A DNA stretch of 64,000 bases from Dehalococcoidia bacterium (GTDB lineage Bacteria; Chloroflexota; Dehalococcoidia; Lucifugimonadales; G958296245). Positions 1 through 64,000 of this stretch are shown here, one piece after another; within the stretch, counting starts at the first letter, position 1; each line of letters begins with the position of its first letter. The notes beneath the pieces are model-generated. The model saw only the letters and a list, made by a program, of their open reading frames with translations, ran no database searches and was not told the origin of the DNA. The stretch is taken from NCBI GenBank assembly GCA_965262055.1, contig CBDHEI010000002.1:3156347-3220346 (forward strand), read 5' to 3'. A program made the translations under genes and the position numbers.

Positions 1-217
1 CCATCCCCGTTGCGATGCCTAGTTGCGGTGACCATCGCCGTGCGGGGTATAGTGTACCGCACTGGCGGTATCTCTACAGGACGGCAGCGCCCCGGTGCCA
101 CAAGTCGCGCCACGATCCCGGCTGCTCTACAGCCGGTTGTGAAACATGACGGCTCCGAAGGTGCGGGCGCCCGTGCGCGCTAGGGCCGTCTGGTCTATGG
201 CGTTCATCGCGTGCCGA

Positions 218-226
218 TGCTACAAT
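218..226 (+). promoter_or_regulatory. candidate extended -10 promoter element (TGcTACAAT) for the dapA-like operon
   Basis: tgc (218-220) plus tacaat (221-226) lies ~33 nt upstream of the ATG at 260. There is no convincing -35. The same TGn + TAnAAT/TATATT architecture recurs before infC, tRNA-Ser and the ORF at 16291. Confidence 0.3.
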
Positions 227-259
227 CTCGCCGCCTTTAGACGAAAAGGGGAGGACGCA

Positions 260-1264
260 ATGAGACGCGACGAGCTAAAGAAGCTGATCCAGGGCTCGAT
301 ATGCACGCTGCCCGCACCGTTCGACGAAAACCACCGTGCCGACTACGGTCGGATGTATGAGCTCTGCAAGTTCCTGGTGGACCAGGGGCTGCGCACGGGC
401 AACTCGGTGCTCAAGGTCGCAGCCGCCGGCGGGGAAGGGAGCCAGCTTGCCGACGACGAGTGGGCCGCCATGGTGCAGTCCGTCGTGAGCGCGGCCGACG
501 GCAAGGTGCCGGTGATGGCTGGCATATCGCACAAGGACACCTACAGGACCATTGAGGACGCGAAGAAGGCGCAGGACCTCGGCGCGGTCGGGCTGCAGAT
601 ATCGCCTCCCATCTTCAACGACCCGAAGCAGGACGACCTGCTGCGCCACTACTCCGCCATATCGGACGCCATCGAGATCGGGGTCATGGTCTACAACACG
701 CCGTGGTTCTCCATGCAGATGGGCAAGCGGTATGGGGGAGGGGGTATCCATTCCCTGGGCGACCACCATCCCGACACCATCGTGAAGATGGCAGACTTCG
801 AGCACATCGTCGCCATAAAGTGGTCGGTGTCGGACGACTACGAGTACGAGGAGATGACGCGGTTCGCCCACATCTTCAACGTTTTGGACAACAACACGGA
901 CCCGATGCTCTGCCACAAGCTGGGGGGTAGGGGTTATATCAACACGTTCAACGACGCGTACCCGGCTCACGATATCGAGATATGGAACCTCATGGAGAGC
1001 GGGCGGTACGAGGAGGCGCAGAAGCTGTATATGCACCCGCGCACACCGGAGATGGCGGCCTTCTCGGCGAAGGTCATGGCGAAGTCTGGCGGCATCGCCC
1101 GGATCAAGAAGGGCATCATGGAGGTCATAGGCCAGCCCGTGGGCGCGATGCGTCCTCCGTCGCTGCCGCTGACGGAGGAGGAGGTCGACGAGCTGCGCGA
1201 GATTGTGCGGAGCTGGGGCTGGCCGGTCGTCGAATCGAAGGCCAGGCAGCCTGTGGCGGTCTGA
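260..1264 (+). CDS. dihydrodipicolinate synthase / N-acetylneuraminate lyase family (class I aldolase) protein
   Basis: ORF 146..1264 was trimmed to the ATG at 260, which is preceded by aaaggggagga. The product MRRDELKKLIQG...VPVMAGISHKD...GLQISPPIF resembles the DapA/NAL family. The specific substrate is unknown. Confidence 0.75.
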   Translation: MRRDELKKLIQGSICTLPAPFDENHRADYGRMYELCKFLVDQGLRTGNSVLKVAAAGGEGSQLADDEWAAMVQSVVSAADGKVPVMAGISHKDTYRTIEDAKKAQDLGAVGLQISPPIFNDPKQDDLLRHYSAISDAIEIGVMVYNTPWFSMQMGKRYGGGGIHSLGDHHPDTIVKMADFEHIVAIKWSVSDDYEYEEMTRFAHIFNVLDNNTDPMLCHKLGGRGYINTFNDAYPAHDIEIWNLMESGRYEEAQKLYMHPRTPEMAAFSAKVMAKSGGIARIKKGIMEVIGQPVGAMRPPSLPLTEEEVDELREIVRSWGWPVVESKARQPVAV

Positions 1265-1268
1265 TTCC

Positions 1269-2444
1269 GTGGTTACGGAAGAGGGACGAGGGACCGACTA
1301 CTACTCCAAGCTCGGCGTCCGGAGGGTCATCAACGCCTGGGGGAGCAGCACGGTGCTCGGCGGCTCGGAGTCGTCGCCCGAGGTCGTGCTGGCCATGGAG
1401 CAGGCGAACACCAGCTTCGTTGAGATGGACGACCTGCTGCGGCGCTCGGGCGACTACATCGCCGACGTGCTGGGCACGGAAGCTGCCTATGTGACGGCTG
1501 GCGCGGCAGGGGCGATAGCCCTGGGCACGGCAGCGTGCATGACCGGGGTGGACGAGGAGAAGGTTCGCCGTATCCCCGACACCACCGGCATGAAGAACGA
1601 GGTGGTGCTGCAAAAGGCCCAGCGCTACCGGTACGACAGGTGCTTCACCATGTCGGGGGCGAGGCTGGTGGAGGCCGGGGATGCGGACGGCTGCACGAAG
1701 GAGCAGCTGGCGGCGGCCATCAGGGAGAGCACGGCGGCAGTCGCCTACCAGGTGCAGTACGGGCGCCCGGAGACGGTGCTGTCCATAGAGGACGTGATGG
1801 AGGTCGCCCATGAACACGGGGTGCCGGTGATCTCGGACGCGGCGCCACACAATTACCCGCTGGACTACTTCAGGCGCAACGCGCAGGCGGCCGACCTGGT
1901 CTGCTTCAGCGCGAAGTACTTCCAGGCGCCGCAGACGATAGGGATCATATGCGGGCGGCGCGACCTGATTGAGGCTGTTCGGGCCAACGGCTTCACGGCG
2001 TACCACGCCAAGGAGGCGGGCGTCGTGGAAGCCATGACGAAGTTCCCAGCCGGCGCGTGGGGGCGGACGATGAAGGTGGACCGGCAGGCGCTGGCCGGTG
2101 GGCTGGCGGCCCTGGACCGGTGGTTCTCAATGGACCACGAAGACCGTATCCTGGGGTACCGCGCAGTCATGGAGGCGATCCAGGCCCCCCTGGAGGGCGT
2201 GTCGCACGTCGAGAGCGAGGTTGTCGACGTGCCCAACTTCTGGCAGGTGGAACTGCACGTGCGGCTCGACTCGCTGGCATTGGGCAAGACTGCCGAGCAG
2301 GTGGCGACGGAGCTCGACGCCGGCGACCCGCGCATATGGGTGGCGTTCTTCGGCGCCGGCCAGATAGCGATTAAAACCAATACTATGACGGAGGAAGACG
2401 GCGAGATACTCGGGGACAGGCTGAGGGCCGTGTTGACCCCCTGA
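1269..2444 (+). CDS. SelA-like / DgaE-like pyridoxal-phosphate-dependent enzyme (not bona fide selenocysteine synthase)
   Basis: YYSKLGVRRVINAWGSSTVLGGSESSPEVVLAMEQA...AAYVTAGAAGAIALGTAACMTG is typical of the SelA-related aminotransferase/ammonia-lyase family. The start was set to the GTG at 1269, just after the upstream stop; this start is uncertain. Confidence 0.6.
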   Translation: MVTEEGRGTDYYSKLGVRRVINAWGSSTVLGGSESSPEVVLAMEQANTSFVEMDDLLRRSGDYIADVLGTEAAYVTAGAAGAIALGTAACMTGVDEEKVRRIPDTTGMKNEVVLQKAQRYRYDRCFTMSGARLVEAGDADGCTKEQLAAAIRESTAAVAYQVQYGRPETVLSIEDVMEVAHEHGVPVISDAAPHNYPLDYFRRNAQAADLVCFSAKYFQAPQTIGIICGRRDLIEAVRANGFTAYHAKEAGVVEAMTKFPAGAWGRTMKVDRQALAGGLAALDRWFSMDHEDRILGYRAVMEAIQAPLEGVSHVESEVVDVPNFWQVELHVRLDSLALGKTAEQVATELDAGDPRIWVAFFGAGQIAIKTNTMTEEDGEILGDRLRAVLTP

Positions 2445-2471
2445 GTAGCGCAGTCTGTGGGAGCGAATCGC

Positions 2472-3194
2472 ATGAGGACCAACAAGGTACTGGAGAAGAT
2501 GAAGCAGGGAAAGAGGGCGGTTGGCTGCGCCCTCGTCTTTCCCTCCACTGATCTCGTGGAGCTGATCGGCATGGCTGGGATGGACTTCGTCTACATAGAC
2601 TTCGAGCACGGTGGCTTCTCGCCGGAGTCCATCGTGGACATGTGCAGGGTGGCCAACCTGTACGACGTGACTCCCATAGGCAGGGCACCGGACATTCTGC
2701 CGTCGACGATAGGCAGGCTGCTCGACTGGGGATACCAGGGCGTCGAGGGTCCGCACGTGGGGACTCGCGCCGACGCGCAGCAGCTTGTGGACGCGTGCTA
2801 CTACGCCCCCATGGGCAAGCGCAGCCTGGGGGCCAGCCGGGGCGCGGCGTACGGCGCCAGCGGGCCCGCGACGGAGTACACGCAGGAGGCCAATTCTCAG
2901 ATATACGTCTTCGCGCTGCTGGAAGACCTCCGGGCCGCGGAGAACATCGAGGAGATAGTGGAGGTCGACGGCATCCACTCGTACCACATCGGCACCAACG
3001 ACCTGGCGCAGTCGATGGGGCTGCCCGGACAGCCGAACCATCCCAAGGTGCAGGAAGTGGCGGACCGCATGGTCGACGCCATCCACGCCGCCGGCAAGAA
3101 GACGTCGGAGGAGCTGGTTGCGGCCGCCCGTGGTACAAACATCTTCCTCGACGGGGCTAAGGCGTTCGTGGCCGAAGTGGCCGCGTCCGGGTAG
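2472..3194 (+). CDS. HpcH/HpaI family 2-keto-3-deoxy-acid aldolase
   Basis: MRTNKVLEKMKQGKRAVGCALVFPSTDLVELIGMAGMDFVYIDFEHG is a classic HpcH/HpaI N-terminus. The ATG at 2472 lies within ORF 2457..3194. Confidence 0.75.
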   Translation: MRTNKVLEKMKQGKRAVGCALVFPSTDLVELIGMAGMDFVYIDFEHGGFSPESIVDMCRVANLYDVTPIGRAPDILPSTIGRLLDWGYQGVEGPHVGTRADAQQLVDACYYAPMGKRSLGASRGAAYGASGPATEYTQEANSQIYVFALLEDLRAAENIEEIVEVDGIHSYHIGTNDLAQSMGLPGQPNHPKVQEVADRMVDAIHAAGKKTSEELVAAARGTNIFLDGAKAFVAEVAASG

Positions 3195-3229
3195 GTACCT
3201 CGCCCTACGAGCGCCATCGAAGACGCATT

Positions 3230-4048
3230 GTGGCCCGTGGGCCTGCTGTGCCGGTTGCGGGGCCGCGAGTGTTTCTGAGTCATTCCATCGCGTTTCGGCT
3301 GCTGTGGCTGCTCGCCTTCGCGGCGGTGGTCGCCCCCCTTTCGTGCGTCGATCGCCCTAGGGTTGCGGAGCTTGGGCTGACGGAGCTAGACGCCGCCGGA
3401 GCTTGTTTCCCTGCCGGCAGGCTCGAAGTGGTAGCGGGCGACGAGTGGAAGCTGACTGGAGATCTCCGGTCTCTGGATGTCTACGGCGGCGGTGAGCAGT
3501 CAGCGGCCTTCGTCACCACCCACATCAGCGTGACCGGCATCTACGACGGGGTCACCGAGTCGGGCGGCGAACAGGTCATCGTGCGCGGAGGGGTAGTGGA
3601 GGGGACCATGGAGGACCGCTCCGACGAGAGGGGAGTGCCTCCGGCGCCCGCGTTGCCTTTTTCTAACTCCACCGTATCGTCCATCGACCAAGGGCCAGTC
3701 CTGACTATCGATTGGGAGTGTCATCGGAACGCCTGGCTGTCGCACGTGGACGTGAGCGAGAAGAGGACGCCGGAGAAGTTCAGGGGGCCCACGAAGTACC
3801 AGCGGATCGTCGAGGAAAGGATCCTGGGCTCCGGCATGGAGGTGATCGTCTTCAAGCTCAAGCGGGACGAGCCGGGACTGATCAGCTCCAGGTTCACGAC
3901 CTTCGTCACGAGTTTCGGGTACGATAGGGAGACGGGTAGGCTGGTACTCAGAGAGGTCAGCACCTTCGGCATACAGGAGGAGGAGACCTTCGGCACGTTC
4001 TCCTCGCAGGAGCTGGTGGCGGAGGACGAGCCGCCCGCTCTGGAGTGA
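3230..4048 (+). CDS. hypothetical secreted protein or lipoprotein
   Basis: The N-terminus is hydrophobic (LLWLLAFAAVVAPLSC) and lipobox-like. I recognise no family. The start is uncertain. Confidence 0.4.
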   Translation: MARGPAVPVAGPRVFLSHSIAFRLLWLLAFAAVVAPLSCVDRPRVAELGLTELDAAGACFPAGRLEVVAGDEWKLTGDLRSLDVYGGGEQSAAFVTTHISVTGIYDGVTESGGEQVIVRGGVVEGTMEDRSDERGVPPAPALPFSNSTVSSIDQGPVLTIDWECHRNAWLSHVDVSEKRTPEKFRGPTKYQRIVEERILGSGMEVIVFKLKRDEPGLISSRFTTFVTSFGYDRETGRLVLREVSTFGIQEEETFGTFSSQELVAEDEPPALE

Positions 4049-4079
4049 AACACGGCGTCCACAGCTGGAGGCAGCAGAT

Positions 4080-4556
4080 ATGTCAGACACCAACGCCGCT
4101 GGCAGGGCTGAGCGGATGGAGCAGCTTATACGCACGTATTTCGAGGGGTGCAACGAGGCCGACGCCGAGAAGATGACCTCGTGCTTCGTGCCGGATGCAG
4201 TGCACTACTTCCCGCCGGACATGTACGACGGCCCATGGATGTCGGCGCGAAGGATCGCCGAGGGGTGGCAGGCAGCGGTGGACAAGCTGGGCTCGTACTG
4301 GGTCATCGACCGGCTGGTTACCGACGCCGAGCGCCACGAGGCTGTGATCGAGTGGTCGCACTTCAAGACCAAGCAGGGCGTGGTGCTGCGCGGGGCCGAG
4401 TGGTACGAGTTCGACGAAGAGACCGGCCTGATCAAGGAGCTGCGCGCCTACTACGCCTCCCCCCAGGACAAGGGGCTGGACAGGCTGGAGCTCGGAGGAA
4501 TGGACTACGAGGGACGTGGTTACTCGATGGCGCCCCCGGCAGGCGCGAGGGACTGA
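4080..4556 (+). CDS. SnoaL-like / NTF2-fold protein
   Basis: LIRTYFEGCNEADAEKMTSCFVPDAVHYFP is typical of the SnoaL/ketosteroid-isomerase-like domain. Confidence 0.55.
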   Translation: MSDTNAAGRAERMEQLIRTYFEGCNEADAEKMTSCFVPDAVHYFPPDMYDGPWMSARRIAEGWQAAVDKLGSYWVIDRLVTDAERHEAVIEWSHFKTKQGVVLRGAEWYEFDEETGLIKELRAYYASPQDKGLDRLELGGMDYEGRGYSMAPPAGARD

Positions 4557-4586
4557 GCGGCGCCGTCACTGTAGGAGGGAGTCGTA

Positions 4587-6326
4587 ATGCAAGAGACAGC
4601 GGAAAGCGACCTGTCGGAATTGAGGAAGCGCATTCGCCACTCGGCGTCCCACGTCATGGCGGATGTGGTAACCAGGATGTACCCGGGTACGCGTCTTGCG
4701 ATAGGCCCGCCTACGGATGACGGCTTCTACTACGACTTCGACACCCCGGAGCCCTTCTCCGACGACGACCTAGAGCGCATCGAAGAGCGCATGAGGGACG
4801 TCATAGCGCGGGACTTCAGTTTCGAGCTCCAGGAGTACCCGCGGGACGAGGCGTTGGAGATGCACTCCGGCGAGCCGATGAAGCTGGAGATAATCGGCGA
4901 GATCCCGGAAGGCGACTCGATCACCACCTACCGCCACGGCGAGTTCGAGGACCTGTGCGCCGGGCCGCACGTCGAGTCTACGGGCAAGATACCCGCCTTC
5001 AAGCTGCTGAGCGTGGCTGGGGCGTACTGGCGCGGCGACGAGCGGCGGCAGATGCTCCAGCGCGTGTACGGGACGGCGTTCGAGTCGCAGGAGGCGCTGG
5101 ACGAGCACCTGAGCCGGCTGGAGGAGGCGAGGAGACGCGATCATCGGCATCTCGGGCGACAGCTAGACTTATTCTCCATGCACGACGAGACCGGCCCAGG
5201 GCTGATCGTGTGGCACCCGAAGGGGGCGACAGTGCGTGGGATCGTGGAGGAGTTCTGGAAGGGGGAGCACCGCCGCCGGGGGTACGATCTCGTCTATACC
5301 CCGCACATAGGGCGTTCCACCCTCTGGCAGACCAGCGGCCACCTCGATTTCTTCAAGGAGAACATGTTCGCGGCGATGGAGATGGAAGGGTACGACTACT
5401 ACCTGAAGCCGATGAACTGCCCGTTCCACATCCTCTACTACAAGACGGACCTACGCAGCTACCGCAGCCTGCCGATGCGGGTAGGGGAGTTGGGCACGGT
5501 GTACCGGAACGAGCGCGCCGGTGTAGTCCATGGGCTTCTCCGCGTGAGGGGAATGACGCAGGACGACGCCCATATCTTCTGCCGTCCCGACCAAGTCGAG
5601 GACGAGATCAACGGGGTGCTCGACCTGACATTCTTCTTGATGAAGAGCTTCGGCTTCGACGAATACGACGTGATGCTGTCCACGCGCCCCGAGAAGGCTG
5701 TGGGCGAGGTAGAGCAGTGGGAGCTTGCCACCGCGTCGCTGCGCAATACGCTAGAAGCCCGGGGCATAGAGTATGGCGTGGACGAGGGCGGGGGAGCCTT
5801 CTACGGGCCGAAGATCGACATACATATCAGGGACGCCATCGGCCGGCTCTGGCAGTGCACGACCGTCCAGTTCGACTTCAACCTGCCCGAGCGGTTCGGG
5901 CTGACCTACATCGGCGAAGACGGGCGGGAGCACAGACCGTACATGGTCCACCGGGCGTTGCTGGGGTCGCTGGAGCGCTTCATGGGGGTGCTGATCGAGC
6001 ACTACAGCGGGGCCTTCCCCACGTGGCTGTCCCCCGTGCAGGCCGTGGTTATCCCGATTGCCGAGAGGCACTTGGAGTATGCGCGTCAGGTTCAGGAGCA
6101 GATCGCCGGCGCCGGCATCAGGGTGGAGACCGACGACCGCAATGAACGCATGAACGCGAAGATCAGGGACGCGCAACTCCAGAAGGTGCCCTACATGCTG
6201 GTCGTGGGCGACCGGGAGGCAGAGGCCGAAGCGGCAGCCGTTCGTCTGCGCTCAGGCGAGAACCTCGGGGCCGTGCCGGTCTCGCAGGTGATCGAAAGGA
6301 TATCCTCGGAGAACAGGCCCGCTTGA
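4587..6326 (+). CDS. thrS: threonine--tRNA ligase (short form without the N-terminal TGS domain)
   Basis: The editing-domain motif RHSASHVMADVV sits at residues ~17-28, followed by the class II core (NCPFHILYY, RVRGMTQDDAHIF) and a C-terminal anticodon-binding region. Confidence 0.9.
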   Translation: MQETAESDLSELRKRIRHSASHVMADVVTRMYPGTRLAIGPPTDDGFYYDFDTPEPFSDDDLERIEERMRDVIARDFSFELQEYPRDEALEMHSGEPMKLEIIGEIPEGDSITTYRHGEFEDLCAGPHVESTGKIPAFKLLSVAGAYWRGDERRQMLQRVYGTAFESQEALDEHLSRLEEARRRDHRHLGRQLDLFSMHDETGPGLIVWHPKGATVRGIVEEFWKGEHRRRGYDLVYTPHIGRSTLWQTSGHLDFFKENMFAAMEMEGYDYYLKPMNCPFHILYYKTDLRSYRSLPMRVGELGTVYRNERAGVVHGLLRVRGMTQDDAHIFCRPDQVEDEINGVLDLTFFLMKSFGFDEYDVMLSTRPEKAVGEVEQWELATASLRNTLEARGIEYGVDEGGGAFYGPKIDIHIRDAIGRLWQCTTVQFDFNLPERFGLTYIGEDGREHRPYMVHRALLGSLERFMGVLIEHYSGAFPTWLSPVQAVVIPIAERHLEYARQVQEQIAGAGIRVETDDRNERMNAKIRDAQLQKVPYMLVVGDREAEAEAAAVRLRSGENLGAVPVSQVIERISSENRPA

Positions 6327-6681
6327 TCTATCCTGCCCATCTTGTCTATGCATGTTCCATCATGCGGATCACGGTTGACGGCCGCGAACACGAGTGCTAG
6401 AGTTCTTCCTGTGGCACGGACGACTCCGGACGCGGTGACTGCGCTGCCGGGGTGGAGCCTCGGAGACCCTGCCCTGAGCCTGCAAAGATTGGGCGTGTCA
6501 CATTGGTGCCACATTCCGTCACATCCGTGTCGCGTTCGTGTACCCTGCTGTAATGTGGGCCATAGCTGAAGGGTGACAGAATGTTACAGGTTCAAAGGGG
6601 ACCCGCCGTATTTCGATGAGCAAGACCGGCGCGAGCGGCGGCCTTAGGTGCGATTCCAATGGCTGAATACCAAGGTTCTTG

Positions 6682-6711
6682 TTGCCCATGACTTGCGCGT
6701 TGTGCTATATT
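6682..6711 (+). promoter_or_regulatory. candidate sigma70-type promoter of infC-rpmI-rplT
   Basis: TTGCCC (6682-6687), an 18-nt spacer, then TGc-TATATT (-10 at 6706-6711). It lies ~38 nt upstream of the infC GTG. Confidence 0.45.
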
Positions 6712-6748
6712 CCTTGCTGTTCATTTTGGCCAGTATGGCCTCCGAGAG

Positions 6749-7321
6749 GTGGGAAGAATACCTAAAGACTATAGGATCAACGGACGGATCAGGGTTCAGC
6801 AGGTCCGGCTCATAGACGAAACGGGCAAGCAACTAGGTGTGATGCCGACCCGGACCGCCATGGACACTGCGCAGGCTCGCGGTCTGGATCTGGTTGAGGT
6901 TGCGCCCAACGCGGCGCCGCCGGTGTGCAGGCTTCTCGACTACGGCAAGTTCCGCTACGAGGTGACGCGCAAGGAGCGGGAGGCCCGCAAGGGGCAGAAG
7001 TCGAAGGGAGGAGCGCAGCAGCAGCGGGAGGTCCGCTTCAAGACGCGGATCGGCGACCACGACCGGGAGACGAAGACGAGACTGGTCAAGCGGCTTCTGG
7101 AGGAGGGGTCTAAGGTGCGGGTCTCCGTGTCGTTCAGGGCGCGCGAGATCACCCACCCCGAGTTCGGGATGGCCGTCTTGAGGAGGGTCGCCGAAGACCT
7201 GATCGAGGACGCAGAGATGGAGAAGACTCCCGGGTTCGAAGGTCGGTTCCTGACAATGGTCCTCGTGCCCACCGATAAGAAGGCCCCCGAGCAGAAGGAG
7301 CCGCAGAGTGCCAAAGCTTAA
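6749..7321 (+). CDS. infC: translation initiation factor IF-3
   Basis: YRINGRIRVQQVRLIDETGKQLGVM...LDLVEVAPNAAPPVCRLLDYGKFRYE. The start is the GTG at 6749, preceded by gagagg. Confidence 0.9.
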   Translation: MGRIPKDYRINGRIRVQQVRLIDETGKQLGVMPTRTAMDTAQARGLDLVEVAPNAAPPVCRLLDYGKFRYEVTRKEREARKGQKSKGGAQQQREVRFKTRIGDHDRETKTRLVKRLLEEGSKVRVSVSFRAREITHPEFGMAVLRRVAEDLIEDAEMEKTPGFEGRFLTMVLVPTDKKAPEQKEPQSAKA

Positions 7322-7511
7322 GACCCACAAGGGAGCGGCGCGCCGCTTCCATATAACGGGGACCGGCAAGCTCCGGCGCATGAAGGGCCACAAGAGCCAC
7401 CTGCGCCGCAAGAAGCCCGCGAACGTCCGACGCCTGTACAGCAAGAAGCTGAAACTGGGTCAGGGCGACGAGAAGAGGATCAGACGCCTCCTCCCGAATG
7501 GACTGCCGTAG
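7308..7511 (+). CDS. rpmI: 50S ribosomal protein L35
   Basis: MPKLKTHKGAARRFHITGTGKLRRMKGHKSHL. It overlaps the end of infC. Confidence 0.9.
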   Translation: MPKLKTHKGAARRFHITGTGKLRRMKGHKSHLRRKKPANVRRLYSKKLKLGQGDEKRIRRLLPNGLP

Positions 7512-7558
7512 GGCAGGCAAGTTCGAGGGAGAGAATGCAAAGAGAACGGGGTAGCTAG

Positions 7559-7936
7559 TTGACCAGAATAAAGAGGGGTGTCACCAGACACCGGCGCCAC
7601 AAGAAGATACTAAGCCAGACCAAGGGCCACAAGGGCGGGCGCCACACGCTTGTCAGGCAGGCCCGCGAGTCGCTGATCCACGCGCTCAGCTACTCCTACG
7701 CGCACCGCAAAGAGAAGAAGGGCGACATGCGCAGGATGTGGAACGTGCGCATCAACGCGGCCGCCCGCGCCAACGGCCTCTCATACAGCAAGCTGATCCA
7801 CGGGATGAAGCTTGGCAGCATCGAGGTGAACCGGAAGATGCTCGCGGAGCTCGCGATGCTCGACCCCGGCGGCTTCTCCAGCATTGCGGCCCAGGCCAAG
7901 CAGAACCTGGGGCTCGCCTCGACCGCCGCGGCTTAG
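7559..7936 (+). CDS. rplT: 50S ribosomal protein L20
   Basis: M(TTG)TRIKRGVTRHRRHKKILSQTKGHKGGR...RINAAARANGLSYSKLIHG. Confidence 0.9.
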   Translation: MTRIKRGVTRHRRHKKILSQTKGHKGGRHTLVRQARESLIHALSYSYAHRKEKKGDMRRMWNVRINAAARANGLSYSKLIHGMKLGSIEVNRKMLAELAMLDPGGFSSIAAQAKQNLGLASTAAA

Positions 7937-7942
7937 CGCTGC

Positions 7943-8563
7943 CTACTCGTACAGCCTTCGAAGCCAGCTTACGAATCTGTTGCTGTCTTCCCCCTGAGTG
8001 TTCAGGTCCCCTGCGCCTATTGCCAAGCCCATAGGACGGGGGTCGCTTCGCGTCGCTAGCCAAGCGTAGACCTTGGCCCTCAGAGTCTTTCCCTCAGCGA
8101 ACTTGCGGTCAGCTTCAGGGATGCCGTTGACGTAGTCTTCGGACAAAGGCCACACCGCATCGTCGTGCGGAATCATCTCAGCGATGAAGTCCTCGAGTTC
8201 GCCCGGCGATTTGTTATCGGGCATCATCCAGATGCCCACACGGGGCCTGCCGGCTATAATCGTACCGCCCGGATCTGGACTGCTGGGCGGTTCCATACCC
8301 GTTGCTCGTATCCTATCCACCACGGCCTGCCAGCGGGCGTTCGGATCGTCGTTCGCGTCCACCAGGATGCCAAGGGCGGTACGTTCTTCAACCAGTATCT
8401 CCCCGCGGATGCTACGTACGAGTGCAGGTACTCCATCCTTCTCTCGAATGGAGAACGGAGGCATCTTTAAGGAGGAACGTGAAAGGTGTAGAACAACGTG
8501 CATATCATCGCGACCTTCTACAAGAAGCACGCGCTCTTCGTCCGATGCCCCGCCGTCCGTCAT
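7943..8563 (-). CDS. small Toprim-like protein (DUF4276/DUF4435/RloB-like partner of the ABC-type ATPase); candidate nuclease
   Basis: RVLLVEGRDDMHVV provides the Toprim acidic Glu in a VEG context, and LGILVDANDD provides a DxD-type acidic cluster. The start lies 4 nt after the ATPase stop. The region is more AT-rich than its flanks. Confidence 0.55.
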   Translation of the reverse strand: MTDGGASDEERVLLVEGRDDMHVVLHLSRSSLKMPPFSIREKDGVPALVRSIRGEILVEERTALGILVDANDDPNARWQAVVDRIRATGMEPPSSPDPGGTIIAGRPRVGIWMMPDNKSPGELEDFIAEMIPHDDAVWPLSEDYVNGIPEADRKFAEGKTLRAKVYAWLATRSDPRPMGLAIGAGDLNTQGEDSNRFVSWLRRLYE

Positions 8564-8567
8564 AGGC

Positions 8568-9704
8568 TTACCTTACTTCGATCCCCTGCTCGGACGTGAT
8601 AGCCAGCTCTTCCTCCCAGTACTCCACGGCTCGCAACTCTCCGTCGCGCCGCGAGAGGCGAACGAGCACGCCCTCGGCCTCTTCGATCTCAGACGCCGCC
8701 TCCGCGAAGCCCCGTATGCAGTCCGAGCTGTGCGTCGTGGCGAAGACCTGCACGTTGTTCTCGTGTGCCGCCCGCAGGACCATACGCCAGTAGTCGCGCT
8801 GCACGGAATAGTGTATGCCGTTCTCGGCTTCGTCGATGAGCAGGAAGCCGTCGCGGCTGTTGGCGAGGGCGAGAGCGACTCCGAACAGGCGCAACGCACC
8901 GTCTCCGAGGCTTCTCAACGGGACGGGGTTTCTATGGCCTCTAAGCCTCACCATTGCCCGTCTACCTACTCTTCTGCCAATTGGCCGATCGTCGCCAACA
9001 ACGGCAACGGCGTCTATACCACTGCCGAAGACTGGTCTCAGGGCATCTACTGCTCGCTCCTGATCGTCTGTCAGAACCACGCCATCCCAGAGGCGTGCCA
9101 AGTCTATGTTGTTCAGCAGCCCCGGTCCCTGGGATTCGCATTTCATAGCTGGTAGCGGTTCGTCCTCGCCGAGCAAGCGGTGCATGTCTCGTCGCCTAGC
9201 TTGTCTCCTAGTTGTCTGGGGAACCAAGTGGGTAGCCAACTCGTTGAGAATAGTCCAAGTGAGTGCCTGAGTAGTTTCTCTGTACGTGGCCTTGAGCACC
9301 TGTATGGGAGCATCAACAGGAAAACCCTGTAGCCGAGCTTGTTGATCGTCTGGTATGCCCAACTCGATAGTCAGGAGATCCTCATCGTAGTCTGACCCAA
9401 TGGATATGCGGGCTTCCTGTGACATGTTCCTTCCGTAGAAGAGAGCACCCCAATCGGGCCTAAGTACACTGTCGCCATCTTCGTCGACAGTGGTGTACAC
9501 TTCCTCGCGGTCCCACAGCAGGCTGGATAAAGAGCGACCTCGCGAAGCGTAGACTGCGACGGCATCAAGTACCGTGGTCTTGCCGACACTATTCATCCCA
9601 GCCAGTAGGGTTACGCGGCCCAACCGCGGAATGGACAGCGCGTCAATTCCTCTGAAACCTCTTATCGACAGGTCCGGGAGGTGGAGTTGTCTCGCATCTG
9701 TCAT
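8568..9704 (-). CDS. ABC/SMC-like AAA ATPase (AAA_21/AAA_15-like)
   Basis: Walker A is LLAGMNSVGKTTVLDA, an ABC-signature-like motif is RSLGDGALRLF, and Walker B is FLLIDEAENGIH followed by ATTHS. Confidence 0.7.
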   Translation of the reverse strand: MTDARQLHLPDLSIRGFRGIDALSIPRLGRVTLLAGMNSVGKTTVLDAVAVYASRGRSLSSLLWDREEVYTTVDEDGDSVLRPDWGALFYGRNMSQEARISIGSDYDEDLLTIELGIPDDQQARLQGFPVDAPIQVLKATYRETTQALTWTILNELATHLVPQTTRRQARRRDMHRLLGEDEPLPAMKCESQGPGLLNNIDLARLWDGVVLTDDQERAVDALRPVFGSGIDAVAVVGDDRPIGRRVGRRAMVRLRGHRNPVPLRSLGDGALRLFGVALALANSRDGFLLIDEAENGIHYSVQRDYWRMVLRAAHENNVQVFATTHSSDCIRGFAEAASEIEEAEGVLVRLSRRDGELRAVEYWEEELAITSEQGIEVR

Positions 9705-9776
9705 GGGGCTGCTCCCCCGCGCCTGTTCCGTCTGCTGGACAGGGCGTACGGTCTCTGGTCAACTTCACACAGGGGC

Positions 9777-9782
9777 ATTATA
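9777..9782 (-). promoter_or_regulatory. possible -10 box (TATAAT on the minus strand) for the ATPase/Toprim pair
   Basis: The plus-strand attata at 9777-9782 reads TATAAT on the minus strand, ~70 nt upstream of the ATPase ATG. No clear -35 was found. Confidence 0.25.
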
Positions 9783-9867
9783 TCCCAAGGCTTGGTGAAC
9801 GCAGGTTTGATCCCTTATCTGGTGAGCGATACGCCGGATATCACGTAGGATCTTACCCGCGCATCGG

Positions 9868-10560
9868 CTATCGCAGCAGGGCGCGGATGTCTTTGACGAG
9901 GGACGCTGGGTCGAAGGGCAGGGTGTGAAGTCCGCGTAGGAGCCCTTCCCGGTCGATGAGGTAGACCGGGGCAGAGTGGGTTATGGTGTAGTCCTCGGCT
10001 ATGCCCTCGGCGAGTTCGCTAACGCCGCCGCTCCCAGTGCCTGAGCTCCCACGGCGTGCCTCCTGCGATTCCGACGGACCGACCTCCGCCGGGTCGATGT
10101 AGTAAGCAGTCCACACGGGCTGCAGGTCGGCCTCCTCACCTACCAGGAACGACCACGTGTCGACCATGCGCCAGCGCTCCGAGTAGTCGTGCGCCTGCTG
10201 CACGGAATCGCGGTCGGGATCGACGCTCACGGCTATGATGCCGACCTCGCGGGCGTCGGAGCCCAGCATTTCGTGCGCGTCCCGAAGGTGGGTGGTCACC
10301 ACGGGGCATATGTCTGGGCAGGCTGTGTAGAGGAAGGTGAGGACAGCGACGCGGCCCCGGAAGGCTTCAAGGTCTACGGGGTCTCCGAACTGGTTGACCA
10401 GGCTGAACGGTGGCGCTGGTTTTGGGTCCTCGAAGATGGTGCCTTCGGAGGGCCCAGGCTGCGAGCAGGCGGACAGGAGCGCGGCGAGGGCCAGTGCGGT
10501 TAGAAGCAGCCAGCTTCTGGACTCCGGCCTACGCCGGAGTGACGAGATGGGGGGCAGCAC
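9868..10560 (-). CDS. SCO1/SenC family copper chaperone (thioredoxin fold)
   Basis: VLTFLYTACPDICPVVTTHL carries the CxxxC motif. The signal/lipobox LLLTALALAALLSAC is present. ORF 9868..10737 was trimmed to the GTG at 10560 to avoid overlapping the upstream small ORF. Confidence 0.75.
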   Translation of the reverse strand: MLPPISSLRRRPESRSWLLLTALALAALLSACSQPGPSEGTIFEDPKPAPPFSLVNQFGDPVDLEAFRGRVAVLTFLYTACPDICPVVTTHLRDAHEMLGSDAREVGIIAVSVDPDRDSVQQAHDYSERWRMVDTWSFLVGEEADLQPVWTAYYIDPAEVGPSESQEARRGSSGTGSGGVSELAEGIAEDYTITHSAPVYLIDREGLLRGLHTLPFDPASLVKDIRALLR

Positions 10561-10592
10561 GGCGCCGGGTCGCCCGGTGCCCAATGGCCGGT

Positions 10593-10802
10593 TCAGGACT
10601 GGCCGAATCTCCGCTCGAGCAGAGCCGCCGCGGTGGGGACGGACACCGTGATCGCCACGCCGAGCGCCACGACGGCCCACTCCTCGATTATCAGCTCGTT
10701 GATCACTGAGAAGACTACGCCGAGCCCCCCCGCGCACGTGATCACGACCAGCACCGCAAGTAGGGGGAAGAGCAACGCCCGTTTGAATCTAAGCTTTTCC
10801 AT
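10593..10802 (-). CDS. small two-helix membrane protein inside the cox operon
   Basis: The 69-aa product has two hydrophobic helices (ALLFPLLAVLVVITCAGGLGVVF and WAVVALGVAITVSVPTAAALL). An SD-like gaggac lies upstream of the ATG. Confidence 0.45.
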   Translation of the reverse strand: MEKLRFKRALLFPLLAVLVVITCAGGLGVVFSVINELIIEEWAVVALGVAITVSVPTAAALLERRFGQS

Positions 10803-10883
10803 AAGTTGTCCTCAACCTCGGACCGCTCTGGAGGCGGTCTCCTCTGATTACCTTGTTGTTGCGAGGGAGAAGGCGCGTAGTTG

Positions 10884-11738
10884 CTAGCTGTCCACCTCGT
10901 ACCCCGCCTCGGCAAGCTCCTTGCGCGTCTTCTCCTGCTCCCGGCTGTACCAGCGGAAGAAGGTCGCAATGATGAGCGCAAGGAGCAGAAGTCCGCCGCC
11001 TATCTTCATGATGATAGCACCTATCTGCTGGTCTGCGACCGCGTCCAGGGCGAGTATCCTCGGCGCGTTGGCGTACCACTCGTATAGCGGGCTCGTGGCG
11101 AATGTGATAGGCGCGAAGATGATGAGCTGCGCTATCGACAGGAGGAAGAGATAGAGCATCTGTAGAGGGTACGAAAGACGGGGCAGCTCCGGCATGATGC
11201 TGGTGATGGGCCACCACATCAGGACTGCGGCTGCCATGAACAGCACGTGTTCGAAGACGTGCACAGCATGGACCGTCACGCTCAGGTTGTACAGGGCTGG
11301 CATGTGCCACATCGAGAAGATGACGTTGAAGAGCAGGAACGCGACGACCGGATAGGTGGCTATCCTGGCGGCGATGAAGAGCGGGTCCGGCCTCAGGATG
11401 CGGCGTATGAGCCAGTCCGGCGTGCCCAGAATCAGCAGCGGTGGAGCGACCAGTGTCAACAGGACGTGCTGAAGCATGTGGGCGCTGAAGAGGAAGTCGT
11501 TGCTTATCCGGTGCAGGGGGGAGAGGAGCGCGAAGAATATGACTAGGACGCCCAGGGTAAAGGTGGCGGTCTGTCTGGGGTCGCTGGCCTCTGCAAGGCC
11601 GTAGCGCTCCCTGAGGGGGCCGACGCCTAGCAGGTACCCACCCTGCAGCAGGCCCAGGCCTATCAGCACATCGGGGTGCGAGTGCCACTCTGTCCAAATG
11701 GAGTCCACCACGCTGTCGGGACGCCCCTTTCTCCTCAA
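10884..11738 (-). CDS. ctaG: cytochrome c oxidase assembly factor CtaG (caa3_CtaG family)
   Basis: FFALLSPLHRISNDFLFSAHMLQHVLLTLVAPPLLILGTP is typical of the Bacillus-type CtaG membrane protein. Confidence 0.75.
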   Translation of the reverse strand: MRRKGRPDSVVDSIWTEWHSHPDVLIGLGLLQGGYLLGVGPLRERYGLAEASDPRQTATFTLGVLVIFFALLSPLHRISNDFLFSAHMLQHVLLTLVAPPLLILGTPDWLIRRILRPDPLFIAARIATYPVVAFLLFNVIFSMWHMPALYNLSVTVHAVHVFEHVLFMAAAVLMWWPITSIMPELPRLSYPLQMLYLFLLSIAQLIIFAPITFATSPLYEWYANAPRILALDAVADQQIGAIIMKIGGGLLLLALIIATFFRWYSREQEKTRKELAEAGYEVDS

Positions 11739-11786
11739 GCCCGGCGCAGGGCGGGACGGCTTCCCGGCCCCCCAATACGGGCCTTG

Positions 11787-12104
11787 CTACACGAAGAACT
11801 TGAACAGGGCGAGGACGGCCAGCACAATCGAGATGGCCAGCAACAGCCCGCCCAAGAAAAAGCCGGAGAACAGCCTGGCGTCGTAGCGCAGGTGCATGTA
11901 GAACATCGCGACCATCGCGAACTTGACGGTCGACAGGACCACCAGAATCGGGACGATGCCAATCCCCAGGTCCTCGATGTAGAAAATGCCCACCTCGGCG
12001 GCCGTAATGACCGAGAGGGTCATTGCGACCTTGAAGTAGGTCAACGGGGTCGGATGCCCTGTGTGTACGTTGCTTTCCGATTGGCTATGTGTCTGCTCGG
12101 CCAT
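11787..12104 (-). CDS. ctaF: cytochrome c oxidase subunit IV (prokaryotic CoxIV/CtaF family)
   Basis: The 105-aa product has three helices, and KFAMVAMFYMHLRYD is a typical motif. It lies directly downstream of subunit III. Confidence 0.75.
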   Translation of the reverse strand: MAEQTHSQSESNVHTGHPTPLTYFKVAMTLSVITAAEVGIFYIEDLGIGIVPILVVLSTVKFAMVAMFYMHLRYDARLFSGFFLGGLLLAISIVLAVLALFKFFV

Positions 12105-12113
12105 GCTCCTGCC

Positions 12114-12875
12114 CTATATGCCGGGGAATACCCCGAAGAGGTAGACGACTGTGAAGATGACGATCCACACGATGTCGACGAAATGCCAGTAGAGGGCCGC
12201 CAAGTCGACGTCCAGGTTGCGGGCCGCCGTCACGCCGCCTCGGGTGAACGAGAAGAAGAACAGCGACAGCAGCCAGATTACTCCCAGGGTGACGTGGGCG
12301 CCGTGGAAGCCGGTCAGGGTGAAGAAGGTCGTGCCGAACAGGTTGGTCCGGGGGGTCAGGCCGTGCTGTTCTTCGAACTCGTCGACACCCTCCACGCACC
12401 TGTCTACGAAAGTCTTCTCGTAGTCGGTCAACTCATCGATGGCGTGCTCGTTGGTACGCAGCTCAATGCAGTCCAGGTGCACCTCGTGGTTGGCGAAGTC
12501 CCTGAACTCGAATACCTGGAAGGCCAGGAAGGTCATGCCCATGATGGCGGTGGAGGCGATCCAGATGCGGAAGCCCTTGATGCTCCCGCGGGTGAGTGCG
12601 GAGTAGGCCAGCACCATGCTCATGCTGCTCATCAGCAGGACGAAGGTGCTGACCGACGTGGTCGGGATGCTGAAGACATCCTCGGGGAAGGGGCCGACCT
12701 TGCTCTTGCCGAAGTAGACGACGTAGGTGGCGATAAAGGACCCGAAGAACATGCAGTCCGAGCCCAGAAACGCCCACATAAGGAGCTTCCTGTGGTTCAG
12801 GCCGGTGGTTGTCTCTTCGTGCTCTCCGCCGTGCGCGGCGGCCTCTGCGTGTGCCAAGGGAGGCTCCTGCTCCAT
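12114..12875 (-). CDS. ctaE: cytochrome c oxidase subunit III
   Basis: ORF 12114..13229 was trimmed to the ATG at 12875 (MEQEPP...). That ATG overlaps the ctaD stop as TAATG. FTLTGFHGAHVTLGVIWL is a typical motif. Confidence 0.85.
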   Translation of the reverse strand: MEQEPPLAHAEAAAHGGEHEETTTGLNHRKLLMWAFLGSDCMFFGSFIATYVVYFGKSKVGPFPEDVFSIPTTSVSTFVLLMSSMSMVLAYSALTRGSIKGFRIWIASTAIMGMTFLAFQVFEFRDFANHEVHLDCIELRTNEHAIDELTDYEKTFVDRCVEGVDEFEEQHGLTPRTNLFGTTFFTLTGFHGAHVTLGVIWLLSLFFFSFTRGGVTAARNLDVDLAALYWHFVDIVWIVIFTVVYLFGVFPGI

Positions 12876-14731
12876 TAGTCGTGCCCTTCGTCCGGCTCGT
12901 TCACCGGCTCGAAGGACCATGCGTATATCGAGACGATCGTGATTGCGAGGCCGATGGCGCCGACGATTTTGCCCGCCCAGGTGGCGCTGTATACGAGGCC
13001 GTAGGCTCCTATCAGCAGGCCCGTGGACGCCAAGAGCGGCCAGTATGAGGGCTGCGGAAGGTGTATGCCGTGGCCGTTGTCCTCGGAGGCGCCTGCCACC
13101 GGAACGGTGCTGACCCGCTGACGCTTCTGCATCCAGAACGGGTCTATTCCGTGCACGACGGGGATCTGCTCGAAGTTGTACTCCGGGGGCGGGGAGGGGA
13201 TGGACCACTCCAGGGTCCGTCCGTCCCAAGGATCCGGACCGGCCAGCTCGCCCTTCCTGGCGCTGCGCACCATGTTGATGATGAGCACCAGAATGCCCGC
13301 GGCCAGGACGGCGGAGCCCAGAGAGGAGATGAGGTTCCAGAAGTCCCAGCCCATATCGGAGTCAAATGAGTGGATGCGGCGGGGCATGCCGTCCAGTCCG
13401 ACGAAGTGCATCGGGAAGAAGGTGATGTTCATGCCTATGAACACCAGCCAGAAGTTGAGCTTGCCCATCGCCTCGTTCATGAGGCGTCCGGTGATCTTGG
13501 GGAACCAGTAGTAGGCGCCCGCGGCGATAGCCATGATGCTGCCGCCGAAGAGCACGTAGTGGATGTGGGCGACGATGAAGTAGGTGTCCTGCTGCTGGGC
13601 GTCCGAGGCGGCGGAGGAGTGCATGACGCCGCTCAGGCCGCCGATGATAAACAGGAAGATGAAGCCGATCGCGAAGAGCATCGGGGTCCTCAAGTCTATG
13701 GACCCCTTCCACATCGTGCCTATCCAGTTAAATATCTTGACGCCAGTGGGCACCGCAATGGCCATCGTGCTCAGGGCGAAAACCGAGTTGGCCACAGGGC
13801 CGAGCCCCACGGTGAACATGTGGTGGCTCCAGACCATCCAGCCCATGAAGCCGATGATGACGCCGGACAGGACGACGACGGGATAGCCGAAGAGCGGCTT
13901 GCGGGAGAAGGTTGGGATGATCTCCGAGACTATTCCCATGGCAGGCAGGATCAGGATGTAGACCTCCGGGTGGCCGAAGATCCAGAAGAGGTGCTGCCAG
14001 AGCAGGGGATTGGCGCCGGCTCCGGTGCTAAAGAAGTTCATCCCGAAGAAGCGGTCGAACATCAACTCGATGAGCGCCACCGTTATTACCGGGAAGGCCA
14101 GCACCAGCAGGAAAGAAGTGACGAGGGTCATCCACGTAAAGAGAGGCATCCGCATCAGCGACATGCCCGGGGCGCGCATGTTGACTATCGTCACGATGAA
14201 GTTGAAGGCCGCGGCCAGCGAAGCGATACCCAGCACCTGCAGGCTGACGGCCCAGAAGTCGATGCCGTGGCCTGGGTTGAAGTCGCTGCCCGTGATCGGA
14301 GCGTACCCGAACCAGCCCGCGTTGGGCGCTCCGCCCAAGAACCAGCTCAGCTTGAGGAGGATCGCGCCTGCCAGGAAGGTCCAGTAGCTGAAGGCGTTCA
14401 GACGTGGGAAGGCCACGTCCCTGGCGCCTATCTGCAGCGGTATGACGAAGTTGAAGAACGCTGCTCCTAGGGGCATGACGCCCAGGAAGATCATCGTCGT
14501 GGCGTGCATGGTAAAGAGCTGGTTGAAGACCTCCGGGCTGACGAGGTCCTGCTCCGGCCGGGCGAGCTGGACGCGCATGTACAGCGCCTCCAGGCCTCCT
14601 GTAATGAACAGGATGAACGCCGACACACCGTAGAGGATGCCGATCTTCTTGTGGTCTATGGTAGTCAGCCATGCCATCACCCCCGTGGGGTGGGCCGGCC
14701 TCTTTGGCAGCGGTATAGCGAGCGTAGTCAT
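12875..14731 (-). CDS. ctaD: cytochrome c oxidase subunit I
   Basis: The 618-aa product contains WQHLFWIFGHPEVYILILPAMG and HHMFTVG, which are haem-copper oxidase signatures. Confidence 0.95.
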   Translation of the reverse strand: MTTLAIPLPKRPAHPTGVMAWLTTIDHKKIGILYGVSAFILFITGGLEALYMRVQLARPEQDLVSPEVFNQLFTMHATTMIFLGVMPLGAAFFNFVIPLQIGARDVAFPRLNAFSYWTFLAGAILLKLSWFLGGAPNAGWFGYAPITGSDFNPGHGIDFWAVSLQVLGIASLAAAFNFIVTIVNMRAPGMSLMRMPLFTWMTLVTSFLLVLAFPVITVALIELMFDRFFGMNFFSTGAGANPLLWQHLFWIFGHPEVYILILPAMGIVSEIIPTFSRKPLFGYPVVVLSGVIIGFMGWMVWSHHMFTVGLGPVANSVFALSTMAIAVPTGVKIFNWIGTMWKGSIDLRTPMLFAIGFIFLFIIGGLSGVMHSSAASDAQQQDTYFIVAHIHYVLFGGSIMAIAAGAYYWFPKITGRLMNEAMGKLNFWLVFIGMNITFFPMHFVGLDGMPRRIHSFDSDMGWDFWNLISSLGSAVLAAGILVLIINMVRSARKGELAGPDPWDGRTLEWSIPSPPPEYNFEQIPVVHGIDPFWMQKRQRVSTVPVAGASEDNGHGIHLPQPSYWPLLASTGLLIGAYGLVYSATWAGKIVGAIGLAITIVSIYAWSFEPVNEPDEGHD

Positions 14732-14776
14732 CTTCTGGCTACCTCATTCATTCCTGCTAGTACGTCCAAACGTGGT

Positions 14777-14908
14777 GGAGGAATCCTTCCAGACCTTCCT
14801 TCAGATCCCTTCCTGGACAGGAAGGGTAGAGATTTTGTATGTGAGGGATACCCTCAGACTCCCGGCAAAGGGGCTCCGCCCCTCTGCACACGCCGTATTT
14901 TAGCAGCC
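14777..14908 (-). repeat. copy A of a ~130-145 nt hairpin-rich intercistronic repeat (between ctaC and ctaD)
   Basis: The core gtgagggataccctcagactcccggcaaaggggctccgcccctctgcaca is near-identical to 22132-22180 and 24331-24380. It contains three local hairpins. Confidence 0.8.
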
Positions 14909-14933
14909 TACTAAGATTCGGGCCGCGGCCCGT

Positions 14934-16001
14934 CTACTTTAGCCCCCGCAGATAGGCTACGAGCGCGGAGATATCCGCTTCTGTCAGTTCTCTGGCGGGG
15001 TCGTTGTAGACCTCTGCGTCCCTGGCCATAAGGTTGCCCGGCTTGACGTCGGCGGGATCCTCCAACCACTTGCGCAGATTGGCTTGCGTATTCTCCATAA
15101 TACCGGCGGCGATGTGGCCCCTGCTGGCGACGTGCGTAAGGTTGGGCCCTTGCTCACCCCGGGCTCTCGTTGAGCCCGCCACGGTGTGGCAGGACCAGCA
15201 CCGGGCGTCGCCTTCGAAGAGGTTCTTACCAGCGATTGCGAGCGGGTCGGTGGGGACTGCCGCGTCCTGCGCCTGCGCGGTGAGCCAGGTATCGAACTCC
15301 TCCTGCGGATGGACGATTACCCGGAACCTCATGTTGGCGTGGGCGACTCCGCAGAACTCGGCGCACTGTCCGTAGTACTCGCCGGGCTTCTCGGCCAGGA
15401 TCCACATCGTGTTCGGATGGTTCGGCACGAGGTCGACCTTGCCGGCGATCTTCGGGATCCAGAAGCTGTGCAGCACGTCCTTGGAGTCCAGGTTGATGTT
15501 GATGACCTCGTCGACGGGTATATGGAGCTCGTTCGAGACTACCGTCGTGGCGTCGGAGCCGTCGGGATGGGGATAGTTGAACTCCCACCACCACTGGTGG
15601 CCGACGACATCGATGGTAAGGGAGTCGGGATCCGGGGAGTTAGCGTTGTCGAAGATGGTGGTGACCGTGGGCACCGCGACGACGGCTAGGATGAGCGCCG
15701 GGGCTACTGTCCAGCCTATCTCGAGCGGGGTGTTCCCGTGGGTCTGCTCCGGGTCCGGGTCGCCCGGCTTCCGCCTGAACTTGACCGCCGCGTAGATGAG
15801 GATGCCCTCTACGACTATGAATACGAAGACCGCGGTCCACAGGATCCAGTAGAAGAGGGTTAGCTGCGACCGGGCCACCGGGCCCGTAGTGTCGAAGGTC
15901 GACTGGTTGTGCTCAGGAGTACAGCCTACGGCCAGCAGGACCAACAGCACGGCCAGCACGACGATTGCCAGCCTAGACGAGTAGCGGTCTATCTTCGACA
16001 T
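14934..16001 (-). CDS. ctaC: cytochrome c oxidase subunit II with fused C-terminal cytochrome c domain (caa3-type)
   Basis: The CuA site is HSFWIP...CAEFCGVAHANM. The C-terminal haem-c motif is CWSCH. Confidence 0.9.
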   Translation of the reverse strand: MSKIDRYSSRLAIVVLAVLLVLLAVGCTPEHNQSTFDTTGPVARSQLTLFYWILWTAVFVFIVVEGILIYAAVKFRRKPGDPDPEQTHGNTPLEIGWTVAPALILAVVAVPTVTTIFDNANSPDPDSLTIDVVGHQWWWEFNYPHPDGSDATTVVSNELHIPVDEVININLDSKDVLHSFWIPKIAGKVDLVPNHPNTMWILAEKPGEYYGQCAEFCGVAHANMRFRVIVHPQEEFDTWLTAQAQDAAVPTDPLAIAGKNLFEGDARCWSCHTVAGSTRARGEQGPNLTHVASRGHIAAGIMENTQANLRKWLEDPADVKPGNLMARDAEVYNDPARELTEADISALVAYLRGLK

Positions 16002-16133
16002 GCAGCCTTAATGCCTCTCCTCCGGCCCGGGGACTCCCGGAAGCCGGACAGAATCTATCAAAGCGTGACTTTGGCCGTCAAGCCCACTGCGGGCCTGTCC
16101 AACGGCAACCGCTACACTATGCGCGAGGCTGTT

Positions 16134-16149
16134 TGTGCAAAGTTTCACA
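16134..16149. promoter_or_regulatory. CRP/FNR-family-like palindrome TGTGC-N6-TCACA upstream of ctaC
   Basis: tgtgcaaagtttcaca lies 133-148 nt upstream of the ctaC ATG, in the divergent intergenic region. Confidence 0.3.
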
Positions 16150-16236
16150 AGAATAGCACTGTCAGACTTCCGGGTCAACGTCCAATCCTTAGTATTCGCG
16201 ATGCGTTAAGGGACTGGCGGCGGAGCGGCGCCGGGG

Positions 16237-16245
16237 TGGTATATT
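16237..16245 (+). promoter_or_regulatory. candidate extended -10 element TGgTATATT
   Basis: It lies ~46 nt upstream of the ATG at 16291 and has the same motif as the infC and tRNA-Ser promoters. Confidence 0.35.
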
Positions 16246-16290
16246 GGGGCTGAACGCAATACCGCCTGTGGGCGGCGCTAACGGGGAGTC

Positions 16291-16689
16291 ATGGCTGACA
16301 GGTACTTCACGCTGGAAGAGGCGCAGGGGCTGGTAGGTTGGCTAGAAGAGAGCTTCGGGGCCATGCGCCCGTTCGTCCGGCGGCTCTCGGACCTGGAGAA
16401 AGAATTGGTGGAGCTACGGGGCCGGATGGGTTCGAATGGAGGCAGCGAGCTGGGGGGCCGGCTGAGCCGCATTCAGAGTGAGCTGAACGAGGCAATCGCC
16501 TCAATACAGCGTGGGATAGCCGCCATAACGGAGGAGGGGATCATCGTGCGGCGCGTGGAGGACGGCCTGGTGGACTTCCCGGCGCTGCGCGAGGGGAGAG
16601 AAGTCCACCTGTGCTGGCGTTCGGGCGAGGCGAAGATCGACTACTGGCACGAGGTCGACGCCGGAATCGCCGGACGCCAGCCTCTCTAG
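16291..16689 (+). CDS. DUF2203-like protein
   Basis: MADRYFTLEEAQGLVGWLE...GLVDFPALREGREVHLCWRSGEAKIDYWHEVDAGIAGRQPL matches my recollection of the DUF2203 family pattern. Confidence 0.55.
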   Translation: MADRYFTLEEAQGLVGWLEESFGAMRPFVRRLSDLEKELVELRGRMGSNGGSELGGRLSRIQSELNEAIASIQRGIAAITEEGIIVRRVEDGLVDFPALREGREVHLCWRSGEAKIDYWHEVDAGIAGRQPL

Positions 16690-17003
16690 CCGCCGCCCGC
16701 GTCATCCTCGGCGTGGGAGCCCATTATCTGGTGTATGTATATGCTGACGTCGAAGGCCGGCATGCTCATGAGGCTGAGGGTGCCACGTGAACCGAACTCC
16801 GCCGAGATCCGGGCCACGGTCTCGTTGTCGGGGGCCTGCAGCACGGTGACGAAGTCGTAAAGACCCAGCACCACGTATTGCGCGATGACCCTGGCTCCGA
16901 AGGATTCGATCTCCTTGTTGACCTCCAGGACGCGCTGCGGCCGCTCCTTTACGGTCTTTCTGCCCTCCTCGGTGAGCGTTCCCATGAGTATGTATGTGGC
17001 CAT
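16686..17003 (-). CDS. GYD domain protein
   Basis: MATYILMGTLTEEGRKTVKERPQRVLEVNKEIESFGARV...GLYDFVTVLQAPDNETV. The ATG at 17003 is preceded by aggagg. Confidence 0.7.
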   Translation of the reverse strand: MATYILMGTLTEEGRKTVKERPQRVLEVNKEIESFGARVIAQYVVLGLYDFVTVLQAPDNETVARISAEFGSRGTLSLMSMPAFDVSIYIHQIMGSHAEDDAGGG

Positions 17004-17148
17004 CAGGTACCTCCTATGGACGGGCTGCCATTCTAGGATCTGGCCAGTTGCAAAGTCAACGCGAGCGCCGAGCATCGACCACGCGTAGGGCGCATCTAAG
17101 GGATAAGCAGCTAATGTATAGCTACACGAGCACTAGGGAAAGAGGGCA

Positions 17149-17954
17149 GTGAACCGTCTACGCCTTGCCTGGGCCGGTGTAGCGGCTGCTGTGCTGATAG
17201 GGGTGGCGGTGCTGATTGCCGTCGCGCTGAACGTCGGGCGGACGAGCCCGGAGCGAGATGCGGCTGGTCCGGCAGTCTCGGGCGACGCGACGTCTCCACA
17301 GACAGAAGCTTCTTCGGAAGCCGCGCGGGGCGAGACGCAGGAACCGTCGACAGCAGCGACGGACACGGAGAGTGCGGACGCTTCGGGTACGGTCTCCCCC
17401 GGAGACGACGAGGAGGTCGTGCTAACGGACCCGCTGGGAGGGGTCGGGATGGACCCCTCTGTGGCGGAGGCGTTCCCGGACTTTGCGCGGGTACTGGGTA
17501 AGGACGACATTCTCCCGATCTACGACCCGGTACTGGTCCGCGCCGAGGAGGCGGGCCTGCAGGACGATGACCACGTGATGGGGCTGGCGATAGACGGGGA
17601 GGCCAGGGCCTACCCTGTGAGGGAGCTCTTCTCGCGGGAGATGGTCAACGATGAGGTTGCGGGCGTGCCAGTGCTGGTCACGTGGTGACCGATCTGCAAC
17701 ACCGGTCTCGTGCACGACCGGCGGATCGAAGGCAAGGCCCACGTGTTCGGGAACTTCGGGAAGCTGTACCTGAAGGCGATGACGTGGTGGGACCACGAGA
17801 CCGGCAGCGTCTGGTCGCAACCCTTGGGGCAGGCGCTCAAGGGTCCCTACAAAGGAACACGGCTGGAGATGATCCCGGTGGCGGTACTGCCCTGGAAGTC
17901 ATGGAGGAACGAGCACCCCGACACCTTGGTGTTGAAGGTGGACAACCCTTTCGA
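17149..17954 (+). pseudogene. DUF3179-domain protein, 5' part (split by IS; in-frame TGA at the first Cys of the CxxC motif)
   Basis: An N-terminal TM helix is followed by GLAIDGEARAYPVRELFSREMVNDEVAGVPVLVTW-TGA-PICNTGLVHDRRIEGKAHVFGNFGKLY...SVWSQPLGQALKGPYKG. The family motif as I recall it is VTYCPLC. The reading frame continues after the IS at 19645. Confidence 0.75.
17690..17728 (+). other. SECIS-like stem-loop immediately 3' of the in-frame TGA
   Basis: The lower stem is CGATC (17690-94) paired with GATCG (17724-28). The upper stem is CCGGTC (17702-07) paired with GACCGG (17716-21). The 8-nt apical loop TCGTGCAC has GU at positions 25-26 counted from the U of UGA. Confidence 0.3.
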
Positions 17955-19637
17955 ACCTGTCTCACAAAGGGTTGTTGGTGGTGATGGGGAGCACTGCATT
18001 GGTTGGTCGGATCCGCTGGGGGCCGGGTTGGCGTGTCATGGCAGTCCGTGTGCGGGGAGGATGGCGGTCTGGCGCTCCTGGCATCCCCAGATTCGGGCCG
18101 AAGTTGCCGTCCAAGAGGTACGTCCGTGACGCCACATGTCCGCCCCGGCCCGCCAGATGCGCCAGAGGGTGCGCAGGTTGAAGGCCGTGGCCAGCAGCGT
18201 CCATTCGGCCGCGACATTGGCGATGCCGCGCAGCAGGAACCTGCGGCCTGCCTGCTGGTCTTTGATGATCCCGAAGACCGGCTCGATCAGCCCTTGCCTG
18301 CGCTCATAGGACCGGCTCGCCTCCTCGGTCGACATCCACTCACGGTGGACACGCAGCGCAGCATCGTGAGGCCCTATCTCCAGTGCGCGACCATAACGAG
18401 CGTCCTTCGTACAGGTCCCGAAGGCAGGACACGCCCGGCAGACGGCGCCGGAGGCCCGGTACCGCCGCATCGGCACCCCATGATTGCGCTTGATGCGTAT
18501 GAAGCGCAACGCCTGACCCTGGGGGCATCTATAGCTGTCGCTGCTCTCGTCGTAGGTGAATCGGTCCTTGTGGTACGGACGCCGCAGCGCACGGCGCTGG
18601 GACTCTGGCATCGCCACCCGCTGGCCCCTGCTGGCGCACTCCTCCAGCGCCTGCCCCGAATGGTAGCCCGCATCGGCCAACGTCATGTCCGCCCTGGCGC
18701 CCGTATTGTCCTCGGCCTTGTCCAGCATCGGAGTCAACTGGCCGTGGTCGTCCGGTTCGTCCACCACCTCGACCGCCGTGATCAGCATGCCTGCACGCTG
18801 TCCGTCGGCAGTCCGTGCGGGCGAGGCCATCGCCTGCGCGTTGTAGCCGGGCATGACGCCCTGGCGTGTCTTCATCAGACGAGCCTCTCGGTCGGTCAGG
18901 TTGATGCGCCGTCCCTCCTCGTTCGAAAGATCGTCCATCGCCTGGCGCACCTGCTCTCTCAGGACCCTGTTGTCGTACAACTCCTGCGGCAACTGGGCGG
19001 TTGGAGCATCCTCTCCCGATTCGTTCTGGGACTCCAGGTCGCTTATCGCACGCTCAAGCCGCTCCAAGAGCCGCCGCAGTCCCTCCGCATCGTATGTCCT
19101 GGCCTTCGATGCGTTGGCTCCAACCTTCGTCCCGTCCACCGCCTGCAACGCCAGGTCCACCAACTCCATCTTCACCGCCATCCGAACCGTACGCTTGAAC
19201 AGCCTCCTCATCGCCTGGCGGTGGCTCTTGTAGAACCTCCAGAGTGTGTTGTGGTCCGGATATTGCACGCACGTCAACCACAGGTACGGTATCTGGTCCC
19301 GGCAGGCCGCCTCCAACTTGCGGCACGAGCGCACTCCGGTCATGAAGCCGTACAGCCACACGCTCAACAGCGCTCGAGGATGGTACGAAGGAGGCCCAAG
19401 ATCACCTCCGTCTATTTCCACCCCAAGCTCCGCCCAGTCCTCTCGGTCGAGTGCGTCCACCACCTCGGCCACGAACCGCGAAGGGTGCTCGGCAGGGATC
19501 AGGTCGCCCAGGCTCGGAGGCATCAGCCACATCTGTTCTCGGTCCATCGCTCGCAGCGGCATCCATCTCTCCATCGCGGCCAGGATGGCCACAACTATAT
19601 TCTTCCATACCCCACTGCACGACTTATGAGACAGGCT
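17955..19637 (-). mobile_element. IS1182-family insertion sequence (~1.68 kb)
   Basis: The imperfect terminal inverted repeats are acCTGTCTCAcaa at the left end and ttaTGAGACAGgct at the right end. It is flanked by the 7-bp direct repeat CTTTCGA (17948-54 and 19638-44). Removing it restores the DUF3179 reading frame. End positions are +/-2 nt. Confidence 0.8.
18036..19592 (-). CDS. IS1182-family (IS5-like DDE) transposase
   Basis: The 518-aa product has LMPPSLGDLIPAEHPSRFVAEVVDALD (DUF772-like N-terminus), a DDE core, and RCPQGQ...CRACPAFGTCT near the C-terminus. Confidence 0.85.
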   Translation of the reverse strand: MAILAAMERWMPLRAMDREQMWLMPPSLGDLIPAEHPSRFVAEVVDALDREDWAELGVEIDGGDLGPPSYHPRALLSVWLYGFMTGVRSCRKLEAACRDQIPYLWLTCVQYPDHNTLWRFYKSHRQAMRRLFKRTVRMAVKMELVDLALQAVDGTKVGANASKARTYDAEGLRRLLERLERAISDLESQNESGEDAPTAQLPQELYDNRVLREQVRQAMDDLSNEEGRRINLTDREARLMKTRQGVMPGYNAQAMASPARTADGQRAGMLITAVEVVDEPDDHGQLTPMLDKAEDNTGARADMTLADAGYHSGQALEECASRGQRVAMPESQRRALRRPYHKDRFTYDESSDSYRCPQGQALRFIRIKRNHGVPMRRYRASGAVCRACPAFGTCTKDARYGRALEIGPHDAALRVHREWMSTEEASRSYERRQGLIEPVFGIIKDQQAGRRFLLRGIANVAAEWTLLATAFNLRTLWRIWRAGADMWRHGRTSWTATSARIWGCQERQTAILPAHGLP

Positions 19638-19644
19638 CTTTCGA

Positions 19645-20035
19645 GTTGACCTACGATCCGTTCGAGTTCACCCAGGACATCTACGTGCTTGGGGTCTCGC
19701 TGGGTGAGGACGCCAAAGCGTACCCCTGGCCGGCGGTCAGCGCCGAGGTAGCGGTGAACGACCGGCTTGGGGAAGTGCCACTGCTGGTATACGCCAACTC
19801 CGAAACGAGGGCGGCACACATCTACGTGAGGCGCGCCGGGGGCAGGGAGCTGGAGTTCGTCTGGCGCGATGGGGCGCTCACCGACGTGGAGACGGGCTCG
19901 ACCTGGGACCCCGGAACCGGGAGCGCGGTCAAGGGAGAGCTTCGCGGCGAGGTGTTGAAGCAGGTGCCGTACGCGACTGCCTTCGACTGGGCGTGGGCCG
20001 ACTTCTACCCCGACACGGCGGTATACGGCCAGTAG
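19645..20035 (+). pseudogene. DUF3179-domain protein, 3' part
   Basis: LTYDPFEFTQDIYVLGVSLGEDAKAYPW...TGSTWDPGTGSAVKGELRGEVLKQVPYATAFDWAWADFYPDTAVYGQ is the typical C-terminal half of DUF3179. Confidence 0.75.
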
Positions 20036-20050
20036 CCAGGGGCGCTACAG

Positions 20051-20260
20051 CTACCTCCTTCGCACCTCTGGGAAGGTGTAGCCGTGCCTGGGCACCCAGT
20101 AGCTCAGCCATAACTGTTCGCAGTCGGGGCTGTGGAATACACGACGCTGTCCCTGGTGCTCCGACACCCACTGCCGACGCGGGATCATCTGGCCGCAGAA
20201 CTCGCAGTTCTGCACCTTCGTCTCCCACCAGTCCAGATCGAGAAGCTCCCAAGAGCCCAC
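20051..20260 (-). CDS. small Cys/His-rich (zinc-ribbon-like) protein coupled to hyuB
   Basis: The 69-aa product contains NCEFCGQ...FHSPDC. A strong SD (gaggaggg) precedes it, and it begins 10 nt after the hyuB stop. Confidence 0.6.
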   Translation of the reverse strand: MGSWELLDLDWWETKVQNCEFCGQMIPRRQWVSEHQGQRRVFHSPDCEQLWLSYWVPRHGYTFPEVRRR

Positions 20261-20270
20261 GTATCCCTCC

Positions 20271-22046
20271 TCAGCGGCCTCTGAGCCGGGCGGTCTCTTC
20301 GTGGTCGATGGCCAGGCGTCTGTCTACACGCTCTACCCCGACGTCATAGAGGTCTCTGGCTGCCTGCGCTGAAATGAACCCCTGGCTGACGTCGTCCAAC
20401 ACCCTGTTGACCTCGCGCTCGGGGGTGGGGCCAAAGCCTCCGCCGCCCGGGGACTCGATCAGCACCTGGTCCCCCGCCTCGACGACGCAGTTGGCAAACT
20501 TGGCGGCGCTCACCGTGCCGTAGACTTCGGAGAAGGTCCTGAACCTGTCGTCGCCCTTCTTCTTGACGAGCACAGCCGCGTTGCCCCCGGACCCTCCACC
20601 GAACAGCCCCCAAGGGTTGACGCTCACCCGCTCAAAGACCGCGCTGACGGTGATTTTGGCAGGTTCTACAACCTCCAGGACGCGCCGGATCCCGAGACCG
20701 CCACGGTACCGGCCCGGCCCCGCAGAGTCCTGGACGAGCTCGTAGGAGATGGTGCGCCACGGGTAACGGGAGTCGAACACCTCAACGGGTGTGTTGCGGC
20801 AGTTGCCATTGGGTACCACAACAGCGTTGTTGCCGTCCCGGCTGGCGCTTCCGCCCCAGCCGCAGCCCTCGAAGTTGTAGACCACGTAGTACTCTCCGGT
20901 CTCCGGGTGCTCGCCGCCGAACAGGAAGTTGCAGGAGGACCCTCCCTCTGCGGCGGCCACCCGGTCGGGCACCGCCTGGCTGAGGGCGCCTAACACTATG
21001 TCGACGATCCTGGGGTGGGTCTCTGTATTGCCGCCGACCGATGGGCCAGGGTGCTGGACGTTTACCACGCTGCCCGGCGGGGCGATGATCTTGATGGGGC
21101 GGTAGGCGCCCGAGTTGTGCGGAATCTCCTTGTCGGTGGCGTGGAAGATGCCGTTGTAGGTGGCTGAAGCCGTGACCCCGTAGGTGCAGTTGATGATGCC
21201 CTGGGCTTGGGCATCCGAGGCGCTGTAGTCCGCTATGAGCTCGTCTCCCCGTACGACGAGGTTGAGGCGTATCCAGGTCGGGTCGTTGGTTACGCCGTCG
21301 TCCTCTACGCAGTCCTCGAAGTAGTAGTCGCCGTTGGGGATGCGGCGTATCTCCTCCCGCATCCAGCGTTCGGCATGGTCCATGAGCTCCTCGTTGGCCT
21401 GGTTGACGAAGTCGACGCCATACCTGTCCAGCAAGTCTTTCAGGCGCTCCTCGGCAACGTGGAGCGACCCGATCATGGCATGGAAGTCGCCCCAGGTATG
21501 GGAAGGCGTGCGGTGGTTGGTGAGGATCACCTTCCAGACATCTTTGGCATACTCGCCCCGGCGCATGATTTTGACCAGCGGAAGGCGCAGTCCCTCCTGG
21601 TAGACCTCGGTGGCGGTGGCGGCGAACGATCCCGGCGCCATGCCTCCGATCTCGGCGACGTGTCCGATGTTCGCAACGAAGCCGAAGATCTCTCCTTCGT
21701 GGTAGACGGCCTTGATCACGGCGTGCTCCGGCATGTGGCAGCCACCGCGGTACGGGTCGTTGTGAATAACGACGTCGCCCGGCTCGAAGTTCTCCAGCCC
21801 GTACTCCTCGATGGCCCACTTGATGGTGTAGAGGATTGCCCCGAGCTGGGCTGGGCAGAACTCCGCCTGCGCGATCATGTCGCCGTTGCGGTTGAAGATC
21901 ACGCACGAGAAGTCGAGGCCCTCGTTGAAGATGGTCGAGTAGGAGGTCTTCATCATGGCGATACCCATCTCGCGGCAGATGTTGACCAGCTTGTTGTGGA
22001 GTACGCTCAGCGTGACTTGGTCTATGGCGGGTCCGTCGTGCGCGAT
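20271..22046 (-). CDS. hyuB: hydantoinase B / oxoprolinase family protein (HyuB-like); N-terminus extended to a non-canonical ATC start
   Basis: The ORF track starts at 21968 (MGIAMMKTSYSTIFNEGLDFSCVIF). The same frame stays open upstream and encodes the family-typical AHDGPAIDQVTLSVLHNKLVNICRE. AGGAGG lies 6 nt before an ATC at 22046-22044. No ATG, GTG or TTG is available in frame. Confidence 0.7.
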   Translation of the reverse strand: MAHDGPAIDQVTLSVLHNKLVNICREMGIAMMKTSYSTIFNEGLDFSCVIFNRNGDMIAQAEFCPAQLGAILYTIKWAIEEYGLENFEPGDVVIHNDPYRGGCHMPEHAVIKAVYHEGEIFGFVANIGHVAEIGGMAPGSFAATATEVYQEGLRLPLVKIMRRGEYAKDVWKVILTNHRTPSHTWGDFHAMIGSLHVAEERLKDLLDRYGVDFVNQANEELMDHAERWMREEIRRIPNGDYYFEDCVEDDGVTNDPTWIRLNLVVRGDELIADYSASDAQAQGIINCTYGVTASATYNGIFHATDKEIPHNSGAYRPIKIIAPPGSVVNVQHPGPSVGGNTETHPRIVDIVLGALSQAVPDRVAAAEGGSSCNFLFGGEHPETGEYYVVYNFEGCGWGGSASRDGNNAVVVPNGNCRNTPVEVFDSRYPWRTISYELVQDSAGPGRYRGGLGIRRVLEVVEPAKITVSAVFERVSVNPWGLFGGGSGGNAAVLVKKKGDDRFRTFSEVYGTVSAAKFANCVVEAGDQVLIESPGGGGFGPTPEREVNRVLDDVSQGFISAQAARDLYDVGVERVDRRLAIDHEETARLRGR

Positions 22047-22057
22047 GTCTTGCCTCC

Positions 22058-22200
22058 TACCAGGCTGCGGAAGAACACTCCCAGACCTTCCTTCGGGCGC
22101 TCCCCTTTCAGGAAGATAGAAAGAGATTATATCTGAGGGACACCCTCAGACTCCCGGCAAAGGGGCTCTGCCCCTCTGCACTCCCTGTTCTTCAGTAGCC
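22058..22200 (-). repeat. copy B of the hairpin-rich intercistronic repeat (between hyuA and hyuB)
   Basis: ctgagggacaccctcagactcccggcaaaggggctctgcccctctgcac plus shared flanks. The ends form an imperfect inverted repeat (GCTGCGGAAGAACA / TGTTCTTCAGTAGC). Confidence 0.8.
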
Positions 22201-22203
22201 CTC

Positions 22204-24237
22204 CTAGTCTATGATTACTATTCCGCGGTCGGTGACGGTGAGCCGCCTCTCAGCCGGTAGGGCGACGGTCGAGTCGGCGTCGTCGATCACGGCCGGCCCC
22301 TGGATGACGCTGCCCGGCGCAAGCTCGTGCCTGAAGTATACGGGACAGTCCCGGGCGCCTTCCTGGCCCAGGTGTACAGGGCGTAACGCGGGGGTCGCTC
22401 CCTTTCCAGGGGCGCCGCGCCACAGGGGCAGGCGCACCTTCGGGACCGCTCCTATGACGCTGACGTTGAAGTGGATGAGCTCAATTACTTCGCCGGGCAT
22501 CTCGTAGCCGTAGAAGCCCTGGTGCTGGCGATGAAAGCGGCCGAAGACGTCATGGATGGCGGCTTTGGTGATGCGCCCCGGAGGCACCGACACGTCCTGC
22601 TCGTAGTTCTGGCCCATGTAGCGCATGCTGATGGACCGCTGTACGAGCGGCTCGCCGTCGAAGCCCTCAGAGGCAAGGTCCTCAAGCGCGGACATGGTGA
22701 GGGACTCGAAGCGCTCGTCGATTCGGTCTACGTCCAGGGCGTTGGAGCGGTACGCGTGTGTCCACGAGCGGTCGACCCGGAGGTCGGCCACCAGGGTCCC
22801 GAAAGCGGATGCGAGGCCGGCGTTGGGCGGTATGATCACGCGCCCGATGCCGACCGCGTCGGCCAAGGCGACGGCGTGAAGCGGCCCGGCTCCTCCCATG
22901 GCTACCAGATCGAGGTCCCTGGGGTCGATACCGCGCTCCACCGTCACTAGCCTTATGGCGTCGGCCATGTTCTCGTTGGCAAGCCGCACGATAGACAGCG
23001 CGACTTCCTCAACCCCAGTACCCAGTCTCTCGGCCACGCGGCCCAGGGCCTTGACCGCCTTGTCGTGGTCCAGCTTCATGCGGCCGCCCAGGAAGTAGTC
23101 GGGATTGAGCCAGCCGAGCACGAGGTTTGCGTCGGTGACCGTGGCGTCTGTGCCCCCAGCGCCGTAGCAGGCCGGGCCAGGCTCAGCGCCCGCGCTCTGC
23201 GGGCCGACCTTGAGGAAGCCGCCTTTGTCGATCCAGGCGATGGAGCCGCCGCCCGCCCCTATGGTGGTCACGTCGATGAAGGGGGTAGCGACCGGGAGTC
23301 CCCACTCGACCTGGTACTCGGTCGTGAAGCCGTACTCTCCGTCGACAACAAGTCCGACGTCCGTGCTGGTTCCGCCCATGTCCAGCGTTACCACACTGCG
23401 GCTGTCGACCAGATCTCCGAAGTAGCGTCCGGCGATGACTCCACCGGCGAGACCTGACAGGAGAAGCTGAACGGGATATTCACGGGCGGAAGCGGCGACC
23501 ATCTGGCCACCGTTGGACTTCATCAGCTGAAGCGGCACCTTCAGGCCCCGTTCCTTGAGACCCGCGTCGACATCGCCCGCAAAGCCGGCCACAAGGTGCT
23601 TGACGTAGGCGTCGGCCAGGGTAGTGGTGCCACGCTCGTACTCTCTCCACACGGGGGCGACGCGGTGGGAGAGCGACACGGGCAGGTGCGGGAACTCGTC
23701 CCGGAGGAATTGGCCTAGCCTCTGTTCGTGCTCGTGATGGGCATAGCTGAACAGGAGGTTGACGGCTAGGGCAATGGGGCCCTGCGTTTCGGCCACGCGG
23801 ATACGAACGACGGAGGCGATGCGCGCGAGCTCGGCGTCCGCGAGCGGGGCCAGGACACTCCCGTCTTTGGATATGCGCTCGTTTACCCCGATGCAGTCCC
23901 GGCGCTGGGCGAAGGGGGCGGGTTTGATCCAGGAGAGGTCGTAGTGGTGGCGACGGTTTATGCGCTGGATGAAGGGGACATCTTCGAACCCCTTCGTGGT
24001 CAGGTAGAGCACCCTCGCGCCCGACCTCTGGTGGAGGGCGTTGATGGCTATGGTTGTCCCGAGGACGAGGTAGGAGATGCCTTCCGGGCCTATGCCCGAG
24101 GCCTCCAACGCGTCGAATACGCCCTCATGGGGGACTCGCGGCGTCGATGGCCGCTTGGCGACCAGTATCTGGTCACCATCGTGGTCGATGGCCACCAGGT
24201 CGGTGAAGGTGCCTCCCGTGTCGATTCCCACACGCAT
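22204..24237 (-). CDS. hyuA: hydantoinase A / oxoprolinase family protein (HyuA-like, ATP-dependent)
   Basis: MRVGIDTGGTFTDLVAIDHDG... is the actin-like ATPase N-terminus. ORF 22204..24282 was trimmed to the ATG at 24237 because the 15 upstream codons fall inside repeat copy C. Confidence 0.85.
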   Translation of the reverse strand: MRVGIDTGGTFTDLVAIDHDGDQILVAKRPSTPRVPHEGVFDALEASGIGPEGISYLVLGTTIAINALHQRSGARVLYLTTKGFEDVPFIQRINRRHHYDLSWIKPAPFAQRRDCIGVNERISKDGSVLAPLADAELARIASVVRIRVAETQGPIALAVNLLFSYAHHEHEQRLGQFLRDEFPHLPVSLSHRVAPVWREYERGTTTLADAYVKHLVAGFAGDVDAGLKERGLKVPLQLMKSNGGQMVAASAREYPVQLLLSGLAGGVIAGRYFGDLVDSRSVVTLDMGGTSTDVGLVVDGEYGFTTEYQVEWGLPVATPFIDVTTIGAGGGSIAWIDKGGFLKVGPQSAGAEPGPACYGAGGTDATVTDANLVLGWLNPDYFLGGRMKLDHDKAVKALGRVAERLGTGVEEVALSIVRLANENMADAIRLVTVERGIDPRDLDLVAMGGAGPLHAVALADAVGIGRVIIPPNAGLASAFGTLVADLRVDRSWTHAYRSNALDVDRIDERFESLTMSALEDLASEGFDGEPLVQRSISMRYMGQNYEQDVSVPPGRITKAAIHDVFGRFHRQHQGFYGYEMPGEVIELIHFNVSVIGAVPKVRLPLWRGAPGKGATPALRPVHLGQEGARDCPVYFRHELAPGSVIQGPAVIDDADSTVALPAERRLTVTDRGIVIID

Positions 24238-24255
24238 GACATGACCGCCTAGACC

Positions 24256-24398
24256 CACCAGGCTGAGGAAGAACTCTTCCACATCTTCTTCTGGGCTCTT
24301 CCCTGTTCCCAGGGAAGAGAGGAATTATATCTGAGGGACACCCTCAGACTCCCGGCAAAGAGGCTTCGCCCCTCTGCACACCCCGTTTTTCAGCAGCA
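24256..24398 (-). repeat. copy C of the hairpin-rich intercistronic repeat (between the P-loop-like gene and hyuA)
   Basis: ctgagggacaccctcagactcccggcaaagaggcttcgcccctctgcac, plus a perfect 10-bp hairpin CTCTTCCCTG-ttcc-CAGGGAAGAG (24296-24319). Confidence 0.8.
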
Positions 24399-24400
24399 CC

Positions 24401-25126
24401 TTAAGTTTGGCTGCGGCACTTGTGCCGCTCGCGCCTTTCGGTGTCGTCGGACGAGAGTAACGGCTGGATCTTACCGGCGAACTCTGCCAGCGTTTCTTCC
24501 ACCGTGGCGGAGGTGGTGTCCAGAGAGAAGCGGTTAGGGATGGTTGACCGCTCATACTCCTCTCGGAACCTGTTCAGGACGTGCTCAACGTCGGCTTCCA
24601 GGACGACCTGCCGGGGATGCGGGTCTGCCTTCATCCGGCTGCGTATCGTGTCTGGAGATGCCTCCATGAGCACGAGGACGAAGTCGGGCGCTGCCTCCAG
24701 TAGGGCCCTCTCGACAGTCTTCTTGACGATGCTGCGGGCGCCGGGCTGGCCATCGGCCCCGTAGTAGAAGTAGAGCGGGCCGTAGACTGAGTCCTCGATG
24801 TGCATTCCGACGGCCAGGTAGTCCGAGTAGAAGCCCTGCTCCTCCTCGTGGCCCTTCCTGAACGCGCCGGGCTGTATGTGGTAGTAGAGGCTGTGGCGCT
24901 GCATCTGCTCCTTGACCTTCGGCGCCAGGGCGAGAAGGCCTTCCTGCTCATCCTCGGCCATGAAGCTGTCGGTGTCGATGGGCCAGTGGCCGGTGACGTT
25001 GGGAATCTTCCAGTGGTCGTGGAAGAGGCCGAAGTCGGCGCCCATCTGCTCGGCGCCCCAGCGGTATATCTCCTTGGCGAGGGTCGTAGTGCCGACGTAC
25101 TCGCATCCGACGAGCAGTATCCTCAT
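24401..25126 (-). CDS. P-loop NTPase-like protein with degenerate Walker A
   Basis: MRILLVGCEYVGTTTLAKEIY has GxxxxGTT in place of GxxxxGK[ST]. The ATG at 25126 overlaps the upstream stop as ATGA. Confidence 0.5.
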   Translation of the reverse strand: MRILLVGCEYVGTTTLAKEIYRWGAEQMGADFGLFHDHWKIPNVTGHWPIDTDSFMAEDEQEGLLALAPKVKEQMQRHSLYYHIQPGAFRKGHEEEQGFYSDYLAVGMHIEDSVYGPLYFYYGADGQPGARSIVKKTVERALLEAAPDFVLVLMEASPDTIRSRMKADPHPRQVVLEADVEHVLNRFREEYERSTIPNRFSLDTTSATVEETLAEFAGKIQPLLSSDDTERRERHKCRSQT

Positions 25127-26250
25127 GACTGTCCTTCCCGTGCGTCCGGCAGGCCCATGACGCGGGCCATGTTGCCACCCGTAATGGCGCCAATGTCCCC
25201 GGCGCTCAGTACGTTGTCGTAGTTGCGAATCTGGTCGAGGCACTGCCTGAAGGTGTAGTGGAGCATCTCGAAGGGGTGGTCGGAGCCCCACATCAGCTTG
25301 TCCGCTCCTATACGCTCCACCAGCTTCTCCATCGCCGGCTCGAACTGCGGCATTGGGTACGGCCAGCGGGCGCCGAGCGTGACGGAGACCACGAGCTGCA
25401 TGTAGAAGTTGGGGCTATCTGAGGGGACCTCCTGGAAGAGCTCGTCCGGGAGATTCATCGTGTCGCCTTCGCGGAAGGTGCGCCAGCTAAAGCCGTGGGT
25501 GAAGATGACCACGACGTCTGGGTACGCCTCCATCCACCTGCGGAGCACCTTCGGCTCGTCTATGTAGGAGTCCACGGTCGCGCTGCGGGGGGCAAGCGTG
25601 AAGAAGACGGGGATGGCCATTTCGGCCACGGCGTCCCAGAAGGGTTTGAACCCTGGCGCGTCCCAGTCCTCGTACTGCTCGTATGCGCTGAGGAACATAG
25701 GCATGAACTGGAGGGCGGAGAGCCCCTGCCGGTTGATCGCCTCGTCGAGTTTGGCTATACAGGCGTCGGGCTCCGGCTGCACGAGCCAGGGCTCTATGAA
25801 AGCGAGCCCCTGAAGGCGGTCGGGGTACTGCCGTACGCAGTTCGCGACGAAGTCGTTGCCGATGCCCAGGTAGGCCGTCCGGTGGAGCATCGCCATGTCC
25901 ACCCCGGCGTAGTCCATCTCCGCGATCAGGCTGTCGGCGTCGTAGTCCATGTCGGCTATGGACGGGGGCATGAGCTGCTTGACGTAGGTCTCACCGCCGG
26001 CGGTCCATTCGAAGCGGCCGCGAGAGGCCGTGAGGTTGGCGTCCTCGAGGGCGTCGAACGACCAGCCCCTGGACATGTCGGCGAGGGCGCTGGTGTCAGC
26101 CGGGGCGCGGTCGCGCTTGCGCCAGGGCTCGCGGCTGTGACCCATCCCCGCGACCGCAAGCTGTACGTGGCGCTGGAACTCGTCCCGGTCAGCGAAGCCT
26201 CCGTTACCCCGCAGGTCGGGGAAGCAGTAGGCGTGGCCGTCGTAGATCAT
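25123..26250 (-). CDS. amidohydrolase-2-like metal-dependent TIM-barrel hydrolase
   Basis: MIYDGHAYCFPD...VVIFTHGF...WGSDHPF is a typical amidohydrolase_2 pattern. Confidence 0.6.
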   Translation of the reverse strand: MIYDGHAYCFPDLRGNGGFADRDEFQRHVQLAVAGMGHSREPWRKRDRAPADTSALADMSRGWSFDALEDANLTASRGRFEWTAGGETYVKQLMPPSIADMDYDADSLIAEMDYAGVDMAMLHRTAYLGIGNDFVANCVRQYPDRLQGLAFIEPWLVQPEPDACIAKLDEAINRQGLSALQFMPMFLSAYEQYEDWDAPGFKPFWDAVAEMAIPVFFTLAPRSATVDSYIDEPKVLRRWMEAYPDVVVIFTHGFSWRTFREGDTMNLPDELFQEVPSDSPNFYMQLVVSVTLGARWPYPMPQFEPAMEKLVERIGADKLMWGSDHPFEMLHYTFRQCLDQIRNYDNVLSAGDIGAITGGNMARVMGLPDAREGQS

Positions 26251-26454
26251 GCAGACTCCCGGAGGCGTACCGCCGGGAGCGAGTCTAGCAGCGGCCCGCC
26301 GGGCCCGTCAATCTGAGACTGGTGGGCTGCATCGGGCAGGCGCCGGCCTATTGGATGGGACTCCATGGGAAGGCTGACTGGCTTCATGCGGCCCACTGAG
26401 TGTAGGGCCGTGTAGTAGGATAAATCCCATTCGAAACAAAGGGGGGAACAACAG

Positions 26455-26706
26455 ATGGGCGACTTCCTGACATTCCGCCGGATGGTCACGCCGATACTCA
26501 TCCAGGTGGTGTATTGGATAGTCACGGTCGTGGTGATTGTCGGCGGCCTTGTGGTGCTGGTGGCGGCACCAGAGGGAACGGAAAGGGCGTTGGGGTTGGC
26601 TGTCCTAGTACTGGGGCCCCTAGTTGTCCGAGTCTATGCCGAGGTATTGCTCGTGGTATTCAGAATCAACGACACCCTCACCGACATCAGAAACATGAAG
26701 AAGTGA
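26455..26706 (+). CDS. DUF4282-like small membrane protein
   Basis: MGDFLTFRRMVTPILIQVVYWIVTVVVIVGGLVVL... Confidence 0.55.
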   Translation: MGDFLTFRRMVTPILIQVVYWIVTVVVIVGGLVVLVAAPEGTERALGLAVLVLGPLVVRVYAEVLLVVFRINDTLTDIRNMKK

Positions 26707-26726
26707 GGCTAGGAGCGGCATACGAG

Positions 26727-27419
26727 ATGTCCAACACCACTACAGCAAGGTCCCCAATCACACGCGCGCCGGACGGCTACGCCCGCATGGCCGGCGTGTT
26801 CCTGTTGCTCACGGCGGCCGCAACGGTAGCTATGGTAGGGCTGCGCGTCGCGGGCGACACGGACCAGGCTACCCTGATCGAGTCGCTGCGCGCGATCGCG
26901 GAAGACCGGGGCGCATACGCGGCGGGCGGCGCCGCGCGGTTCATTTCGGGGGTGACCCTGTTGGTGGCGGCCTGGGGCCTGTCTAGAATCGGGACCTTCC
27001 GGAACGGCCTGGGCGCACCAGTCGTTTCGTACCTGTTCGGCGCGGCCGGCATCATCACGGCGGTATCGGGGGCGTGCGCCGTCCTGCTGGCGGCGTACCA
27101 TCTGCCCGACGCGAGCGTTGCCGTTCCGGCATGGGTGGAAGCTACAGCAACCCTGCGCTGGCTCACTGGCAAGGCTGGGTTCGCGGTCTCCGGAGTCGCT
27201 CTTGTCGTCGGCGCCGTGTACCAGTGGCGGGGCGGTGGAAATCTGAGGAAGGCCGCCGTCGCATTCGCCGTCATAGGTCTGGGAATGCAGCTCATATGGG
27301 TCGACTCGGTGACGATCATGCACCGTATCGTGGGAGCCGCGTTCTGCATCTGGCTGATTGCCGTAGGAGTGATGCTAACCACGTGGCGCGTCGAAAGGCA
27401 GGCGGATGGCCCGCAGTAA
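26727..27419 (+). CDS. hypothetical multi-pass membrane protein
   Basis: The ATG at 26727 lies within ORF 26514..27419. The product has several hydrophobic helices. No family was assigned. Confidence 0.45.
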   Translation: MSNTTTARSPITRAPDGYARMAGVFLLLTAAATVAMVGLRVAGDTDQATLIESLRAIAEDRGAYAAGGAARFISGVTLLVAAWGLSRIGTFRNGLGAPVVSYLFGAAGIITAVSGACAVLLAAYHLPDASVAVPAWVEATATLRWLTGKAGFAVSGVALVVGAVYQWRGGGNLRKAAVAFAVIGLGMQLIWVDSVTIMHRIVGAAFCIWLIAVGVMLTTWRVERQADGPQ

Positions 27420-27446
27420 GGAGGGAGGGGCTGGCAGTCCGAGCCG

Positions 27447-29048
27447 CTACTCGATGGGCGGGAAGAAAGTCAGGTCGGCCCCGTGGTTGTCCATTGCCTC
27501 GATCTCGTCGTCTCGCAGCCTTACCCTGATGCTGCGCGTGCGGTGCTCCAGTGTGATCTCGCGTCTGGAAAGCGGGAATGTGATGGAGACGGGCTTGCCG
27601 ACGGCGGGCCTCGGCAGGTAGAGGTAACCGCCGGCTAGCCTTGGCGTTCCGGGCTCAGCGGGCTCTGCGCCTGAGACTGGGGAGTTGGCGCCGCGCACTT
27701 CTATCTGGCCCTCGTCTGTCCAGGAAGGGATGCGGACGAAGAGTGGGCCCGGCTTCTTCAACGTGACTCGCAGCGCGGAATGGGTGTAGGGTGACTCGAC
27801 CCTTATGGCGTCGGTCTCGTGGTCGAAGTGCATGTCCACCCAGTGGCCCGCCTCGTCGCGGCGGGTAGCCTCGCGGTAGACCTCGCATAACGATGCTCCG
27901 GAGCCGCCAACTATGTCCATGTTGAAGCTGACGCGGGTGGATCCCACGGGCTCGTGGCCGTAGGGCGCCGGGAAGCCGAACGCCCCCAGGTGCCGGTCGG
28001 CGACGTTGTGGCGACCGTCCTCGCCGTCGGGGTTGGGCGTCTCCTCGATGAAAGAGACGTCCCGGAGCTGTGACGGCAGCATGTGGCAACGGACGATGCG
28101 CTCGGCGTCCTCGTAGTACTCGGGGTTGCCGTGGCGGCCGAGTATCAGCGCGGTCTCGACTATGTCGCCGGTGTTGTTGACCTCCCCCTTGTCGGGGTCC
28201 GAATCGGGGGCTGAGGACTCAATGACCCACCCCAAGGCGTCCCGTATCTGCCACAGGCCGTTGTCGTAAAAGGCCTTCACGCGGTCGAGCAGCCCTTCGT
28301 CCCTGGTCAGGTCTGCCAATTGGGCAAGCGAGGACATGACGCAGGTCGTCGAGTGGGTGTGGCGGCCGAACAGTTGCCTGTCGTACTCACCGGCGGGGGT
28401 AAAGAACTCGGCGACGGCCTTGTCTTTCAGCACCGTCGCAAGCTCCAGGGCGGGCTGGTAGGCGGTGGCTCGGTAGTACTTGACCAGCGGGCCGATTGCG
28501 CGGGCTAGGCCGGTTATGAAGGTCAAGTCACTGAAGAGGCTCAGACCGTAGTCGCCGGCGAGCCGGGCCTCGTCCCATCCGTCTACCGGGTCCCAGAGGT
28601 CGAATATGGCGTCGATGCTTGCCTCGGCGGTGTGGCGCGCTTGCTCCGATTGCCGGTACTTGACCAGGGCGTACAGGGCGTGGAAGCCCTCGCGCACGTT
28701 GTGGGCGCGGAAGTTGACCAGTTGCCCGCCCACGCGGTCGCGGTTCAGTGGCAGCGCTACGGAGCCGCCGTAGGATAGGAAGGTCGCGCGGGTGTGATTC
28801 TCGACGGCGCTCTCGTCCAACTCCACGCCGGCGACGGCTTCGGCGGTGAGCATGGCGTTCAGGTGGCGTCCCGGGACGTGGGCCTCGGAGCAGTCCGGGC
28901 TGAAGGTGAGCTGCGCCTCGGGGCGCACGGTGGATCCGAAGAAGGGCACGTTGTCATCGTCGGCGTTGAAGACGCTCGACATGGTGCGGCAGCCCAGGCG
29001 GATGGCGCCCAGAATGTCGGTCGTGTTGACGCCGCTGACCCTAGGCAT
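27447..29048 (-). CDS. hypothetical protein (possibly an alpha/alpha-barrel glycoside-hydrolase-like fold)
   Basis: A 533-aa ORF with coherent coding style. I do not recognise the family; the fold suggestion is only an impression. Confidence 0.4.
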   Translation of the reverse strand: MPRVSGVNTTDILGAIRLGCRTMSSVFNADDDNVPFFGSTVRPEAQLTFSPDCSEAHVPGRHLNAMLTAEAVAGVELDESAVENHTRATFLSYGGSVALPLNRDRVGGQLVNFRAHNVREGFHALYALVKYRQSEQARHTAEASIDAIFDLWDPVDGWDEARLAGDYGLSLFSDLTFITGLARAIGPLVKYYRATAYQPALELATVLKDKAVAEFFTPAGEYDRQLFGRHTHSTTCVMSSLAQLADLTRDEGLLDRVKAFYDNGLWQIRDALGWVIESSAPDSDPDKGEVNNTGDIVETALILGRHGNPEYYEDAERIVRCHMLPSQLRDVSFIEETPNPDGEDGRHNVADRHLGAFGFPAPYGHEPVGSTRVSFNMDIVGGSGASLCEVYREATRRDEAGHWVDMHFDHETDAIRVESPYTHSALRVTLKKPGPLFVRIPSWTDEGQIEVRGANSPVSGAEPAEPGTPRLAGGYLYLPRPAVGKPVSITFPLSRREITLEHRTRSIRVRLRDDEIEAMDNHGADLTFFPPIE

Positions 29049-29122
29049 TCAGCACGTCCATGATGAATTCCCTTGGGTGGCCTGCTTCAGGGTGCGGGGT
29101 GGAAGGGAAGATCCAGTTCTTC

Positions 29123-29488
29123 CTAGTCGACCACCTCGGTGACGCATTGCCCCGTCTGTAGAGAGATGTGGGAGAAGTCGGCTTCGTCCCTCGCCCCGTG
29201 GCGATGCACCTCGCCGGCGGGGATCAGCGCCGTGTCTCCCTCGGTGATCTCGACGTTCTCGTCGCGCGTACCCACAAATCCCTTGCCTTTCGTGACGTAC
29301 AAGACCTGGTCGCACGTGTGGGTATGGAACTTCGTCCGTGCCCCGGACACAAAGTTGACCACGTTAAACCGGTAACTCTCGGAGTCGTCCGTGTCGATCA
29401 ACGGGTTCATCACCACCTTCCCACCTTCGAAGATAGGCCGGTGCGAGTTGTCCACTGCTTCCCGATCTGCCGCTTTGATTACCTTCAT
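29123..29488 (-). CDS. cupin domain protein
   Basis: ARTKFHTHTCDQVLYVTKGKGFVG...IPAGEVHRHGA carries the two cupin motifs. The ATG at 29488 has an aaggatg SD. Confidence 0.7.
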   Translation of the reverse strand: MKVIKAADREAVDNSHRPIFEGGKVVMNPLIDTDDSESYRFNVVNFVSGARTKFHTHTCDQVLYVTKGKGFVGTRDENVEITEGDTALIPAGEVHRHGARDEADFSHISLQTGQCVTEVVD

Positions 29489-29528
29489 GATTACATCCTT
29501 TGTTGATATGAGCCCGTAGTATACCCGG

Positions 29529-31232
29529 TCACCGGGCTGTCTCAGAATCCTTGTCCTGGAAGACGTCGGCGACGCGGGCCGGGTAGGGTAGCTCGTCGGG
29601 GTCGACGGGGACCTCGATAACCGTGGGCACGTCGGAGGCGAGGGCTTCGGAGACTGCCTCGGCCACGTCGTCGGGGCGCTCGGCATAGAAGCCGCGGCCT
29701 CCGCACATCTCGGCCAGCCTGTCGAAGCGGGGGTTGGTGAGGTCGGCCTCGACGTACCTTCCGCCGTAGAGCTCCCGCTGGTAGGCCTTCTCGGAGCCCC
29801 AGGAGTTATTGTTCATGACGATGTTGACCACCGGCACCGCCCAGCGGGAGGCCGTCTCCAGCTCCTGCGCGTTCATGAAGAAGCCGCCGTCGCCGCTTAT
29901 GGATACGACGGGTCGCTCCGGCTCGCCCATCTTCACGCCCATGGCGTGGGGCAGCGCGGAGCCCACGCAGGCGAGGTCGATGGTGGTGTACATGCTCCTG
30001 GGCGTGTGGTAGTCGATGCGGTCGAAGCCGAACGCGGGTCCGCCGCCGGCGTCGAAGACCACCGCCGTGTTTTCCGGCAGCACGCGCCGCAGCTCCACGT
30101 AGACCCTCTGCGGCTTCATAGGCAGGCCGTCCAGCTTGGCGTCGGCGTCGATACGATCCCGGCGGCGGCGGCGCAGGGCGGCGACGGCTTCGCGCCGACG
30201 CTCGATCTCCGCCGGCGGAACGGCGTCTTGCAGCCTTCCAGCCAGCGACTCGGCCACAGCGCCGGCGTCGCCGAGGATGCCCACGTCGACCGGGAAGTTG
30301 CGGCCTATCTCGCGCTGGTCGATCTCCACCTGGATGATTGCGGCGCCTTTCGGGACGGTCCTGTTGTCGTAAAAGGTGGTGAAGTGTCCCAGGCGTGTGC
30401 CCAACGCCAGCACGACGTCGGCCTGCCGGCAGGCCTCCTCGGCCTCGGGGGCGCCGGCGCGCCCTATGGACCCGATGTAGAGGGGGTGGTTGTTGGGTAT
30501 AGCGTCGTTGTGGCCGTAGGAGGTGACGACTGCCGCGCCGAGAGCCTCAGCCAGCCGGAGCGCGTCGGACTCGGCGCGACCCCAGTCCACGCCTCCGCCG
30601 GCTATGAGCACCGGACGCTTTGCTTTCGCCAGCAGTGCGGCGGCGTCGGCTACCCTGCGGGCGTCTCCTTCTGGTCGCTGCGAGGGGCGGTACGCCGCGG
30701 GCGCTGTCAGGTCGATGTCCACCTCGCCGGCGTTGAGCAGGTCACGGGGCAGGTCGACGTAGACCGGGCCCATCTTGCCCGAGGCGGCCACGCGGAAGGC
30801 GTCGCGTAGAATCTCCGGGGCGCGCTCAGGGCTGTTGACCGGGAGCACCTCCTTGCAGACGGGACGGAATATGCCCGGCTGATCGAGCTCCTGGAATGAG
30901 CTGCGGTACATCTGCCCGGTCATCGACGCGCCGCCGATGATCACCATGGGCGTGTGGCAGACGAGCGCGGCGGCGGCGTTCGTGACCAGGTTGGTGACGC
31001 CGGGGCCGTTCTGCGCCACGCAGACGCCGGGCTGTCCCTTAGCGCGGGCGTAGCCTTGCGCCATGAAGCCAGCGCCCTGCTCGTGCCTGCATCCTACGAA
31101 GCGGATGTCGCTGCGGCCGTACATGGCGTCCATGATCTCGAGGGTGGCCGAGCCGACCACGCCGAATACGTGCTCAACCCCCTCCAGCGCGAGGGTCTCT
31201 ACGATGGCCCGCCCGACCTTCATTCTGGGCAT
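29529..31232 (-). CDS. thiamine-pyrophosphate-dependent enzyme (acetolactate synthase large subunit-like family)
   Basis: MPRMKVGRAIVETLALEGVEHVFGVVGS...GDGGFFMNAQELETA...NNNSWG is the TPP-binding motif. The ATG at 31232 has a ggagg SD. Confidence 0.8.
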   Translation of the reverse strand: MPRMKVGRAIVETLALEGVEHVFGVVGSATLEIMDAMYGRSDIRFVGCRHEQGAGFMAQGYARAKGQPGVCVAQNGPGVTNLVTNAAAALVCHTPMVIIGGASMTGQMYRSSFQELDQPGIFRPVCKEVLPVNSPERAPEILRDAFRVAASGKMGPVYVDLPRDLLNAGEVDIDLTAPAAYRPSQRPEGDARRVADAAALLAKAKRPVLIAGGGVDWGRAESDALRLAEALGAAVVTSYGHNDAIPNNHPLYIGSIGRAGAPEAEEACRQADVVLALGTRLGHFTTFYDNRTVPKGAAIIQVEIDQREIGRNFPVDVGILGDAGAVAESLAGRLQDAVPPAEIERRREAVAALRRRRRDRIDADAKLDGLPMKPQRVYVELRRVLPENTAVVFDAGGGPAFGFDRIDYHTPRSMYTTIDLACVGSALPHAMGVKMGEPERPVVSISGDGGFFMNAQELETASRWAVPVVNIVMNNNSWGSEKAYQRELYGGRYVEADLTNPRFDRLAEMCGGRGFYAERPDDVAEAVSEALASDVPTVIEVPVDPDELPYPARVADVFQDKDSETAR

Positions 31233-31292
31233 GTGCTGCGCCTCCTGCGGCGCGGCTATGGTACCATTTGCCGCGCACACAGGGGGGTTGAC

Positions 31293-32213
31293 ATGGAGAC
31301 AGCCATACTTGGAAGGACCGGTCTGGAAGTGAGCAGGCTCGGCGTGGGCCTGGCGGAGATAGGCTCGCTGGAGGACTCAGGAGAGGCGGGCAGGGTGCTC
31401 AACGAAGCTCTGGACGCCGGCATCAACTTCTTGGACACGGCGGAATGCTACGGGCGCAGCGAGGAGTTCCTGGGGAGAAACGTCTCCCACCGCAGGTCCG
31501 AGTTTGCGCTGGCGACCAAGGCGGGGCACGTACACGGGCCCGATCCGTTCGATGGAGAGCCGTGGACCGGCGCAACGGTGACCGGCACGATAGAGCGCAG
31601 CCTGAAGAGGCTAAAGACGGACTACGTCGACCTGGTACAGCTACACGCCTTCGACATTCCGGCGCCGCCGCCGGACGACGTGATCGAAGCGTTGCTGAAG
31701 GCCAGGGACGCGGGCAAGACGCGGTTCGTGGGCTACAGCCAGGAGAACGAGGAGGCCGAGTGGGCAGTCGACAGCGGCATTTTCGACACGCTGCAGACGA
31801 CTTTCAACCTGGTAGACCAGAAGGCCCGGCACAACATTTTCGACAGGGCGCGAGCGCAAGGGGTCGGGATCATCGCCAAGAGGCCCATCGCCAACGCCGT
31901 CTGGGGAAGCAACGTAAGTCCCGCCGAGTACGAGGGTGTCCGCGTGCTGTTCGCCGAGCGCGCGCAGGCCATAGCCGCCATGGGGCCGATCCCGGGGGAG
32001 CCCGAAGACCCGATAGCCACGGCGCTGGGGTTCGTGCTGGCGCACGAAGACGCGCACACGGCGATAGTGGGCACGCGCAACCCGTCGCACATGCTGGAGA
32101 ACATCCAGGTCGTGGAGACGCAGCTACCTATACCGGAGTCGGTGGTCGAGGAGCTGCGGAACAGGTTCGACCAGATCGGGATGGACTGGGTGGGCCTGGA
32201 CGTAGTGCGGTAG
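31293..32213 (+). CDS. aldo/keto reductase
   Basis: METAILGRTGLEVSRLGVGL...GINFLDTAECYGRSEEFLG...VDLVQLH. Confidence 0.8.
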   Translation: METAILGRTGLEVSRLGVGLAEIGSLEDSGEAGRVLNEALDAGINFLDTAECYGRSEEFLGRNVSHRRSEFALATKAGHVHGPDPFDGEPWTGATVTGTIERSLKRLKTDYVDLVQLHAFDIPAPPPDDVIEALLKARDAGKTRFVGYSQENEEAEWAVDSGIFDTLQTTFNLVDQKARHNIFDRARAQGVGIIAKRPIANAVWGSNVSPAEYEGVRVLFAERAQAIAAMGPIPGEPEDPIATALGFVLAHEDAHTAIVGTRNPSHMLENIQVVETQLPIPESVVEELRNRFDQIGMDWVGLDVVR

Positions 32214-32264
32214 TCCGGCCTCAGCCCGGTTACGACATGGCGCCGGGGCGCAGAGTATTACGCT

Positions 32265-32867
32265 TTACCGGCGGCGCAATCTGAGTGCCTCCAGGCACCT
32301 TTCTGTAAGCTGGGCCACATCGGACTGCGAGGCATCTATGAGGGTCAGTCTGTGGCGATTGACAACCTCGACCATCTGCGAGTCGTAGGCAAGGGTACGC
32401 GCCAGGAACTTGCCTACCATCGTTTGTTCGCGAGAAGATTTGGAACGATACATGCTTCCATGGCGAATCCTTCGACTAAAGACTTCCTCGCTGGCTGTGA
32501 GCCATAGCGCGGCGATTCTGTCGAAGTCCAGGCTTGTCACGAATTCAGGCCACAGAGCCGAACCTTCCAGGACTATTCGAGCAGTGGATGTCTTGTCGAT
32601 GTGAGACGCGACGATTGCCTCGACCCTCGGCCACACGTTGACCCTGTAGTGGCGTAGTACGTCCGTGATCAACTCGTCGACCGACAGGGAGAGGTAGTGC
32701 TCGGCCACATCGTCTGGCACCTTCTCCGGATGCGGTTTCCACGGCCGGCCATGGTGACGGGCAAGCGAGTCCGTGGAGATATGGGTCCAGCCCAGGACGG
32801 CAGCCAACGACTCGGCGAGTGACGACTTTCCGACGTGGGAAGATCCTCCGATGAGGACCACCCTCAA
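32265..32867 (-). CDS. P-loop kinase-like ATPase (more AT-rich than its flanks)
   Basis: M(TTG)RVVLIGGSSHVGKSSLAESLA carries the Walker A motif. The long ORF 32265..33344 was trimmed because it overlaps the dapA-like gene. The start is uncertain. Confidence 0.5.
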   Translation of the reverse strand: MRVVLIGGSSHVGKSSLAESLAAVLGWTHISTDSLARHHGRPWKPHPEKVPDDVAEHYLSLSVDELITDVLRHYRVNVWPRVEAIVASHIDKTSTARIVLEGSALWPEFVTSLDFDRIAALWLTASEEVFSRRIRHGSMYRSKSSREQTMVGKFLARTLAYDSQMVEVVNRHRLTLIDASQSDVAQLTERCLEALRLRRR

Positions 32868-32917
32868 GTTGGGATGTACGTCACTATCCTTCGACGTTCT
32901 GCCCGTTTCAGCCCACT

Positions 32918-33871
32918 TCAGACGGCGGACAGGGCTCCGGCGTGGGACTCGACGAGGCGCTGGAAGGCGTTTCTGGTGTCCTGCGAGACGGCGGCGTCCC
33001 GCGAGGGCAGGCGCGAGGGGCCGCCCCGGCGGCCGGTTCCGTCCATGGCCGCCTTGACGAAGATGCCCTCGCCCGCGGTCTGGCCGCCGATGGCGCCACG
33101 TACCCTTCCGTACTCGCCCATGAAGCCCTCGAAGAACTCCTGCGCCTCCGTGAAACGGCCTTGCTCCATCAGGTCGTGGGTGCGCCAGCAGAACTCTGGG
33201 TAGAAATTCGGCACGTGGCTGATCCACGCCTTGCAGCCGAGCACGGCCGCGTATATGACGAGGCTGCCGTTGTTGACGAGGGCCGACTTCCCGGACCACT
33301 TCATCAGGCCCTGCACGTAGCCGTCTATGTTGGGGGACCCCCACTTGACCGCGTTGGTGTTGGGTATCTCCAGCAGCCGGTCGATGACCTCCACGGGCAC
33401 GTCGTACTTCGAGCCGCTGTACCAGTGGCTGTAGGCCGAGAAGCCGATGCCGGTGTGCCTAGCGACCTCTTCATGCCACGCGATGGTGTCGTCGTCCTGC
33501 ACGGTGTAGTAGTACGCGCCGCTGATCTGGGCTATCTCGACGCCGTTGTCTTCGGCGAGCTGGCAGAGGGTGATGGTGTCGCGGATGTCGGTGCTCTGGA
33601 CGCCGGCCATCATGGGGACGTCGTTGTCGCGGCCCACCTTGGCCACGGCCTCGATCACCTGCTTGCGCTCCTCCATGTTGAGGACGGTGAAGTCGCCGCC
33701 GGAGCCGGCGATCAGGAATACGGTGTTGCCCTGCCTGGCGCCACGGTCGACGATCCACTGGGCGTTGTCCGCGGTGCCCTGTACGTCGATGGATAGGTCG
33801 TCGTTGAATAGGGTGGCCAAAGGCACCACCACGCCCTGGAAACGGTCTCTGGCCTCTAGCTTGGATAGCAT
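32918..33871 (-). CDS. dihydrodipicolinate synthase family protein (second paralogue)
   Basis: FQGVVVPLATLFNDDLSID...TVFLIAGSGGDFTVLNMEERKQVIEAV...VPMMAGVQS. Confidence 0.75.
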   Translation of the reverse strand: MLSKLEARDRFQGVVVPLATLFNDDLSIDVQGTADNAQWIVDRGARQGNTVFLIAGSGGDFTVLNMEERKQVIEAVAKVGRDNDVPMMAGVQSTDIRDTITLCQLAEDNGVEIAQISGAYYYTVQDDDTIAWHEEVARHTGIGFSAYSHWYSGSKYDVPVEVIDRLLEIPNTNAVKWGSPNIDGYVQGLMKWSGKSALVNNGSLVIYAAVLGCKAWISHVPNFYPEFCWRTHDLMEQGRFTEAQEFFEGFMGEYGRVRGAIGGQTAGEGIFVKAAMDGTGRRGGPSRLPSRDAAVSQDTRNAFQRLVESHAGALSAV

Positions 33872-33932
33872 CCGCGACTCTCCTTAGTGATCCTGTGCTA
33901 TGGCAGCATCATATCCATGACAGTGGTCTCAG

Positions 33933-34868
33933 TCAACGCTCGGCTATGGTCACGGTCTCCAGGAAGAAGTCGCCTGGGGCCTGCCACTCCTCTCCGTCCG
34001 CAGTGAGGGCGGTTACGCGGCGCGAGTAGTCGCCGGGCGGAAGCGGGCCGCCGCTGCTCTCCGAGGCAGTGTCTTCCGGCAGAGGGAAGCCGATGGTGAG
34101 GGACGGCGGGTCGATGTGGAACGTCTCGCTATAGGGCCCGGCGTCATTGCTGTCCAGGACCAACAAGACGCGGGCAATGGGCTTATTGAACCTGCATCCT
34201 GCGCCGTTGGCGCTGTCTATGGCGGTGCGAAGCCGGTCGTCGAGGGAGCTCAACACTATACTCAGGTCGCCTCCGATCAGCGTACTTGAGCACTCGGATA
34301 CCAGCTCGACCGTACCGGGGACGCTCAGTCCGAACACGTAGCCGACCGTGTTGTACCGCCGTTCGACGTAATCCGTGGTCTCGTTGTGCTGCCACTGCCC
34401 TTCGACGCGGATGTGGTAATCGCCGGGGTCCAGGTCGAGATCGAGCACGGGATACCTCGTACCAAGCTGCAAGAAGTCGACCATGATGTTCCCGTCCTTG
34501 GTGTACACCTGGGCGAACATCTTGTCCGGCCTCGTCTCGGAGTCGACCCTGATGTGAATCTGCTTGCCTGGTACGATCCCAGGGTAGGTATTGACTCCAG
34601 ACCCGGGGAGGTATTGCTCGCAGACAGGGTCGGCATCCTCTCCGAAGCGCCAGCAGTACGAGCTGGGAGAGCCCCAGACCAGCCCGCTCGAGTGCTCCAA
34701 CGCTATGACAGGCAGCGGCGGTACCGGCCAACTGTCCGGCCACACTTGTTTGGTTACCGGCGTGGCGTCGCCGCGCTCCTCCGGTTGGGCTCCGCCGTTC
34801 GTACTACACGCGGCTACCAGCACCGTCAGCGCGAGGGTTGCGAGGGAAGCCTTGAACACGCCTGTCAT
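33933..34868 (-). CDS. hypothetical lipoprotein
   Basis: The signal peptide with lipobox is MTGVFKASLATLALTVLVAACS. No family was assigned. Confidence 0.5.
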   Translation of the reverse strand: MTGVFKASLATLALTVLVAACSTNGGAQPEERGDATPVTKQVWPDSWPVPPLPVIALEHSSGLVWGSPSSYCWRFGEDADPVCEQYLPGSGVNTYPGIVPGKQIHIRVDSETRPDKMFAQVYTKDGNIMVDFLQLGTRYPVLDLDLDPGDYHIRVEGQWQHNETTDYVERRYNTVGYVFGLSVPGTVELVSECSSTLIGGDLSIVLSSLDDRLRTAIDSANGAGCRFNKPIARVLLVLDSNDAGPYSETFHIDPPSLTIGFPLPEDTASESSGGPLPPGDYSRRVTALTADGEEWQAPGDFFLETVTIAER

Positions 34869-35023
34869 GAGAGGACTCCTATAGCGTTAGGTCCATGGTC
34901 TACGGTCGTCCTGCCGCACGTGTACAGTCTCCGCCGTTACTCTCATTCTACAACTGCCGTCGAGAGCGAGCCTTGCGGCTTTGCGGGTATCACGGCCGCA
35001 AGCAACGCGTTATTGTTAGGGGC

Positions 35024-36289
35024 ATGGACCAGAGTCACGAGCAGGAACCAGCAGGCGGTGGAAGAGTCAGAGCCAAGACTCCCAAGACGTTAGAGGCCTT
35101 TGCGAGCCCGGCGTACCGCACCCTCTGGCTGGGCTCGAACTTCATTGGCCTCGGCACGTGGGCGGAGATGCTGGTCGTCGGTTGGCTGGTATTGGTGTGG
35201 ACCGACTCGGTGCTCCTCTCAGCAGCCACTTTCGGCCTCCGGAGCGCGCCCGCCATCATTGCAGCGCCAATAGGCGGCGCCGTTGCGGACAGGTTCCCGC
35301 GCAACAGGATTTTGCCGGTAACAGCGTTCATCAAGGGAGCCGCGGTCCTGCTGATGGCGTTGGTAGCCGCGAGCTGGACCTCCAGTCCGTGGCCTATCTT
35401 CGTGCTGGTGGCGGTAGGAGGGGTAGTGAACTCCTTCGAGATGCCGGCGAGGCAGGGACTGATTACCGACGTCGTGCCCCCAGAGACGCGGATGAACGCC
35501 ATATCGCTCCATTCCGTCGGGTTTAGGGCGGTCAGCGCAGGCGGGGCGTTCGCCAGCGGGCTGATAGCCGAGTTCGTGGGGATCCCTGAGGCGCTGCTGG
35601 TAGCCGGGGTCTCGATTCTCATTGGCGGGGCCATCGTGCTGTTCATACCGGGGCCGGGTAGGGCGGTTGGGAGGGCTAGAACACCCCTGGCGAGTATCTT
35701 CCGGGATGCGGCGGTTGGAATCCTGTCCATGGCGCGGATGCCTACGGTATCGACCCTGCTCTGGATGGCGATTGTCGTGGAGATATTCGGTTTCGCATAT
35801 CTGTCGGTGTTGGCCGCGTTGGCGAGAGACGAGCTGATGGTCACCGAGTCGGGGCTGGGTACATTGAGGCTTGCCATGGGAGTGGGAGCGGTTGGCGGGG
35901 CGGTGGTGCTGTCCCTGCTGGGCGATTTCAGGCGTAAGGGCCCGCTGCTGCTCGGCGCCACGATGGGTTATGGACTCGGCCTGTTTGGGCTTGCGGTCAG
36001 TCCCGGTCTATTTACGGCGATTGCTCTTGTTGCCGTTGTGGGCGCGATGTCGTCGATGTTCGACTCGATGGAGTGGACGCTTCTGCAGGTGAACGTGCCG
36101 GACGGCATGAGAGGCCGCGTCATTGGAGGTTGGGTCTTCGCGACCGGCTTTGGCTGGCTGGGCCACCTGGCCATGGGCGTGGTGGGAGAGGCTGTCGGTG
36201 TGAGGTGGGCGATAGGCGGCGCCGGGGTAGTGGTGGCTGTGACGAGCCTGATCGCGCTGGCACTGGCGCCCACATTGAGGCGTGCCTGA
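35024..36289 (+). CDS. MFS transporter
   Basis: About 12 hydrophobic helices. ADRFPRNRILP resembles an MFS loop motif. The ATG at 35024 lies within ORF 34895..36289. Confidence 0.7.
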   Translation: MDQSHEQEPAGGGRVRAKTPKTLEAFASPAYRTLWLGSNFIGLGTWAEMLVVGWLVLVWTDSVLLSAATFGLRSAPAIIAAPIGGAVADRFPRNRILPVTAFIKGAAVLLMALVAASWTSSPWPIFVLVAVGGVVNSFEMPARQGLITDVVPPETRMNAISLHSVGFRAVSAGGAFASGLIAEFVGIPEALLVAGVSILIGGAIVLFIPGPGRAVGRARTPLASIFRDAAVGILSMARMPTVSTLLWMAIVVEIFGFAYLSVLAALARDELMVTESGLGTLRLAMGVGAVGGAVVLSLLGDFRRKGPLLLGATMGYGLGLFGLAVSPGLFTAIALVAVVGAMSSMFDSMEWTLLQVNVPDGMRGRVIGGWVFATGFGWLGHLAMGVVGEAVGVRWAIGGAGVVVAVTSLIALALAPTLRRA

Positions 36290-36355
36290 GCTTGGTGCCG
36301 GGGTGGATAGGTGCTAACATTCGGCTCGCTACTCTTAACGACGGGAGATGCCACG

Positions 36356-38020
36356 ATGGACCATTCCAAGGCGATAGTTATCTCTGACCTGAGCGTCTGC
36401 CAGCCGCAGACAGCAGTGACCCCTGGGCACCTTAAGTACCACTGGCAGGCGACGCCGTACGAGGCCGAGGGCGTCTCTGGCACCCTGCTCTTCGCCGGGC
36501 CGGAGACGGAGGCGCCACCCCTGACCCTGCCCCTGGAGGTGTCCGGCTGGCACGCGATATTCGTAGGGCTGTGGAGCAACTGGACGCCGTCGCTGCTGAA
36601 GATCAAGCTGACCAGCGACCCGGCCTACGTGACGATGAACCGGGAGGAAGCTCCCAACGGCCGGGTGGACAACTTCACCACGGACGAGCGTTTCTTCAAG
36701 TACGCCGACCTGACGAGCGAGGAAATCATGCTGGCGCAGCAGGGAGGTGGCGCACCGACCCCAGCGTACATCACGTACGTAAAGCTGGTGCCCCTCTCGG
36801 ACGCCGAGGTGGCGGCCATAAAGGCCGAGAGGGCCGGTAGCGAGACCAAGCGCCTCTTCTTCATGAACGACGGGTTCAGCAACTTCGGCACGTTGAGGCC
36901 CACTACCGTCGAGGATATTTGGCAGTGGCTGGAGCCGTACCGGGACACCGACTTCAAGACGCTGCTCTGGTGTCCGGGCGCCGGCGGCGACGTGCTCAAC
37001 TACATTTCGGAGTACGGGGGCCTGATAGGGGACAGCACGACCGACTACCCGCGCGTCAGCGACAGGCAGAACGCCGAGTCGCACCAGATACTCGCAGGCA
37101 AGGGCATCGACCCGATGAAGACGGTCATCGACTACTGCCACGCGATGGGCGTGCAGGTGCACGTGAGCAATCGGATGGAGGCGTTCCAGTGCTCGCCGCC
37201 CTTCGAGGAGTTCTTCACGGGGCGGTTCTACACGGAGCATCCAGAGTGGCGCTGCGTGGACATCGACGGGCGGGAGATCGCCAGGATGAGCTACGCCTAC
37301 GAGGGCGTCCGCGACCTGATGCTCAACATGTTCAAGGAGGCGACGGACAAGTACGACGCCGACGGGGTGAACCCGATATTCAACCGGGGCGCGCCGTTCC
37401 TGCTGTACGAGCAGCCTCTGCTGGACGGGTTCGAGGCGGAGACGGGTCTCGACGCCCGGCAGCTTGCAGAAGACGACGAGCGGTACTTGCGATACAGGGC
37501 AGGGGTAATGACGGACTTCATGCGCAAGCTGCGCCGGGAGCTGGACGCCATCGGCGAAAAGAAAGGCCGGAAGCTGGAGGTCTCGGCCCACGTGCTGAGC
37601 AACGAGGAGACCAACCTGTTCTTCGGCCTGGACGTGCCCACGTGGATCGAGGAGGGGCTCATAGACAACCTCATCTCCTACCCGTGGCGCGACGTCGAGC
37701 CAGACGTGGCTTACTTCGGGAGCCTGACTAAGGGCACGCCGGTCAAGTTCTACCCGGAAGTGATGCCGCGCCGCATGTCGCCGGAGCAGTACCGGCTCCG
37801 TGGCATCGAGAACTACGCGGCCGGCTCGGACGGCATGTGCTTCTGGGACACGAACGGGCGCGACCAGATGCGCAAGGAGTGGAGCATGCTGAGGAGGCTG
37901 GGCCACAAGGACGACCTGGCAGGATGGGACGACGGCGAAGGCAAGTTCTGGCGGTCGCGGAAGATGATCAGCGTGGGCGGTTACGTGCTGGACAAGTACC
38001 CGCCGCACTGGGCTTTCTGA
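36356..38020 (+). CDS. uncharacterised ~555-aa protein, paralogue 1 of a three-gene tandem array
   Basis: It starts MDHSKAIVISDLSVC and ends GGYVLDKYPPHWAF. It is collinear with 38064..39770 and 40949..42627. Confidence 0.75.
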   Translation: MDHSKAIVISDLSVCQPQTAVTPGHLKYHWQATPYEAEGVSGTLLFAGPETEAPPLTLPLEVSGWHAIFVGLWSNWTPSLLKIKLTSDPAYVTMNREEAPNGRVDNFTTDERFFKYADLTSEEIMLAQQGGGAPTPAYITYVKLVPLSDAEVAAIKAERAGSETKRLFFMNDGFSNFGTLRPTTVEDIWQWLEPYRDTDFKTLLWCPGAGGDVLNYISEYGGLIGDSTTDYPRVSDRQNAESHQILAGKGIDPMKTVIDYCHAMGVQVHVSNRMEAFQCSPPFEEFFTGRFYTEHPEWRCVDIDGREIARMSYAYEGVRDLMLNMFKEATDKYDADGVNPIFNRGAPFLLYEQPLLDGFEAETGLDARQLAEDDERYLRYRAGVMTDFMRKLRRELDAIGEKKGRKLEVSAHVLSNEETNLFFGLDVPTWIEEGLIDNLISYPWRDVEPDVAYFGSLTKGTPVKFYPEVMPRRMSPEQYRLRGIENYAAGSDGMCFWDTNGRDQMRKEWSMLRRLGHKDDLAGWDDGEGKFWRSRKMISVGGYVLDKYPPHWAF

Positions 38021-38063
38021 CTAGGGCAAGGCGCCGGGAGAGGCAATAGAAGGAGGGGTTCCG

Positions 38064-39770
38064 ATGGACCATTCCAAGGCGGTCTACATTACCGACATGG
38101 GGGTTTGCACCCCGGCCGCGGCGCTCTCTGCCGAGCACCGCAAGTACCGGTGGCAGACGGTGCCGTACGAGGCCGAGGGAGTGTCGGGGACGATGATCTA
38201 CTCCGGGCCGGAGACGGACACGCCGCCGGTGACTCTCCAGCTGGGAGTCTCAGGGTGGTACGCGGTGTTCCTGGGGCTGTACAGCAACATCCACAGCGCG
38301 AGGCTCAAGGCGCGCCTGACCGGCGACCGCGGCTACACATGGTTCGAGCGCGAGGAGTCGGAGGCGGGCTCCACCGACCCTGTCTACTCAGGTCCGTCAG
38401 CGGGCAGGGTGGACAGCTACGCACTGGATGAGCGGTTCTGGAAGTACGCCGATCTTACCGGCCAAGACATCGTATTCGCGGCGGATGTGGCCAATTCCGG
38501 CCCGACCCCGGCATACGTCGCCTACGTGAAGCTGGTGCCCCTGTCGGACGCGGAGGTCGCGGCCGTACAGGCGGGCCGCGCGCCGGACGCGGAGACGAAG
38601 CGGCTGATACTGATGAACGACGCCTTCAGCGAGTACATCTCGCTGCCCCACCACGATCCGAGGCAGACGATATGGGACTGGCTGGAGCCCTACCGGGACA
38701 CCGACTTCAAGACGTTGCTCTGGTGCGCATGCCAGGGCGACGCCGCGCACTACCCGTCGAGGGTCGTCCCGATCATCGGCTCCGGCACGACCGACTTTCC
38801 CAGGGACATAGACCGGACGATCCACGAGTCGATCACGGACCTGGCGGGCAGGGGCGTAGACGCGCTGCACGAGGTCATAGAGTTCTGCCACGAGGCAGGG
38901 ATACAGGTCCACGTCAGCAACCGGATGGAGTCGTTCCAGTGCTCGCCGCCCTTCGAGGAGTTCTTCACGGGGCCGCTCTACCTGGAGCACCCGGAGTGGC
39001 GGTGCTCCGACATAGACGGGCGCGAGATCGCCCGCATGAGCTACGTCTACGAGGGCGTGCGCGAGCTTGTCATGGACATATTCAGGGAGTACGCGAACGA
39101 CTACGACATTGACGGCATTAACCCGATCTTCAACCGGGGCGCGCCCTTCCTGCTCTACGAGCAGCCGTTGCTGGACGGCTTCAGGGCGGAGACGGGACTC
39201 GACGCCCGCGAACTGGACGAGCACGACGAGCGGTACCTGCGCTACCGGGCTGGGGTGATGACGGAGTTCATGCGCGGCCTGCGCAGGGAGATGGACGAGA
39301 TAGGGGAGAGGCGCGGCAGGAAGATCGAGATCTCGGCGCACGTGCTGAACGATGAGGAGACGAACCTGTATTACGCCCTGGACCTGGCAGCGTGGGTGAA
39401 GGAGGGGTTGGTCGACAACCTCATATCGTACCCCTGGCAGAACTTGGAGATTGACGTGCCCTACTTTGTGGGGCTCACGAGGGGTACGGGCGTGAGCTAC
39501 TACAACGAGGTGATGCCCCGGCGGATGCCGCCGGAGGAGTACCGGCAGCGTGCCATGGCGGACTATGCGGCGGGGGTGGACGGGCTGTGCTTCTGGGATA
39601 CGAACGGACGGGACCGCTTCAAGAAGGAGTACAGCATGATCAGGCGCCTCGGCCACAGGGACGAGCTCGCCGGATGGGACGACGGCGACAGCGAGTTTTT
39701 CACTACGAGGCGGATGCTCAGCGTGGGCGGCTACGTCATGGACAAGTACCCACCGCACTGGGCCTACTGA
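38064..39770 (+). CDS. uncharacterised ~568-aa protein, paralogue 2
   Basis: It starts MDHSKAVYITDMGVC and ends GGYVMDKYPPHWAY. Blocks shared with paralogue 1 include LEPYRDTDFKTLLWC, HPEWRC.DIDGREIARMSY.YEGVR, FNRGAPFLLYEQPLLDGF and CFWDTNGRD. Confidence 0.75.
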   Translation: MDHSKAVYITDMGVCTPAAALSAEHRKYRWQTVPYEAEGVSGTMIYSGPETDTPPVTLQLGVSGWYAVFLGLYSNIHSARLKARLTGDRGYTWFEREESEAGSTDPVYSGPSAGRVDSYALDERFWKYADLTGQDIVFAADVANSGPTPAYVAYVKLVPLSDAEVAAVQAGRAPDAETKRLILMNDAFSEYISLPHHDPRQTIWDWLEPYRDTDFKTLLWCACQGDAAHYPSRVVPIIGSGTTDFPRDIDRTIHESITDLAGRGVDALHEVIEFCHEAGIQVHVSNRMESFQCSPPFEEFFTGPLYLEHPEWRCSDIDGREIARMSYVYEGVRELVMDIFREYANDYDIDGINPIFNRGAPFLLYEQPLLDGFRAETGLDARELDEHDERYLRYRAGVMTEFMRGLRREMDEIGERRGRKIEISAHVLNDEETNLYYALDLAAWVKEGLVDNLISYPWQNLEIDVPYFVGLTRGTGVSYYNEVMPRRMPPEEYRQRAMADYAAGVDGLCFWDTNGRDRFKKEYSMIRRLGHRDELAGWDDGDSEFFTTRRMLSVGGYVMDKYPPHWAY

Positions 39771-39807
39771 TCCCCGGCGAGAGATAGGGAGTCTACGGAG
39801 GAGCCCG

Positions 39808-40563
39808 ATGTATACGACCGACATGTATGAGGGGATGATTGCGGAGACGATCACGGTGCGAGGGCACGGCGGGGACGTTGTGAACGCCTACCTGGCGCGG
39901 CCCCTGGGACCGGGGCCGCATCCCGGCATGGTGCTCGCTCACCATATGCCCGGGTGGGACGAGTGGTACCGGGAGACGGCCCGGAAGTTCGCACACCACG
40001 GCTACGCGACGATCTCGCCCGACCTGTACCACCGTGCCGGGCATGGCACGCCCGACGACGTGGCCGCCAAGGTGCGCTCGGAGGGCGGAGCGCCGGACGA
40101 CCAGGTGGTGGGCGACCTTGCCGCGTCGATGGAGTATCTGCGCTCTCTGCCGAACTCCAGCGGGAATGTCGGCGCGTTCGGGACGTGCTCTGGCGGGCGC
40201 CACGTGCTGCTGACGGCCTCACGCGTGCAGGGGTTCGACGCGGTGGTCGACTGCTGGGGCGGGCGCGTAGTCATGGCAGAGTCCGAGCTGACGCCGCAGA
40301 CTCCGGCCGCGCCCATCGACTACACGGCAGACCTCTCCTGTCCGGTCCTCGGCCTCTTCGGAGAGGACGACAGCAGTCCCTCGCCGGAGCAGGTCGCCCT
40401 ACACGAAGAGGCACTGAAACGGCATGGCAAAGAGTACGAGTTCCACATGTACGCCGGAGCGGGGCACGGATTCTTCTACTACGACCGCTCCGTCTATCGC
40501 CAGGAGCAGGCAGTGGACGGCTGGCGGAAGGTATTCGCCTTCCTGGCGAACCATCTCGCGTAG
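39808..40563 (+). CDS. dienelactone hydrolase family protein
   Basis: ITVRGHGGDVVNAYLARPLGPGPHPGMVLAHHMPGWDEW...GTCSGG...AGHGFF. Confidence 0.75.
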   Translation: MYTTDMYEGMIAETITVRGHGGDVVNAYLARPLGPGPHPGMVLAHHMPGWDEWYRETARKFAHHGYATISPDLYHRAGHGTPDDVAAKVRSEGGAPDDQVVGDLAASMEYLRSLPNSSGNVGAFGTCSGGRHVLLTASRVQGFDAVVDCWGGRVVMAESELTPQTPAAPIDYTADLSCPVLGLFGEDDSSPSPEQVALHEEALKRHGKEYEFHMYAGAGHGFFYYDRSVYRQEQAVDGWRKVFAFLANHLA

Positions 40564-40597
40564 GGGCGTCCCCCACGCTGAACTGAGGAGTAAGGCG

Positions 40598-40876
40598 ATG
40601 TGCACCATGATCACCGAACAGGGCGCCATAGCCGGCAGCGGCAAGGGCACTCCAGGCTGGATCGAGGTCGACCGGGTCAACGTGTCGTACGACCACCCGG
40701 CCCACATGACGATAGAGCACACCCTGAACATCGATTTCGTGAACGCTTCCGGGGGGCTAAGCGACCGCGTGGCCGTCGAGCTGACGCGCCAGTCAGCCCG
40801 CCAGCTCGTAGACCTGATCGGCGCCGCCCTGGAGCGGGGCGCAGAGGTGGACGGCCCGGAGCCGGTCCCGGCATAG
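40598..40876 (+). CDS. small hypothetical protein (92 aa)
   Basis: The ATG at 40598 is preceded by gaggag. The product is MCTMITEQGAIAGSGKGTPGWIEVDRVNVSYDHPAHMTIEHTLNIDFVN. The family is not known to me. Confidence 0.5.
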   Translation: MCTMITEQGAIAGSGKGTPGWIEVDRVNVSYDHPAHMTIEHTLNIDFVNASGGLSDRVAVELTRQSARQLVDLIGAALERGAEVDGPEPVPA

Positions 40877-40948
40877 CCGCTGCCACAGAAGTGTACAAAT
40901 CGAGCTTGGCACAACGTATCGGGAAGCAGGAGTAGCGGGAGGCAGGAG

Positions 40949-42627
40949 ATGGACCATTCCATGGCCGTCTACGTAACCGATCTGAGCGTGTGCACGCCGG
41001 CGGCGGCCTTGTCCGCGGGGCGGCGGAAGTACCACTGGCAGACTATCCCGTACGAGACGGAGGAGTTCTCGGGGGTGATGCTGTCCACCGGACCGGAGAC
41101 GGAGGCCCCGGAGGTCACGCTGCCGTTGGGCGTGACCGGATGGCATGCGGTCTTCATCGGACTGTGGGGGACGGAAAGCCAAGACGTGTGGGGCGATGGC
41201 ACGAACCAGGACACGGTCAAGGTGCGCCTCAGCGACAACCCCTGCTTCACGCGCATAGTGCGCGAGGACCTGGACTACTTCACCTTCGACGAGCGCTTCT
41301 GGATCTACGCGGACCTGACGGGCAGGGACATCGTCTTCGGGCAGCAGATGAGCGGCTGGCCGGCGCGCGCATATCCCGCCTACGTGAAGGTCGTGCCTCT
41401 GTCGGACGCCGAGGTAGAGACCATCCAGAGCGAACGGCAGCGCGAGAATACGAAAACGCTGATCGGCATCGCCTGTGAAGGGGACGACTACCTGGGAAAC
41501 CTGCGGCCAACGACCCGCGAGGAGATATGGGAGTTGGTCGAGCCGTACCGGGATACGGACTTCAGGCAGCTCTTCTGGTGCGTCGGCAGCGGCGGCGACA
41601 TTTGCACATACCCGACGCGTATCGGCGCGTTGCAAAACGTAGAGAGGGAGGACCGGTCGCGGCCCTTCGACCGCGTAAAGGGCGAGGCGCTGAGCATCCT
41701 GCTGGGGGGAAGGGCATCGACCCGCTGGAGGAGGCCGTCAGCCATGCGCACAAGCTGGGGCTGGAGATGAATGCCCAGCTACGCATGGGGGCCTTCCAGG
41801 CGGCGCCGCCTCTTGAGGGGACGTACACCGGCCCTGTGTGGGGCCGTCACCCCGAGTGGCACTGCATCGACATAGACGGCCGCGAGATCGCCCGCATGAG
41901 CTACGCCTTCGAGGGCATGCAGGACTACGTGCTGTCGTTGCTGCTGGAGCTGGCGGGATACGACGTGGACGGCGTATGCATGACCTGGGTCAGGGGCGCG
42001 CCCTACGTGCTGTACGAGAAGCCCTTGGTGGAGGGCTTCAAGGCGAAGACGGGGAAGGACCCGCGCGACCTGCCGGAGGACAATGAGGAGTACTTGCGCT
42101 ATCGGGCTGGATTCATGACGGCTTTCGCTCGAAAGGTGCGCCGCGCCATGGACGAGAGGGGACGGCAGCGCGGGCGCAAGGTCGAGCTGCTCACGCACGT
42201 GCTCAACGACGAGGACGCCAACCTGTTCTACGGGTTCGACGTAGAGACGTGGGTGCGCGAGGGGCTCATCGACACACTGATCCCTTACCCCTGGCGGGAG
42301 AAAGACATCGACGTGGCGTACTTTGCAGGGATCACCGGCGGCACTTCGGTGTCGCTACGCCCGGAGATCATGCCTCGAAGCATGCCGCCGGAGCAGTTCA
42401 GGCGGCACGCCCTGGACTTTTATGACAAGGGCGCCGAGGGATTCTGCTTTTGGGACACGGAGGGGCGGCACCTGCGCAGGGCGGAGTGGAGCATGATGCA
42501 GAGGCTGGGCCACAAGGATGATCTGGCCGGCTGGGACGACGGAGAAGGGGAGTTTTTCCGTTCAATTAAGCTTCGCAGCCTGGGCGGATACGTGATGGAC
42601 AAGTACCCGCCGCTGTGGGCCTATTGA
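40949..42627 (+). pseudogene. paralogue 3 of the ~560-aa family, frameshifted in a G6 run (41704-41709)
   Basis: Frame A (40949..) reads ...GEALSILLGG. Frame B continues KGIDPLEEAVSHAHKLG...GGYVMDKYPPLWAY. Joined, these align with ...HQILAGKGIDPMKTVIDYCHAMG of paralogue 1. Confidence 0.7.
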
Positions 42628-42654
42628 CCGCCATGCCACGATGGCCCAGGGCGG

Positions 42655-43044
42655 GTGGCGTTCATGGGGTATAATTCGAGCATGGCTGTTGGAGAAACGC
42701 TAGACCCCGCCGACTGCGCGCAGACTATCGTAGACGTCGCTTCCGACAGGTTGGCGTCTGACATAGTCATGCTCGACCTGCGGGGAGTGAGCGACTTCAC
42801 CGACTACTTCGTCATAATGTCGGCCGGGTCGGCCCGTCAGATAGATGGTCTGGTCGAATACCTCGAAGCCGACGTCAAGCAGAAGGGCGGCAGTCTGCAC
42901 CACCGCGAGGGGCCTGCCGAGGCCGGGTGGGTGCTGCTTGACTTTGGCGACGTAATCGTCCACATCATGCGCCCCGAGGAGCGGGAGTTCTACGACATCG
43001 AGGGGGCGTGGTCCGCCGGCAAGGAGACCGTCAGGATTCAGTGA
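42655..43044 (+). CDS. rsfS: ribosome silencing factor RsfS (iojap family)
   Basis: [36 protein letters not shown]...[15 protein letters not shown]. The start is either the GTG at 42655 or, more likely, the ATG at 42682. Confidence 0.8.
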
Positions 43045-43483
43045 TCCAGCGGTCTATGTCCCGCTCGTAGCCGAGCACCTCGCCAGGGGTGAAGAAAACC
43101 CCAATCTCCCTCTCCGCCGACTCGTCGGAGTCGGAGCCGTGGACCAGGTTCTGGCCGATGGTCAGGGCGTAGTCGCCCCGTATCGTGCCTGGAGGCGAGT
43201 CCTCCGGGCTGGTCTCCCCCATGAGGGAGCGCACGGCTTGGACGGCGCCGGGGCCCTCGACAACCAGGGCTACCAGCGGGCTCGACGTGATGAACTCTAT
43301 GAGTCCGGGGAAGAACGGCTTGTCGACGTGGGCCTCGTAGTGACGTGTCCCCAGGCTCTCGTCGGCCTGCAGCATCTTCATGGCCGTCAGCTTGAGGCCG
43401 CGGCGCTCCAATCGCGATATTAGCTCTCCGACCAGCCCGCGCTGTACGGCGTCGGGCTTTAGTAGTATCAGGCTTCTGTCCAA
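43031..43483 (-). CDS. ndk: nucleoside diphosphate kinase
   Basis: [32 protein letters not shown]...NLVHGSDS. Confidence 0.9.
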
Positions 43484-43517
43484 TTCGTTCCTGCCCTCTT
43501 CGTTGATGGTCTGGTCC

Positions 43518-44204
43518 CTACGAGTCTAGCATTCGGACGCCACTCCGTGCGGAGTCAAGCTGCGAGCCCCGGATGTATGTGGGCTGTAGCGCTTCGGCGT
43601 CGTCAAGGTCCGACTCGCACAGTCGCCGGTACGCAATGGCCGCCAGGGCGGACGGCAGCCTTGTCGGAGCAGCGCAGCTTGCTGCTGAGGCGCCCTTGGG
43701 CAGTCCGTGCTCGACAAGCACGGGGACAGATTCGCCGCAGAAAAGCGTGTTCTCAGGGCTCTCGGCGGCTACGTCTTCGGGAGCCTCTACTTCGTAAGCG
43801 CCGTCTTCATGGGTGCCGGCGTTCGGATCGAATCTACCAGCGTAAAGCGTCTTCTTCCCTGCGGTCATAACGGCGCATACGGGGCGTCCCAGCCCAAGGT
43901 ACGGGTAAGCCTCTACGTGGAGGCTGCCCACGGCGACCAAGGGGATGCCCTGCGCCATCGACATCGCCTTGGCCACGCTGACGCCGACTCGCAGCGCGCT
44001 GAACCCCCCCGGCCCCCTGGCTACAAAGACGGCTTCTACGTCCTCGGGGGACACGCCGGCCTGTTCCATCAGGCGACGTATGGCCGGTACGCACTCGACG
44101 GAGTGGTTCTGCTCGGAACGCCAGGAAAGCGCGTGCGTTACCTGACCATTTTTGGACAACGCGACCGAGGCGTAGCGCGTCGACGTATCTATGGACAGCT
44201 CCAT
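43518..44204 (-). CDS. tsaB: tRNA t6A37 biosynthesis protein TsaB
   Basis: [16 protein letters not shown]...[24 protein letters not shown]. Confidence 0.8.
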
Positions 44205-44217
44205 GGTATGGCCCTGC

Positions 44218-44709
44218 CTATGGCGCCCGGCTCGCTCTCAGGGCGGCGAGCGCATCGGCAAAGGCGGCCCCGTCCGCGGACACCTTCATGCGGCGCGTCT
44301 CGTCGTCCACGTACTTCAATTCGATGCTCATGTGTTGCTCGTCCAGCAGTCCGGGCACCCTGTCCGCCCACTCGACCACCGTGACACCGTCGCTTTCAAG
44401 GTACTCCTCCAGGCCCAGGTCCAGCACGTCCGCGCCGCCCTTCAGCCGGTACAGGTCCACGTGGTAGAGCGTCATCCGGGCGCTGTACTCCGAAACCAGC
44501 ACGAATGTGGGGCTCCTGGCCGTCTCGTCCGAGCCCAGCCCCCGCAGGATGCCCTGCGTAAGGCAGGTCTTGCCCGCTCCCAGCTCGCCGGTCAGCAGGA
44601 AGACGTCCCCGGGCCGGGCCACCTCCCCCAGCACCCTGCCTACGCGTCGGGTCTCTTCAGGGCCGGTGGTGGTCAGCTCCAGGCACTCTATGACGCCTCC
44701 ATCACTCAC
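44218..44709 (-). CDS. tsaE: tRNA t6A37 biosynthesis ATPase TsaE
   Basis: GDVFLLTGELGAGKTCLTQGILRGLG...SPTFVLVSEY...LYHVDLYRL. Confidence 0.85.
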   Translation of the reverse strand: MSDGGVIECLELTTTGPEETRRVGRVLGEVARPGDVFLLTGELGAGKTCLTQGILRGLGSDETARSPTFVLVSEYSARMTLYHVDLYRLKGGADVLDLGLEEYLESDGVTVVEWADRVPGLLDEQHMSIELKYVDDETRRMKVSADGAAFADALAALRASRAP

Positions 44710-44735
44710 GTTGCGTCCGTCCTGGGTGGCAACCG

Positions 44736-45491
44736 CTAGAAATCGTCTTCGTCCTCGTCCTCGTCGTATGCCGGCGATGGGGCAGGGCCCGGTGTGTGGG
44801 GCACCAGTGCGCTGCGATGCTGCTGGCGCTCCCTGCGGCGTGGCAGCGACAACAGCGCGTCCCTTACGCTGGCGGCCTCTCCCGACCCGTGGCCCACGAT
44901 GAGCGCGTTGACGCCCGCCAGGCGCAGCGACTCGAGCGCGGTGGAGTCAAGGCCGTCGGGGGCCTCCACCAGGAGGGGCTTGTCCGTGAGCCCGCGCAGG
45001 GTCTGCACCGCCATGAGAGCTTCTATGGTCAGCGGGAGCTCAGTCAGCGGCGGCGTGAAGAGCACCCCGTCCACCTGCAGCTCCATGAGGGCGCGAACCG
45101 ACTCCTCGTCCATGTCGGCGGGCACCTCAGCAATGACGCCGAGGTCCTCGTCGTTGAGCACGGCGGCGTGGGTCTCCAGCGACTTGAACACGACGAAATC
45201 GCAACCTTTACCGAGGAGGTTGGTGGACTGCTCGAGCGTAAAGCTGGAGGAGCGCACGCCCCAGACACGGTCTTCGATCCCTTGAGCTCCGTCCATGGGG
45301 TCGGAAGAGTCAACCACAATGGCGTCGGCCGCTGAGGTAGCGGAGGCTGCGTCGCCGATCTGTTCGGCGCTTACCGACTCGATCAGCACCAGGTCCGGGG
45401 TGGCTTGCTCTTTCCCGGCGGCGGCACCGAACCCCAATGGCGGAGCCGATTGCAGTCCCGCCTTCTCAATTATGTCTATCAGTCTGCTCAT
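44736..45491 (-). CDS. hypothetical protein with acidic C-terminal tail
   Basis: The ATG at 45491 has a gagaggag SD. The product ends ...YDEDEDEDDF. No family was recognised. Confidence 0.5.
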   Translation of the reverse strand: MSRLIDIIEKAGLQSAPPLGFGAAAGKEQATPDLVLIESVSAEQIGDAASATSAADAIVVDSSDPMDGAQGIEDRVWGVRSSSFTLEQSTNLLGKGCDFVVFKSLETHAAVLNDEDLGVIAEVPADMDEESVRALMELQVDGVLFTPPLTELPLTIEALMAVQTLRGLTDKPLLVEAPDGLDSTALESLRLAGVNALIVGHGSGEAASVRDALLSLPRRRERQQHRSALVPHTPGPAPSPAYDEDEDEDDF

Positions 45492-45610
45492 GCAGCAACT
45501 CCTCTCTCTCGCTGTCTCCAAGGGATTCTAAGGCAGCAGCCAGACTGGTTCAACTTGTCCGGCTGCGTTAGTCTGTAACGGAACGAACCAGCACGCGCGG
45601 AGGACAAGAC

Positions 45611-46297
45611 ATGCAAGCGCGCCGCTTCCAGGGGAAGACCCTGGCTTACGTCACAGTGGAGCCGGACGGGTACGAAGCTGGCCGTCAGTACCCCATGATC
45701 ATACTGCTTCACGGGTACGGCGCAAACATGGGAGACCTGGCCGGCCTCAGCGGCGTGCTGGGCGATTCCGGTTACGTCTACGCGATGCCCAACGCCCCCA
45801 TAGAGCTCCAGACGGGGTTTGGGATGATGGGATTCGCGTGGGCAGACCCGCCGGCGGGAGGCGAGGGCAGCGGCATCTACGAATCCGATGAGCGCCTTGG
45901 GGTGTTCTTCGAAGAGGTGATGGCCCAATACGGTGTGGAGGCGGGCAACGTAGTGCTCGGCGGCTTCTCCCAAGGCGGCATGATGAGCTGCCGCCTCGGT
46001 CTGGCCAGACCGGAGACCTTTCGCGGCCTCGTCTGCCTCAGCGGCGTGGTGCTGGATACGGACGGGTTGAAGGAACGGCTGCCGGGGGACAGGACACAGC
46101 CCATCTTCATGTCGCACGGAACGGATGATACGGTAATTCCGATAGAGTCAGCCCGGCGATCCCTGCAGCTCCTGCGGGCCGAAGGCTACGCTCCCCAGTA
46201 CCGCGAGTACGGCATGGGACACGAGATCAGGGCCGAAGTGCTCGACGATCTGACGCCCTGGCTCCATGAAGTACTTCCGCCGTTGGGGAGTAGCTAG
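45611..46297 (+). CDS. alpha/beta hydrolase (phospholipase/carboxylesterase family)
   Basis: MIILLHGYGANMGDL...LGGFSQGGMMS...SHGTDDTVIP...GHEI forms a Ser-Asp-His arrangement. Confidence 0.75.
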   Translation: MQARRFQGKTLAYVTVEPDGYEAGRQYPMIILLHGYGANMGDLAGLSGVLGDSGYVYAMPNAPIELQTGFGMMGFAWADPPAGGEGSGIYESDERLGVFFEEVMAQYGVEAGNVVLGGFSQGGMMSCRLGLARPETFRGLVCLSGVVLDTDGLKERLPGDRTQPIFMSHGTDDTVIPIESARRSLQLLRAEGYAPQYREYGMGHEIRAEVLDDLTPWLHEVLPPLGSS

Positions 46298-46482
46298 CGC
46301 CGCCTCGGCGCGCAACGGGGACGCTTGGCGAAATTGCGCATATACGTGAGGAAACTCAAGAAGGTTCGCTGGCATCGTCACGAACTGGAAACACACAGCC
46401 GCGAATACGTAACGTAGGCGGCTAGTGCAGTCGCTTTCAGCGGAGTATCTCCGAATAGTGTCGAAATTCACAATCTCGACAA

Positions 46483-46511
46483 TTGATTGAGTTGCGTATC
46501 TTTGCTATATT
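46483..46511 (+). promoter_or_regulatory. candidate promoter of tRNA-Ser
   Basis: TTGATT (46483-88), a 17-nt spacer, then TGc-TATATT (46506-11). The predicted transcription start is a few nt before the mature tRNA 5' end at 46521. Confidence 0.5.
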
Positions 46512-46520
46512 GGAATCCTT

Positions 46521-46612
46521 GGAGGGATCGCATAGTGGTCTAGTGCGGCCGCCTGCTAAGCGGTTAGGGGGAGAAATCCCTCTCATGGGTTCGAATCCCA
46601 TTCCCTCCGCCA
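46521..46612 (+). tRNA. tRNA-Ser (anticodon GCU), long variable arm, CCA encoded
   Basis: The acceptor stem is GGAGGGA/TCCCTCC. The anticodon stem-loop is gccgc-CTGCTAA-gcggt. A long variable arm and the T-loop ggttcgaatcc are present. The 3' end is gCCA. Confidence 0.9.
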
Positions 46613-46694
46613 TTTTCAGAAGATGAGTAGGTAGCCAAGTCGTTTGACGAATAAGCTCGCCTCGGCGGGCCTAGTTGAATAGACCTCCCTTCCC

Positions 46695-47996
46695 ATGGTA
46701 TCCACGCCTACCGCACCAAGCAGCTTCCATATCTGGACTATCGGCTGCCAGATGAACAAGGCCGACTCCGAGCGCCTGGAAAGTGCGCTGGGCCAGTTGG
46801 GGCTTGGGGAAACCACAGTCGCTGCGGACGCCGACGTCATCGTGCTCAATAGCTGCGTGGTGAGGCAGAGCGCCGAGGACAAGGTGGCCGGCATGCTGGG
46901 GTCGTTGAAGCACCTCAAGCGGCGCGACCCGGAAAAGGTTATCGCGCTGATGGGGTGCATGGTGGGGCCGAAGACGGACGCGCTGTCCACGCGCTTCCCG
47001 CAGGTCGACGTATTCATGCGCCCGCAGCAGTACGAGCCGCTGTTCGACCTTCTCAGCGACCGCATGGGCGTGGACGTAGAGGGGTGCATCGGGCCGCTGA
47101 CTGCCCGGGCCGCCGTTACGGCGTACATACCCATCATCCACGGCTGCGACAAGTTCTGCACATTCTGCATCATCCCGTACCGTCGGGGTAGGGAGGTCAG
47201 CAGGCCCGTCGCGGACATCGTCCGCGAGGCCGAGCTGCTGGCGATGCGCGGGGTCAGGGAGGTGACGCTGCTGGGCCAGAACGTCGACTCCTACGGCCAC
47301 GATCTGGCGGGGACGGTCGATCTGGGCGACCTGCTGGCGACCGTCAACGGCGTCGAGGGTCTGGAGCGCGTGCGCTTCCTGACGTCGCATCCGAACGACA
47401 TGAGCGACCACATCATCGACCAGGTGGCCGAGCTCGACAAGGTGTGCGAGCACATCAACCTGCCGTTCCAGGCTGGCGACGACGAGGTCCTGCGCCGGAT
47501 GAGGCGGGGCTACACCGCCGGCGACTACAGGACGCTGATAGACAAGATCCGCGACAGGATACCCAACGTGTCGCTCAGCACAGACCTGATAGTCGGCTTC
47601 TGCGGGGAGACGGACTTGCAGTTCGAGCGGACACTCGACATGCTGCGCGACGTCAGGTTCGACAAAGTACACTCCGCCGCCTACTCGACGAGGGAGGGTA
47701 CGATCGCGGCCCGCAAGCTGGTGGACGACGTGCCCGACGAAGATAAGAAGGCCAGGCTGAAGGCCATAGAGAGCCTGCAGGAGCAGGTGCTGACCGAGAT
47801 CAACGCCGGCCTACAGGGAACAAGAGTCGACGTCCTGGTAGAGGGCACGAGGCGCGGGAAGGCCCAGGGCCGCAACCGGAACGACAAGATAGTCTACGTG
47901 GCGGGAGCCGAAGACCGTATCGGAGAGGTCGTCACCGCGACGGTCGAGGAAACGAGCCCATGGTCGCTGCAGGCCCGATTAGAGGCGGCGGCGTAG
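46695..47996 (+). CDS. miaB: tRNA-2-methylthio-N6-dimethylallyladenosine synthase (radical SAM methylthiotransferase)
   Basis: FHIWTIGCQMNKADSE...IIHGCDKFCTFCIIPYRRGRE carries the CxxxCxxC motif, followed by a TRAM-like C-terminus. Confidence 0.85.
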   Translation: MVSTPTAPSSFHIWTIGCQMNKADSERLESALGQLGLGETTVAADADVIVLNSCVVRQSAEDKVAGMLGSLKHLKRRDPEKVIALMGCMVGPKTDALSTRFPQVDVFMRPQQYEPLFDLLSDRMGVDVEGCIGPLTARAAVTAYIPIIHGCDKFCTFCIIPYRRGREVSRPVADIVREAELLAMRGVREVTLLGQNVDSYGHDLAGTVDLGDLLATVNGVEGLERVRFLTSHPNDMSDHIIDQVAELDKVCEHINLPFQAGDDEVLRRMRRGYTAGDYRTLIDKIRDRIPNVSLSTDLIVGFCGETDLQFERTLDMLRDVRFDKVHSAAYSTREGTIAARKLVDDVPDEDKKARLKAIESLQEQVLTEINAGLQGTRVDVLVEGTRRGKAQGRNRNDKIVYVAGAEDRIGEVVTATVEETSPWSLQARLEAAA

Positions 47997-48013
47997 GCAT
48001 TAAGAGAGGCGAA

Positions 48014-49216
48014 TTGGTAACCACACTGCGAAAGCCAACCATCCCAATCACCGAGATAGAGCAGTCAGCCTTTTGCCAGCCGGAGGACGAGCTCAAGTCG
48101 AAGACGCTGGCTGAGGAGTTCGACGCCAGCGTGCGCTGGCAGAAGCTGCCCACCGAGTACCTGAAGAAGACGCCGGAGGAGCTTGAAGCCCGTATAGCCG
48201 AGGCGAGGGCCAAGCTGGGCTCCAGGCTCGTCATCCTGGGACACCACTACCAGCGCAACGAGGTCATCAGGTTCGCCGACCTGCGGGGCGACTCTTTCAA
48301 GCTGTCGCAGTACGCCGCCTCTCAGCGGGACGCCGAGTACATAGTGTTCTGCGGCGTGCACTTCATGGCGGAGACGGCGGACGTGCTCAGCGCTCCGTCC
48401 CAAAAGGTGGTGCTGCCGAACCTGACAGCCGGCTGCTCCATGGCCGACATGGCCCACATCGACGACGTGCTCGACTGCTGGGACGACCTTCACGGCCTAT
48501 TCGGGGACAGTGTAATTCCCATCACCTACATGAACTCCACGGCGGCCATAAAGGCGCTGTGCGGCCGCAACAACGGCATCGTGTGCACCTCCACCAACGC
48601 GACGGCGACCTTCAGGTGGGCTTTCGAGCGCGGGGAGAAGGTGCTGTTCCTGCCCGACCAGCACTTGGGCAGGAACACCGGTGTGAAGCTCGGCGTCGGC
48701 CTGGACGAAATGGTCGTGTGGAACCCGTTCAAGCCCATGGGGGGCCACACCGAGGAGGAGCTGAGCCGGGCGAAGATCATACTCTGGCAAGGCCACTGCT
48801 CCGTCCACACCAGGTTCAAGGTCTCCCAGATAGAGGAGGCCCGAAGGCGCTACCCCGACGTGACCGTAGTGGTACATCCCGAGTGCTTCAGGGAGGTGGT
48901 CGAGGCCGCCGATATGGACGGCTCCACCGAGTACATAATCAGGGTCGTCAGCGAGGCGCCACCCGGCAGCGTCTGGGCTATTGGCACCGAGATCAGCCTC
49001 GTACACCGGCTCGCCCAGGAGAACCCGGACAAGACGGTCTTCTGCTTGGACTCGGTCGTCTGCCCATGCTCGACCATGTACCGCATCCATCCGGCGTACG
49101 TGTCGTGGGTGCTCGACGGACTGAACGAGGGGGTCGTAGTCAACCGCATCGAGGTGGAGGGGCAGACGAGGGCCGAGGCGCGGGTGGCTCTGGACCGCAT
49201 GCTTTCCGTGGCTTAG
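48014..49216 (+). CDS. nadA: quinolinate synthase
   Basis: LVILGHHYQRNEVIRFADLRGDSFKLSQ...VFCGVHFMAETADVL...HPEC.... The start is assumed to be the TTG at 48014, after the miaB stop, and is uncertain. Confidence 0.8.
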   Translation: MVTTLRKPTIPITEIEQSAFCQPEDELKSKTLAEEFDASVRWQKLPTEYLKKTPEELEARIAEARAKLGSRLVILGHHYQRNEVIRFADLRGDSFKLSQYAASQRDAEYIVFCGVHFMAETADVLSAPSQKVVLPNLTAGCSMADMAHIDDVLDCWDDLHGLFGDSVIPITYMNSTAAIKALCGRNNGIVCTSTNATATFRWAFERGEKVLFLPDQHLGRNTGVKLGVGLDEMVVWNPFKPMGGHTEEELSRAKIILWQGHCSVHTRFKVSQIEEARRRYPDVTVVVHPECFREVVEAADMDGSTEYIIRVVSEAPPGSVWAIGTEISLVHRLAQENPDKTVFCLDSVVCPCSTMYRIHPAYVSWVLDGLNEGVVVNRIEVEGQTRAEARVALDRMLSVA

Positions 49217-49217
49217 G

Positions 49218-50078
49218 GTGCCTGCTGTTCTCCCGACTCACGCCGAGATAGAGGCGCTGGTCGACCGCGCCCTATCCGAGGACCTGTCCGCGGGAGACCT
49301 GACGACCAACGCCGTCATACCGCCCGACCTACACGGGAAGGCGGTCATCATGTCCAAAGCGACGGGAGTCGTGGCCGGGCTGCCGGTTGCGCTTCTCGTC
49401 TTCAACCGCCTCGATCCCGGTGTGCAGACACGTTCCCTCATGAGAGACGGCGACCGCGTCGAGCCCGAGAGCTTCGTTGCGGAGGTGGAGGGTCCAGTTG
49501 CCTCCATCCTGAAGGCGGAGCGGACGGCGCTGAACTTCCTACAGCGTCTGAGCGGGATCGCCACCGAGGCGAGCCTGTACGCAGCCGCGGTGGAGGGACA
49601 TCCCGCGCGGGTTCTGGACACCAGGAAGACCACGCCGGGACTGCGCGCCCTGGAGAAGTACTCAGTAGCCGTGGGCGGAGGGCGGAACCACCGCCACAAC
49701 CTCGGTGACGGCATTTTGATTAAGGACAACCATCTGGAGGCCGCGCGCCGCATGGGGTACGGCATCGCGCATGCCGTCGAGTCGGCGCGAGCGTCCGCCC
49801 CTCACACCGTCAAGGTGGAGATCGAGGTAGAGGACCTGGGGCAGGTCAGGGAGGCGCTCGACGCCGGGGCGGACATCCTGCTCCTGGACAATATGGGCCT
49901 TGATGATATGAGGGCGGCTGTGGAGATGGCCCGGGGGCGGGCCGTCATCGAGGCGTCAGGCGGGATCACGCTGGACAACGTCCGCGATGTGGCCGCAACA
50001 GGTGTGGACTTCATATCGGTGGGTGCGCTGACGCACTCTCCACGCGCTCTAGACATGAGCCTGGAGTTGGTGGGGTAG
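49218..50078 (+). CDS. nadC: nicotinate-nucleotide pyrophosphorylase (carboxylating)
   Basis: RTALNFLQRLSGIAT...DTRKTTPGLRALEKYSVAVGGGRNHR...LLDNM. Confidence 0.85.
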   Translation: MPAVLPTHAEIEALVDRALSEDLSAGDLTTNAVIPPDLHGKAVIMSKATGVVAGLPVALLVFNRLDPGVQTRSLMRDGDRVEPESFVAEVEGPVASILKAERTALNFLQRLSGIATEASLYAAAVEGHPARVLDTRKTTPGLRALEKYSVAVGGGRNHRHNLGDGILIKDNHLEAARRMGYGIAHAVESARASAPHTVKVEIEVEDLGQVREALDAGADILLLDNMGLDDMRAAVEMARGRAVIEASGGITLDNVRDVAATGVDFISVGALTHSPRALDMSLELVG

Positions 50079-50136
50079 GGCGGCCGAGATCAACCTGCAT
50101 CCAAGAACAGCTTGACCAGAATTCCTACGTTTCCGG

Positions 50137-50328
50137 CTACCAGCGCTGCCCCAAGCCGAACAGCGGGAATATTACACGGTCGAGCCGTTGCTCCATGCTG
50201 GCCAACCGTTGGTCAACGCTTCTAACCCGTTGCCCAACGGTTCCCAGCCGCTGGTCAACGACACCTACTCGACCTTCTAGCTGCCCAAGGCCGCGGGCGA
50301 CCTCTTCTGTGCCAGTTGAAGCAACCAT
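50137..50328 (-). CDS. possible small coiled-coil ORF (weak)
   Basis: The 63-aa product has reiterated VDQRL/VGQRV/MEQRL units. The SD is weak and the region is more AT-rich. Confidence 0.25.
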   Translation of the reverse strand: MVASTGTEEVARGLGQLEGRVGVVDQRLGTVGQRVRSVDQRLASMEQRLDRVIFPLFGLGQRW

Positions 50329-50345
50329 ATCCTACCCTAGAACCC

Positions 50346-50696
50346 TTAGAACCCTTGCCTCTTCGACCAGCCTTGATTCCGATGCGTCATACCCAACAAT
50401 GGCAGTATACCGCTTGCCGTCCGTACGAGAGGTTTGGGTATACGGAATCCACCGATATGGCTGTACGCCGCGCGGTGGTCGACACGTACTGCGTATGTCA
50501 CCGCAGTTGGCCTCCGGCTCAGCAAGCGCCGCGTGGCTGTCGCGTCTCTTGCGTCGAGCTCATAGTCACCGGTCTCAACGTCGATGACTACGAATGTCCC
50601 CTTCTCCACCGGCCCAACTTGAGAAAGGACCCGTTCATGGTATATGGCTTCTCCCAAGGCTGTTATTTCCCCGGGTTCGTAAGCACGGCCTGCCAT
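50346..50696 (-). CDS. small hypothetical protein
   Basis: The ATG at 50696 is preceded by a strong aggaggaggg SD. The product is MAGRAYEPGEITALGEAIYHERVLSQV...TFVVIDVETGDYELD. The family is not named. Confidence 0.5.
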   Translation of the reverse strand: MAGRAYEPGEITALGEAIYHERVLSQVGPVEKGTFVVIDVETGDYELDARDATATRRLLSRRPTAVTYAVRVDHRAAYSHIGGFRIPKPLVRTASGILPLLGMTHRNQGWSKRQGF

Positions 50697-50848
50697 GGCG
50701 CCCTCCTCCTGACAATGGTGAAGCGTCTTGGCCACTATTTAAAGATACGCTCCAAGCTGCCCTATGGTCAATCAAGAGTGGGTGAGGCCGTTTAGCCCCG
50801 TATCCCGAGTGCGGGCTGCCCCCGTTTGCGGAACGTCCGGCGACTGAG

Positions 50849-50854
50849 TACAAT
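50849..50854 (+). promoter_or_regulatory. possible -10 box TACAAT upstream of the GS-like cluster
   Basis: It lies 64 nt upstream of the ATG at 50918. No clear -35 was found. Confidence 0.2.
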
Positions 50855-50917
50855 TCTCCACGAGTCGTGAGCAGAGTGGCTTCACGGCCGTATCCGGTCA
50901 GATCCGCAGGGTGAGCC

Positions 50918-52252
50918 ATGACCGCCGACAACCCCTCCATAAATGAGCTGGTGCGCGCGTGGGGAGAGCAGGGCGTGCGCTACGTGCGCTTCGAGCTCCC
51001 CGACCTCCACGGCACCAGCCGCTCGAAGATAGTGCCGCTGGCCCACGTGGAGGGGTTCGCCGCCAGCGGGCTGAACATGTACGGCGGCGCCGTCACGCTG
51101 GATACCGCATCTTCCGTGGTCGACGGCACCCTGTACAACGAGGAGGTCCTGTACGCCGACCAGTTCCTCGTCCCGGACCCGGCGACGGCGGCCATCGTTC
51201 CATGGACCGAGTCCACGGCACGGCTTATCTGCGACGGCTACTGGGCCGACGGCACCCCCCAACGCGCCGCGCCGCGGCAGGTCTTGGCGCGCCTGATGGA
51301 GCGGGCGCGCGAGATGGGGTACATGGTCAATGCAGGCCTGGAATACGAGTTCTACGTGCTGGACGGCGAGACCGGCGAGCCCACATTCGGCGGCATCCAC
51401 ATCTTCAACAGCATAAGGAACACCTACATACCGGTCATCGAGCAGGTACTCGACCAGATGTCGGAGGCGGGCATCGACATAATCACTGCCAACAGCGAGT
51501 ACGGCCCCTCCCAGTTCGAGATAAACTACGCCCCCGCAATTGGGGTCGCCGCCGGAGACACGGGCTTCACGTTCAAGAACGGCGTCAAGGCGATAGCGCA
51601 CCAGCTCGGCTACAACGCTACCTTCATGACCAAGCCGTTCGCCGACCAGTCGGCGAGCGGGTGCCATGTTCACGTGAGCTTGTTGGACAAGGACACGGGC
51701 GAGAACGTCTTTTTGGACGCCGAAGACTCGGATGGGCTGTCCGCCGTCTGCCGGCAGTTCATCAGGGGGATGCTGGACCACGCGGGCGCGAGCATGGCGC
51801 TGCTTGCCCCCTCTTTGAACTGCTACCACCGATTTGTGCCGCACCACTTCGCGCCCTCCAACGTGAGCTGGGGCGTCGAGGATCGGACGGCACTTGTGCG
51901 GGCGAAGAACCCGCGTGACGAGAATACCCACTTGGAGAACAGGCTCGGAACTGGCCTCTCGAACCCCTACCTCGCCTTGGCTGCGGTCGTGGCCGGGGGA
52001 CTGCTGGGGCTGGAGGCCGGCGTGCCCGCGGCCCCTCCTGGTGAGGGAACGGCGGAGAGCCGGCCGGAGCATGCGGCGCTTCCTGGCAGCCTTTCAGAGG
52101 CGCTGGACGCCCTGGAGACAGACGGCGCCTTCTCCGAGCTGCTCGGCGGCGAGTTCGTCGAGGCGTACTGCACGATGAAGCGTTACGAGGTGCAGCGCTT
52201 CAGAGAGCACGTCACGGACTGGGAGCGCACCGAATACCTGGAGGTGTACTAG
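50918..52252 (+). CDS. glutamine synthetase family protein (gamma-glutamyl-amine synthetase-like, GmaS/GlnA3-like)
   Basis: The 444-aa product contains VRYVRFELPDLHGTSRSKIV, EYEFYVL, EYGPSQFEIN and CHVHVSL, which are GS catalytic-domain signatures. Confidence 0.8.
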   Translation: MTADNPSINELVRAWGEQGVRYVRFELPDLHGTSRSKIVPLAHVEGFAASGLNMYGGAVTLDTASSVVDGTLYNEEVLYADQFLVPDPATAAIVPWTESTARLICDGYWADGTPQRAAPRQVLARLMERAREMGYMVNAGLEYEFYVLDGETGEPTFGGIHIFNSIRNTYIPVIEQVLDQMSEAGIDIITANSEYGPSQFEINYAPAIGVAAGDTGFTFKNGVKAIAHQLGYNATFMTKPFADQSASGCHVHVSLLDKDTGENVFLDAEDSDGLSAVCRQFIRGMLDHAGASMALLAPSLNCYHRFVPHHFAPSNVSWGVEDRTALVRAKNPRDENTHLENRLGTGLSNPYLALAAVVAGGLLGLEAGVPAAPPGEGTAESRPEHAALPGSLSEALDALETDGAFSELLGGEFVEAYCTMKRYEVQRFREHVTDWERTEYLEVY

Positions 52253-52254
52253 CT

Positions 52255-53265
52255 ATTAAGAGAATAGTAATAACCAAGCCGCTCGAGGCTGGCATCGACG
52301 AGACCGACGAGCCGAGGCCCGGCCCTGGGCAGGTGCTGGTGAAGACGTCCGTCACCGGCATAAGCGCCGGCACGGAGATGGGCCTTTACAAGGGCACGAA
52401 CGAGGCGCTGGTAAAGCGGCGCTGGGGCGAGAACTGGGTCTACCCCATGTACCCGGGCTACGAAGCAGTGGGAAGGGTGGTGGAGTGCGGCCCAGGCGCG
52501 GATCGGCTCAAGCCGGGCGACCGCATCATAAGCTACGGCGGTCATACCGAGTACAACGTAGTCGACGAGGCGGGGGCAGTTAAGCTTCCGGACAACATCT
52601 CCGACCGCCAGGCCACGTTGTCGATCCTGGGCACCACGTCCCTCCACGGACTACGCCGTGGCCGGGTAGAGTACGGCGACACCGTGGCCGTAGTCGGCAT
52701 GGGCCAGATGGGCCAGATGGGCATTCAGCACGCCAGGTTGTCCGGGGCCGCCCGCACCATAGCTGTGGACAAGGACCCGTGGCGGCTCGACATGGCGAGG
52801 CGGCTGGGCACCGAGCACTGCATCAACCCTGACGACGGCGACCCTGTAGAGGCCATCGCGCGCATCTCGGACGGAGGCGCTCACGTCGTGCTGGAGACCG
52901 CCGGCGTGGCGCCCGCCATACCACTTGCCATGGCCCTTGCCCGCGACGAGGGGCGAGTAGTGATCGTGGGCTGGCACCTGGAGTCCATCGACTTCGAGCC
53001 AGGCGAGGACTTTCTCTACAAGGAGCTGGAGCTATTGGCGTCGCGGGGCAGCGGCTATACGGACGTTTCGGAGACTGGCCCCAGGCGCTGGACAAACCCA
53101 AAGAACCGGGCCCTCGTAATAGACCTCATCTCGCGCGGCCTTATCCGCACCGAGGGGCTGGTCACTCACGTGCTGCCCTATACGGAGATCAGCCGCGCTT
53201 ACGAGATCATCCGCACGAAGTCGGAGCCGTCCCTCCAGGTCGTGCTGACCTGGAACGAGGCTTAG
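52255..53265 (+). CDS. zinc-dependent alcohol dehydrogenase / MDR family; N-terminus extended to a non-canonical ATT start
   Basis: The ORF track starts at the GTG at 52333 (MLVKTSVTGISAGTE). The open frame upstream encodes the typical MDR N-terminus IKRIVITKPLEAGIDETDEPRPGPGQVLVK. GGAGG (52240-44) precedes an ATT at 52255, 2 nt after the GS-like TAG. Confidence 0.65.
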   Translation: MKRIVITKPLEAGIDETDEPRPGPGQVLVKTSVTGISAGTEMGLYKGTNEALVKRRWGENWVYPMYPGYEAVGRVVECGPGADRLKPGDRIISYGGHTEYNVVDEAGAVKLPDNISDRQATLSILGTTSLHGLRRGRVEYGDTVAVVGMGQMGQMGIQHARLSGAARTIAVDKDPWRLDMARRLGTEHCINPDDGDPVEAIARISDGGAHVVLETAGVAPAIPLAMALARDEGRVVIVGWHLESIDFEPGEDFLYKELELLASRGSGYTDVSETGPRRWTNPKNRALVIDLISRGLIRTEGLVTHVLPYTEISRAYEIIRTKSEPSLQVVLTWNEA

Positions 53266-53279
53266 GAGGACTGCTGACC

Positions 53280-54209
53280 ATGTGCGGGATCGCGGGGATT
53301 CTCTTCAAGAACGGCAGTGAAGAAGGCCCGGTGGGGCAACATCTGCTCGCGATGGCGTCCACCCTTGGGAGTCGTGGTACCGATTCCACGGGAATGGCCA
53401 TTACGCGCATGGGGCAGCCCGGCACGCTCGTCATGGTGGCCTACCTGGAGGGTCTCGCGACGTCCGACGCGGGTGTCCGGGACCGCGAGGTCATAGAGCG
53501 GGTAGGGGAAGTCGCGCCAGTGGAGGGTTTCCACCTAGCCGGTGAGTTGCTGCGCGTGGTCGTACGGGACGTCTCTGAAGAGGCGAGCATCGACCTGCTA
53601 GGCAGGATTACCCGCGCCGCCGAGTCCGTGGACGAGGTCAAGGTGTTCAGCATCGGGCGCGGCATGGAGATACTCAAGGACGTAGGCGTTGCCGAGCGAC
53701 TGAACGAGGGTTACGCCGTGGGAGCGGCGTCGGGGACGCACGGGCTTGCCCATACGCGTCTGGCTACGGAGAGCCGCGTGGACGTCTGCCACTCCCACCC
53801 GTTCTGGGCGCGCCCCTTTCCCGACATAGCGGTCGTTCACAATGGCCAGCTCACCAACCACCACAAGCTGCGCCGGCAGTACGAGCGCCGCGGCTACGAG
53901 TTCCTGACCGAGAACGACTCCGAGGTGATAGCCGTCTACGTGGCCGATCGCCTGTCGCAGGGCGCCTCGCTGGCCGAAGCGCTCACCGACTCGGTGGACG
54001 TGCTGGACGGCACATTCACCTACCTGATATCGACCAAGGACTCGATCGGATACGCCAAGGACCGGTTCGCCACGAAGCCGCTGGTGGTGGCCGAGAACGA
54101 CCGGTACGTGGCCATGGCGTCCGAGGAGATAGCCTTGCTCCCAGCCATAACCCCGGACTCCGTTGTCCACGAGCCCTCCGCCAGGGCGGTGAAGACTTGG
54201 TCGAGATAG
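53280..54209 (+). CDS. class II glutamine amidotransferase (glutamate synthase N-terminal-domain-like, MgsA-like)
   Basis: MCGIAGILFKNG has the N-terminal nucleophile Cys. HTRLATES...HPF...HNGQLTNH is also present. Confidence 0.75.
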   Translation: MCGIAGILFKNGSEEGPVGQHLLAMASTLGSRGTDSTGMAITRMGQPGTLVMVAYLEGLATSDAGVRDREVIERVGEVAPVEGFHLAGELLRVVVRDVSEEASIDLLGRITRAAESVDEVKVFSIGRGMEILKDVGVAERLNEGYAVGAASGTHGLAHTRLATESRVDVCHSHPFWARPFPDIAVVHNGQLTNHHKLRRQYERRGYEFLTENDSEVIAVYVADRLSQGASLAEALTDSVDVLDGTFTYLISTKDSIGYAKDRFATKPLVVAENDRYVAMASEEIALLPAITPDSVVHEPSARAVKTWSR

Positions 54210-54889
54210 ACTGCGCCGGTCTCACCACCTCAGAGATAAACCGGAGCATCAAGGGCTCCCTCGGCCCGGAATCCTCCGTAAGAGTGCTGAACCCGGCATC
54301 GCGACACAACCTCGGCGTGGCCGTCAACGACGCGGGCAGCATATTCTTCGATGGGAGCGTCGGGTACTACTGCGCGGGCATGCTGAAGTACGCCAACGTC
54401 GAGGTGAACGGTAGCTGTGGCTGGTCTGTGGGTGAGGGAATGATGTCGGGGAGCGTCGTAGTACGCGGCAGCGCGAGCGCGGCAGCGGGCGCGGCCATAC
54501 GCGGCGGCACGCTAATCGTCCACGGCAACGCGGGGCCCAGGACTGGCATCTCCCAGAAGGGCGGGACCATCGTCATAGGCGGCGACGTCGGCTACATGTC
54601 CGGGTTCATGATGCAGAAAGGCGTGTTCGTCATCTGCGGAGACACCGGGGAGGCCCTTGGAGACTCGCTGTACGAGGGCAGAATATACGTGGGCGGGCGT
54701 ATCGAGCAGCTTGGCAACGATACCGTGGCCAAAGAGCCCGACGACGACGACGTGGCCATGCTAAAGGGACTGTTCGATCGATACAGGGTCGACGCCCCGG
54801 AACCCGAGGCCTTCACCAAGATAGAGTCTGGCAGGCGCCTGTACAACTTCGATAAGCAGGACATCGGCCTATGGAAGGCGGCGCTATGA
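54197..54889 (+). CDS. GXGXG-motif protein (glutamate synthase alpha-subunit C-terminal-domain-like, MgsB-like)
   Basis: Repeated beta-helix G-rich units are present (VVVRGSASAAAGAAIRGGTLIVHGNAGPRTG..GGTIVIGGDVGYMSG). The TTG start at 54197 overlaps the upstream gene. Confidence 0.7.
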   Translation: MVEIDCAGLTTSEINRSIKGSLGPESSVRVLNPASRHNLGVAVNDAGSIFFDGSVGYYCAGMLKYANVEVNGSCGWSVGEGMMSGSVVVRGSASAAAGAAIRGGTLIVHGNAGPRTGISQKGGTIVIGGDVGYMSGFMMQKGVFVICGDTGEALGDSLYEGRIYVGGRIEQLGNDTVAKEPDDDDVAMLKGLFDRYRVDAPEPEAFTKIESGRRLYNFDKQDIGLWKAAL

Positions 54890-56217
54890 CCACCGACGGC
54901 GGCGACGGCGCCCGGCCACTGTTGCAGGAGAGCTACTTCTACAGCCGCGAGGTGATAGAGGACATCCAGGCCAAGGCTGCCCTGGGCCGGTACCGGATTC
55001 GCGGCTTCGGGACGTTGCGCAAGCTGCCTGGGTTCGACGATCTGACCTTCGTAACGTCGGGCCTCAGCCGCGTGCCGCTGGAGGGGTACCGGGAGAAGTG
55101 CAGCACCGAGACGGTGCTCGGCTCTAGGTACGCCTCCGAACCGATGCGGCTGGAAACGCCAATAACGATAACCGGGATGAGCTATGGCGCTCTTTCGCGC
55201 AACGCCAAGGTCGCCTTGGGTAAGGCGGCGACCCGCGTGGGCATATCGACCTGCACCGGGGACGGCGGCATGCTGGAGGCGGAGCGCGAGGCGTCTCGCC
55301 TGCTCGTCTACCAGGTGCTGCCCAGCCGCTACGGTTTCGACCCCGACCACCTCCGCATGGCGGACGCGCTGGAGGTCGTGATCGGGCAGGGGGCGAAACC
55401 CGGCACGGGCGGCGTGCTGCTGGGTCAGAAGGTCTCCGAGGAGATCGCCAACCAGCGGGACCTACCTCCTGGGATCGATCAGCGCAGCCCGGTGCGGCAC
55501 CCTGACTGGATGGGCGTCGACGACCTGATCATCAAGCTCGAGGAGCTCAGGGAGGCGACCGAGGGCCGCGTTCCCGTCTACGTCAAGGTGGGCGCCGGCA
55601 GGGTCACGGACGACGTGAAGCTGGCAGCCAAGGCTGGCGCGGACGTCGTCTTCGTGGACGGCATGGAGGCCGGCACTGGCGCATCCCCGGAGATGCAGCT
55701 CGACCATACGGGTATCCCCACCATGGCGGCCCTGGTGGAGGCCGTGGCTGCGCTTGAGGATATCGACCTGAAGGACGAGGTCCAGCTGATCATCGCAGGC
55801 GGCATACGCGGAGGCGCGGACATTGCGAAAGCCCTCGCCCTTGGCGCCGATGCCGTGGCCATAGGCACTGCGGCACTCATAGCGCTAAACTGCAACCGGC
55901 CCATATACGTCGAAGACTACCGCGCCCTCGGCGCCGAGCCGGGGAAGTGCCACCATTGCCACACGGGCATGTGCCCCGTGGGGATCACGACGCAGGACCC
56001 CGACCTTATGGCGCGCCTCGACGTGGACGAAGCGGCCGACAGGGTTACACGCTACCTGAACGCTCTCACCATGGAGGTGCAGCTCGTCGCCCGCGCCTGC
56101 GGCAAGTGGAACGTGCACGACCTGGAGCCCGAAGACCTGCGCGCGCTCACGATGGACGCCTCCTTCATAACCGGCATCCCCATGGTGGGCAGCAACAAGG
56201 TGCCGGCGGGCCAGTAG
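54886..56217 (+). CDS. FMN-binding glutamate synthase family protein (MgsC-like)
   Basis: ITGMSYGALS...QGAKPGTGG...FVDGMEAGTGASP...IAGGIRGGADIAKALALGADAVAIGTA. The ATG at 54886 overlaps the upstream stop as ATGA. Confidence 0.8.
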   Translation: MTTDGGDGARPLLQESYFYSREVIEDIQAKAALGRYRIRGFGTLRKLPGFDDLTFVTSGLSRVPLEGYREKCSTETVLGSRYASEPMRLETPITITGMSYGALSRNAKVALGKAATRVGISTCTGDGGMLEAEREASRLLVYQVLPSRYGFDPDHLRMADALEVVIGQGAKPGTGGVLLGQKVSEEIANQRDLPPGIDQRSPVRHPDWMGVDDLIIKLEELREATEGRVPVYVKVGAGRVTDDVKLAAKAGADVVFVDGMEAGTGASPEMQLDHTGIPTMAALVEAVAALEDIDLKDEVQLIIAGGIRGGADIAKALALGADAVAIGTAALIALNCNRPIYVEDYRALGAEPGKCHHCHTGMCPVGITTQDPDLMARLDVDEAADRVTRYLNALTMEVQLVARACGKWNVHDLEPEDLRALTMDASFITGIPMVGSNKVPAGQ

Positions 56218-56255
56218 GGCGGGTTCGAGCCAGGCGGGCAGGGGTGCACCCCGAA

Positions 56256-57161
56256 ATGGATGAACGGAACGTAGTAACCGTGACGATAGGCGGGAGCGCC
56301 GTCCGCGTCGTCCTGCTCGAAGACGCCGCGCCGCGTATATGCTCGGCCTTCCGCGCCAGTCTCCCTCTCGACAGCTTTGCGGTGCACGCGAAGTTTGCGG
56401 GCGAGGAGCTGATAGCCATGCTGCCGTTCTACGAGGGCCCTGAGAACGAGGTGCCCTCGGTCGCGCCGGGAGACATTGGCTACTACCCCGCACGGCAGAC
56501 GCTATGCCTCTTCTACGGCGAAATCATGCCATTCGCCAGCGTCAGTCTCTTCGCCCGCGTCCATCTCGACGACCTCGGCGCTGCGCAGGAAGCGGGTAGG
56601 GCCGTACTGAGCTGCGGGCCCGCTCCTGTGAGCATCGGATGCGGGACGGGCTTGAAGGCCCCGCTGCGGCGCGGGCTTGCAGCCGGCATAGAGTCCGAAG
56701 TGCTGCGGGCCCTAGACGACATATGGTCCCATGAGCCGGAGGACGTGAGCGCTCTGCGGAGCTTCGAGCGCCCGCCGATGGGCAACATGCCCTGCGTGCT
56801 CTATGCCAACTTCGACCTGTTCTGGATCGTGGAGAACCTCCTTGTGTTCCGTGGCCTCGCCTCGGACGAGGCGCTGTCGCCCAAGCAGCTCGCGCGCACC
56901 ATGGCCGCCCTGACGCGGAAGACCCAAAGCCGGCTGGCGCATTGGGGCTTCCCAGAGGCCTGCGCCCTGCTAGAGCGCGTCTCCGACCATCTCGACCGCT
57001 CGCCTAGGCCCACGCGACGGGGCTTGGTCGCGCTGATAGACAGCCTCGTCCTGTATACCAACCGGCTGCAGTCCTGGGTCGATGCCATGGCGCCCTGGGG
57101 CGACATGGACAGCCTGGAGCTTGCCCGCCCCGCGCACGGGGAGCCTCCACTTGGGCGCTGA
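56256..57161 (+). CDS. DUF3830-like (cyclophilin-like fold) N-domain fused to an unknown C-terminal domain
   Basis: VTVTIGGSAVRVVLLEDAAPRICSAFRASLPLDSFAVHAKFAGEE...GDIGYYPARQTLCLFYGE is followed by ~170 aa with no family I recognise. Confidence 0.5.
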   Translation: MDERNVVTVTIGGSAVRVVLLEDAAPRICSAFRASLPLDSFAVHAKFAGEELIAMLPFYEGPENEVPSVAPGDIGYYPARQTLCLFYGEIMPFASVSLFARVHLDDLGAAQEAGRAVLSCGPAPVSIGCGTGLKAPLRRGLAAGIESEVLRALDDIWSHEPEDVSALRSFERPPMGNMPCVLYANFDLFWIVENLLVFRGLASDEALSPKQLARTMAALTRKTQSRLAHWGFPEACALLERVSDHLDRSPRPTRRGLVALIDSLVLYTNRLQSWVDAMAPWGDMDSLELARPAHGEPPLGR

Positions 57162-58203
57162 CGCCGAGCGCACCTACCGCGCCGCCATCATCGGATGCGG
57201 CGACGTAGGGAGCACCATAGGCGACCACATGCTGGGCGCCCCGGGGCGTTGGGTCCTGCCTCACGGCCACGCACCGTCCTACGAGGCCGCATCTCGCGTG
57301 GAGCTAGTCGCCGGCGCGGAGATACACGAAGAGAGACGGCTTGCCTTCGAGGAGCGCTGGGGCATAGCGGAGCACGTCTACGCCGACTACCGCGAGATGC
57401 TGGAGTCGGAGCAGCCAGACATCGTCAGCGTCGCCACGCCGACGCCCATGCACGAGGAGATGGCGTTGGCCTCCGTGGAGGCTGGCGTGAAGGCGATATT
57501 CCTGGAGAAGCCAATCGCCAGCAACCTGGCAGGCGCTGACCGGGTAGTGGCCGCGTGCGCCGACGCCGGCATACCCTTGGCTGTGAACCACACCCGCAGG
57601 GGCGACGCCGTCTACCGGAAAGTCGCCGAGCTGGCGCAGTCGGGAGAAGTGGGCGAACTGCACAGCATGATGATGCTGTTCCCGAGCAGGCTGATGTGGA
57701 TAGGCACACACGGACTGGACCTCATGAACTTCGTCGGCGGCGACGTGCCGGTCCGCTGGGTCAGCGGCGAGATCCAGGAAGGAGGCGACCGCGACCCCGG
57801 CGGCAACGCCATCTTCGAGTACGAGAACGGCGTGCGCGGGTTCATCAACGGCTTCAAGAACAACCCAGTCGGCTTCAGGCTGCACGTGATCGGCTCGGAG
57901 GGCGAGATCGTCATCAGCCGCTACGACCTCAAGCTGTGGCGCAACAAGCCCGGAACCCGGATGGGCTACGAGCCTGTCGTATATCCCTTCCCGCTCAGCC
58001 TCAATTACGTGTCACCCATGGTCAAGCTAATTGAGGAACTCGTGGACGCCATCGAGGGCGGCCCGGAGCCGGTCTCCAACGGCCGGACGGCGCTCAGGGC
58101 GCTTGAGCAGGTAGTCGGCATGTACTGCTCGTCGTGCCAGGACTGCCGGCGAGTCCGCCTCCCCGACGACCTTGACCGCGACCTCACCATAGACTCGCTC
58201 TAG
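57151..58203 (+). CDS. Gfo/Idh/MocA family oxidoreductase
   Basis: YRAAIIGCGDVGS is the Rossmann motif. IVSVATPTPMHEEMALASVEAGVKAIFLEKP is also present. The TTG start at 57151 is assumed. Confidence 0.7.
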   Translation: MGADAERTYRAAIIGCGDVGSTIGDHMLGAPGRWVLPHGHAPSYEAASRVELVAGAEIHEERRLAFEERWGIAEHVYADYREMLESEQPDIVSVATPTPMHEEMALASVEAGVKAIFLEKPIASNLAGADRVVAACADAGIPLAVNHTRRGDAVYRKVAELAQSGEVGELHSMMMLFPSRLMWIGTHGLDLMNFVGGDVPVRWVSGEIQEGGDRDPGGNAIFEYENGVRGFINGFKNNPVGFRLHVIGSEGEIVISRYDLKLWRNKPGTRMGYEPVVYPFPLSLNYVSPMVKLIEELVDAIEGGPEPVSNGRTALRALEQVVGMYCSSCQDCRRVRLPDDLDRDLTIDSL

Positions 58204-58217
58204 CGCCCCCGTACGTT

Positions 58218-59171
58218 CTAGCCAACCCCCGTCAGAGCCCGGCGCGGGTTCTCCACCATGATGCGGTGGAACTGCTCCTCGTCCACGCCCAGCTCGCCCA
58301 GTATCCCGAGGAGTTGCGTGGAGATGAAGTCGTACCCAGGGCCCCCATATGCCTTGTAGTCCTTCTTGTAGCAGACATCGTGTGAGAAGAGCAGATGGTC
58401 GATCAGCCCGGCGTCCAGTATCTGGCCAACGAGACCGAGCAGTTTCTCGCGCTCGTAGTCGTTGGCCTTGAGCAGGTTACCCATCCGGTCGAAGCAGATG
58501 AAGGCGCCGCGCCTGGCTATCTCCGCGCTGTACTCAAGGTAAGGGTAACTGTGACAGTGGCCGATCGACACGCGGCGTGGGTCAACGCCCTCGTCGGCCA
58601 GGATGTCCAGCTGGTCCAGCCCCACCGGACCGCGCGTACTGTGAGTTGTGAGCAGCACGCCGGTCTTCTTCTGGGCGCGGGCGGCCGCCCTAAGCACGCG
58701 CTCCTCCACCGGCGATAGCCATGTGAAGTGAGCGCCCATCTCGCCTATGATGCCTGCCTTGACGTCCGTGCCCTCGATGCCCTCCGTCAAGTCGACGACC
58801 AATTCCTCGGCGATCTCGTCCGTCTTCTTCCTCCACAGCGAGGGCTCGTAGTAGGTCTCTCTGTACCATCCGCACCCCAGGACGATGTTTACCCCCGTGC
58901 GCTCGGCGACCTGGCGCACAGCCTCGGCGTGCTTGATGGGAAAGAGATCGTGGTCGTTGCCGCGTAGGCCGCCGCTCGTCTGGTCGACGATGGTCACGCC
59001 GCCGGCCTCCTTGAAGGCGCCGATCTCCTCGGCCGTGAGATTGGGGTCGTTAAGGAAGCCGTCCCCCGACCAGACGTCGCGCATCAGGTCGAGATAGATG
59101 TGCTCGTGTATCAGGGTGAAGCCGAGTTCGTTGGCTGGCACTGGCCCGGTGACGGTCATAACGCTTTCCAT
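58218..59171 (-). CDS. phosphotriesterase-related (PTE/PHP family) amidohydrolase
   Basis: LGFTLIHEHIYLDL...TTHS...IGHC...SHD matches the binuclear-metal-centre pattern. Confidence 0.75.
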   Translation of the reverse strand: MESVMTVTGPVPANELGFTLIHEHIYLDLMRDVWSGDGFLNDPNLTAEEIGAFKEAGGVTIVDQTSGGLRGNDHDLFPIKHAEAVRQVAERTGVNIVLGCGWYRETYYEPSLWRKKTDEIAEELVVDLTEGIEGTDVKAGIIGEMGAHFTWLSPVEERVLRAAARAQKKTGVLLTTHSTRGPVGLDQLDILADEGVDPRRVSIGHCHSYPYLEYSAEIARRGAFICFDRMGNLLKANDYEREKLLGLVGQILDAGLIDHLLFSHDVCYKKDYKAYGGPGYDFISTQLLGILGELGVDEEQFHRIMVENPRRALTGVG

Positions 59172-59193
59172 CTATATCCTCCAAGCCTCAAGT

Positions 59194-61122
59194 TCAGCAG
59201 GGGTCTTCTCTGGACGTGGTGGGGCTGACGCGCATCATGTAAAGGTTTGCCGTGTCAAACGGGTCTTCACCCGCCTCCAGGGCCTCTATCCACGCCAGGC
59301 GGCTGGGCGCGTAACGTTCCCTGCATGTCTCCTTTGGAGACCTGTCCACCCACGCGAGGAACGCCTCGAAGTCGTTGATCGCGTCGTCGGTCCGGCCCAT
59401 CACCGCGTATACGAGGCCCCTGCTGTCGCTGGAAGCCCCCGATGGGTCGGCGTCGACGGCCAGGTTGCAGTAGGGCAGCGCCTGCTCCGGTTTGCCGGTT
59501 ACCCCTAGCTGCCAGCATAGGGTGGTATTGAACTTTCTTTCCTCAGGACTCAGCTCCTGGGCTCTCCGTAAGTCGTTCAACGATCTCTGCAGGTCCTCCA
59601 GCAAGGAGTGCACGAGGCCTCGGTTGAAGTATGCCATGGCGGATTCGGGCGCCAGCTCGATCGCGCGGCCGAAGTCGTCCACGGCGCGGTCGTAGTCGTC
59701 CACATAGCCGCGGGCAAGGTAGGCAATCCCCCGGTTGTGGAACGCTGCCGAGAGCTCGGGGTCGAGGTCCAGGGCATGCTCGATGTCGCCAAAGGCTCGA
59801 TCGAGGTCTCCCGTTTCGGCCCTGTCCATGTAGGTCACGGCCCTGTTGACGTAGGCGGCGGCGTATTCTGGCCGTATAGCAATGGACTGGCTCAGCTCCG
59901 AAACGGCACGGTCAAGGTCCCCAAGCTGGCCGCGTTCCCTGTATGCGATTGCCAGTATGAGGTGGGTGGTGGGATTCTCCCCCTCGATTGCCGCCGCCCT
60001 GGTCAGGTCAGCCAGGGCCTGATCCACGTCTCCGGGCCTGTCTCTTTCCAAATGCGCCAACGCCCGGCTGTTGTAGGCGTCTACCAGGCTGGGTTGCACG
60101 GCCAGGACCTGCGTGAAGAGTGTTATAGCCTCGTCGAAGTCGCCCAGTTCCCCTCCCAGGTACGCGCGTCCCAGACGGAACCTCAGCCCGGCCAGCGCCT
60201 GGGGGTCCGCGGGCGGCTGGGCCATCGCATGGATCAGCACCGCTTTCGCCTTATCGTATGCCCTCTGCTCCAAGTACAGTTGCCCGAGCGTCAGCAATGC
60301 TACGTGGCGCACCTCTTCGGTCAGGGCCACGTTGACCGTCGCGGGCAGGTCCGATGGTGAGGACGCCAGGTCCACGACCTGCTGGTCGTGCGTCTCCGAG
60401 TGGCTCTTCGGGATCGTGAAAGTGGCAATGACCCTGCCGCTGTCGTACTCCCCCCAGATCACGATGGTGGCGCCGGACTTCAGTCCAGCCTCCAGGGCCG
60501 CGTCCTCCCCGTCGATCTCCTCCGGCCACTCGACCGTCCGCACCTGTTCGAGCCCCGCCGCCATGACCTCGCTGTCGATCTGGTGCTTGAGCCTGCCCCG
60601 AACGTTGAAACCCTGCTGCCCTCCCGTGTAGTTGACGAACGGCGCCATGATGATTAGCGACTCGTCCTCCGCGGCCTCCGGGAAGCCGGGGCCGCCCAGA
60701 AGGAGCGCCGCCAGTAGGCCCGCGAGCACCGCCAGCATCACCGCCGCCACCGCGCCGGCTATTCTGGGCCATTTGCGCTGCCACAGCGGCTCCGTCTGGG
60801 CTGGAGGAGCTGGAGCCGCCTCGGCGGGCTCGGAGGTCTGCGCCTCCTCTTCTATGCGCACCGGCGGCGGGGTCTCGGTGGCGACCTGCGAGTTCTCCGG
60901 GGAGAAGCCCGCGGTCAAGAGCAGCTCGTCCTGCTCCTCCGGTTCCAGGCGGAGGAGCTCCGCCAGGCGAACAACATCCTCCCGGTGACGGGGCCGACTG
61001 GTCACACCCTCTTTCCAGCGAACGAGGGTTAGCCGGCTCACACCGACCCGGCGCGCCAGCTCGGCATCCCCGAAGCCGGTCCGAGCCATGTATTTAGTCA
61101 GCAGCTCGGCGAAAGTGTCCAA
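59194..61122 (-). CDS. membrane-anchored HTH (XRE-like) + TPR-repeat protein
   Basis: The N-terminus is ELARRVGVSRLTLVRWKEG. One TM helix follows (IAGAVAAVMLAVLAGLLAALLLGG), then multiple TPR-like units (AY.NRG.AY...GD.D.A..D...A). Confidence 0.65.
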   Translation of the reverse strand: MDTFAELLTKYMARTGFGDAELARRVGVSRLTLVRWKEGVTSRPRHREDVVRLAELLRLEPEEQDELLLTAGFSPENSQVATETPPPVRIEEEAQTSEPAEAAPAPPAQTEPLWQRKWPRIAGAVAAVMLAVLAGLLAALLLGGPGFPEAAEDESLIIMAPFVNYTGGQQGFNVRGRLKHQIDSEVMAAGLEQVRTVEWPEEIDGEDAALEAGLKSGATIVIWGEYDSGRVIATFTIPKSHSETHDQQVVDLASSPSDLPATVNVALTEEVRHVALLTLGQLYLEQRAYDKAKAVLIHAMAQPPADPQALAGLRFRLGRAYLGGELGDFDEAITLFTQVLAVQPSLVDAYNSRALAHLERDRPGDVDQALADLTRAAAIEGENPTTHLILAIAYRERGQLGDLDRAVSELSQSIAIRPEYAAAYVNRAVTYMDRAETGDLDRAFGDIEHALDLDPELSAAFHNRGIAYLARGYVDDYDRAVDDFGRAIELAPESAMAYFNRGLVHSLLEDLQRSLNDLRRAQELSPEERKFNTTLCWQLGVTGKPEQALPYCNLAVDADPSGASSDSRGLVYAVMGRTDDAINDFEAFLAWVDRSPKETCRERYAPSRLAWIEALEAGEDPFDTANLYMMRVSPTTSREDPC

Positions 61123-61288
61123 GTGTTACATCTCTGATACGGAATACACCCCAAGTGTAACGTAACTGTCGTTCGGAGTGTACAGGCTCCCCCCTCATGC
61201 TGAATGTGCGGCAGCCGGACCCGCCCGCCGAGAGCAGACCGGCAAGCCGACAACAGTGGCGAATACGCCACACCAGGAGGGAGTAGAG

Positions 61289-62121
61289 ATGGTACGAAGA
61301 CTGGGAGTATATGGAGCCGTTGCGGCGATGGTGGCGCTGGTTATGGCGCTGGCGGCCTGCGGCAGCAGGGAAGTGATTAAGGAAGTGCCCGTGGAGGTGG
61401 TGGTCGAGAGGGAAGTGGTCAAAGAGGTACAGGTGCCGGGGGAGACGATAGTAGTAGAGAAAGAGGTGGTAAGGGAGGTACAGGTGCCGGGCGAGACGGT
61501 GGTGGTGGAGAAAGAGGTAGTAAAGGAAGTGCCGGTAGAGGTGGTGGTCGAGAGGGAGGTTGTGAAGGTGGTGGAGGTTCCGGTTGAGGTGGTGGTCGAG
61601 AAAGAGGTGGTCAGAGAGGTGGAGAAGGTGGTCGTGGTGGAAGTGGTGAAGGAGGTCGAAGTAAGCACGCCTTCCACTTCCCCTGCACCGACAACCAAGT
61701 CCGGTGGGACGCCGCCTGCGACAACCTTCCAGGATTACCAGCGGGAGAGGTTCGTATCTGCGGCGCAGGACGCGGTATCGACCTTCAGCCTCGATACCGA
61801 CCGCACGTCGTACTATCTGGCCCTCAACTGGGCGCGCACTGGCTACAAAGTGGAGCCTGACTCCGTCAGGGCAGAGGAGTGGATCAACGCCTTCAACTAT
61901 GGCTACGAAGCACCGCTTCACAGCGACAGCTTCGCCATATCGACCGACGTGGTCAGCCACCCCCTGGACGGCGGGCTGCACCTCGCGCGCATCGCCTTCC
62001 AGGCGCCCAAGATGAGCTCCGACAGCACCCCGGTCAACGTGACCCTAGTGCTCGACGCCTCCGGCTCGATGCGCACGGGCAACCGGGTGGACATCGCCAG
62101 GGAGGCCGCCGAGAGCATAAG
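61289..62121 (+). pseudogene. vWA-domain lipoprotein, 5' part (split by IS1380-family element)
   Basis: The lipobox is VALVMALAACGS. A Val/Glu-rich repeat linker follows, then FQDYQRERFVSAAQDAVSTFSLDTDRTSY...EEWINAFNY...VNVTLVLDASGSM, the start of the vWA MIDAS motif DxSxS. Confidence 0.75.
61370..61660 (+). repeat. in-frame tandem repeats encoding a (K/R)EVV(K/R)EV.VP.E..VVE linker
   Basis: REVIKEVPVEVVVE REVVKEVQVPGETIVVE KEVVREVQVPGETVVVE KEVVKEVPVEVVVE REVVKVVEVPVEVVVE KEVVREVEKVVVVEVVKEVEV. Confidence 0.8.
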
Positions 62122-63824
62122 CCCGAATCCACCGAAGGACACCTATGGACGGCGTGAGGACAGCGGCAGGGTGGGTGAGGGAGCTACAGGGGAGATGGCT
62201 GGGCTCATTGGGGTAGATTGGAGGTCGGCGAACGGTCTTCAGTCGCCGCATAGGGCCCCTATGGCCCTCTGCGGGAGCTGCGATGCGCGGGATGGCGAGA
62301 GAATACGCAGCAGGGAACTCTCGCGGACCGGGGTGGCACGAGTTTGCAGGGAAGTTGGGTCAGTTGCAGGCTGGCAGTCAGGCGGGGAGTGGAATGGCTC
62401 GCAGCCGGGCCATGGCGCGAGTGAACTGGGTTTCCCAAGGCCAATGCTGGGGAAGATGCAGGGTAAGGCGGCGCGCCGAGCGGGTGATCCGTCCCACCAG
62501 AGCGAAGACCCGCCGCCTGAGGGTCTTGGTGGTCACGGTCCGTTCGGCCAGACCGATGCGCGCTGTCCAGCGGGCGAGGTTGTGTGCCATCACCTGCACC
62601 GCCAGCCAGGCGCCGTTGGCGGCGAAGCGCCCCGAGGGGAGATGGTTGAGTCCGACGCCGTGTTTCAGGTCTCGAATGGCGTTCTCGATCTCGGCGTGGC
62701 GGCGATGATCGGCCTCCAGTTCCAGGGTTTCCCCGTCCCGGTCGGTGATGAAGCCGTGATAGCTGTAGGTGGCGAAGAGGGCCAACTGGGAACCGGGCGT
62801 GGGCTTCACCCGCCGGACGATGAGCCGCACCGGCGCGGCGTCGGGTTCACTCTGGAAGGGGGTATAGGTGGTCTCGGCCACATCGGCGGCGCCGTCCATC
62901 CAGTAGGGAATCGGCGTCCAGTCCTGCTCGGGGATCGCCTCAATCAACTCCCGCAGGCCTTTGTGCTGGCGGATGGTGATGGAGAAGCGGACACCCATCT
63001 CGCGGCAGACGGCGACGAGAGCGTGGGCGTAGAAGCCGCTGTCGGCGCGCACCGTGAGTTGGCCGCTGGCCCCACCGTAGCGCACCCGCCCCACCGTTTC
63101 ACGCAGGAAGTGGGCAGCGCCGCGAGCGGTGTTGGCACGGCCCTCGCGCAGCCGGGACATCAGCACATCGCCGGTTCCGGCGGCGATGGCCAGCAGTGGG
63201 TGATAGCCCCGCGCGCCGGTGTAGTTGTGGTGTCGCGCCCCTTCTTTGTCCAGTCCATAGGTCTCGCAGATGGTGGAGTCCAGGTCGATGGTCAGGGGCG
63301 AGTCGCCGGGTCCGGCCCCAGCGGCCCATGCGCGTGCCAGCAACTGGCGGCTCACCCGGTCGAGTTGACGGACATGCCCCCACCGGAAACTGCGCAGGAA
63401 GGTGCCCAGGGTGGATGGCGCCTTGACCACGCAGCCGAGAACACCGACCGTCCCACCAGCACGCAGCGCATCGGCGTCGTCGATGAAGTCGCCGCCCGCC
63501 AGCGCGGAAGCGACCAGCGTCAGCAGTTTGTCCCCCGTGTTCGCCCGCCCCGGTGCGCAGCCGAGGTCGAGGTGATGGTCGGCGAGTTCCCGCAGGCCCA
63601 GGTGCTGTGCAAGGGTGGCCGGCAGGAGCAGGCCGGCATTGGCCACCAGGCGGTGGTCGTCAAAGACGACGCCGATACGGTCGGGATTGTTCTGTGGCAG
63701 CATCTACTGGGTGCTCCTTGTTTCCGGGCGGTTTTCTGTTTCAAAACCATTCTCCCAGATTCAGAGGAGCACCCTCTGGCTTCTTCAAGGACTGTCCCCA
63801 AAGTCGTCTTTCGGTGGATTCGGG
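62122..63824 (-). mobile_element. IS1380-family insertion sequence (1703 bp)
   Basis: The terminal inverted repeats begin with a perfect 15-mer, CCCGAATCCACCGAA, and show further similarity to ~30 nt. It is flanked by the 5-bp direct repeat ATAAG (62117-21 and 63825-29). Excision restores ...AAESIRRSLRTGDRIAVVHF. Confidence 0.85.
62378..63703 (-). CDS. IS1380-family DDE transposase
   Basis: The 441-aa product contains VVFDDHRLVANAGLLLPATLAQHLGL...IDLDSTICETYG...GYHPLLA...RADSGFY...EADHRRHAEIENAIRDLK. Confidence 0.85.
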   Translation of the reverse strand: MLPQNNPDRIGVVFDDHRLVANAGLLLPATLAQHLGLRELADHHLDLGCAPGRANTGDKLLTLVASALAGGDFIDDADALRAGGTVGVLGCVVKAPSTLGTFLRSFRWGHVRQLDRVSRQLLARAWAAGAGPGDSPLTIDLDSTICETYGLDKEGARHHNYTGARGYHPLLAIAAGTGDVLMSRLREGRANTARGAAHFLRETVGRVRYGGASGQLTVRADSGFYAHALVAVCREMGVRFSITIRQHKGLRELIEAIPEQDWTPIPYWMDGAADVAETTYTPFQSEPDAAPVRLIVRRVKPTPGSQLALFATYSYHGFITDRDGETLELEADHRRHAEIENAIRDLKHGVGLNHLPSGRFAANGAWLAVQVMAHNLARWTARIGLAERTVTTKTLRRRVFALVGRITRSARRLTLHLPQHWPWETQFTRAMARLRAIPLPA

Positions 63825-63829
63825 ATAAG

Positions 63830-64000
63830 GCGCAGCCTGCGCACTGGAGACCGCATCGCCGTCGTCCATTTCACCAGCAGCGTCGTTGACGACCTCACGG
63901 TCATGCATACGGACCCGGATGACCGCGATGTCATGAGGTCGATAGACGAGCTCAGACCGCGCGGATCGACGAACGTTCAGGCCGGCCTCGACCTCGGCGT
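63830..64000 (+). pseudogene. vWA-domain lipoprotein, 3' continuation (runs off the window)
   Basis: RRSLRTGDRIAVVHFTSSVVDDLTVMHTDPDDRDVMRSIDELRPRGSTNVQAGLDLG matches the central vWA pattern. Confidence 0.7.

Follow-up and report, generated by a model that had tools for sequence, protein, structure and literature searches.

A 64,000-nt stretch of a Dehalococcoidia bacterium genome (contig CBDHEI010000002.1; hereafter the window) carries three copies of a repeat, A, B and C, which lie between coxB (COX2) and coxA (COX1), between hyuA and hyuB, and between a 241-aa ORF (24401-25126) and hyuA, respectively. The genes flanking all three copies are on the minus strand, so that minus is the strand co-transcribed with them, as the first-pass annotation of this DNA had stated. 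With at most one mismatch allowed, a 26-mer from the core is found on the plus strand at 14845, 22137 and 24335, against a chance level of 0.00 in 100 shuffles, and the three copies join as one 144-nt direct-repeat family. Copy C had been placed at 24256-24398, close to the better boundaries of 24259-24400 that its TIRs provide. The features are listed below.

14757-14760 and 14912-14915: tetranucleotides flanking copy A, CTAG and CTAA
14761-14911, plus strand: MITE copy A, between coxB and coxA (nhmmer E = 7e-33)
22057-22060: one target duplication of copy B, GTAG on the minus strand, which restores the hyuB TAGGAGG Shine-Dalgarno context
22061-22203, plus strand: MITE copy B, between hyuA and hyuB (nhmmer E = 2e-31)
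22204-22207: the other target duplication of copy B, CTAG, which on the minus strand gives the TAG stop of hyuA
24235-24237, minus strand: true start codon of hyuA, ATG, giving MRVGIDTGGTF
24259-24400 (142 nt): MITE copy C, with the plus strand in family consensus orientation and the minus strand sense with the flanking genes
24259-24274, plus strand: left TIR of copy C, CAGGCTGAGGAAGAAC, with 3 mismatches to the family TIR CAGGSTGCTGAAAAAC
24296-24319: H1 of copy C, CTCTTCCCTG (24296-24305), ttcc, CAGGGAAGAG (24310-24319), a perfect 10 bp
24330-24348: H2 of copy C, TCTGAGGG-ACA-CCCTCAGA, part of the conserved core
24355-24377, minus strand: H3 of copy C, GCAAAGAGGC (24355-24364), TTC, GCCCCTCTGC (24368-24377)
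24385-24400, plus strand: right TIR of copy C, GTTTTTCAGCAGCACC
24401-24404: target TTAA beside copy C on the side of the 241-aa gene, holding on the minus strand the TAA stop of ORF 24401-25126

Copy C matches the family profile with an nhmmer E of 1.4e-31 and has TIR matches at 24259-24274 and 24385-24400. Read on the plus strand, its H3 contains two A·C mismatches (24358·24374 and 24361·24371), both of which are G·U on the minus strand, so that this hairpin is fully paired only on minus; the H3 arms of copies A and B (GCAAAGGGGC/GCCCCTCTGC) contain one A·C. These readings, made in the first pass, were confirmed in the sequence, as was the perfect 10-bp H1 of copy C, which differs in sequence from the H1 of copy A.

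The exact core 20-mer CCCTCAGACTCCCGGCAAAG matches at least 106 stretches, every one of them in a Dehalococcoidia/Chloroflexota MAG; both strands are represented, and a single genome often has several matches. A family profile built from 17 full copies was searched over 875 kb drawn from more than 30 MAGs and gave 189 matches, of which 71 are full length and 70 lack the exact 20-mer. Copies are 142-151 nt long and, in the consensus, run YTAR, CAGGGTGCTGAAAAAC, CCTTTCGACCATCCCCCTGG, H1 (CCCCCTTCCTGGCCAGGAAGGGGG) and AAGAAATTATAT on the left, H2 (CTGAGGG-ACA-CCCTCAG), ACTCCCG and H3 (GCAAAGGGGC-TTC-GCCCCTCTGC) in the middle, and ACACCCC, GTTTTTCAGCAGCCTG and YTAR on the right. Full copies end in ~16-nt TIRs (CAGGGTGCTGAAAAAC and GTTTTTCAGCAGCCTG), the helix of which is 74-76% complementary over 61 copies; H2 and H3 form the best-conserved part, a ~50-nt core, and the hairpin loops vary among copies. 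Inspection for small conserved ORFs within the element found indels between the hairpins that break every frame, and these are frequent enough to preclude a conserved ORF.

At this length the element falls among short non-coding MITEs, for which the upper size limit is ~300-500 bp, and it has TIRs, target duplications (TSDs) and many dispersed copies with presence/absence polymorphism. Copies A, B and C belong to this MITE family, which shows every structural hallmark of the class save an autonomous partner, of which the fetched loci gave none. The first-pass annotation had described a structured-RNA repeat and did not recognise its transposable nature, which the TIRs, TSDs and filled and empty sites show. 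No description of MITEs in this class was found in the searchable literature, by which the family is new for Dehalococcoidia; the kind of element is already known.

In 25 of 56 copies the two flanking 4-mers are the same, where permutation gives 14.1 ± 2.4 (p < 5e-5), and identical flanks other than the palindrome CTAG are direct in nine cases and inverted in none. The target logo is YTAR (C/T-T-A-G/A), with nothing beyond. A YTAR target with a 4-bp duplication is what is published for IS5, which duplicates YTAR (PMC5009759), including CTAG (PMC10379815). TAR spells a stop codon, and insertion therefore often hits the end of the preceding reading frame: of 42 full-length copies with co-directional genes on both sides, 12 have the upstream stop inside their TSD, and the positions of copies B and C coincide exactly with the stops of the genes before them. 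The TSD preserves the stop, and at copy B also the hyuB Shine-Dalgarno, so that the element is tolerated between genes of one operon. Targeting specific to Shine-Dalgarno sequences was considered and rejected, as a sequence of that kind adjoins the TSD in only ~14% of copies.

Relatives without the element were found at three junctions. In loci L112 and L113, where HyuA is 87-88% identical, the hyuA-hyuB spacer is 9 nt with a single GTAG and no element, the empty site reading ...GTAGA, GTAG, GAGGCAAAC and ATG (GTAG, then GAGGC..ATG). The filled site of the window and L114 reads ...ATAGA, CTAG, 143 nt of element, GTAG, GAGGCAAGAC and AT(C/G). Judged from this alignment of filled and empty sites, copy B is an insertion exactly at the hyuA stop where it overlaps the hyuB Shine-Dalgarno, and the duplication restores both. 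The coxB-coxA spacer measures 202 nt in the window versus 82-104 nt in four relatives without the element, in which it is too diverged to give exact boundaries for the empty site.

Orthologues of copy C are present in L107, L114 and L112, and the site is empty in L113. In L112 it is filled (CTAA/CTAA) after a 238-aa gene; in L113 the TAG stop of that gene lies in a single TTAG, and window copy C occupies that same stop codon. On the hyuA side of copy C the tetranucleotide is CCAC (24255-24258), and the second TSD is not preserved. L112 and L113 carry a FAA_hydrolase gene (1533-2468) between the MITE site and hyuA that is missing in the window and L114, where the MITE abuts hyuA (with 24238-24258 as flank in the window) and the target duplication on the hyuA side is gone. 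This looks like a ~1-kb deletion adjoining copy C in the window and L114, and the missing hyuA-side TSD fits such a loss of the neighbouring FAA_hydrolase gene.

A 15-codon N-terminal extension of hyuA was held in the first pass to lie inside the element and probably not to be coding. The second part stands, the extension being an artefact: Pfam Hydant_A_N begins at residue 17, and element-free HyuA homologues (87-88% identity, 679 aa) begin MAIRVGIDTGGTF, aligned with the ATG at 24237 (MRVGID). The first part applies to only a portion of the extension from GTG-24282, in which 24259-24282 is element and 24238-24258 is flank. For hyuB, the start codon (22044-22046, minus strand) reads ATC in the window but ATG in L114, the N-terminal sequence being otherwise identical; the next hyuB ATG (21968) would lose 26 conserved residues, and L107 has the same 565-aa call. 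The ATC may reflect initiation at a non-canonical codon, damage to the gene or a fault in the assembly. The annotation of Dehalococcoidia MAGs is affected, since the element produces spurious N-terminal extensions (hyuA is one case) and leaves long "intergenic" gaps in operons.

No autonomous IS sharing the MITE TIRs was found among 106 fetched 8-kb loci. All TIR pairs 0.4-4 kb apart enclose housekeeping genes between two MITEs, matches to the left end only adjoin TldD and queuosine genes and no transposase, and a scan of the fetched loci for orphan TIRs gave 2 matches and no IS. The window does hold an IS of 1683 bp (17955-19637) with a DDE_Tnp_1_6 + DUF772 transposase (18036-19592, minus strand), TIRs ACCTGTCTCACAAAG and AGCCTGTCTCATAAG, and the TSD CTTTCGA at 17948-17954 and 19638-19644. 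It was rejected as a partner: the shared AACCCTTTCGA is target DNA, and its TIRs (ACCTGTCTCACAAAG) and 7-bp TSD mark it as unrelated to the MITE. This IS interrupts a DUF3179 gene, and the insertion is recent since the near-identical contig L107 has an uninterrupted DUF3179 site.

Mobilization would occur in trans by a DDE transposase of IS5 type, a type assigned from the 4-bp YTAR duplication alone. The element shares with the IS5 family and its derived MITEs the direct 4-bp YTAR duplication (CTAG more than TTAG or CTAA), TIRs and an intergenic preference (PMC5009759, PMC10379815); unlike them, it has no transposase partner sharing its TIRs in the fetched loci, and the likeness is drawn by target duplication. 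Correia elements, MITEs of Neisseria, are also non-coding, ~100-150 nt long, bounded by TIRs and present in many intergenic copies, and are co-transcribed with neighbouring genes with TIRs able to pair in RNA (PMC10969869), but their target duplication is TA, they contain an IHF site and promoter elements and are substrates of RNase III, and they have no sequence similarity to the element described here. The ERIC/IRU repeats of enterobacteria are likewise intergenic, imperfectly palindromic and carried within operon transcripts, and the effect of ERIC on mRNA level depends on the transcribed orientation (PMC10969869); they differ in sequence, phylum and target (TA), and an orientation effect is inferred here from counts only.

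REP/BIME elements resemble the family in their GC-rich hairpins between operon genes and mosaic modules. REPs, however, measure 20-40 nt, lack both TIR and TSD and are associated with RAYT genes. It is highly improbable that the element is of REP/BIME or IS200/IS605 type, moved as single-stranded DNA by a Y1 enzyme (RAYT/TnpA) such that G·T pairs and asymmetry would have meaning in DNA. Multiple conserved hairpins, mosaics of small hairpin modules with nested inserts, and the strand asymmetry would all suit such an origin, but full copies have TIRs and a direct 4-bp duplication, both of which elements moved as single strands lack, and no RAYT or TnpA gene was seen beside the copies.

Orientation was scored against genes called by our own codon-bias caller, which was trained on long ORFs and reproduced the Pfam-supported genes of the window. 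Between co-directional genes the minus strand is sense in 77 copies and the plus strand in 24 (p = 1e-7), though copies sharing a genome do not count as independent events. Stricter gene calls give 64:20 and, at the highest stringency, 41:9; with one count per locus the ratio is 45:16. It is very unlikely that this bias is set at insertion by replication direction (beta-clamp) and linked to genes only through the co-orientation of genes and replication. Some DDE families, including an IS5 subgroup in Firmicutes, do show an orientation bias relative to replication (PMC3971601), but at sites whose flanking genes oppose the majority direction of the 8-kb locus the element goes with the flanking genes 18:8, and the near-palindromic YTAR target gives no orientation cue. 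With no such cue in the target, the simplest reading of the bias is a filter on retention that acts through the transcript.

After insertion, the element would be transcribed within the operon mRNA, folding into hairpins, and insertions would be retained about three times more often with the G-rich minus strand as sense RNA. Transcript orientation may matter because the C-rich plus-sense RNA is harmful, through polarity or pairing with ribosome-binding sites; alternatively, the minus-sense hairpins may be harmless or mildly useful in mRNA end protection or processing. With H3 G·U pairs derived from a master copy, RNA of the favoured orientation would be better paired with no locus-by-locus tuning. 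A stricter proposal, which we regard as possible though somewhat doubtful, holds that the bias reflects selection against plus-sense RNA only, its C-rich, G-poor linkers loading Rho (polarity) or pairing with the GGAGG of the next gene, and that minus-sense RNA is functionless. The plus strand is indeed C-rich (GC skew -0.17; linkers -0.52, -0.61 and -0.94), and the next start codon is more distant from copies in the disfavoured orientation (median 120 nt versus 38 nt in the favoured orientation, p = 0.02). Tight junctions (both gaps at most 60 nt) have 24:3 versus 54:21 elsewhere, in the same direction, but this contrast is not significant (Fisher p = 0.11).

The strand-specific G·U wobbles of H3 had been taken in the first-pass annotation as a sign that the element functions as sense RNA. 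Pairing was computed for both strands on one alignment of 61 full copies: 97.4% of H3 cells are paired as minus RNA versus 86.0% as plus RNA, with about 98% (97.9-98.6%) versus 97.1% in H2, 86.3% versus 85.3% in H1, and 74.4% versus 75.5% in the TIR helix. The asymmetry is limited to H3, where one column is dominant. Across 163 copies this main wobble column is A·C in 138, G-C in 16 and T·C or C·C in 9, the last two states being unpaired on both strands, and it is never A-T. The main H3 wobble is a single inherited site with a drifting partner base, and its apparent conservation is inflated since its A sits inside the search pattern. Other sites in intact helices have 119 minus-wobbles versus 73 plus-wobbles in pattern-selected copies, and 41 versus 48 among copies that the search pattern did not pick out; counts are symmetric in H1 (43:37) and the TIR helix (48:58). 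A distribution of this kind, without strand bias, had been named beforehand as the outcome that would speak against the RNA reading. Folding of 72 copies gave a lower MFE for the minus strand in 71 (mean -66.8 versus -59.0 kcal/mol), but this difference was discarded as strand evidence because it vanishes against dinucleotide shuffles (z of -2.97 for minus and -3.36 for plus) and is an effect of base composition. Copies with the plus strand as sense have the same hairpin integrity, and the paired fraction of their H3 is 0.915 on minus versus 0.832 on plus; as the asymmetry is equal in both orientation classes, the pattern is not adapted to the transcribed strand.

The H3 G·U pairs are an inherited family trait and no proof of RNA function. 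In copy C the additional G-to-A substitution is the derived state, as the orthologous L114 copy has C (a G-C pair), and it does preserve minus-strand pairing as had been noted, but a single transition with a 50% prior chance of doing so is no evidence of function. In the sense-RNA interpretation, then, the strand was named correctly and the dependence on orientation is real; the wobbles offered in its favour are not diagnostic.

The hairpins nevertheless show signs of structural constraint. Nineteen pairs changed on both sides are compensated, versus 12.0 ± 2.2 in column shuffles, a count reached by 0 of 500 shuffles. They include A-U to G-C compensation in H2 in 5 copies, compensated H3 variants (GCAGAGAACC/GGTTCTCTGC), and two fully compensated pair changes in H1 between window copy C and its L112 orthologue, at what is apparently the same locus. 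C120 of H3 has never changed to T in 163 copies although its partner varies. These changes point to constraint on hairpin structure, which a double-stranded cut-and-paste element does not obviously need; candidate causes are selection at the RNA level, a requirement of the transposase or a host factor, and template-switch correction of quasi-palindromes.

We consider it unlikely that the element acts in the sense operon transcript as a structured RNA with a function (an mRNA stabiliser, processing site or protein-binding module) and G·U as its signature, or is a MITE with a core co-opted by the host. The 77:24 bias tied to adjacent genes, the better pairing of H3 as minus RNA (97% versus 86%), the compensated changes in H1, H2 and H3, the G (= C120) that is invariant facing a variable partner, and the recurrence of the H2 + H3 core in other repeat architectures (the 186-nt tandem repeat of L064; L102, L103 and L105) all speak for this reading. 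Set against them are the wobble ratio outside pattern-selected copies, the symmetry of H1 and the TIR helix, z-scores that under shuffle control do not favour the minus strand, an asymmetry unchanged where the plus strand is sense, the opposite orientation of about a quarter of copies, variable loops, and relatives that do without the element at the same junctions. At gathering score no Rfam model matches the element, the best sub-threshold scores being 17-22 bits for Clostridiales-2 (gathering 58.6) and 22.5 bits for RT-19 (gathering 78.3). A promoter or terminator role was also rejected, as no consensus sites were found: there is no intrinsic terminator (GC-rich stem and U run) on the minus strand of any copy, and a weak 5-bp terminator-like site occurs only on the plus strand of copy C.

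A still more speculative proposal, which we think rather improbable, is that the two-hairpin core (H2, the CGGGAG linker and H3, in which an invariant G faces a variable U/C) is an RNA module exploited by the host in Dehalococcoidia polycistronic mRNAs and spread by the MITE and other repeats; it could be a processing, stability or protein-binding site. If true, it would explain the 3:1 bias tied to adjacent genes, the compensated changes and the core outside the MITE. Some effect of the element at the RNA level is plausible.

Taken as a whole, the account of an IS5-type MITE that is co-transcribed in operons, filtered by orientation and endowed with H3 G·U pairs by inheritance is, in our assessment, probably correct. 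RNA side effects of such elements are well known from Correia and ERIC, and a specialist would not be very surprised by them. The family shows a YTAR-targeting element sitting on operon stop codons with stop and ribosome-binding site both kept, and its 3:1 orientation filter offers many natural cases of what makes inserted RNA tolerable in a bacterial operon.

Several related repeats were observed alongside the family. The H2 + H3 core occurs in a 186-nt tandem repeat (L064, 1850-2469; 3.3 copies, 92% identity) directly after a gene, and MITE copies with nested inserts of ~85 nt and ~25 nt are found in L102 (3064-3150 and 3175-3205), so that these repeats are mosaics built from small hairpin units. 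At several different points in MITE hairpins a 21-24-nt motif, (C)CTTCGRCAGGCTCAGGRCAGGC, is present as an insert, and it also occurs outside MITEs. It is present in L004, L006, L007, L013, L049, L070, L077, L097, L099, L112 and L114, with none in the window; it occupies the same H2 spot in five loci, is bordered by CC or CCC on both sides, and is carried by the copy C orthologues of L114 and L112 and absent from the window copy. Head-to-tail MITE copies spaced ~153-164 nt apart in L030, L053, L066 and L096 apparently share a terminal CTAG, as expected if the regenerated target attracts further insertions.

Other repeats in the window comprise a ~1.7-2.9-kb unit present at 36354-42632 in three direct copies that have diverged to 60-88% identity (families D1-D5 and D7-D9) and are probably tandem paralogous genes, and a 48-51-nt tandem repeat rich in GTGGTCGAGA/GAGGTG at 61400-61642 and also 49121-49171 (family D6), which probably encodes a repetitive protein segment. 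The sole Rfam match at gathering score in the window is an 89-nt tRNA gene at 46521-46609 on the plus strand.

Follow-up and report, generated by a model that had tools for sequence, protein, structure and literature searches.

The N-methylglutamate pathway of methylamine oxidation comprises a ligase (GmaS/GlnT), the three-gene synthase MgsABC (= GlxBCD) and MgdABCD, and its canonical synthase carries out a redox-neutral amine exchange. GS-like ligases without ammonium specificity also provide the first step of the routes that depend on PuuA (putrescine), IpuC (isopropylamine), GlnA4 (ethanolamine) or the aniline/naphthylamine ligases, and the operon described here would begin in the same way; however, those routes continue with oxidation of the gamma-glutamyl amide and a hydrolase rather than with an MgsABC-type synthase. 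Known members of the McbB family join an amino group to an aldehyde or 2-oxo acid as an iminium, the carbonyl partner being oxaloacetaldehyde for McbB and 2-oxoglutarate for the opine synthases. For KslB, the substrate is likewise 2-oxoglutarate (PMC12012969).

The window analyzed here is a 64,000-nt stretch of a 4.22-Mb, 98%-complete Dehalococcoidia genome. Open reading frame calling and Pfam searches recovered seven plus-strand genes at 50918-58203 (Table 1), in the order given by an earlier sequence-only reading of this DNA. That reading had also described most junctions as overlapping or nearly abutting, in agreement with the spacing found (in gene order, the first two junctions are gaps of 2 and 14 nt, the next two overlaps of 13 and 19 nt, the fifth a gap of 38 nt and the last an overlap), and no terminator-like sites above chance were detected inside the operon. 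The seven-gene arrangement is thus real and operon-like. The first canonical start of the medium-chain dehydrogenase/reductase (MDR) gene lies downstream of the sequence encoding its N-terminal strand, and the two nearest relatives (L016 and L017) carry ATC at the position of ATT 52255, which is most likely the start, 2 nt after the ligase stop. A 404-aa open reading frame from 55947 was rejected for the DUF3830 fusion gene in favor of ATG 56256. The Gfo/Idh/MocA gene could begin at ATG 57082 or TTG 57151, each of which overlaps the end of the fusion gene.

Table 1. Genes of the operon and the convergent downstream gene, with coordinates in the window.
Feature	Position	Strand	Support
GS-like ATP-dependent ligase, 444 aa	50918..52252	+	Pfam Gln-synt_C 306 bits
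Medium-chain dehydrogenase/reductase (MDR/ADH-like)	52255..53265	+	Pfam ADH_zinc_N + ADH_N
Class II (Ntn) glutamine-amidotransferase-type subunit, MgsA/GlxB-like	53280..54209	+	Pfam GATase_6 + GATase_7; MCGIAG start
GXGXG beta-helix subunit, MgsB/GlxC-like	54197..54889	+	Pfam GXGXG 49.9 bits
FMN glutamate-synthase-domain subunit, MgsC/GlxD-like	54871..56217	+	Pfam Glu_synthase 334 bits
Predicted McbB-fold protein, DUF3830 + Cucumopine_C fusion, 301 aa	56256..57161	+	Pfam DUF3830 44 bits, Cucumopine_C 27 bits
Gfo/Idh/MocA NAD(P)-dependent oxidoreductase	57082..58203	+	Pfam GFO_IDH_MocA + C3 domain
Phosphotriesterase-family (PHP/lactonase-like) amidohydrolase	58218..59171	-	Pfam PTE 197 bits; convergent with operon

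Alignment of the ligase to B. subtilis GS (4lnf) places Gly at the ammonium-site Asp50' and Phe311 at the Glu-flap glutamate; the protein is not a true glutamine synthetase. The Gly/Phe pair occurs in 36 of 38 module ligases, as opposed to Ala/Trp in glnT and Asp/Glu in the two GlnA proteins encoded elsewhere in this genome. A check of the ammonium pocket had been proposed with the sequence-only reading, and the two acidic residues are lost in the same manner as in GmaS, for which the corresponding losses are described (PMC7948447). Nevertheless, the likeness to GmaS does not extend to phylogeny. Module ligases form a separate group, split at 100/99 from GlnA and from the Paracoccus and Aminobacter GmaS/GlnT, so that the protein falls neither with GlnA nor inside the GmaS/GlnT clade. 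None of the NCBIfam equivalogs was reached, the best being TIGR03105 (273 bits, cut-off 470) and the gamma-glutamylputrescine synthetase model giving 250 bits (cut-off 650); the separate clade and the TIGR03105 shortfall rule out GmaS. Among solved structures, GSI-alpha enzymes scored 213 bits and a GmaS 185 bits. From its residues and family, the ligase is probably a gamma-glutamyl-amine synthetase.

The amidotransferase, GXGXG and FMN genes carry their Pfam domains in the order of the N-methylglutamate synthase genes, as the sequence-only reading had proposed. The FMN subunit is 55-60% identical to its counterparts in the reference N-methylglutamate clusters of a Paracoccus sp. MA plasmid (L098) and Aminobacter niigataensis p2 (L100) and 37% identical to a glutamate-synthase-related outgroup protein, and the outcome that would have counted against that reading, a ligase grouping with GlnA together with a trio grouping with archaeal-type assimilatory GltS, was not obtained. 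The catalytic Cys1 of the amidotransferase (MCGIAG) is retained here and in 46 of 46 homologues from related loci, and the GXGXG gene adjoins the other two in 55 of 80 such loci. We class the trio as MgsABC-type. It differs from the canonical synthase where GltS has its 3Fe-4S cluster, a position at which the FMN subunit carries four Cys (LNC...C-HH-C-HTGM-C-PVG). All 53 module copies, including that of the window, have the pattern CCCC, whereas the four canonical synthases compared (Paracoccus, Aminobacter, Rhizobium and Acinetobacter) all have DYWD. The Cys pattern alone predicts an Fe-S site in the FMN subunit and, since these residues are kept, the redox logic of the module synthase probably differs from that of the canonical enzyme. 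Amidotransferase, FMN and GXGXG modules with Cys ligands next to FMN are also found in the GltS alpha subunit and the split archaeal-type GltS, but the module encodes three small proteins without a GltD or ferredoxin-type partner (Pfam detected no GltD-like gene in the cluster), its spacing is C-x21-C-x2-C-x4-C rather than the C-x5-C-x4-C of GltS and of the genome's own GltB, and in sequence it is much nearer to MgsC than to GltB.

The sequence-only reading had treated the DUF3830 fusion as one of three redox or unknown genes. Structure prediction now identifies it as a McbB/cucumopine-synthase fold. An N-terminal cyclophilin-like beta-barrel (DUF3830) is followed by a C-terminal helical bundle resembling Cucumopine_C, whose Pfam score equals its cut-off. 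The AF2 model (pLDDT 90, pTM 0.87) matched McbB (3x27) in Foldseek with a TM of 0.81 and an E of 5e-14 over 311 columns, and the family profile matched 3x27 over both domains (E 2.9e-8). This barrel and bundle, in McbB domain order, are shared with McbB, KslB (9ns6/9k0a) and the Ri-plasmid cucumopine/mikimopine synthases, a family whose chemistry includes iminium formation between an amine and 2-oxoglutarate. In contrast to those proteins, the module protein is often split, with two adjacent genes in most other lineages, and the genes linked to it are those of an MgsABC-type trio, not of alkaloid or opine synthesis. In the profile alignment, which at about 17% identity may shift by a few residues and whose numbering was checked against PMC12012969, the catalytic McbB residues Glu97 (Glu274 in KslB) and His87 correspond to Pro95 and Thr85, both invariant in the family, with no invariant Glu near Pro95. 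The residues that are invariant lie in the barrel (K49, E54, E66, N67, D76, Y79, Y80, Q84, T85 and C87) and in the bundle (E196, R229, R273, D279 and D288). Because Glu97 and His87 are not conserved, the chemistry of the partner cannot be transferred from its fold and, since the protein has no evident redox cofactor, it could not by itself replace a dehydrogenase.

Comparison of 80 related loci carrying the partner protein, from Chloroflexota, Pseudomonadota, Actinomycetota and Bacillota, separated a conserved core from local additions. Trio genes lie within 10 kb of the partner in 57 loci, the ligase is linked in 40, and one or the other is present in 69. The three partners that had been called atypical are therefore all present but not equivalent: the fusion is a conserved companion of the trio across phyla, whereas the MDR gene, and the Gfo/Idh/MocA gene at high identity, occur only in L016 and L017 and are lineage-specific accessory genes. 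The MDR protein, apparently zinc-less, carries TGISAGTE and GYE motifs and is BchC-like (NCBIfam bchC 73 bits, below cut-off); the nearest structures to the Gfo/Idh/MocA protein, weakly, are 3ezy and DgpA1. The convergent phosphotriesterase (PTE)-family gene belongs to a conserved neighborhood in Dehalococcoidia, being found in 12 of the 80 loci and adjoining the ligase in marine SAR202-type loci; its product is nearest to PDB 3k2g and E. coli PHP. A FAD (DAO) oxidase gene adjoins the module in some lineages only, and the window operon has none. We found no publication describing this module.

A microcompartment shell gene is nearby in 19 of the 80 loci, together with genes for an acylating aldehyde dehydrogenase and PduL, as in a Desulfovirgula operon with the order GAT-GXG-FMN-CYC-HEL-BMC-H-PduL-EutN-AldDh-PduS-BMC-T-AckA. 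Helical-domain proteins in these lineages carry helices resembling encapsulation peptides, and one BMC-H is fused to a cyclophilin-like domain. Such loci, from Actinomycetota, Ktedonobacteraceae and a Desulfovirgula MAG, combine the core with BMC-H/T/P, acylating aldehyde dehydrogenase, PduL, AckA and PduS/T and thus resemble MIC-type metabolosomes (Sutter et al. 2021, PMC8217296), although the genome studied here has no BMC-domain or shell genes at all. The available portion of that catalogue's text and supplements makes no mention of pfam12903 or pfam01645.

The absence of mgdABCD noted for the window extends to the whole genome, where the sole SoxG hit (22 bits) lies inside an 850-aa open reading frame and the strongest SoxB-like candidate is a lone DAO whose neighbors are an aldolase and an aminotransferase. 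Nor does mgdABCD accompany the same partner genes in any of the 80 comparable loci. No folD/purU, dmm or other folate/C1 genes lie near the cluster, and the acylating aldehyde dehydrogenase and PduL of the relatives' microcompartments imply an aldehyde of at least two carbons, an argument borrowed from distant relatives since this genome has no microcompartment genes. The missing folate/C1 genes and the implied aldehyde make a differently completed methylamine route, one of two possibilities raised by the sequence-only reading, unlikely. The other possibility, a variant gamma-glutamyl-amine/N-alkylglutamate pathway, is partly supported: the lost ammonium-site residues and the MgsABC-type trio agree with it, and the picture has to be amended for the four-Cys synthase, a ligase that is not GmaS and the unequal standing of the three partners.

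We give about even credence to the reading that the operon is a glutamate-shuttled catabolic pathway converting some primary amine, not ammonium and probably not methylamine either, to an aldehyde. As judged from its residues and family, the ligase would couple the amine to the gamma-carboxyl of glutamate at the expense of ATP. By homology to MgsABC and GltS, the Cys1 amidotransferase would then free the amine inside the amidotransferase/GXGXG/FMN complex. At the FMN site the amine could react with 2-oxoglutarate, and the product would be an N-substituted 2-iminoglutarate or an N-substituted glutamate. Electrons probably pass between the predicted four-Cys Fe-S site of the FMN subunit and an outside partner. 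Judging by its fold, the chemistry of its family and its gene linkage, the McbB-fold protein would stand in the place of MgdABCD, where it may isomerize or hydrolyze the iminium; the carbon skeleton would then be released as an aldehyde and glutamate recovered.

An unlikely, but not negligible, alternative is that the module degrades conjugates of 2-oxoglutarate or glutamate that already exist: N-substituted glutamates or glutamines of the opine kind, the lactams or lactones of these, or Pictet-Spengler adducts. The FMN/Fe-S subunit would oxidize an N-substituted glutamate to a ketimine, a net oxidation that its predicted Fe-S site would fit, the McbB-fold protein would cleave or hydrolyze the ketimine in a retro-reaction, and the amidotransferase, ligase and PTE-family hydrolase would handle amide, lactam and lactone forms, in line with the recurrence of the lactonase-like gene in Dehalococcoidia. 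Close homologues of the partner in gut Firmicutes occur without the trio, a distribution that also weighs against the amine-to-aldehyde reading; their neighbors are a hydantoinase, an OCD/mu-crystallin-family enzyme and a peptide/opine-type ABC transporter. Remote pairs of DUF3830 and helical genes also adjoin amino-acid/opine-type ABC transporters and hydantoinase/oxoprolinase A/B genes, one of them just outside the T-DNA of the mikimopine-type Ri plasmid pRi1724 and another on Sodalis pHS1 with hutH, but these two match just part of the window protein, at about 24-35% identity, their role is inferred from context only, and pure cleavage does not readily account for the frequent linkage of an ATP-dependent ligase.

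It is improbable that the operon is instead biosynthetic, making an N-substituted glutamate that would serve as an opine-like compatible solute or signal or, with the McbB-fold protein as a Pictet-Spenglerase, a heterocycle in which 2-oxoglutarate is combined with an arylethylamine or amino acid. The full McbB fold, the Cucumopine_C score, the use of 2-oxoglutarate by KslB and the cucumopine/mikimopine synthases, and the availability of the MDR and Gfo/Idh/MocA oxidoreductases as tailoring enzymes would fit this function; against it, the McbB catalytic residues are not conserved, the surroundings of relatives are catabolic (importers, GntR regulators, amidases, and microcompartments that include acylating aldehyde dehydrogenase, PduL and AckA), streamlined marine SAR202 genomes have the core surrounded by housekeeping genes, and there is no conservation of additional tailoring, resistance or export functions. 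Finally, a second, unusual GS/GOGAT pair for ammonium, in which an archaeal-type split Fe-S glutamate synthase and a divergent glutamine synthetase travel with passenger genes, is very improbable, since the Cys at the GltS Fe-S position and the slightly higher ligase score to GSI-alpha structures are outweighed by the missing ligase catalytic residues, the GltB already in the genome and its two GlnA, which keep Asp50' and the Glu-flap Glu, the greater identity of the FMN subunit to MgsC than to the outgroup, the lack of a linked GltD-type reductase, and a conserved McbB-fold and microcompartment linkage that would be left unexplained.

Amine catabolism through glutamate thus remains our preferred reading, and the operon is probably an uncharacterized route for the breakdown of some other amine. 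Since the genome lacks shell genes, the pathway would be cytosolic in this bacterium, and in other phyla the same core would feed a microcompartment that contains acetate kinase, PduL and an acylating aldehyde dehydrogenase. The MDR, Gfo/Idh/MocA and PTE-family proteins would be local additions in a sponge-type Dehalococcoidia lineage and probably act as tailoring enzymes on the substrate or product, which could be a hydroxylated or lactone-bearing amine, for instance.

All seven genes that the sequence-only reading had placed in a row were recovered on the plus strand in that order by ORF and Pfam analysis, and the near-abutting or overlapping junctions it described were borne out, with gaps of 2, 14 and 38 nt and otherwise short overlaps. 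The window (positions 3156347-3220346 of contig CBDHEI010000002.1) belongs to a 4.22-Mb genome (two contigs, 98% complete, ~64% G+C) whose closest relatives in public databases are MAGs of uncultured Dehalococcoidia. The start of the fusion gene was corrected, and the resulting length matches that of its homologues. For the MDR gene the most likely start is an ATT 2 nt past the ligase stop; ATG, GTG and TTG are all missing ahead of the conserved N-terminal strand (window positions 52240-52335), and ATC stands at this position in both of the nearest relatives. The Gfo gene may start at the TTG instead of the ATG. Upstream, MiaB-like, NadA and NadC genes are followed by an 840-nt stretch (50080-50917) and then the ligase; this stretch has no recognisable gene, its small ORFs had no Pfam family matches, and an Rfam riboswitch search of it was negative. 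Terminator-like sites in the operon interior were not above chance, and the combined promoter and terminator scan likewise returned nothing above chance level. One of the two nearest relatives has a Uma2-family endonuclease gene at the position of the upstream stretch (L016:3719-4528), and in the other a GmrSD-type restriction gene separates the FMN subunit gene from the fusion gene (L017:7942-9873).

Genes of the operon neighbourhood, in window coordinates
Feature	Position	Strand	Remark
GS-like ligase	50918-52252	+	
MDR/ADH-like gene	52255-53265	+	probable ATT start
Class II amidotransferase	53280-54209	+	begins MCGIAG
GXGXG protein	54197-54889	+	
FMN glutamate-synthase-domain protein	54871-56217	+	
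DUF3830/cyclophilin-like + Cucumopine_C fusion	from ATG 56256	+	301 aa
Gfo/Idh/MocA oxidoreductase	start TTG 57151 or ATG 57082; end 58203	+	
PTE-family gene	58218-59171	-	convergent; counted in the operon neighbourhood

None of the cluster's proteins reached an NCBIfam equivalog cut-off. The top scores of the ligase were to TIGR03105 (GlnT/GSIII; 273 bits, cut-off 470), GlnA (254) and gamma-glutamylputrescine synthetase (250), and among solved structures it matched GSI-alpha enzymes (213 bits) and glutamate--methylamine ligase (185 bits) about equally. When aligned to B. subtilis GS, Asp53' of the Asp50' loop is replaced by Gly, with an adjoining 8-residue insertion, and Phe311 occupies the position of the catalytic Glu304 of the Glu-flap. 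The corresponding losses in the GmaS structure, Ala48' and Trp300, are described as the mark that divides GmaS from GS (PMC7948447). Gly and Phe occupy these two positions in 36 of 38 module ligases; the four glnT proteins from plasmid clusters of the N-methylglutamate (NMG) type have Ala and Trp, and the two GlnA of this genome have Asp and Glu. The maximum-likelihood tree separates the module ligases, by a long branch with full support (100/99), from GlnA, canonical glnT and the genome's fourth GS-like gene, so that no clustering with GlnA was found; one of the genome's own GlnA entries in this tree is the longest ORF of its locus, a wrong ORF on a 10-unit branch, and the residue comparison used the correct one. 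Because of this residue pattern and tree placement, the ligase is predicted to be a separate GS-like enzyme lacking ammonium catalysis, neither a true GS nor GmaS. The earlier assignment to gmaS thus holds for the loss of the ammonium residues and fails for the identity of the enzyme, given the sub-threshold score and the separate clade. The fourth GS-like gene (positions 1416108-1417151 of the same contig) clusters with the glnT genes of Acinetobacter and Aquabacterium, and its residue pair is Ala/Trp, as in GmaS; despite this gene, the genome is without a second MgsC-type (FMN subunit) gene.

The kinship of the amidotransferase, GXGXG and FMN trio to MgsABC was confirmed: on 254 plasmids, FMN-binding glutamate synthase family proteins share 55-60% identity with the FMN subunit, versus only 37% for an outgroup glutamate-synthase-related protein. 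In Paracoccus sp. MA and Aminobacter niigataensis those plasmid proteins lie inside textbook NMG clusters, ordered amidotransferase, glxC, FMN subunit, glnT, sarcosine-oxidase-like beta, delta, alpha and gamma, folD and purU. The absence of mgdABCD, noted before for the window, extends to the whole genome, which has no soxBDAG/mgdABCD-type cluster. Canonical synthases form a single clade (100/100) in the FMN tree, in a polytomy with module clades from Dehalococcoidia, Alphaproteobacteria and Ktedonobacteraceae, and Cys1 of the amidotransferase is retained in 46 of 46 homologues. The 3Fe-4S cluster of glutamate synthase is bound at a site where the genome's own GltB has C-x5-C-x4-C; the window FMN subunit reads LNC...C-HH-C-HTGM-C-PVG there. 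Four positions of this site are Cys in all 53 module copies; in the four canonical synthases they are Asp, Tyr, Trp and Asp. N-methylglutamate synthase is redox-neutral; because of the four-Cys motif, we infer that the module synthase, unlike that enzyme, trades electrons with a partner. The four Cys also occur in the FMN subunit of a third variant, a cluster of glnT and the trio on Aquabacterium olei pTB101 (L099, 274689-293996). Downstream of the trio lie genes for an alpha/beta hydrolase, a flavin reductase, an LLM (flavin) monooxygenase, an aldehyde dehydrogenase and a polyamine-type ABC transporter, and the cluster is without mgdABCD and without an McbB-fold gene.

Homologues of the DUF3830 fusion protein are scarce, with 689 at E <= 1e-3 and 51 at E <= 1e-30 among 1.84 billion representative proteins and three carriers among 401 sampled genomes of the phylum; a plasmid collection yielded only remote relatives. 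We compared the neighbourhoods of the best 80 genomic loci, every one from a MAG, clustering ORFs with a GC3 filter against antisense ORFs in high-GC Alphaproteobacteria. These loci come from Alphaproteobacteria (27), Dehalococcoidia/SAR202-type (20) and Ktedonobacteraceae-type (9) lineages, Actinomycetota (18; Gaiellales, Thermoleophilia and others) and Firmicutes (5), with one lineage not assigned. The linkage of partner and trio crosses phyla: a 10-kb radius around the partner gene takes in one or more trio genes in 57 of the 80 loci, and a ligase or trio gene in 69, the other 11 being mostly short contigs or gut Firmicutes. Since the partner is usually encoded outside Dehalococcoidia by two neighbouring genes, for a cyclophilin-like protein of ~127 aa and a helical protein of ~160 aa, the window protein reads as a fusion of the two. 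By contrast with this wide linkage, the MDR and Gfo genes occurred among the 80 loci only in the two nearest relatives (fusion identity 84% and 75%) and are lineage-specific additions. Three atypical co-linear partners had been proposed; all are present, but they are not of equal standing. Marine loci have the order PTE, ligase, MFS transporter, trio, fusion. The nearest solved structures of the MDR, Gfo and PTE proteins are generic and carry no substrate clue; the three genes themselves are a hint that the amine may bear a hydroxyl group or a lactone. In the MDR protein, TGISAGTE and GYE stand at the Cys/His zinc-ligand positions of zinc alcohol dehydrogenases; it is probably a zinc-less, BchC-like dehydrogenase.

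An AlphaFold2 model of the partner, built from 29 homologues (pLDDT 90, pTM 0.87), matched the Pictet-Spenglerase McbB (3x27) over the full chain in Foldseek (TM 0.81, E 5e-14), and the family profile matches McbB over both domains (E 2.9e-8). The partner, co-linear as the sequence-only reading had it, is no longer an unknown. Foldseek also matched a second Pictet-Spenglerase, KslB, over half the chain; the domain order of KslB is swapped (PMC12012969). For the module as a whole, we give about an even chance to a scheme in which the ligase would gamma-glutamylate an amine other than ammonium, the trio would pass the amine to 2-oxoglutarate, the McbB-fold protein would process the resulting iminium with release of aldehyde and glutamate, and the Fe-S site would carry the electrons. 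The amine is probably not methylamine.

The wider partner family bears on a different reading, that the module breaks down pre-formed opine-like conjugates. Remote pairs of DUF3830 and helical ('hypothetical') genes adjoin ABC transporters and hydantoinase/oxoprolinase A/B on two plasmids, the mikimopine-type Ri plasmid pRi1724 (L096, 27055-28022), just outside the T-DNA, and Sodalis pHS1 (L097), where the pair adjoins hutH; these pairs may serve opine (cucumopine/mikimopine) catabolism. Because of these contexts, catabolic members of the wider family are suggested to act on 2-oxoglutarate-amine adducts. We regard the conjugate-breakdown reading of the module as unlikely. In three gut Clostridia MAGs (L091, L093, L095), close homologues encoded by two genes have no accompanying trio and lie next to genes for hydantoinase/oxoprolinase, a peptide/opine-type ABC transporter and an ornithine-cyclodeaminase/mu-crystallin-family enzyme. 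Synthesis of an N-substituted glutamate or a heterocycle, to which the Pictet-Spenglerase fold might point, is improbable: the catalytic Glu97 and His87 of McbB are lost, being Pro95 and Thr85, both invariant in the partner family, which has invariant polar residues of its own. That the module, for all its likeness to GS and glutamate synthase, is a second GS/GOGAT is highly improbable, the ligase having lost the ammonium residues and a standard GltB and two GlnA being encoded on the genome's other contig.

An FAD (DAO-family) oxidase adjoins the module in Ktedonobacteraceae and some other loci, and alphaproteobacterial loci add putative polyamine-type ABC transporters, amidases, a dimethylformamidase-like protein and a GntR regulator. 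Bacterial microcompartment (BMC) shell genes lie within 10 kb of the partner in 19 of the best 80 loci; none was found in the window's genome. In the clearest case, a Desulfovirgula MAG, a single operon encodes amidotransferase, GXGXG, FMN subunit, cyclophilin-like and helical proteins, BMC-H, PduL, EutN, aldehyde dehydrogenase, a PduS-like protein, tandem-BMC and acetate kinase, and the module occupies the usual position of the aldehyde-forming signature enzyme. In BMC-bearing lineages the helical proteins carry, at the N or the C terminus, amphipathic helices resembling encapsulation peptides, and they also contain a CxxCxxC motif and a 'TPLARDLA' segment weakly resembling the PSBD (E3-binding domain of 2-oxoacid dehydrogenases; E3_binding matches weak, E 0.01-0.2); proteins with such extras are P0079, P0081, P0083, P0087, P0088, P0091, P0094, L085:3894-4841 and L086:10387-11298. 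In the 205-aa protein P0067, a BMC-H shell domain is joined to a cyclophilin-like (DUF3830) domain. In the accessible parts of the text and supplements of the 2021 BMC catalogue (PMC8217296), pfam12903, pfam01645 and pfam01493 are not mentioned, and the MIC2 and MIC6 descriptions there do not match the module core. We tentatively raise, as a bolder and rather doubtful extension, that the Fe-S MgsABC-like trio and the McbB-fold protein form a new amine-oxidising system, and that this system is also the signature enzyme so far missing from several types of orphan microcompartment. An amine borne on a gamma-glutamyl amide would be coupled to 2-oxoglutarate, the Pictet-Spenglerase-fold protein would isomerise or hydrolyse the N-substituted iminoglutarate to aldehyde and glutamate, a reaction new for the fold, and the FMN/Fe-S subunit would hand electrons to an external partner.

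A search of the accessible literature found no description of the module, no paper on DUF3830 and none joining microcompartment, glutamate synthase and signature enzyme. The NMG pathway is treated as a marker of bacterial methylamine use, and gmaS is a marker gene in environmental work. The module looks like this gene set but differs in its ligase clade, in a predicted Fe-S form of the synthase and in a partner with the opine-synthase fold. Its carriers are Dehalococcoidia of the marine SAR202 type and of the sponge type, Alphaproteobacteria from sea and soil, Ktedonobacteria, Gaiellales/Thermoleophilia and some Firmicutes. Such clusters should not be annotated as methylamine utilisation or glutamate synthase. 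If the proposed function is true, the McbB fold would gain its first catabolic role, amines would be converted to aldehydes by a new route without PLP, copper or TTQ cofactors, and orphan microcompartments would gain a testable function.
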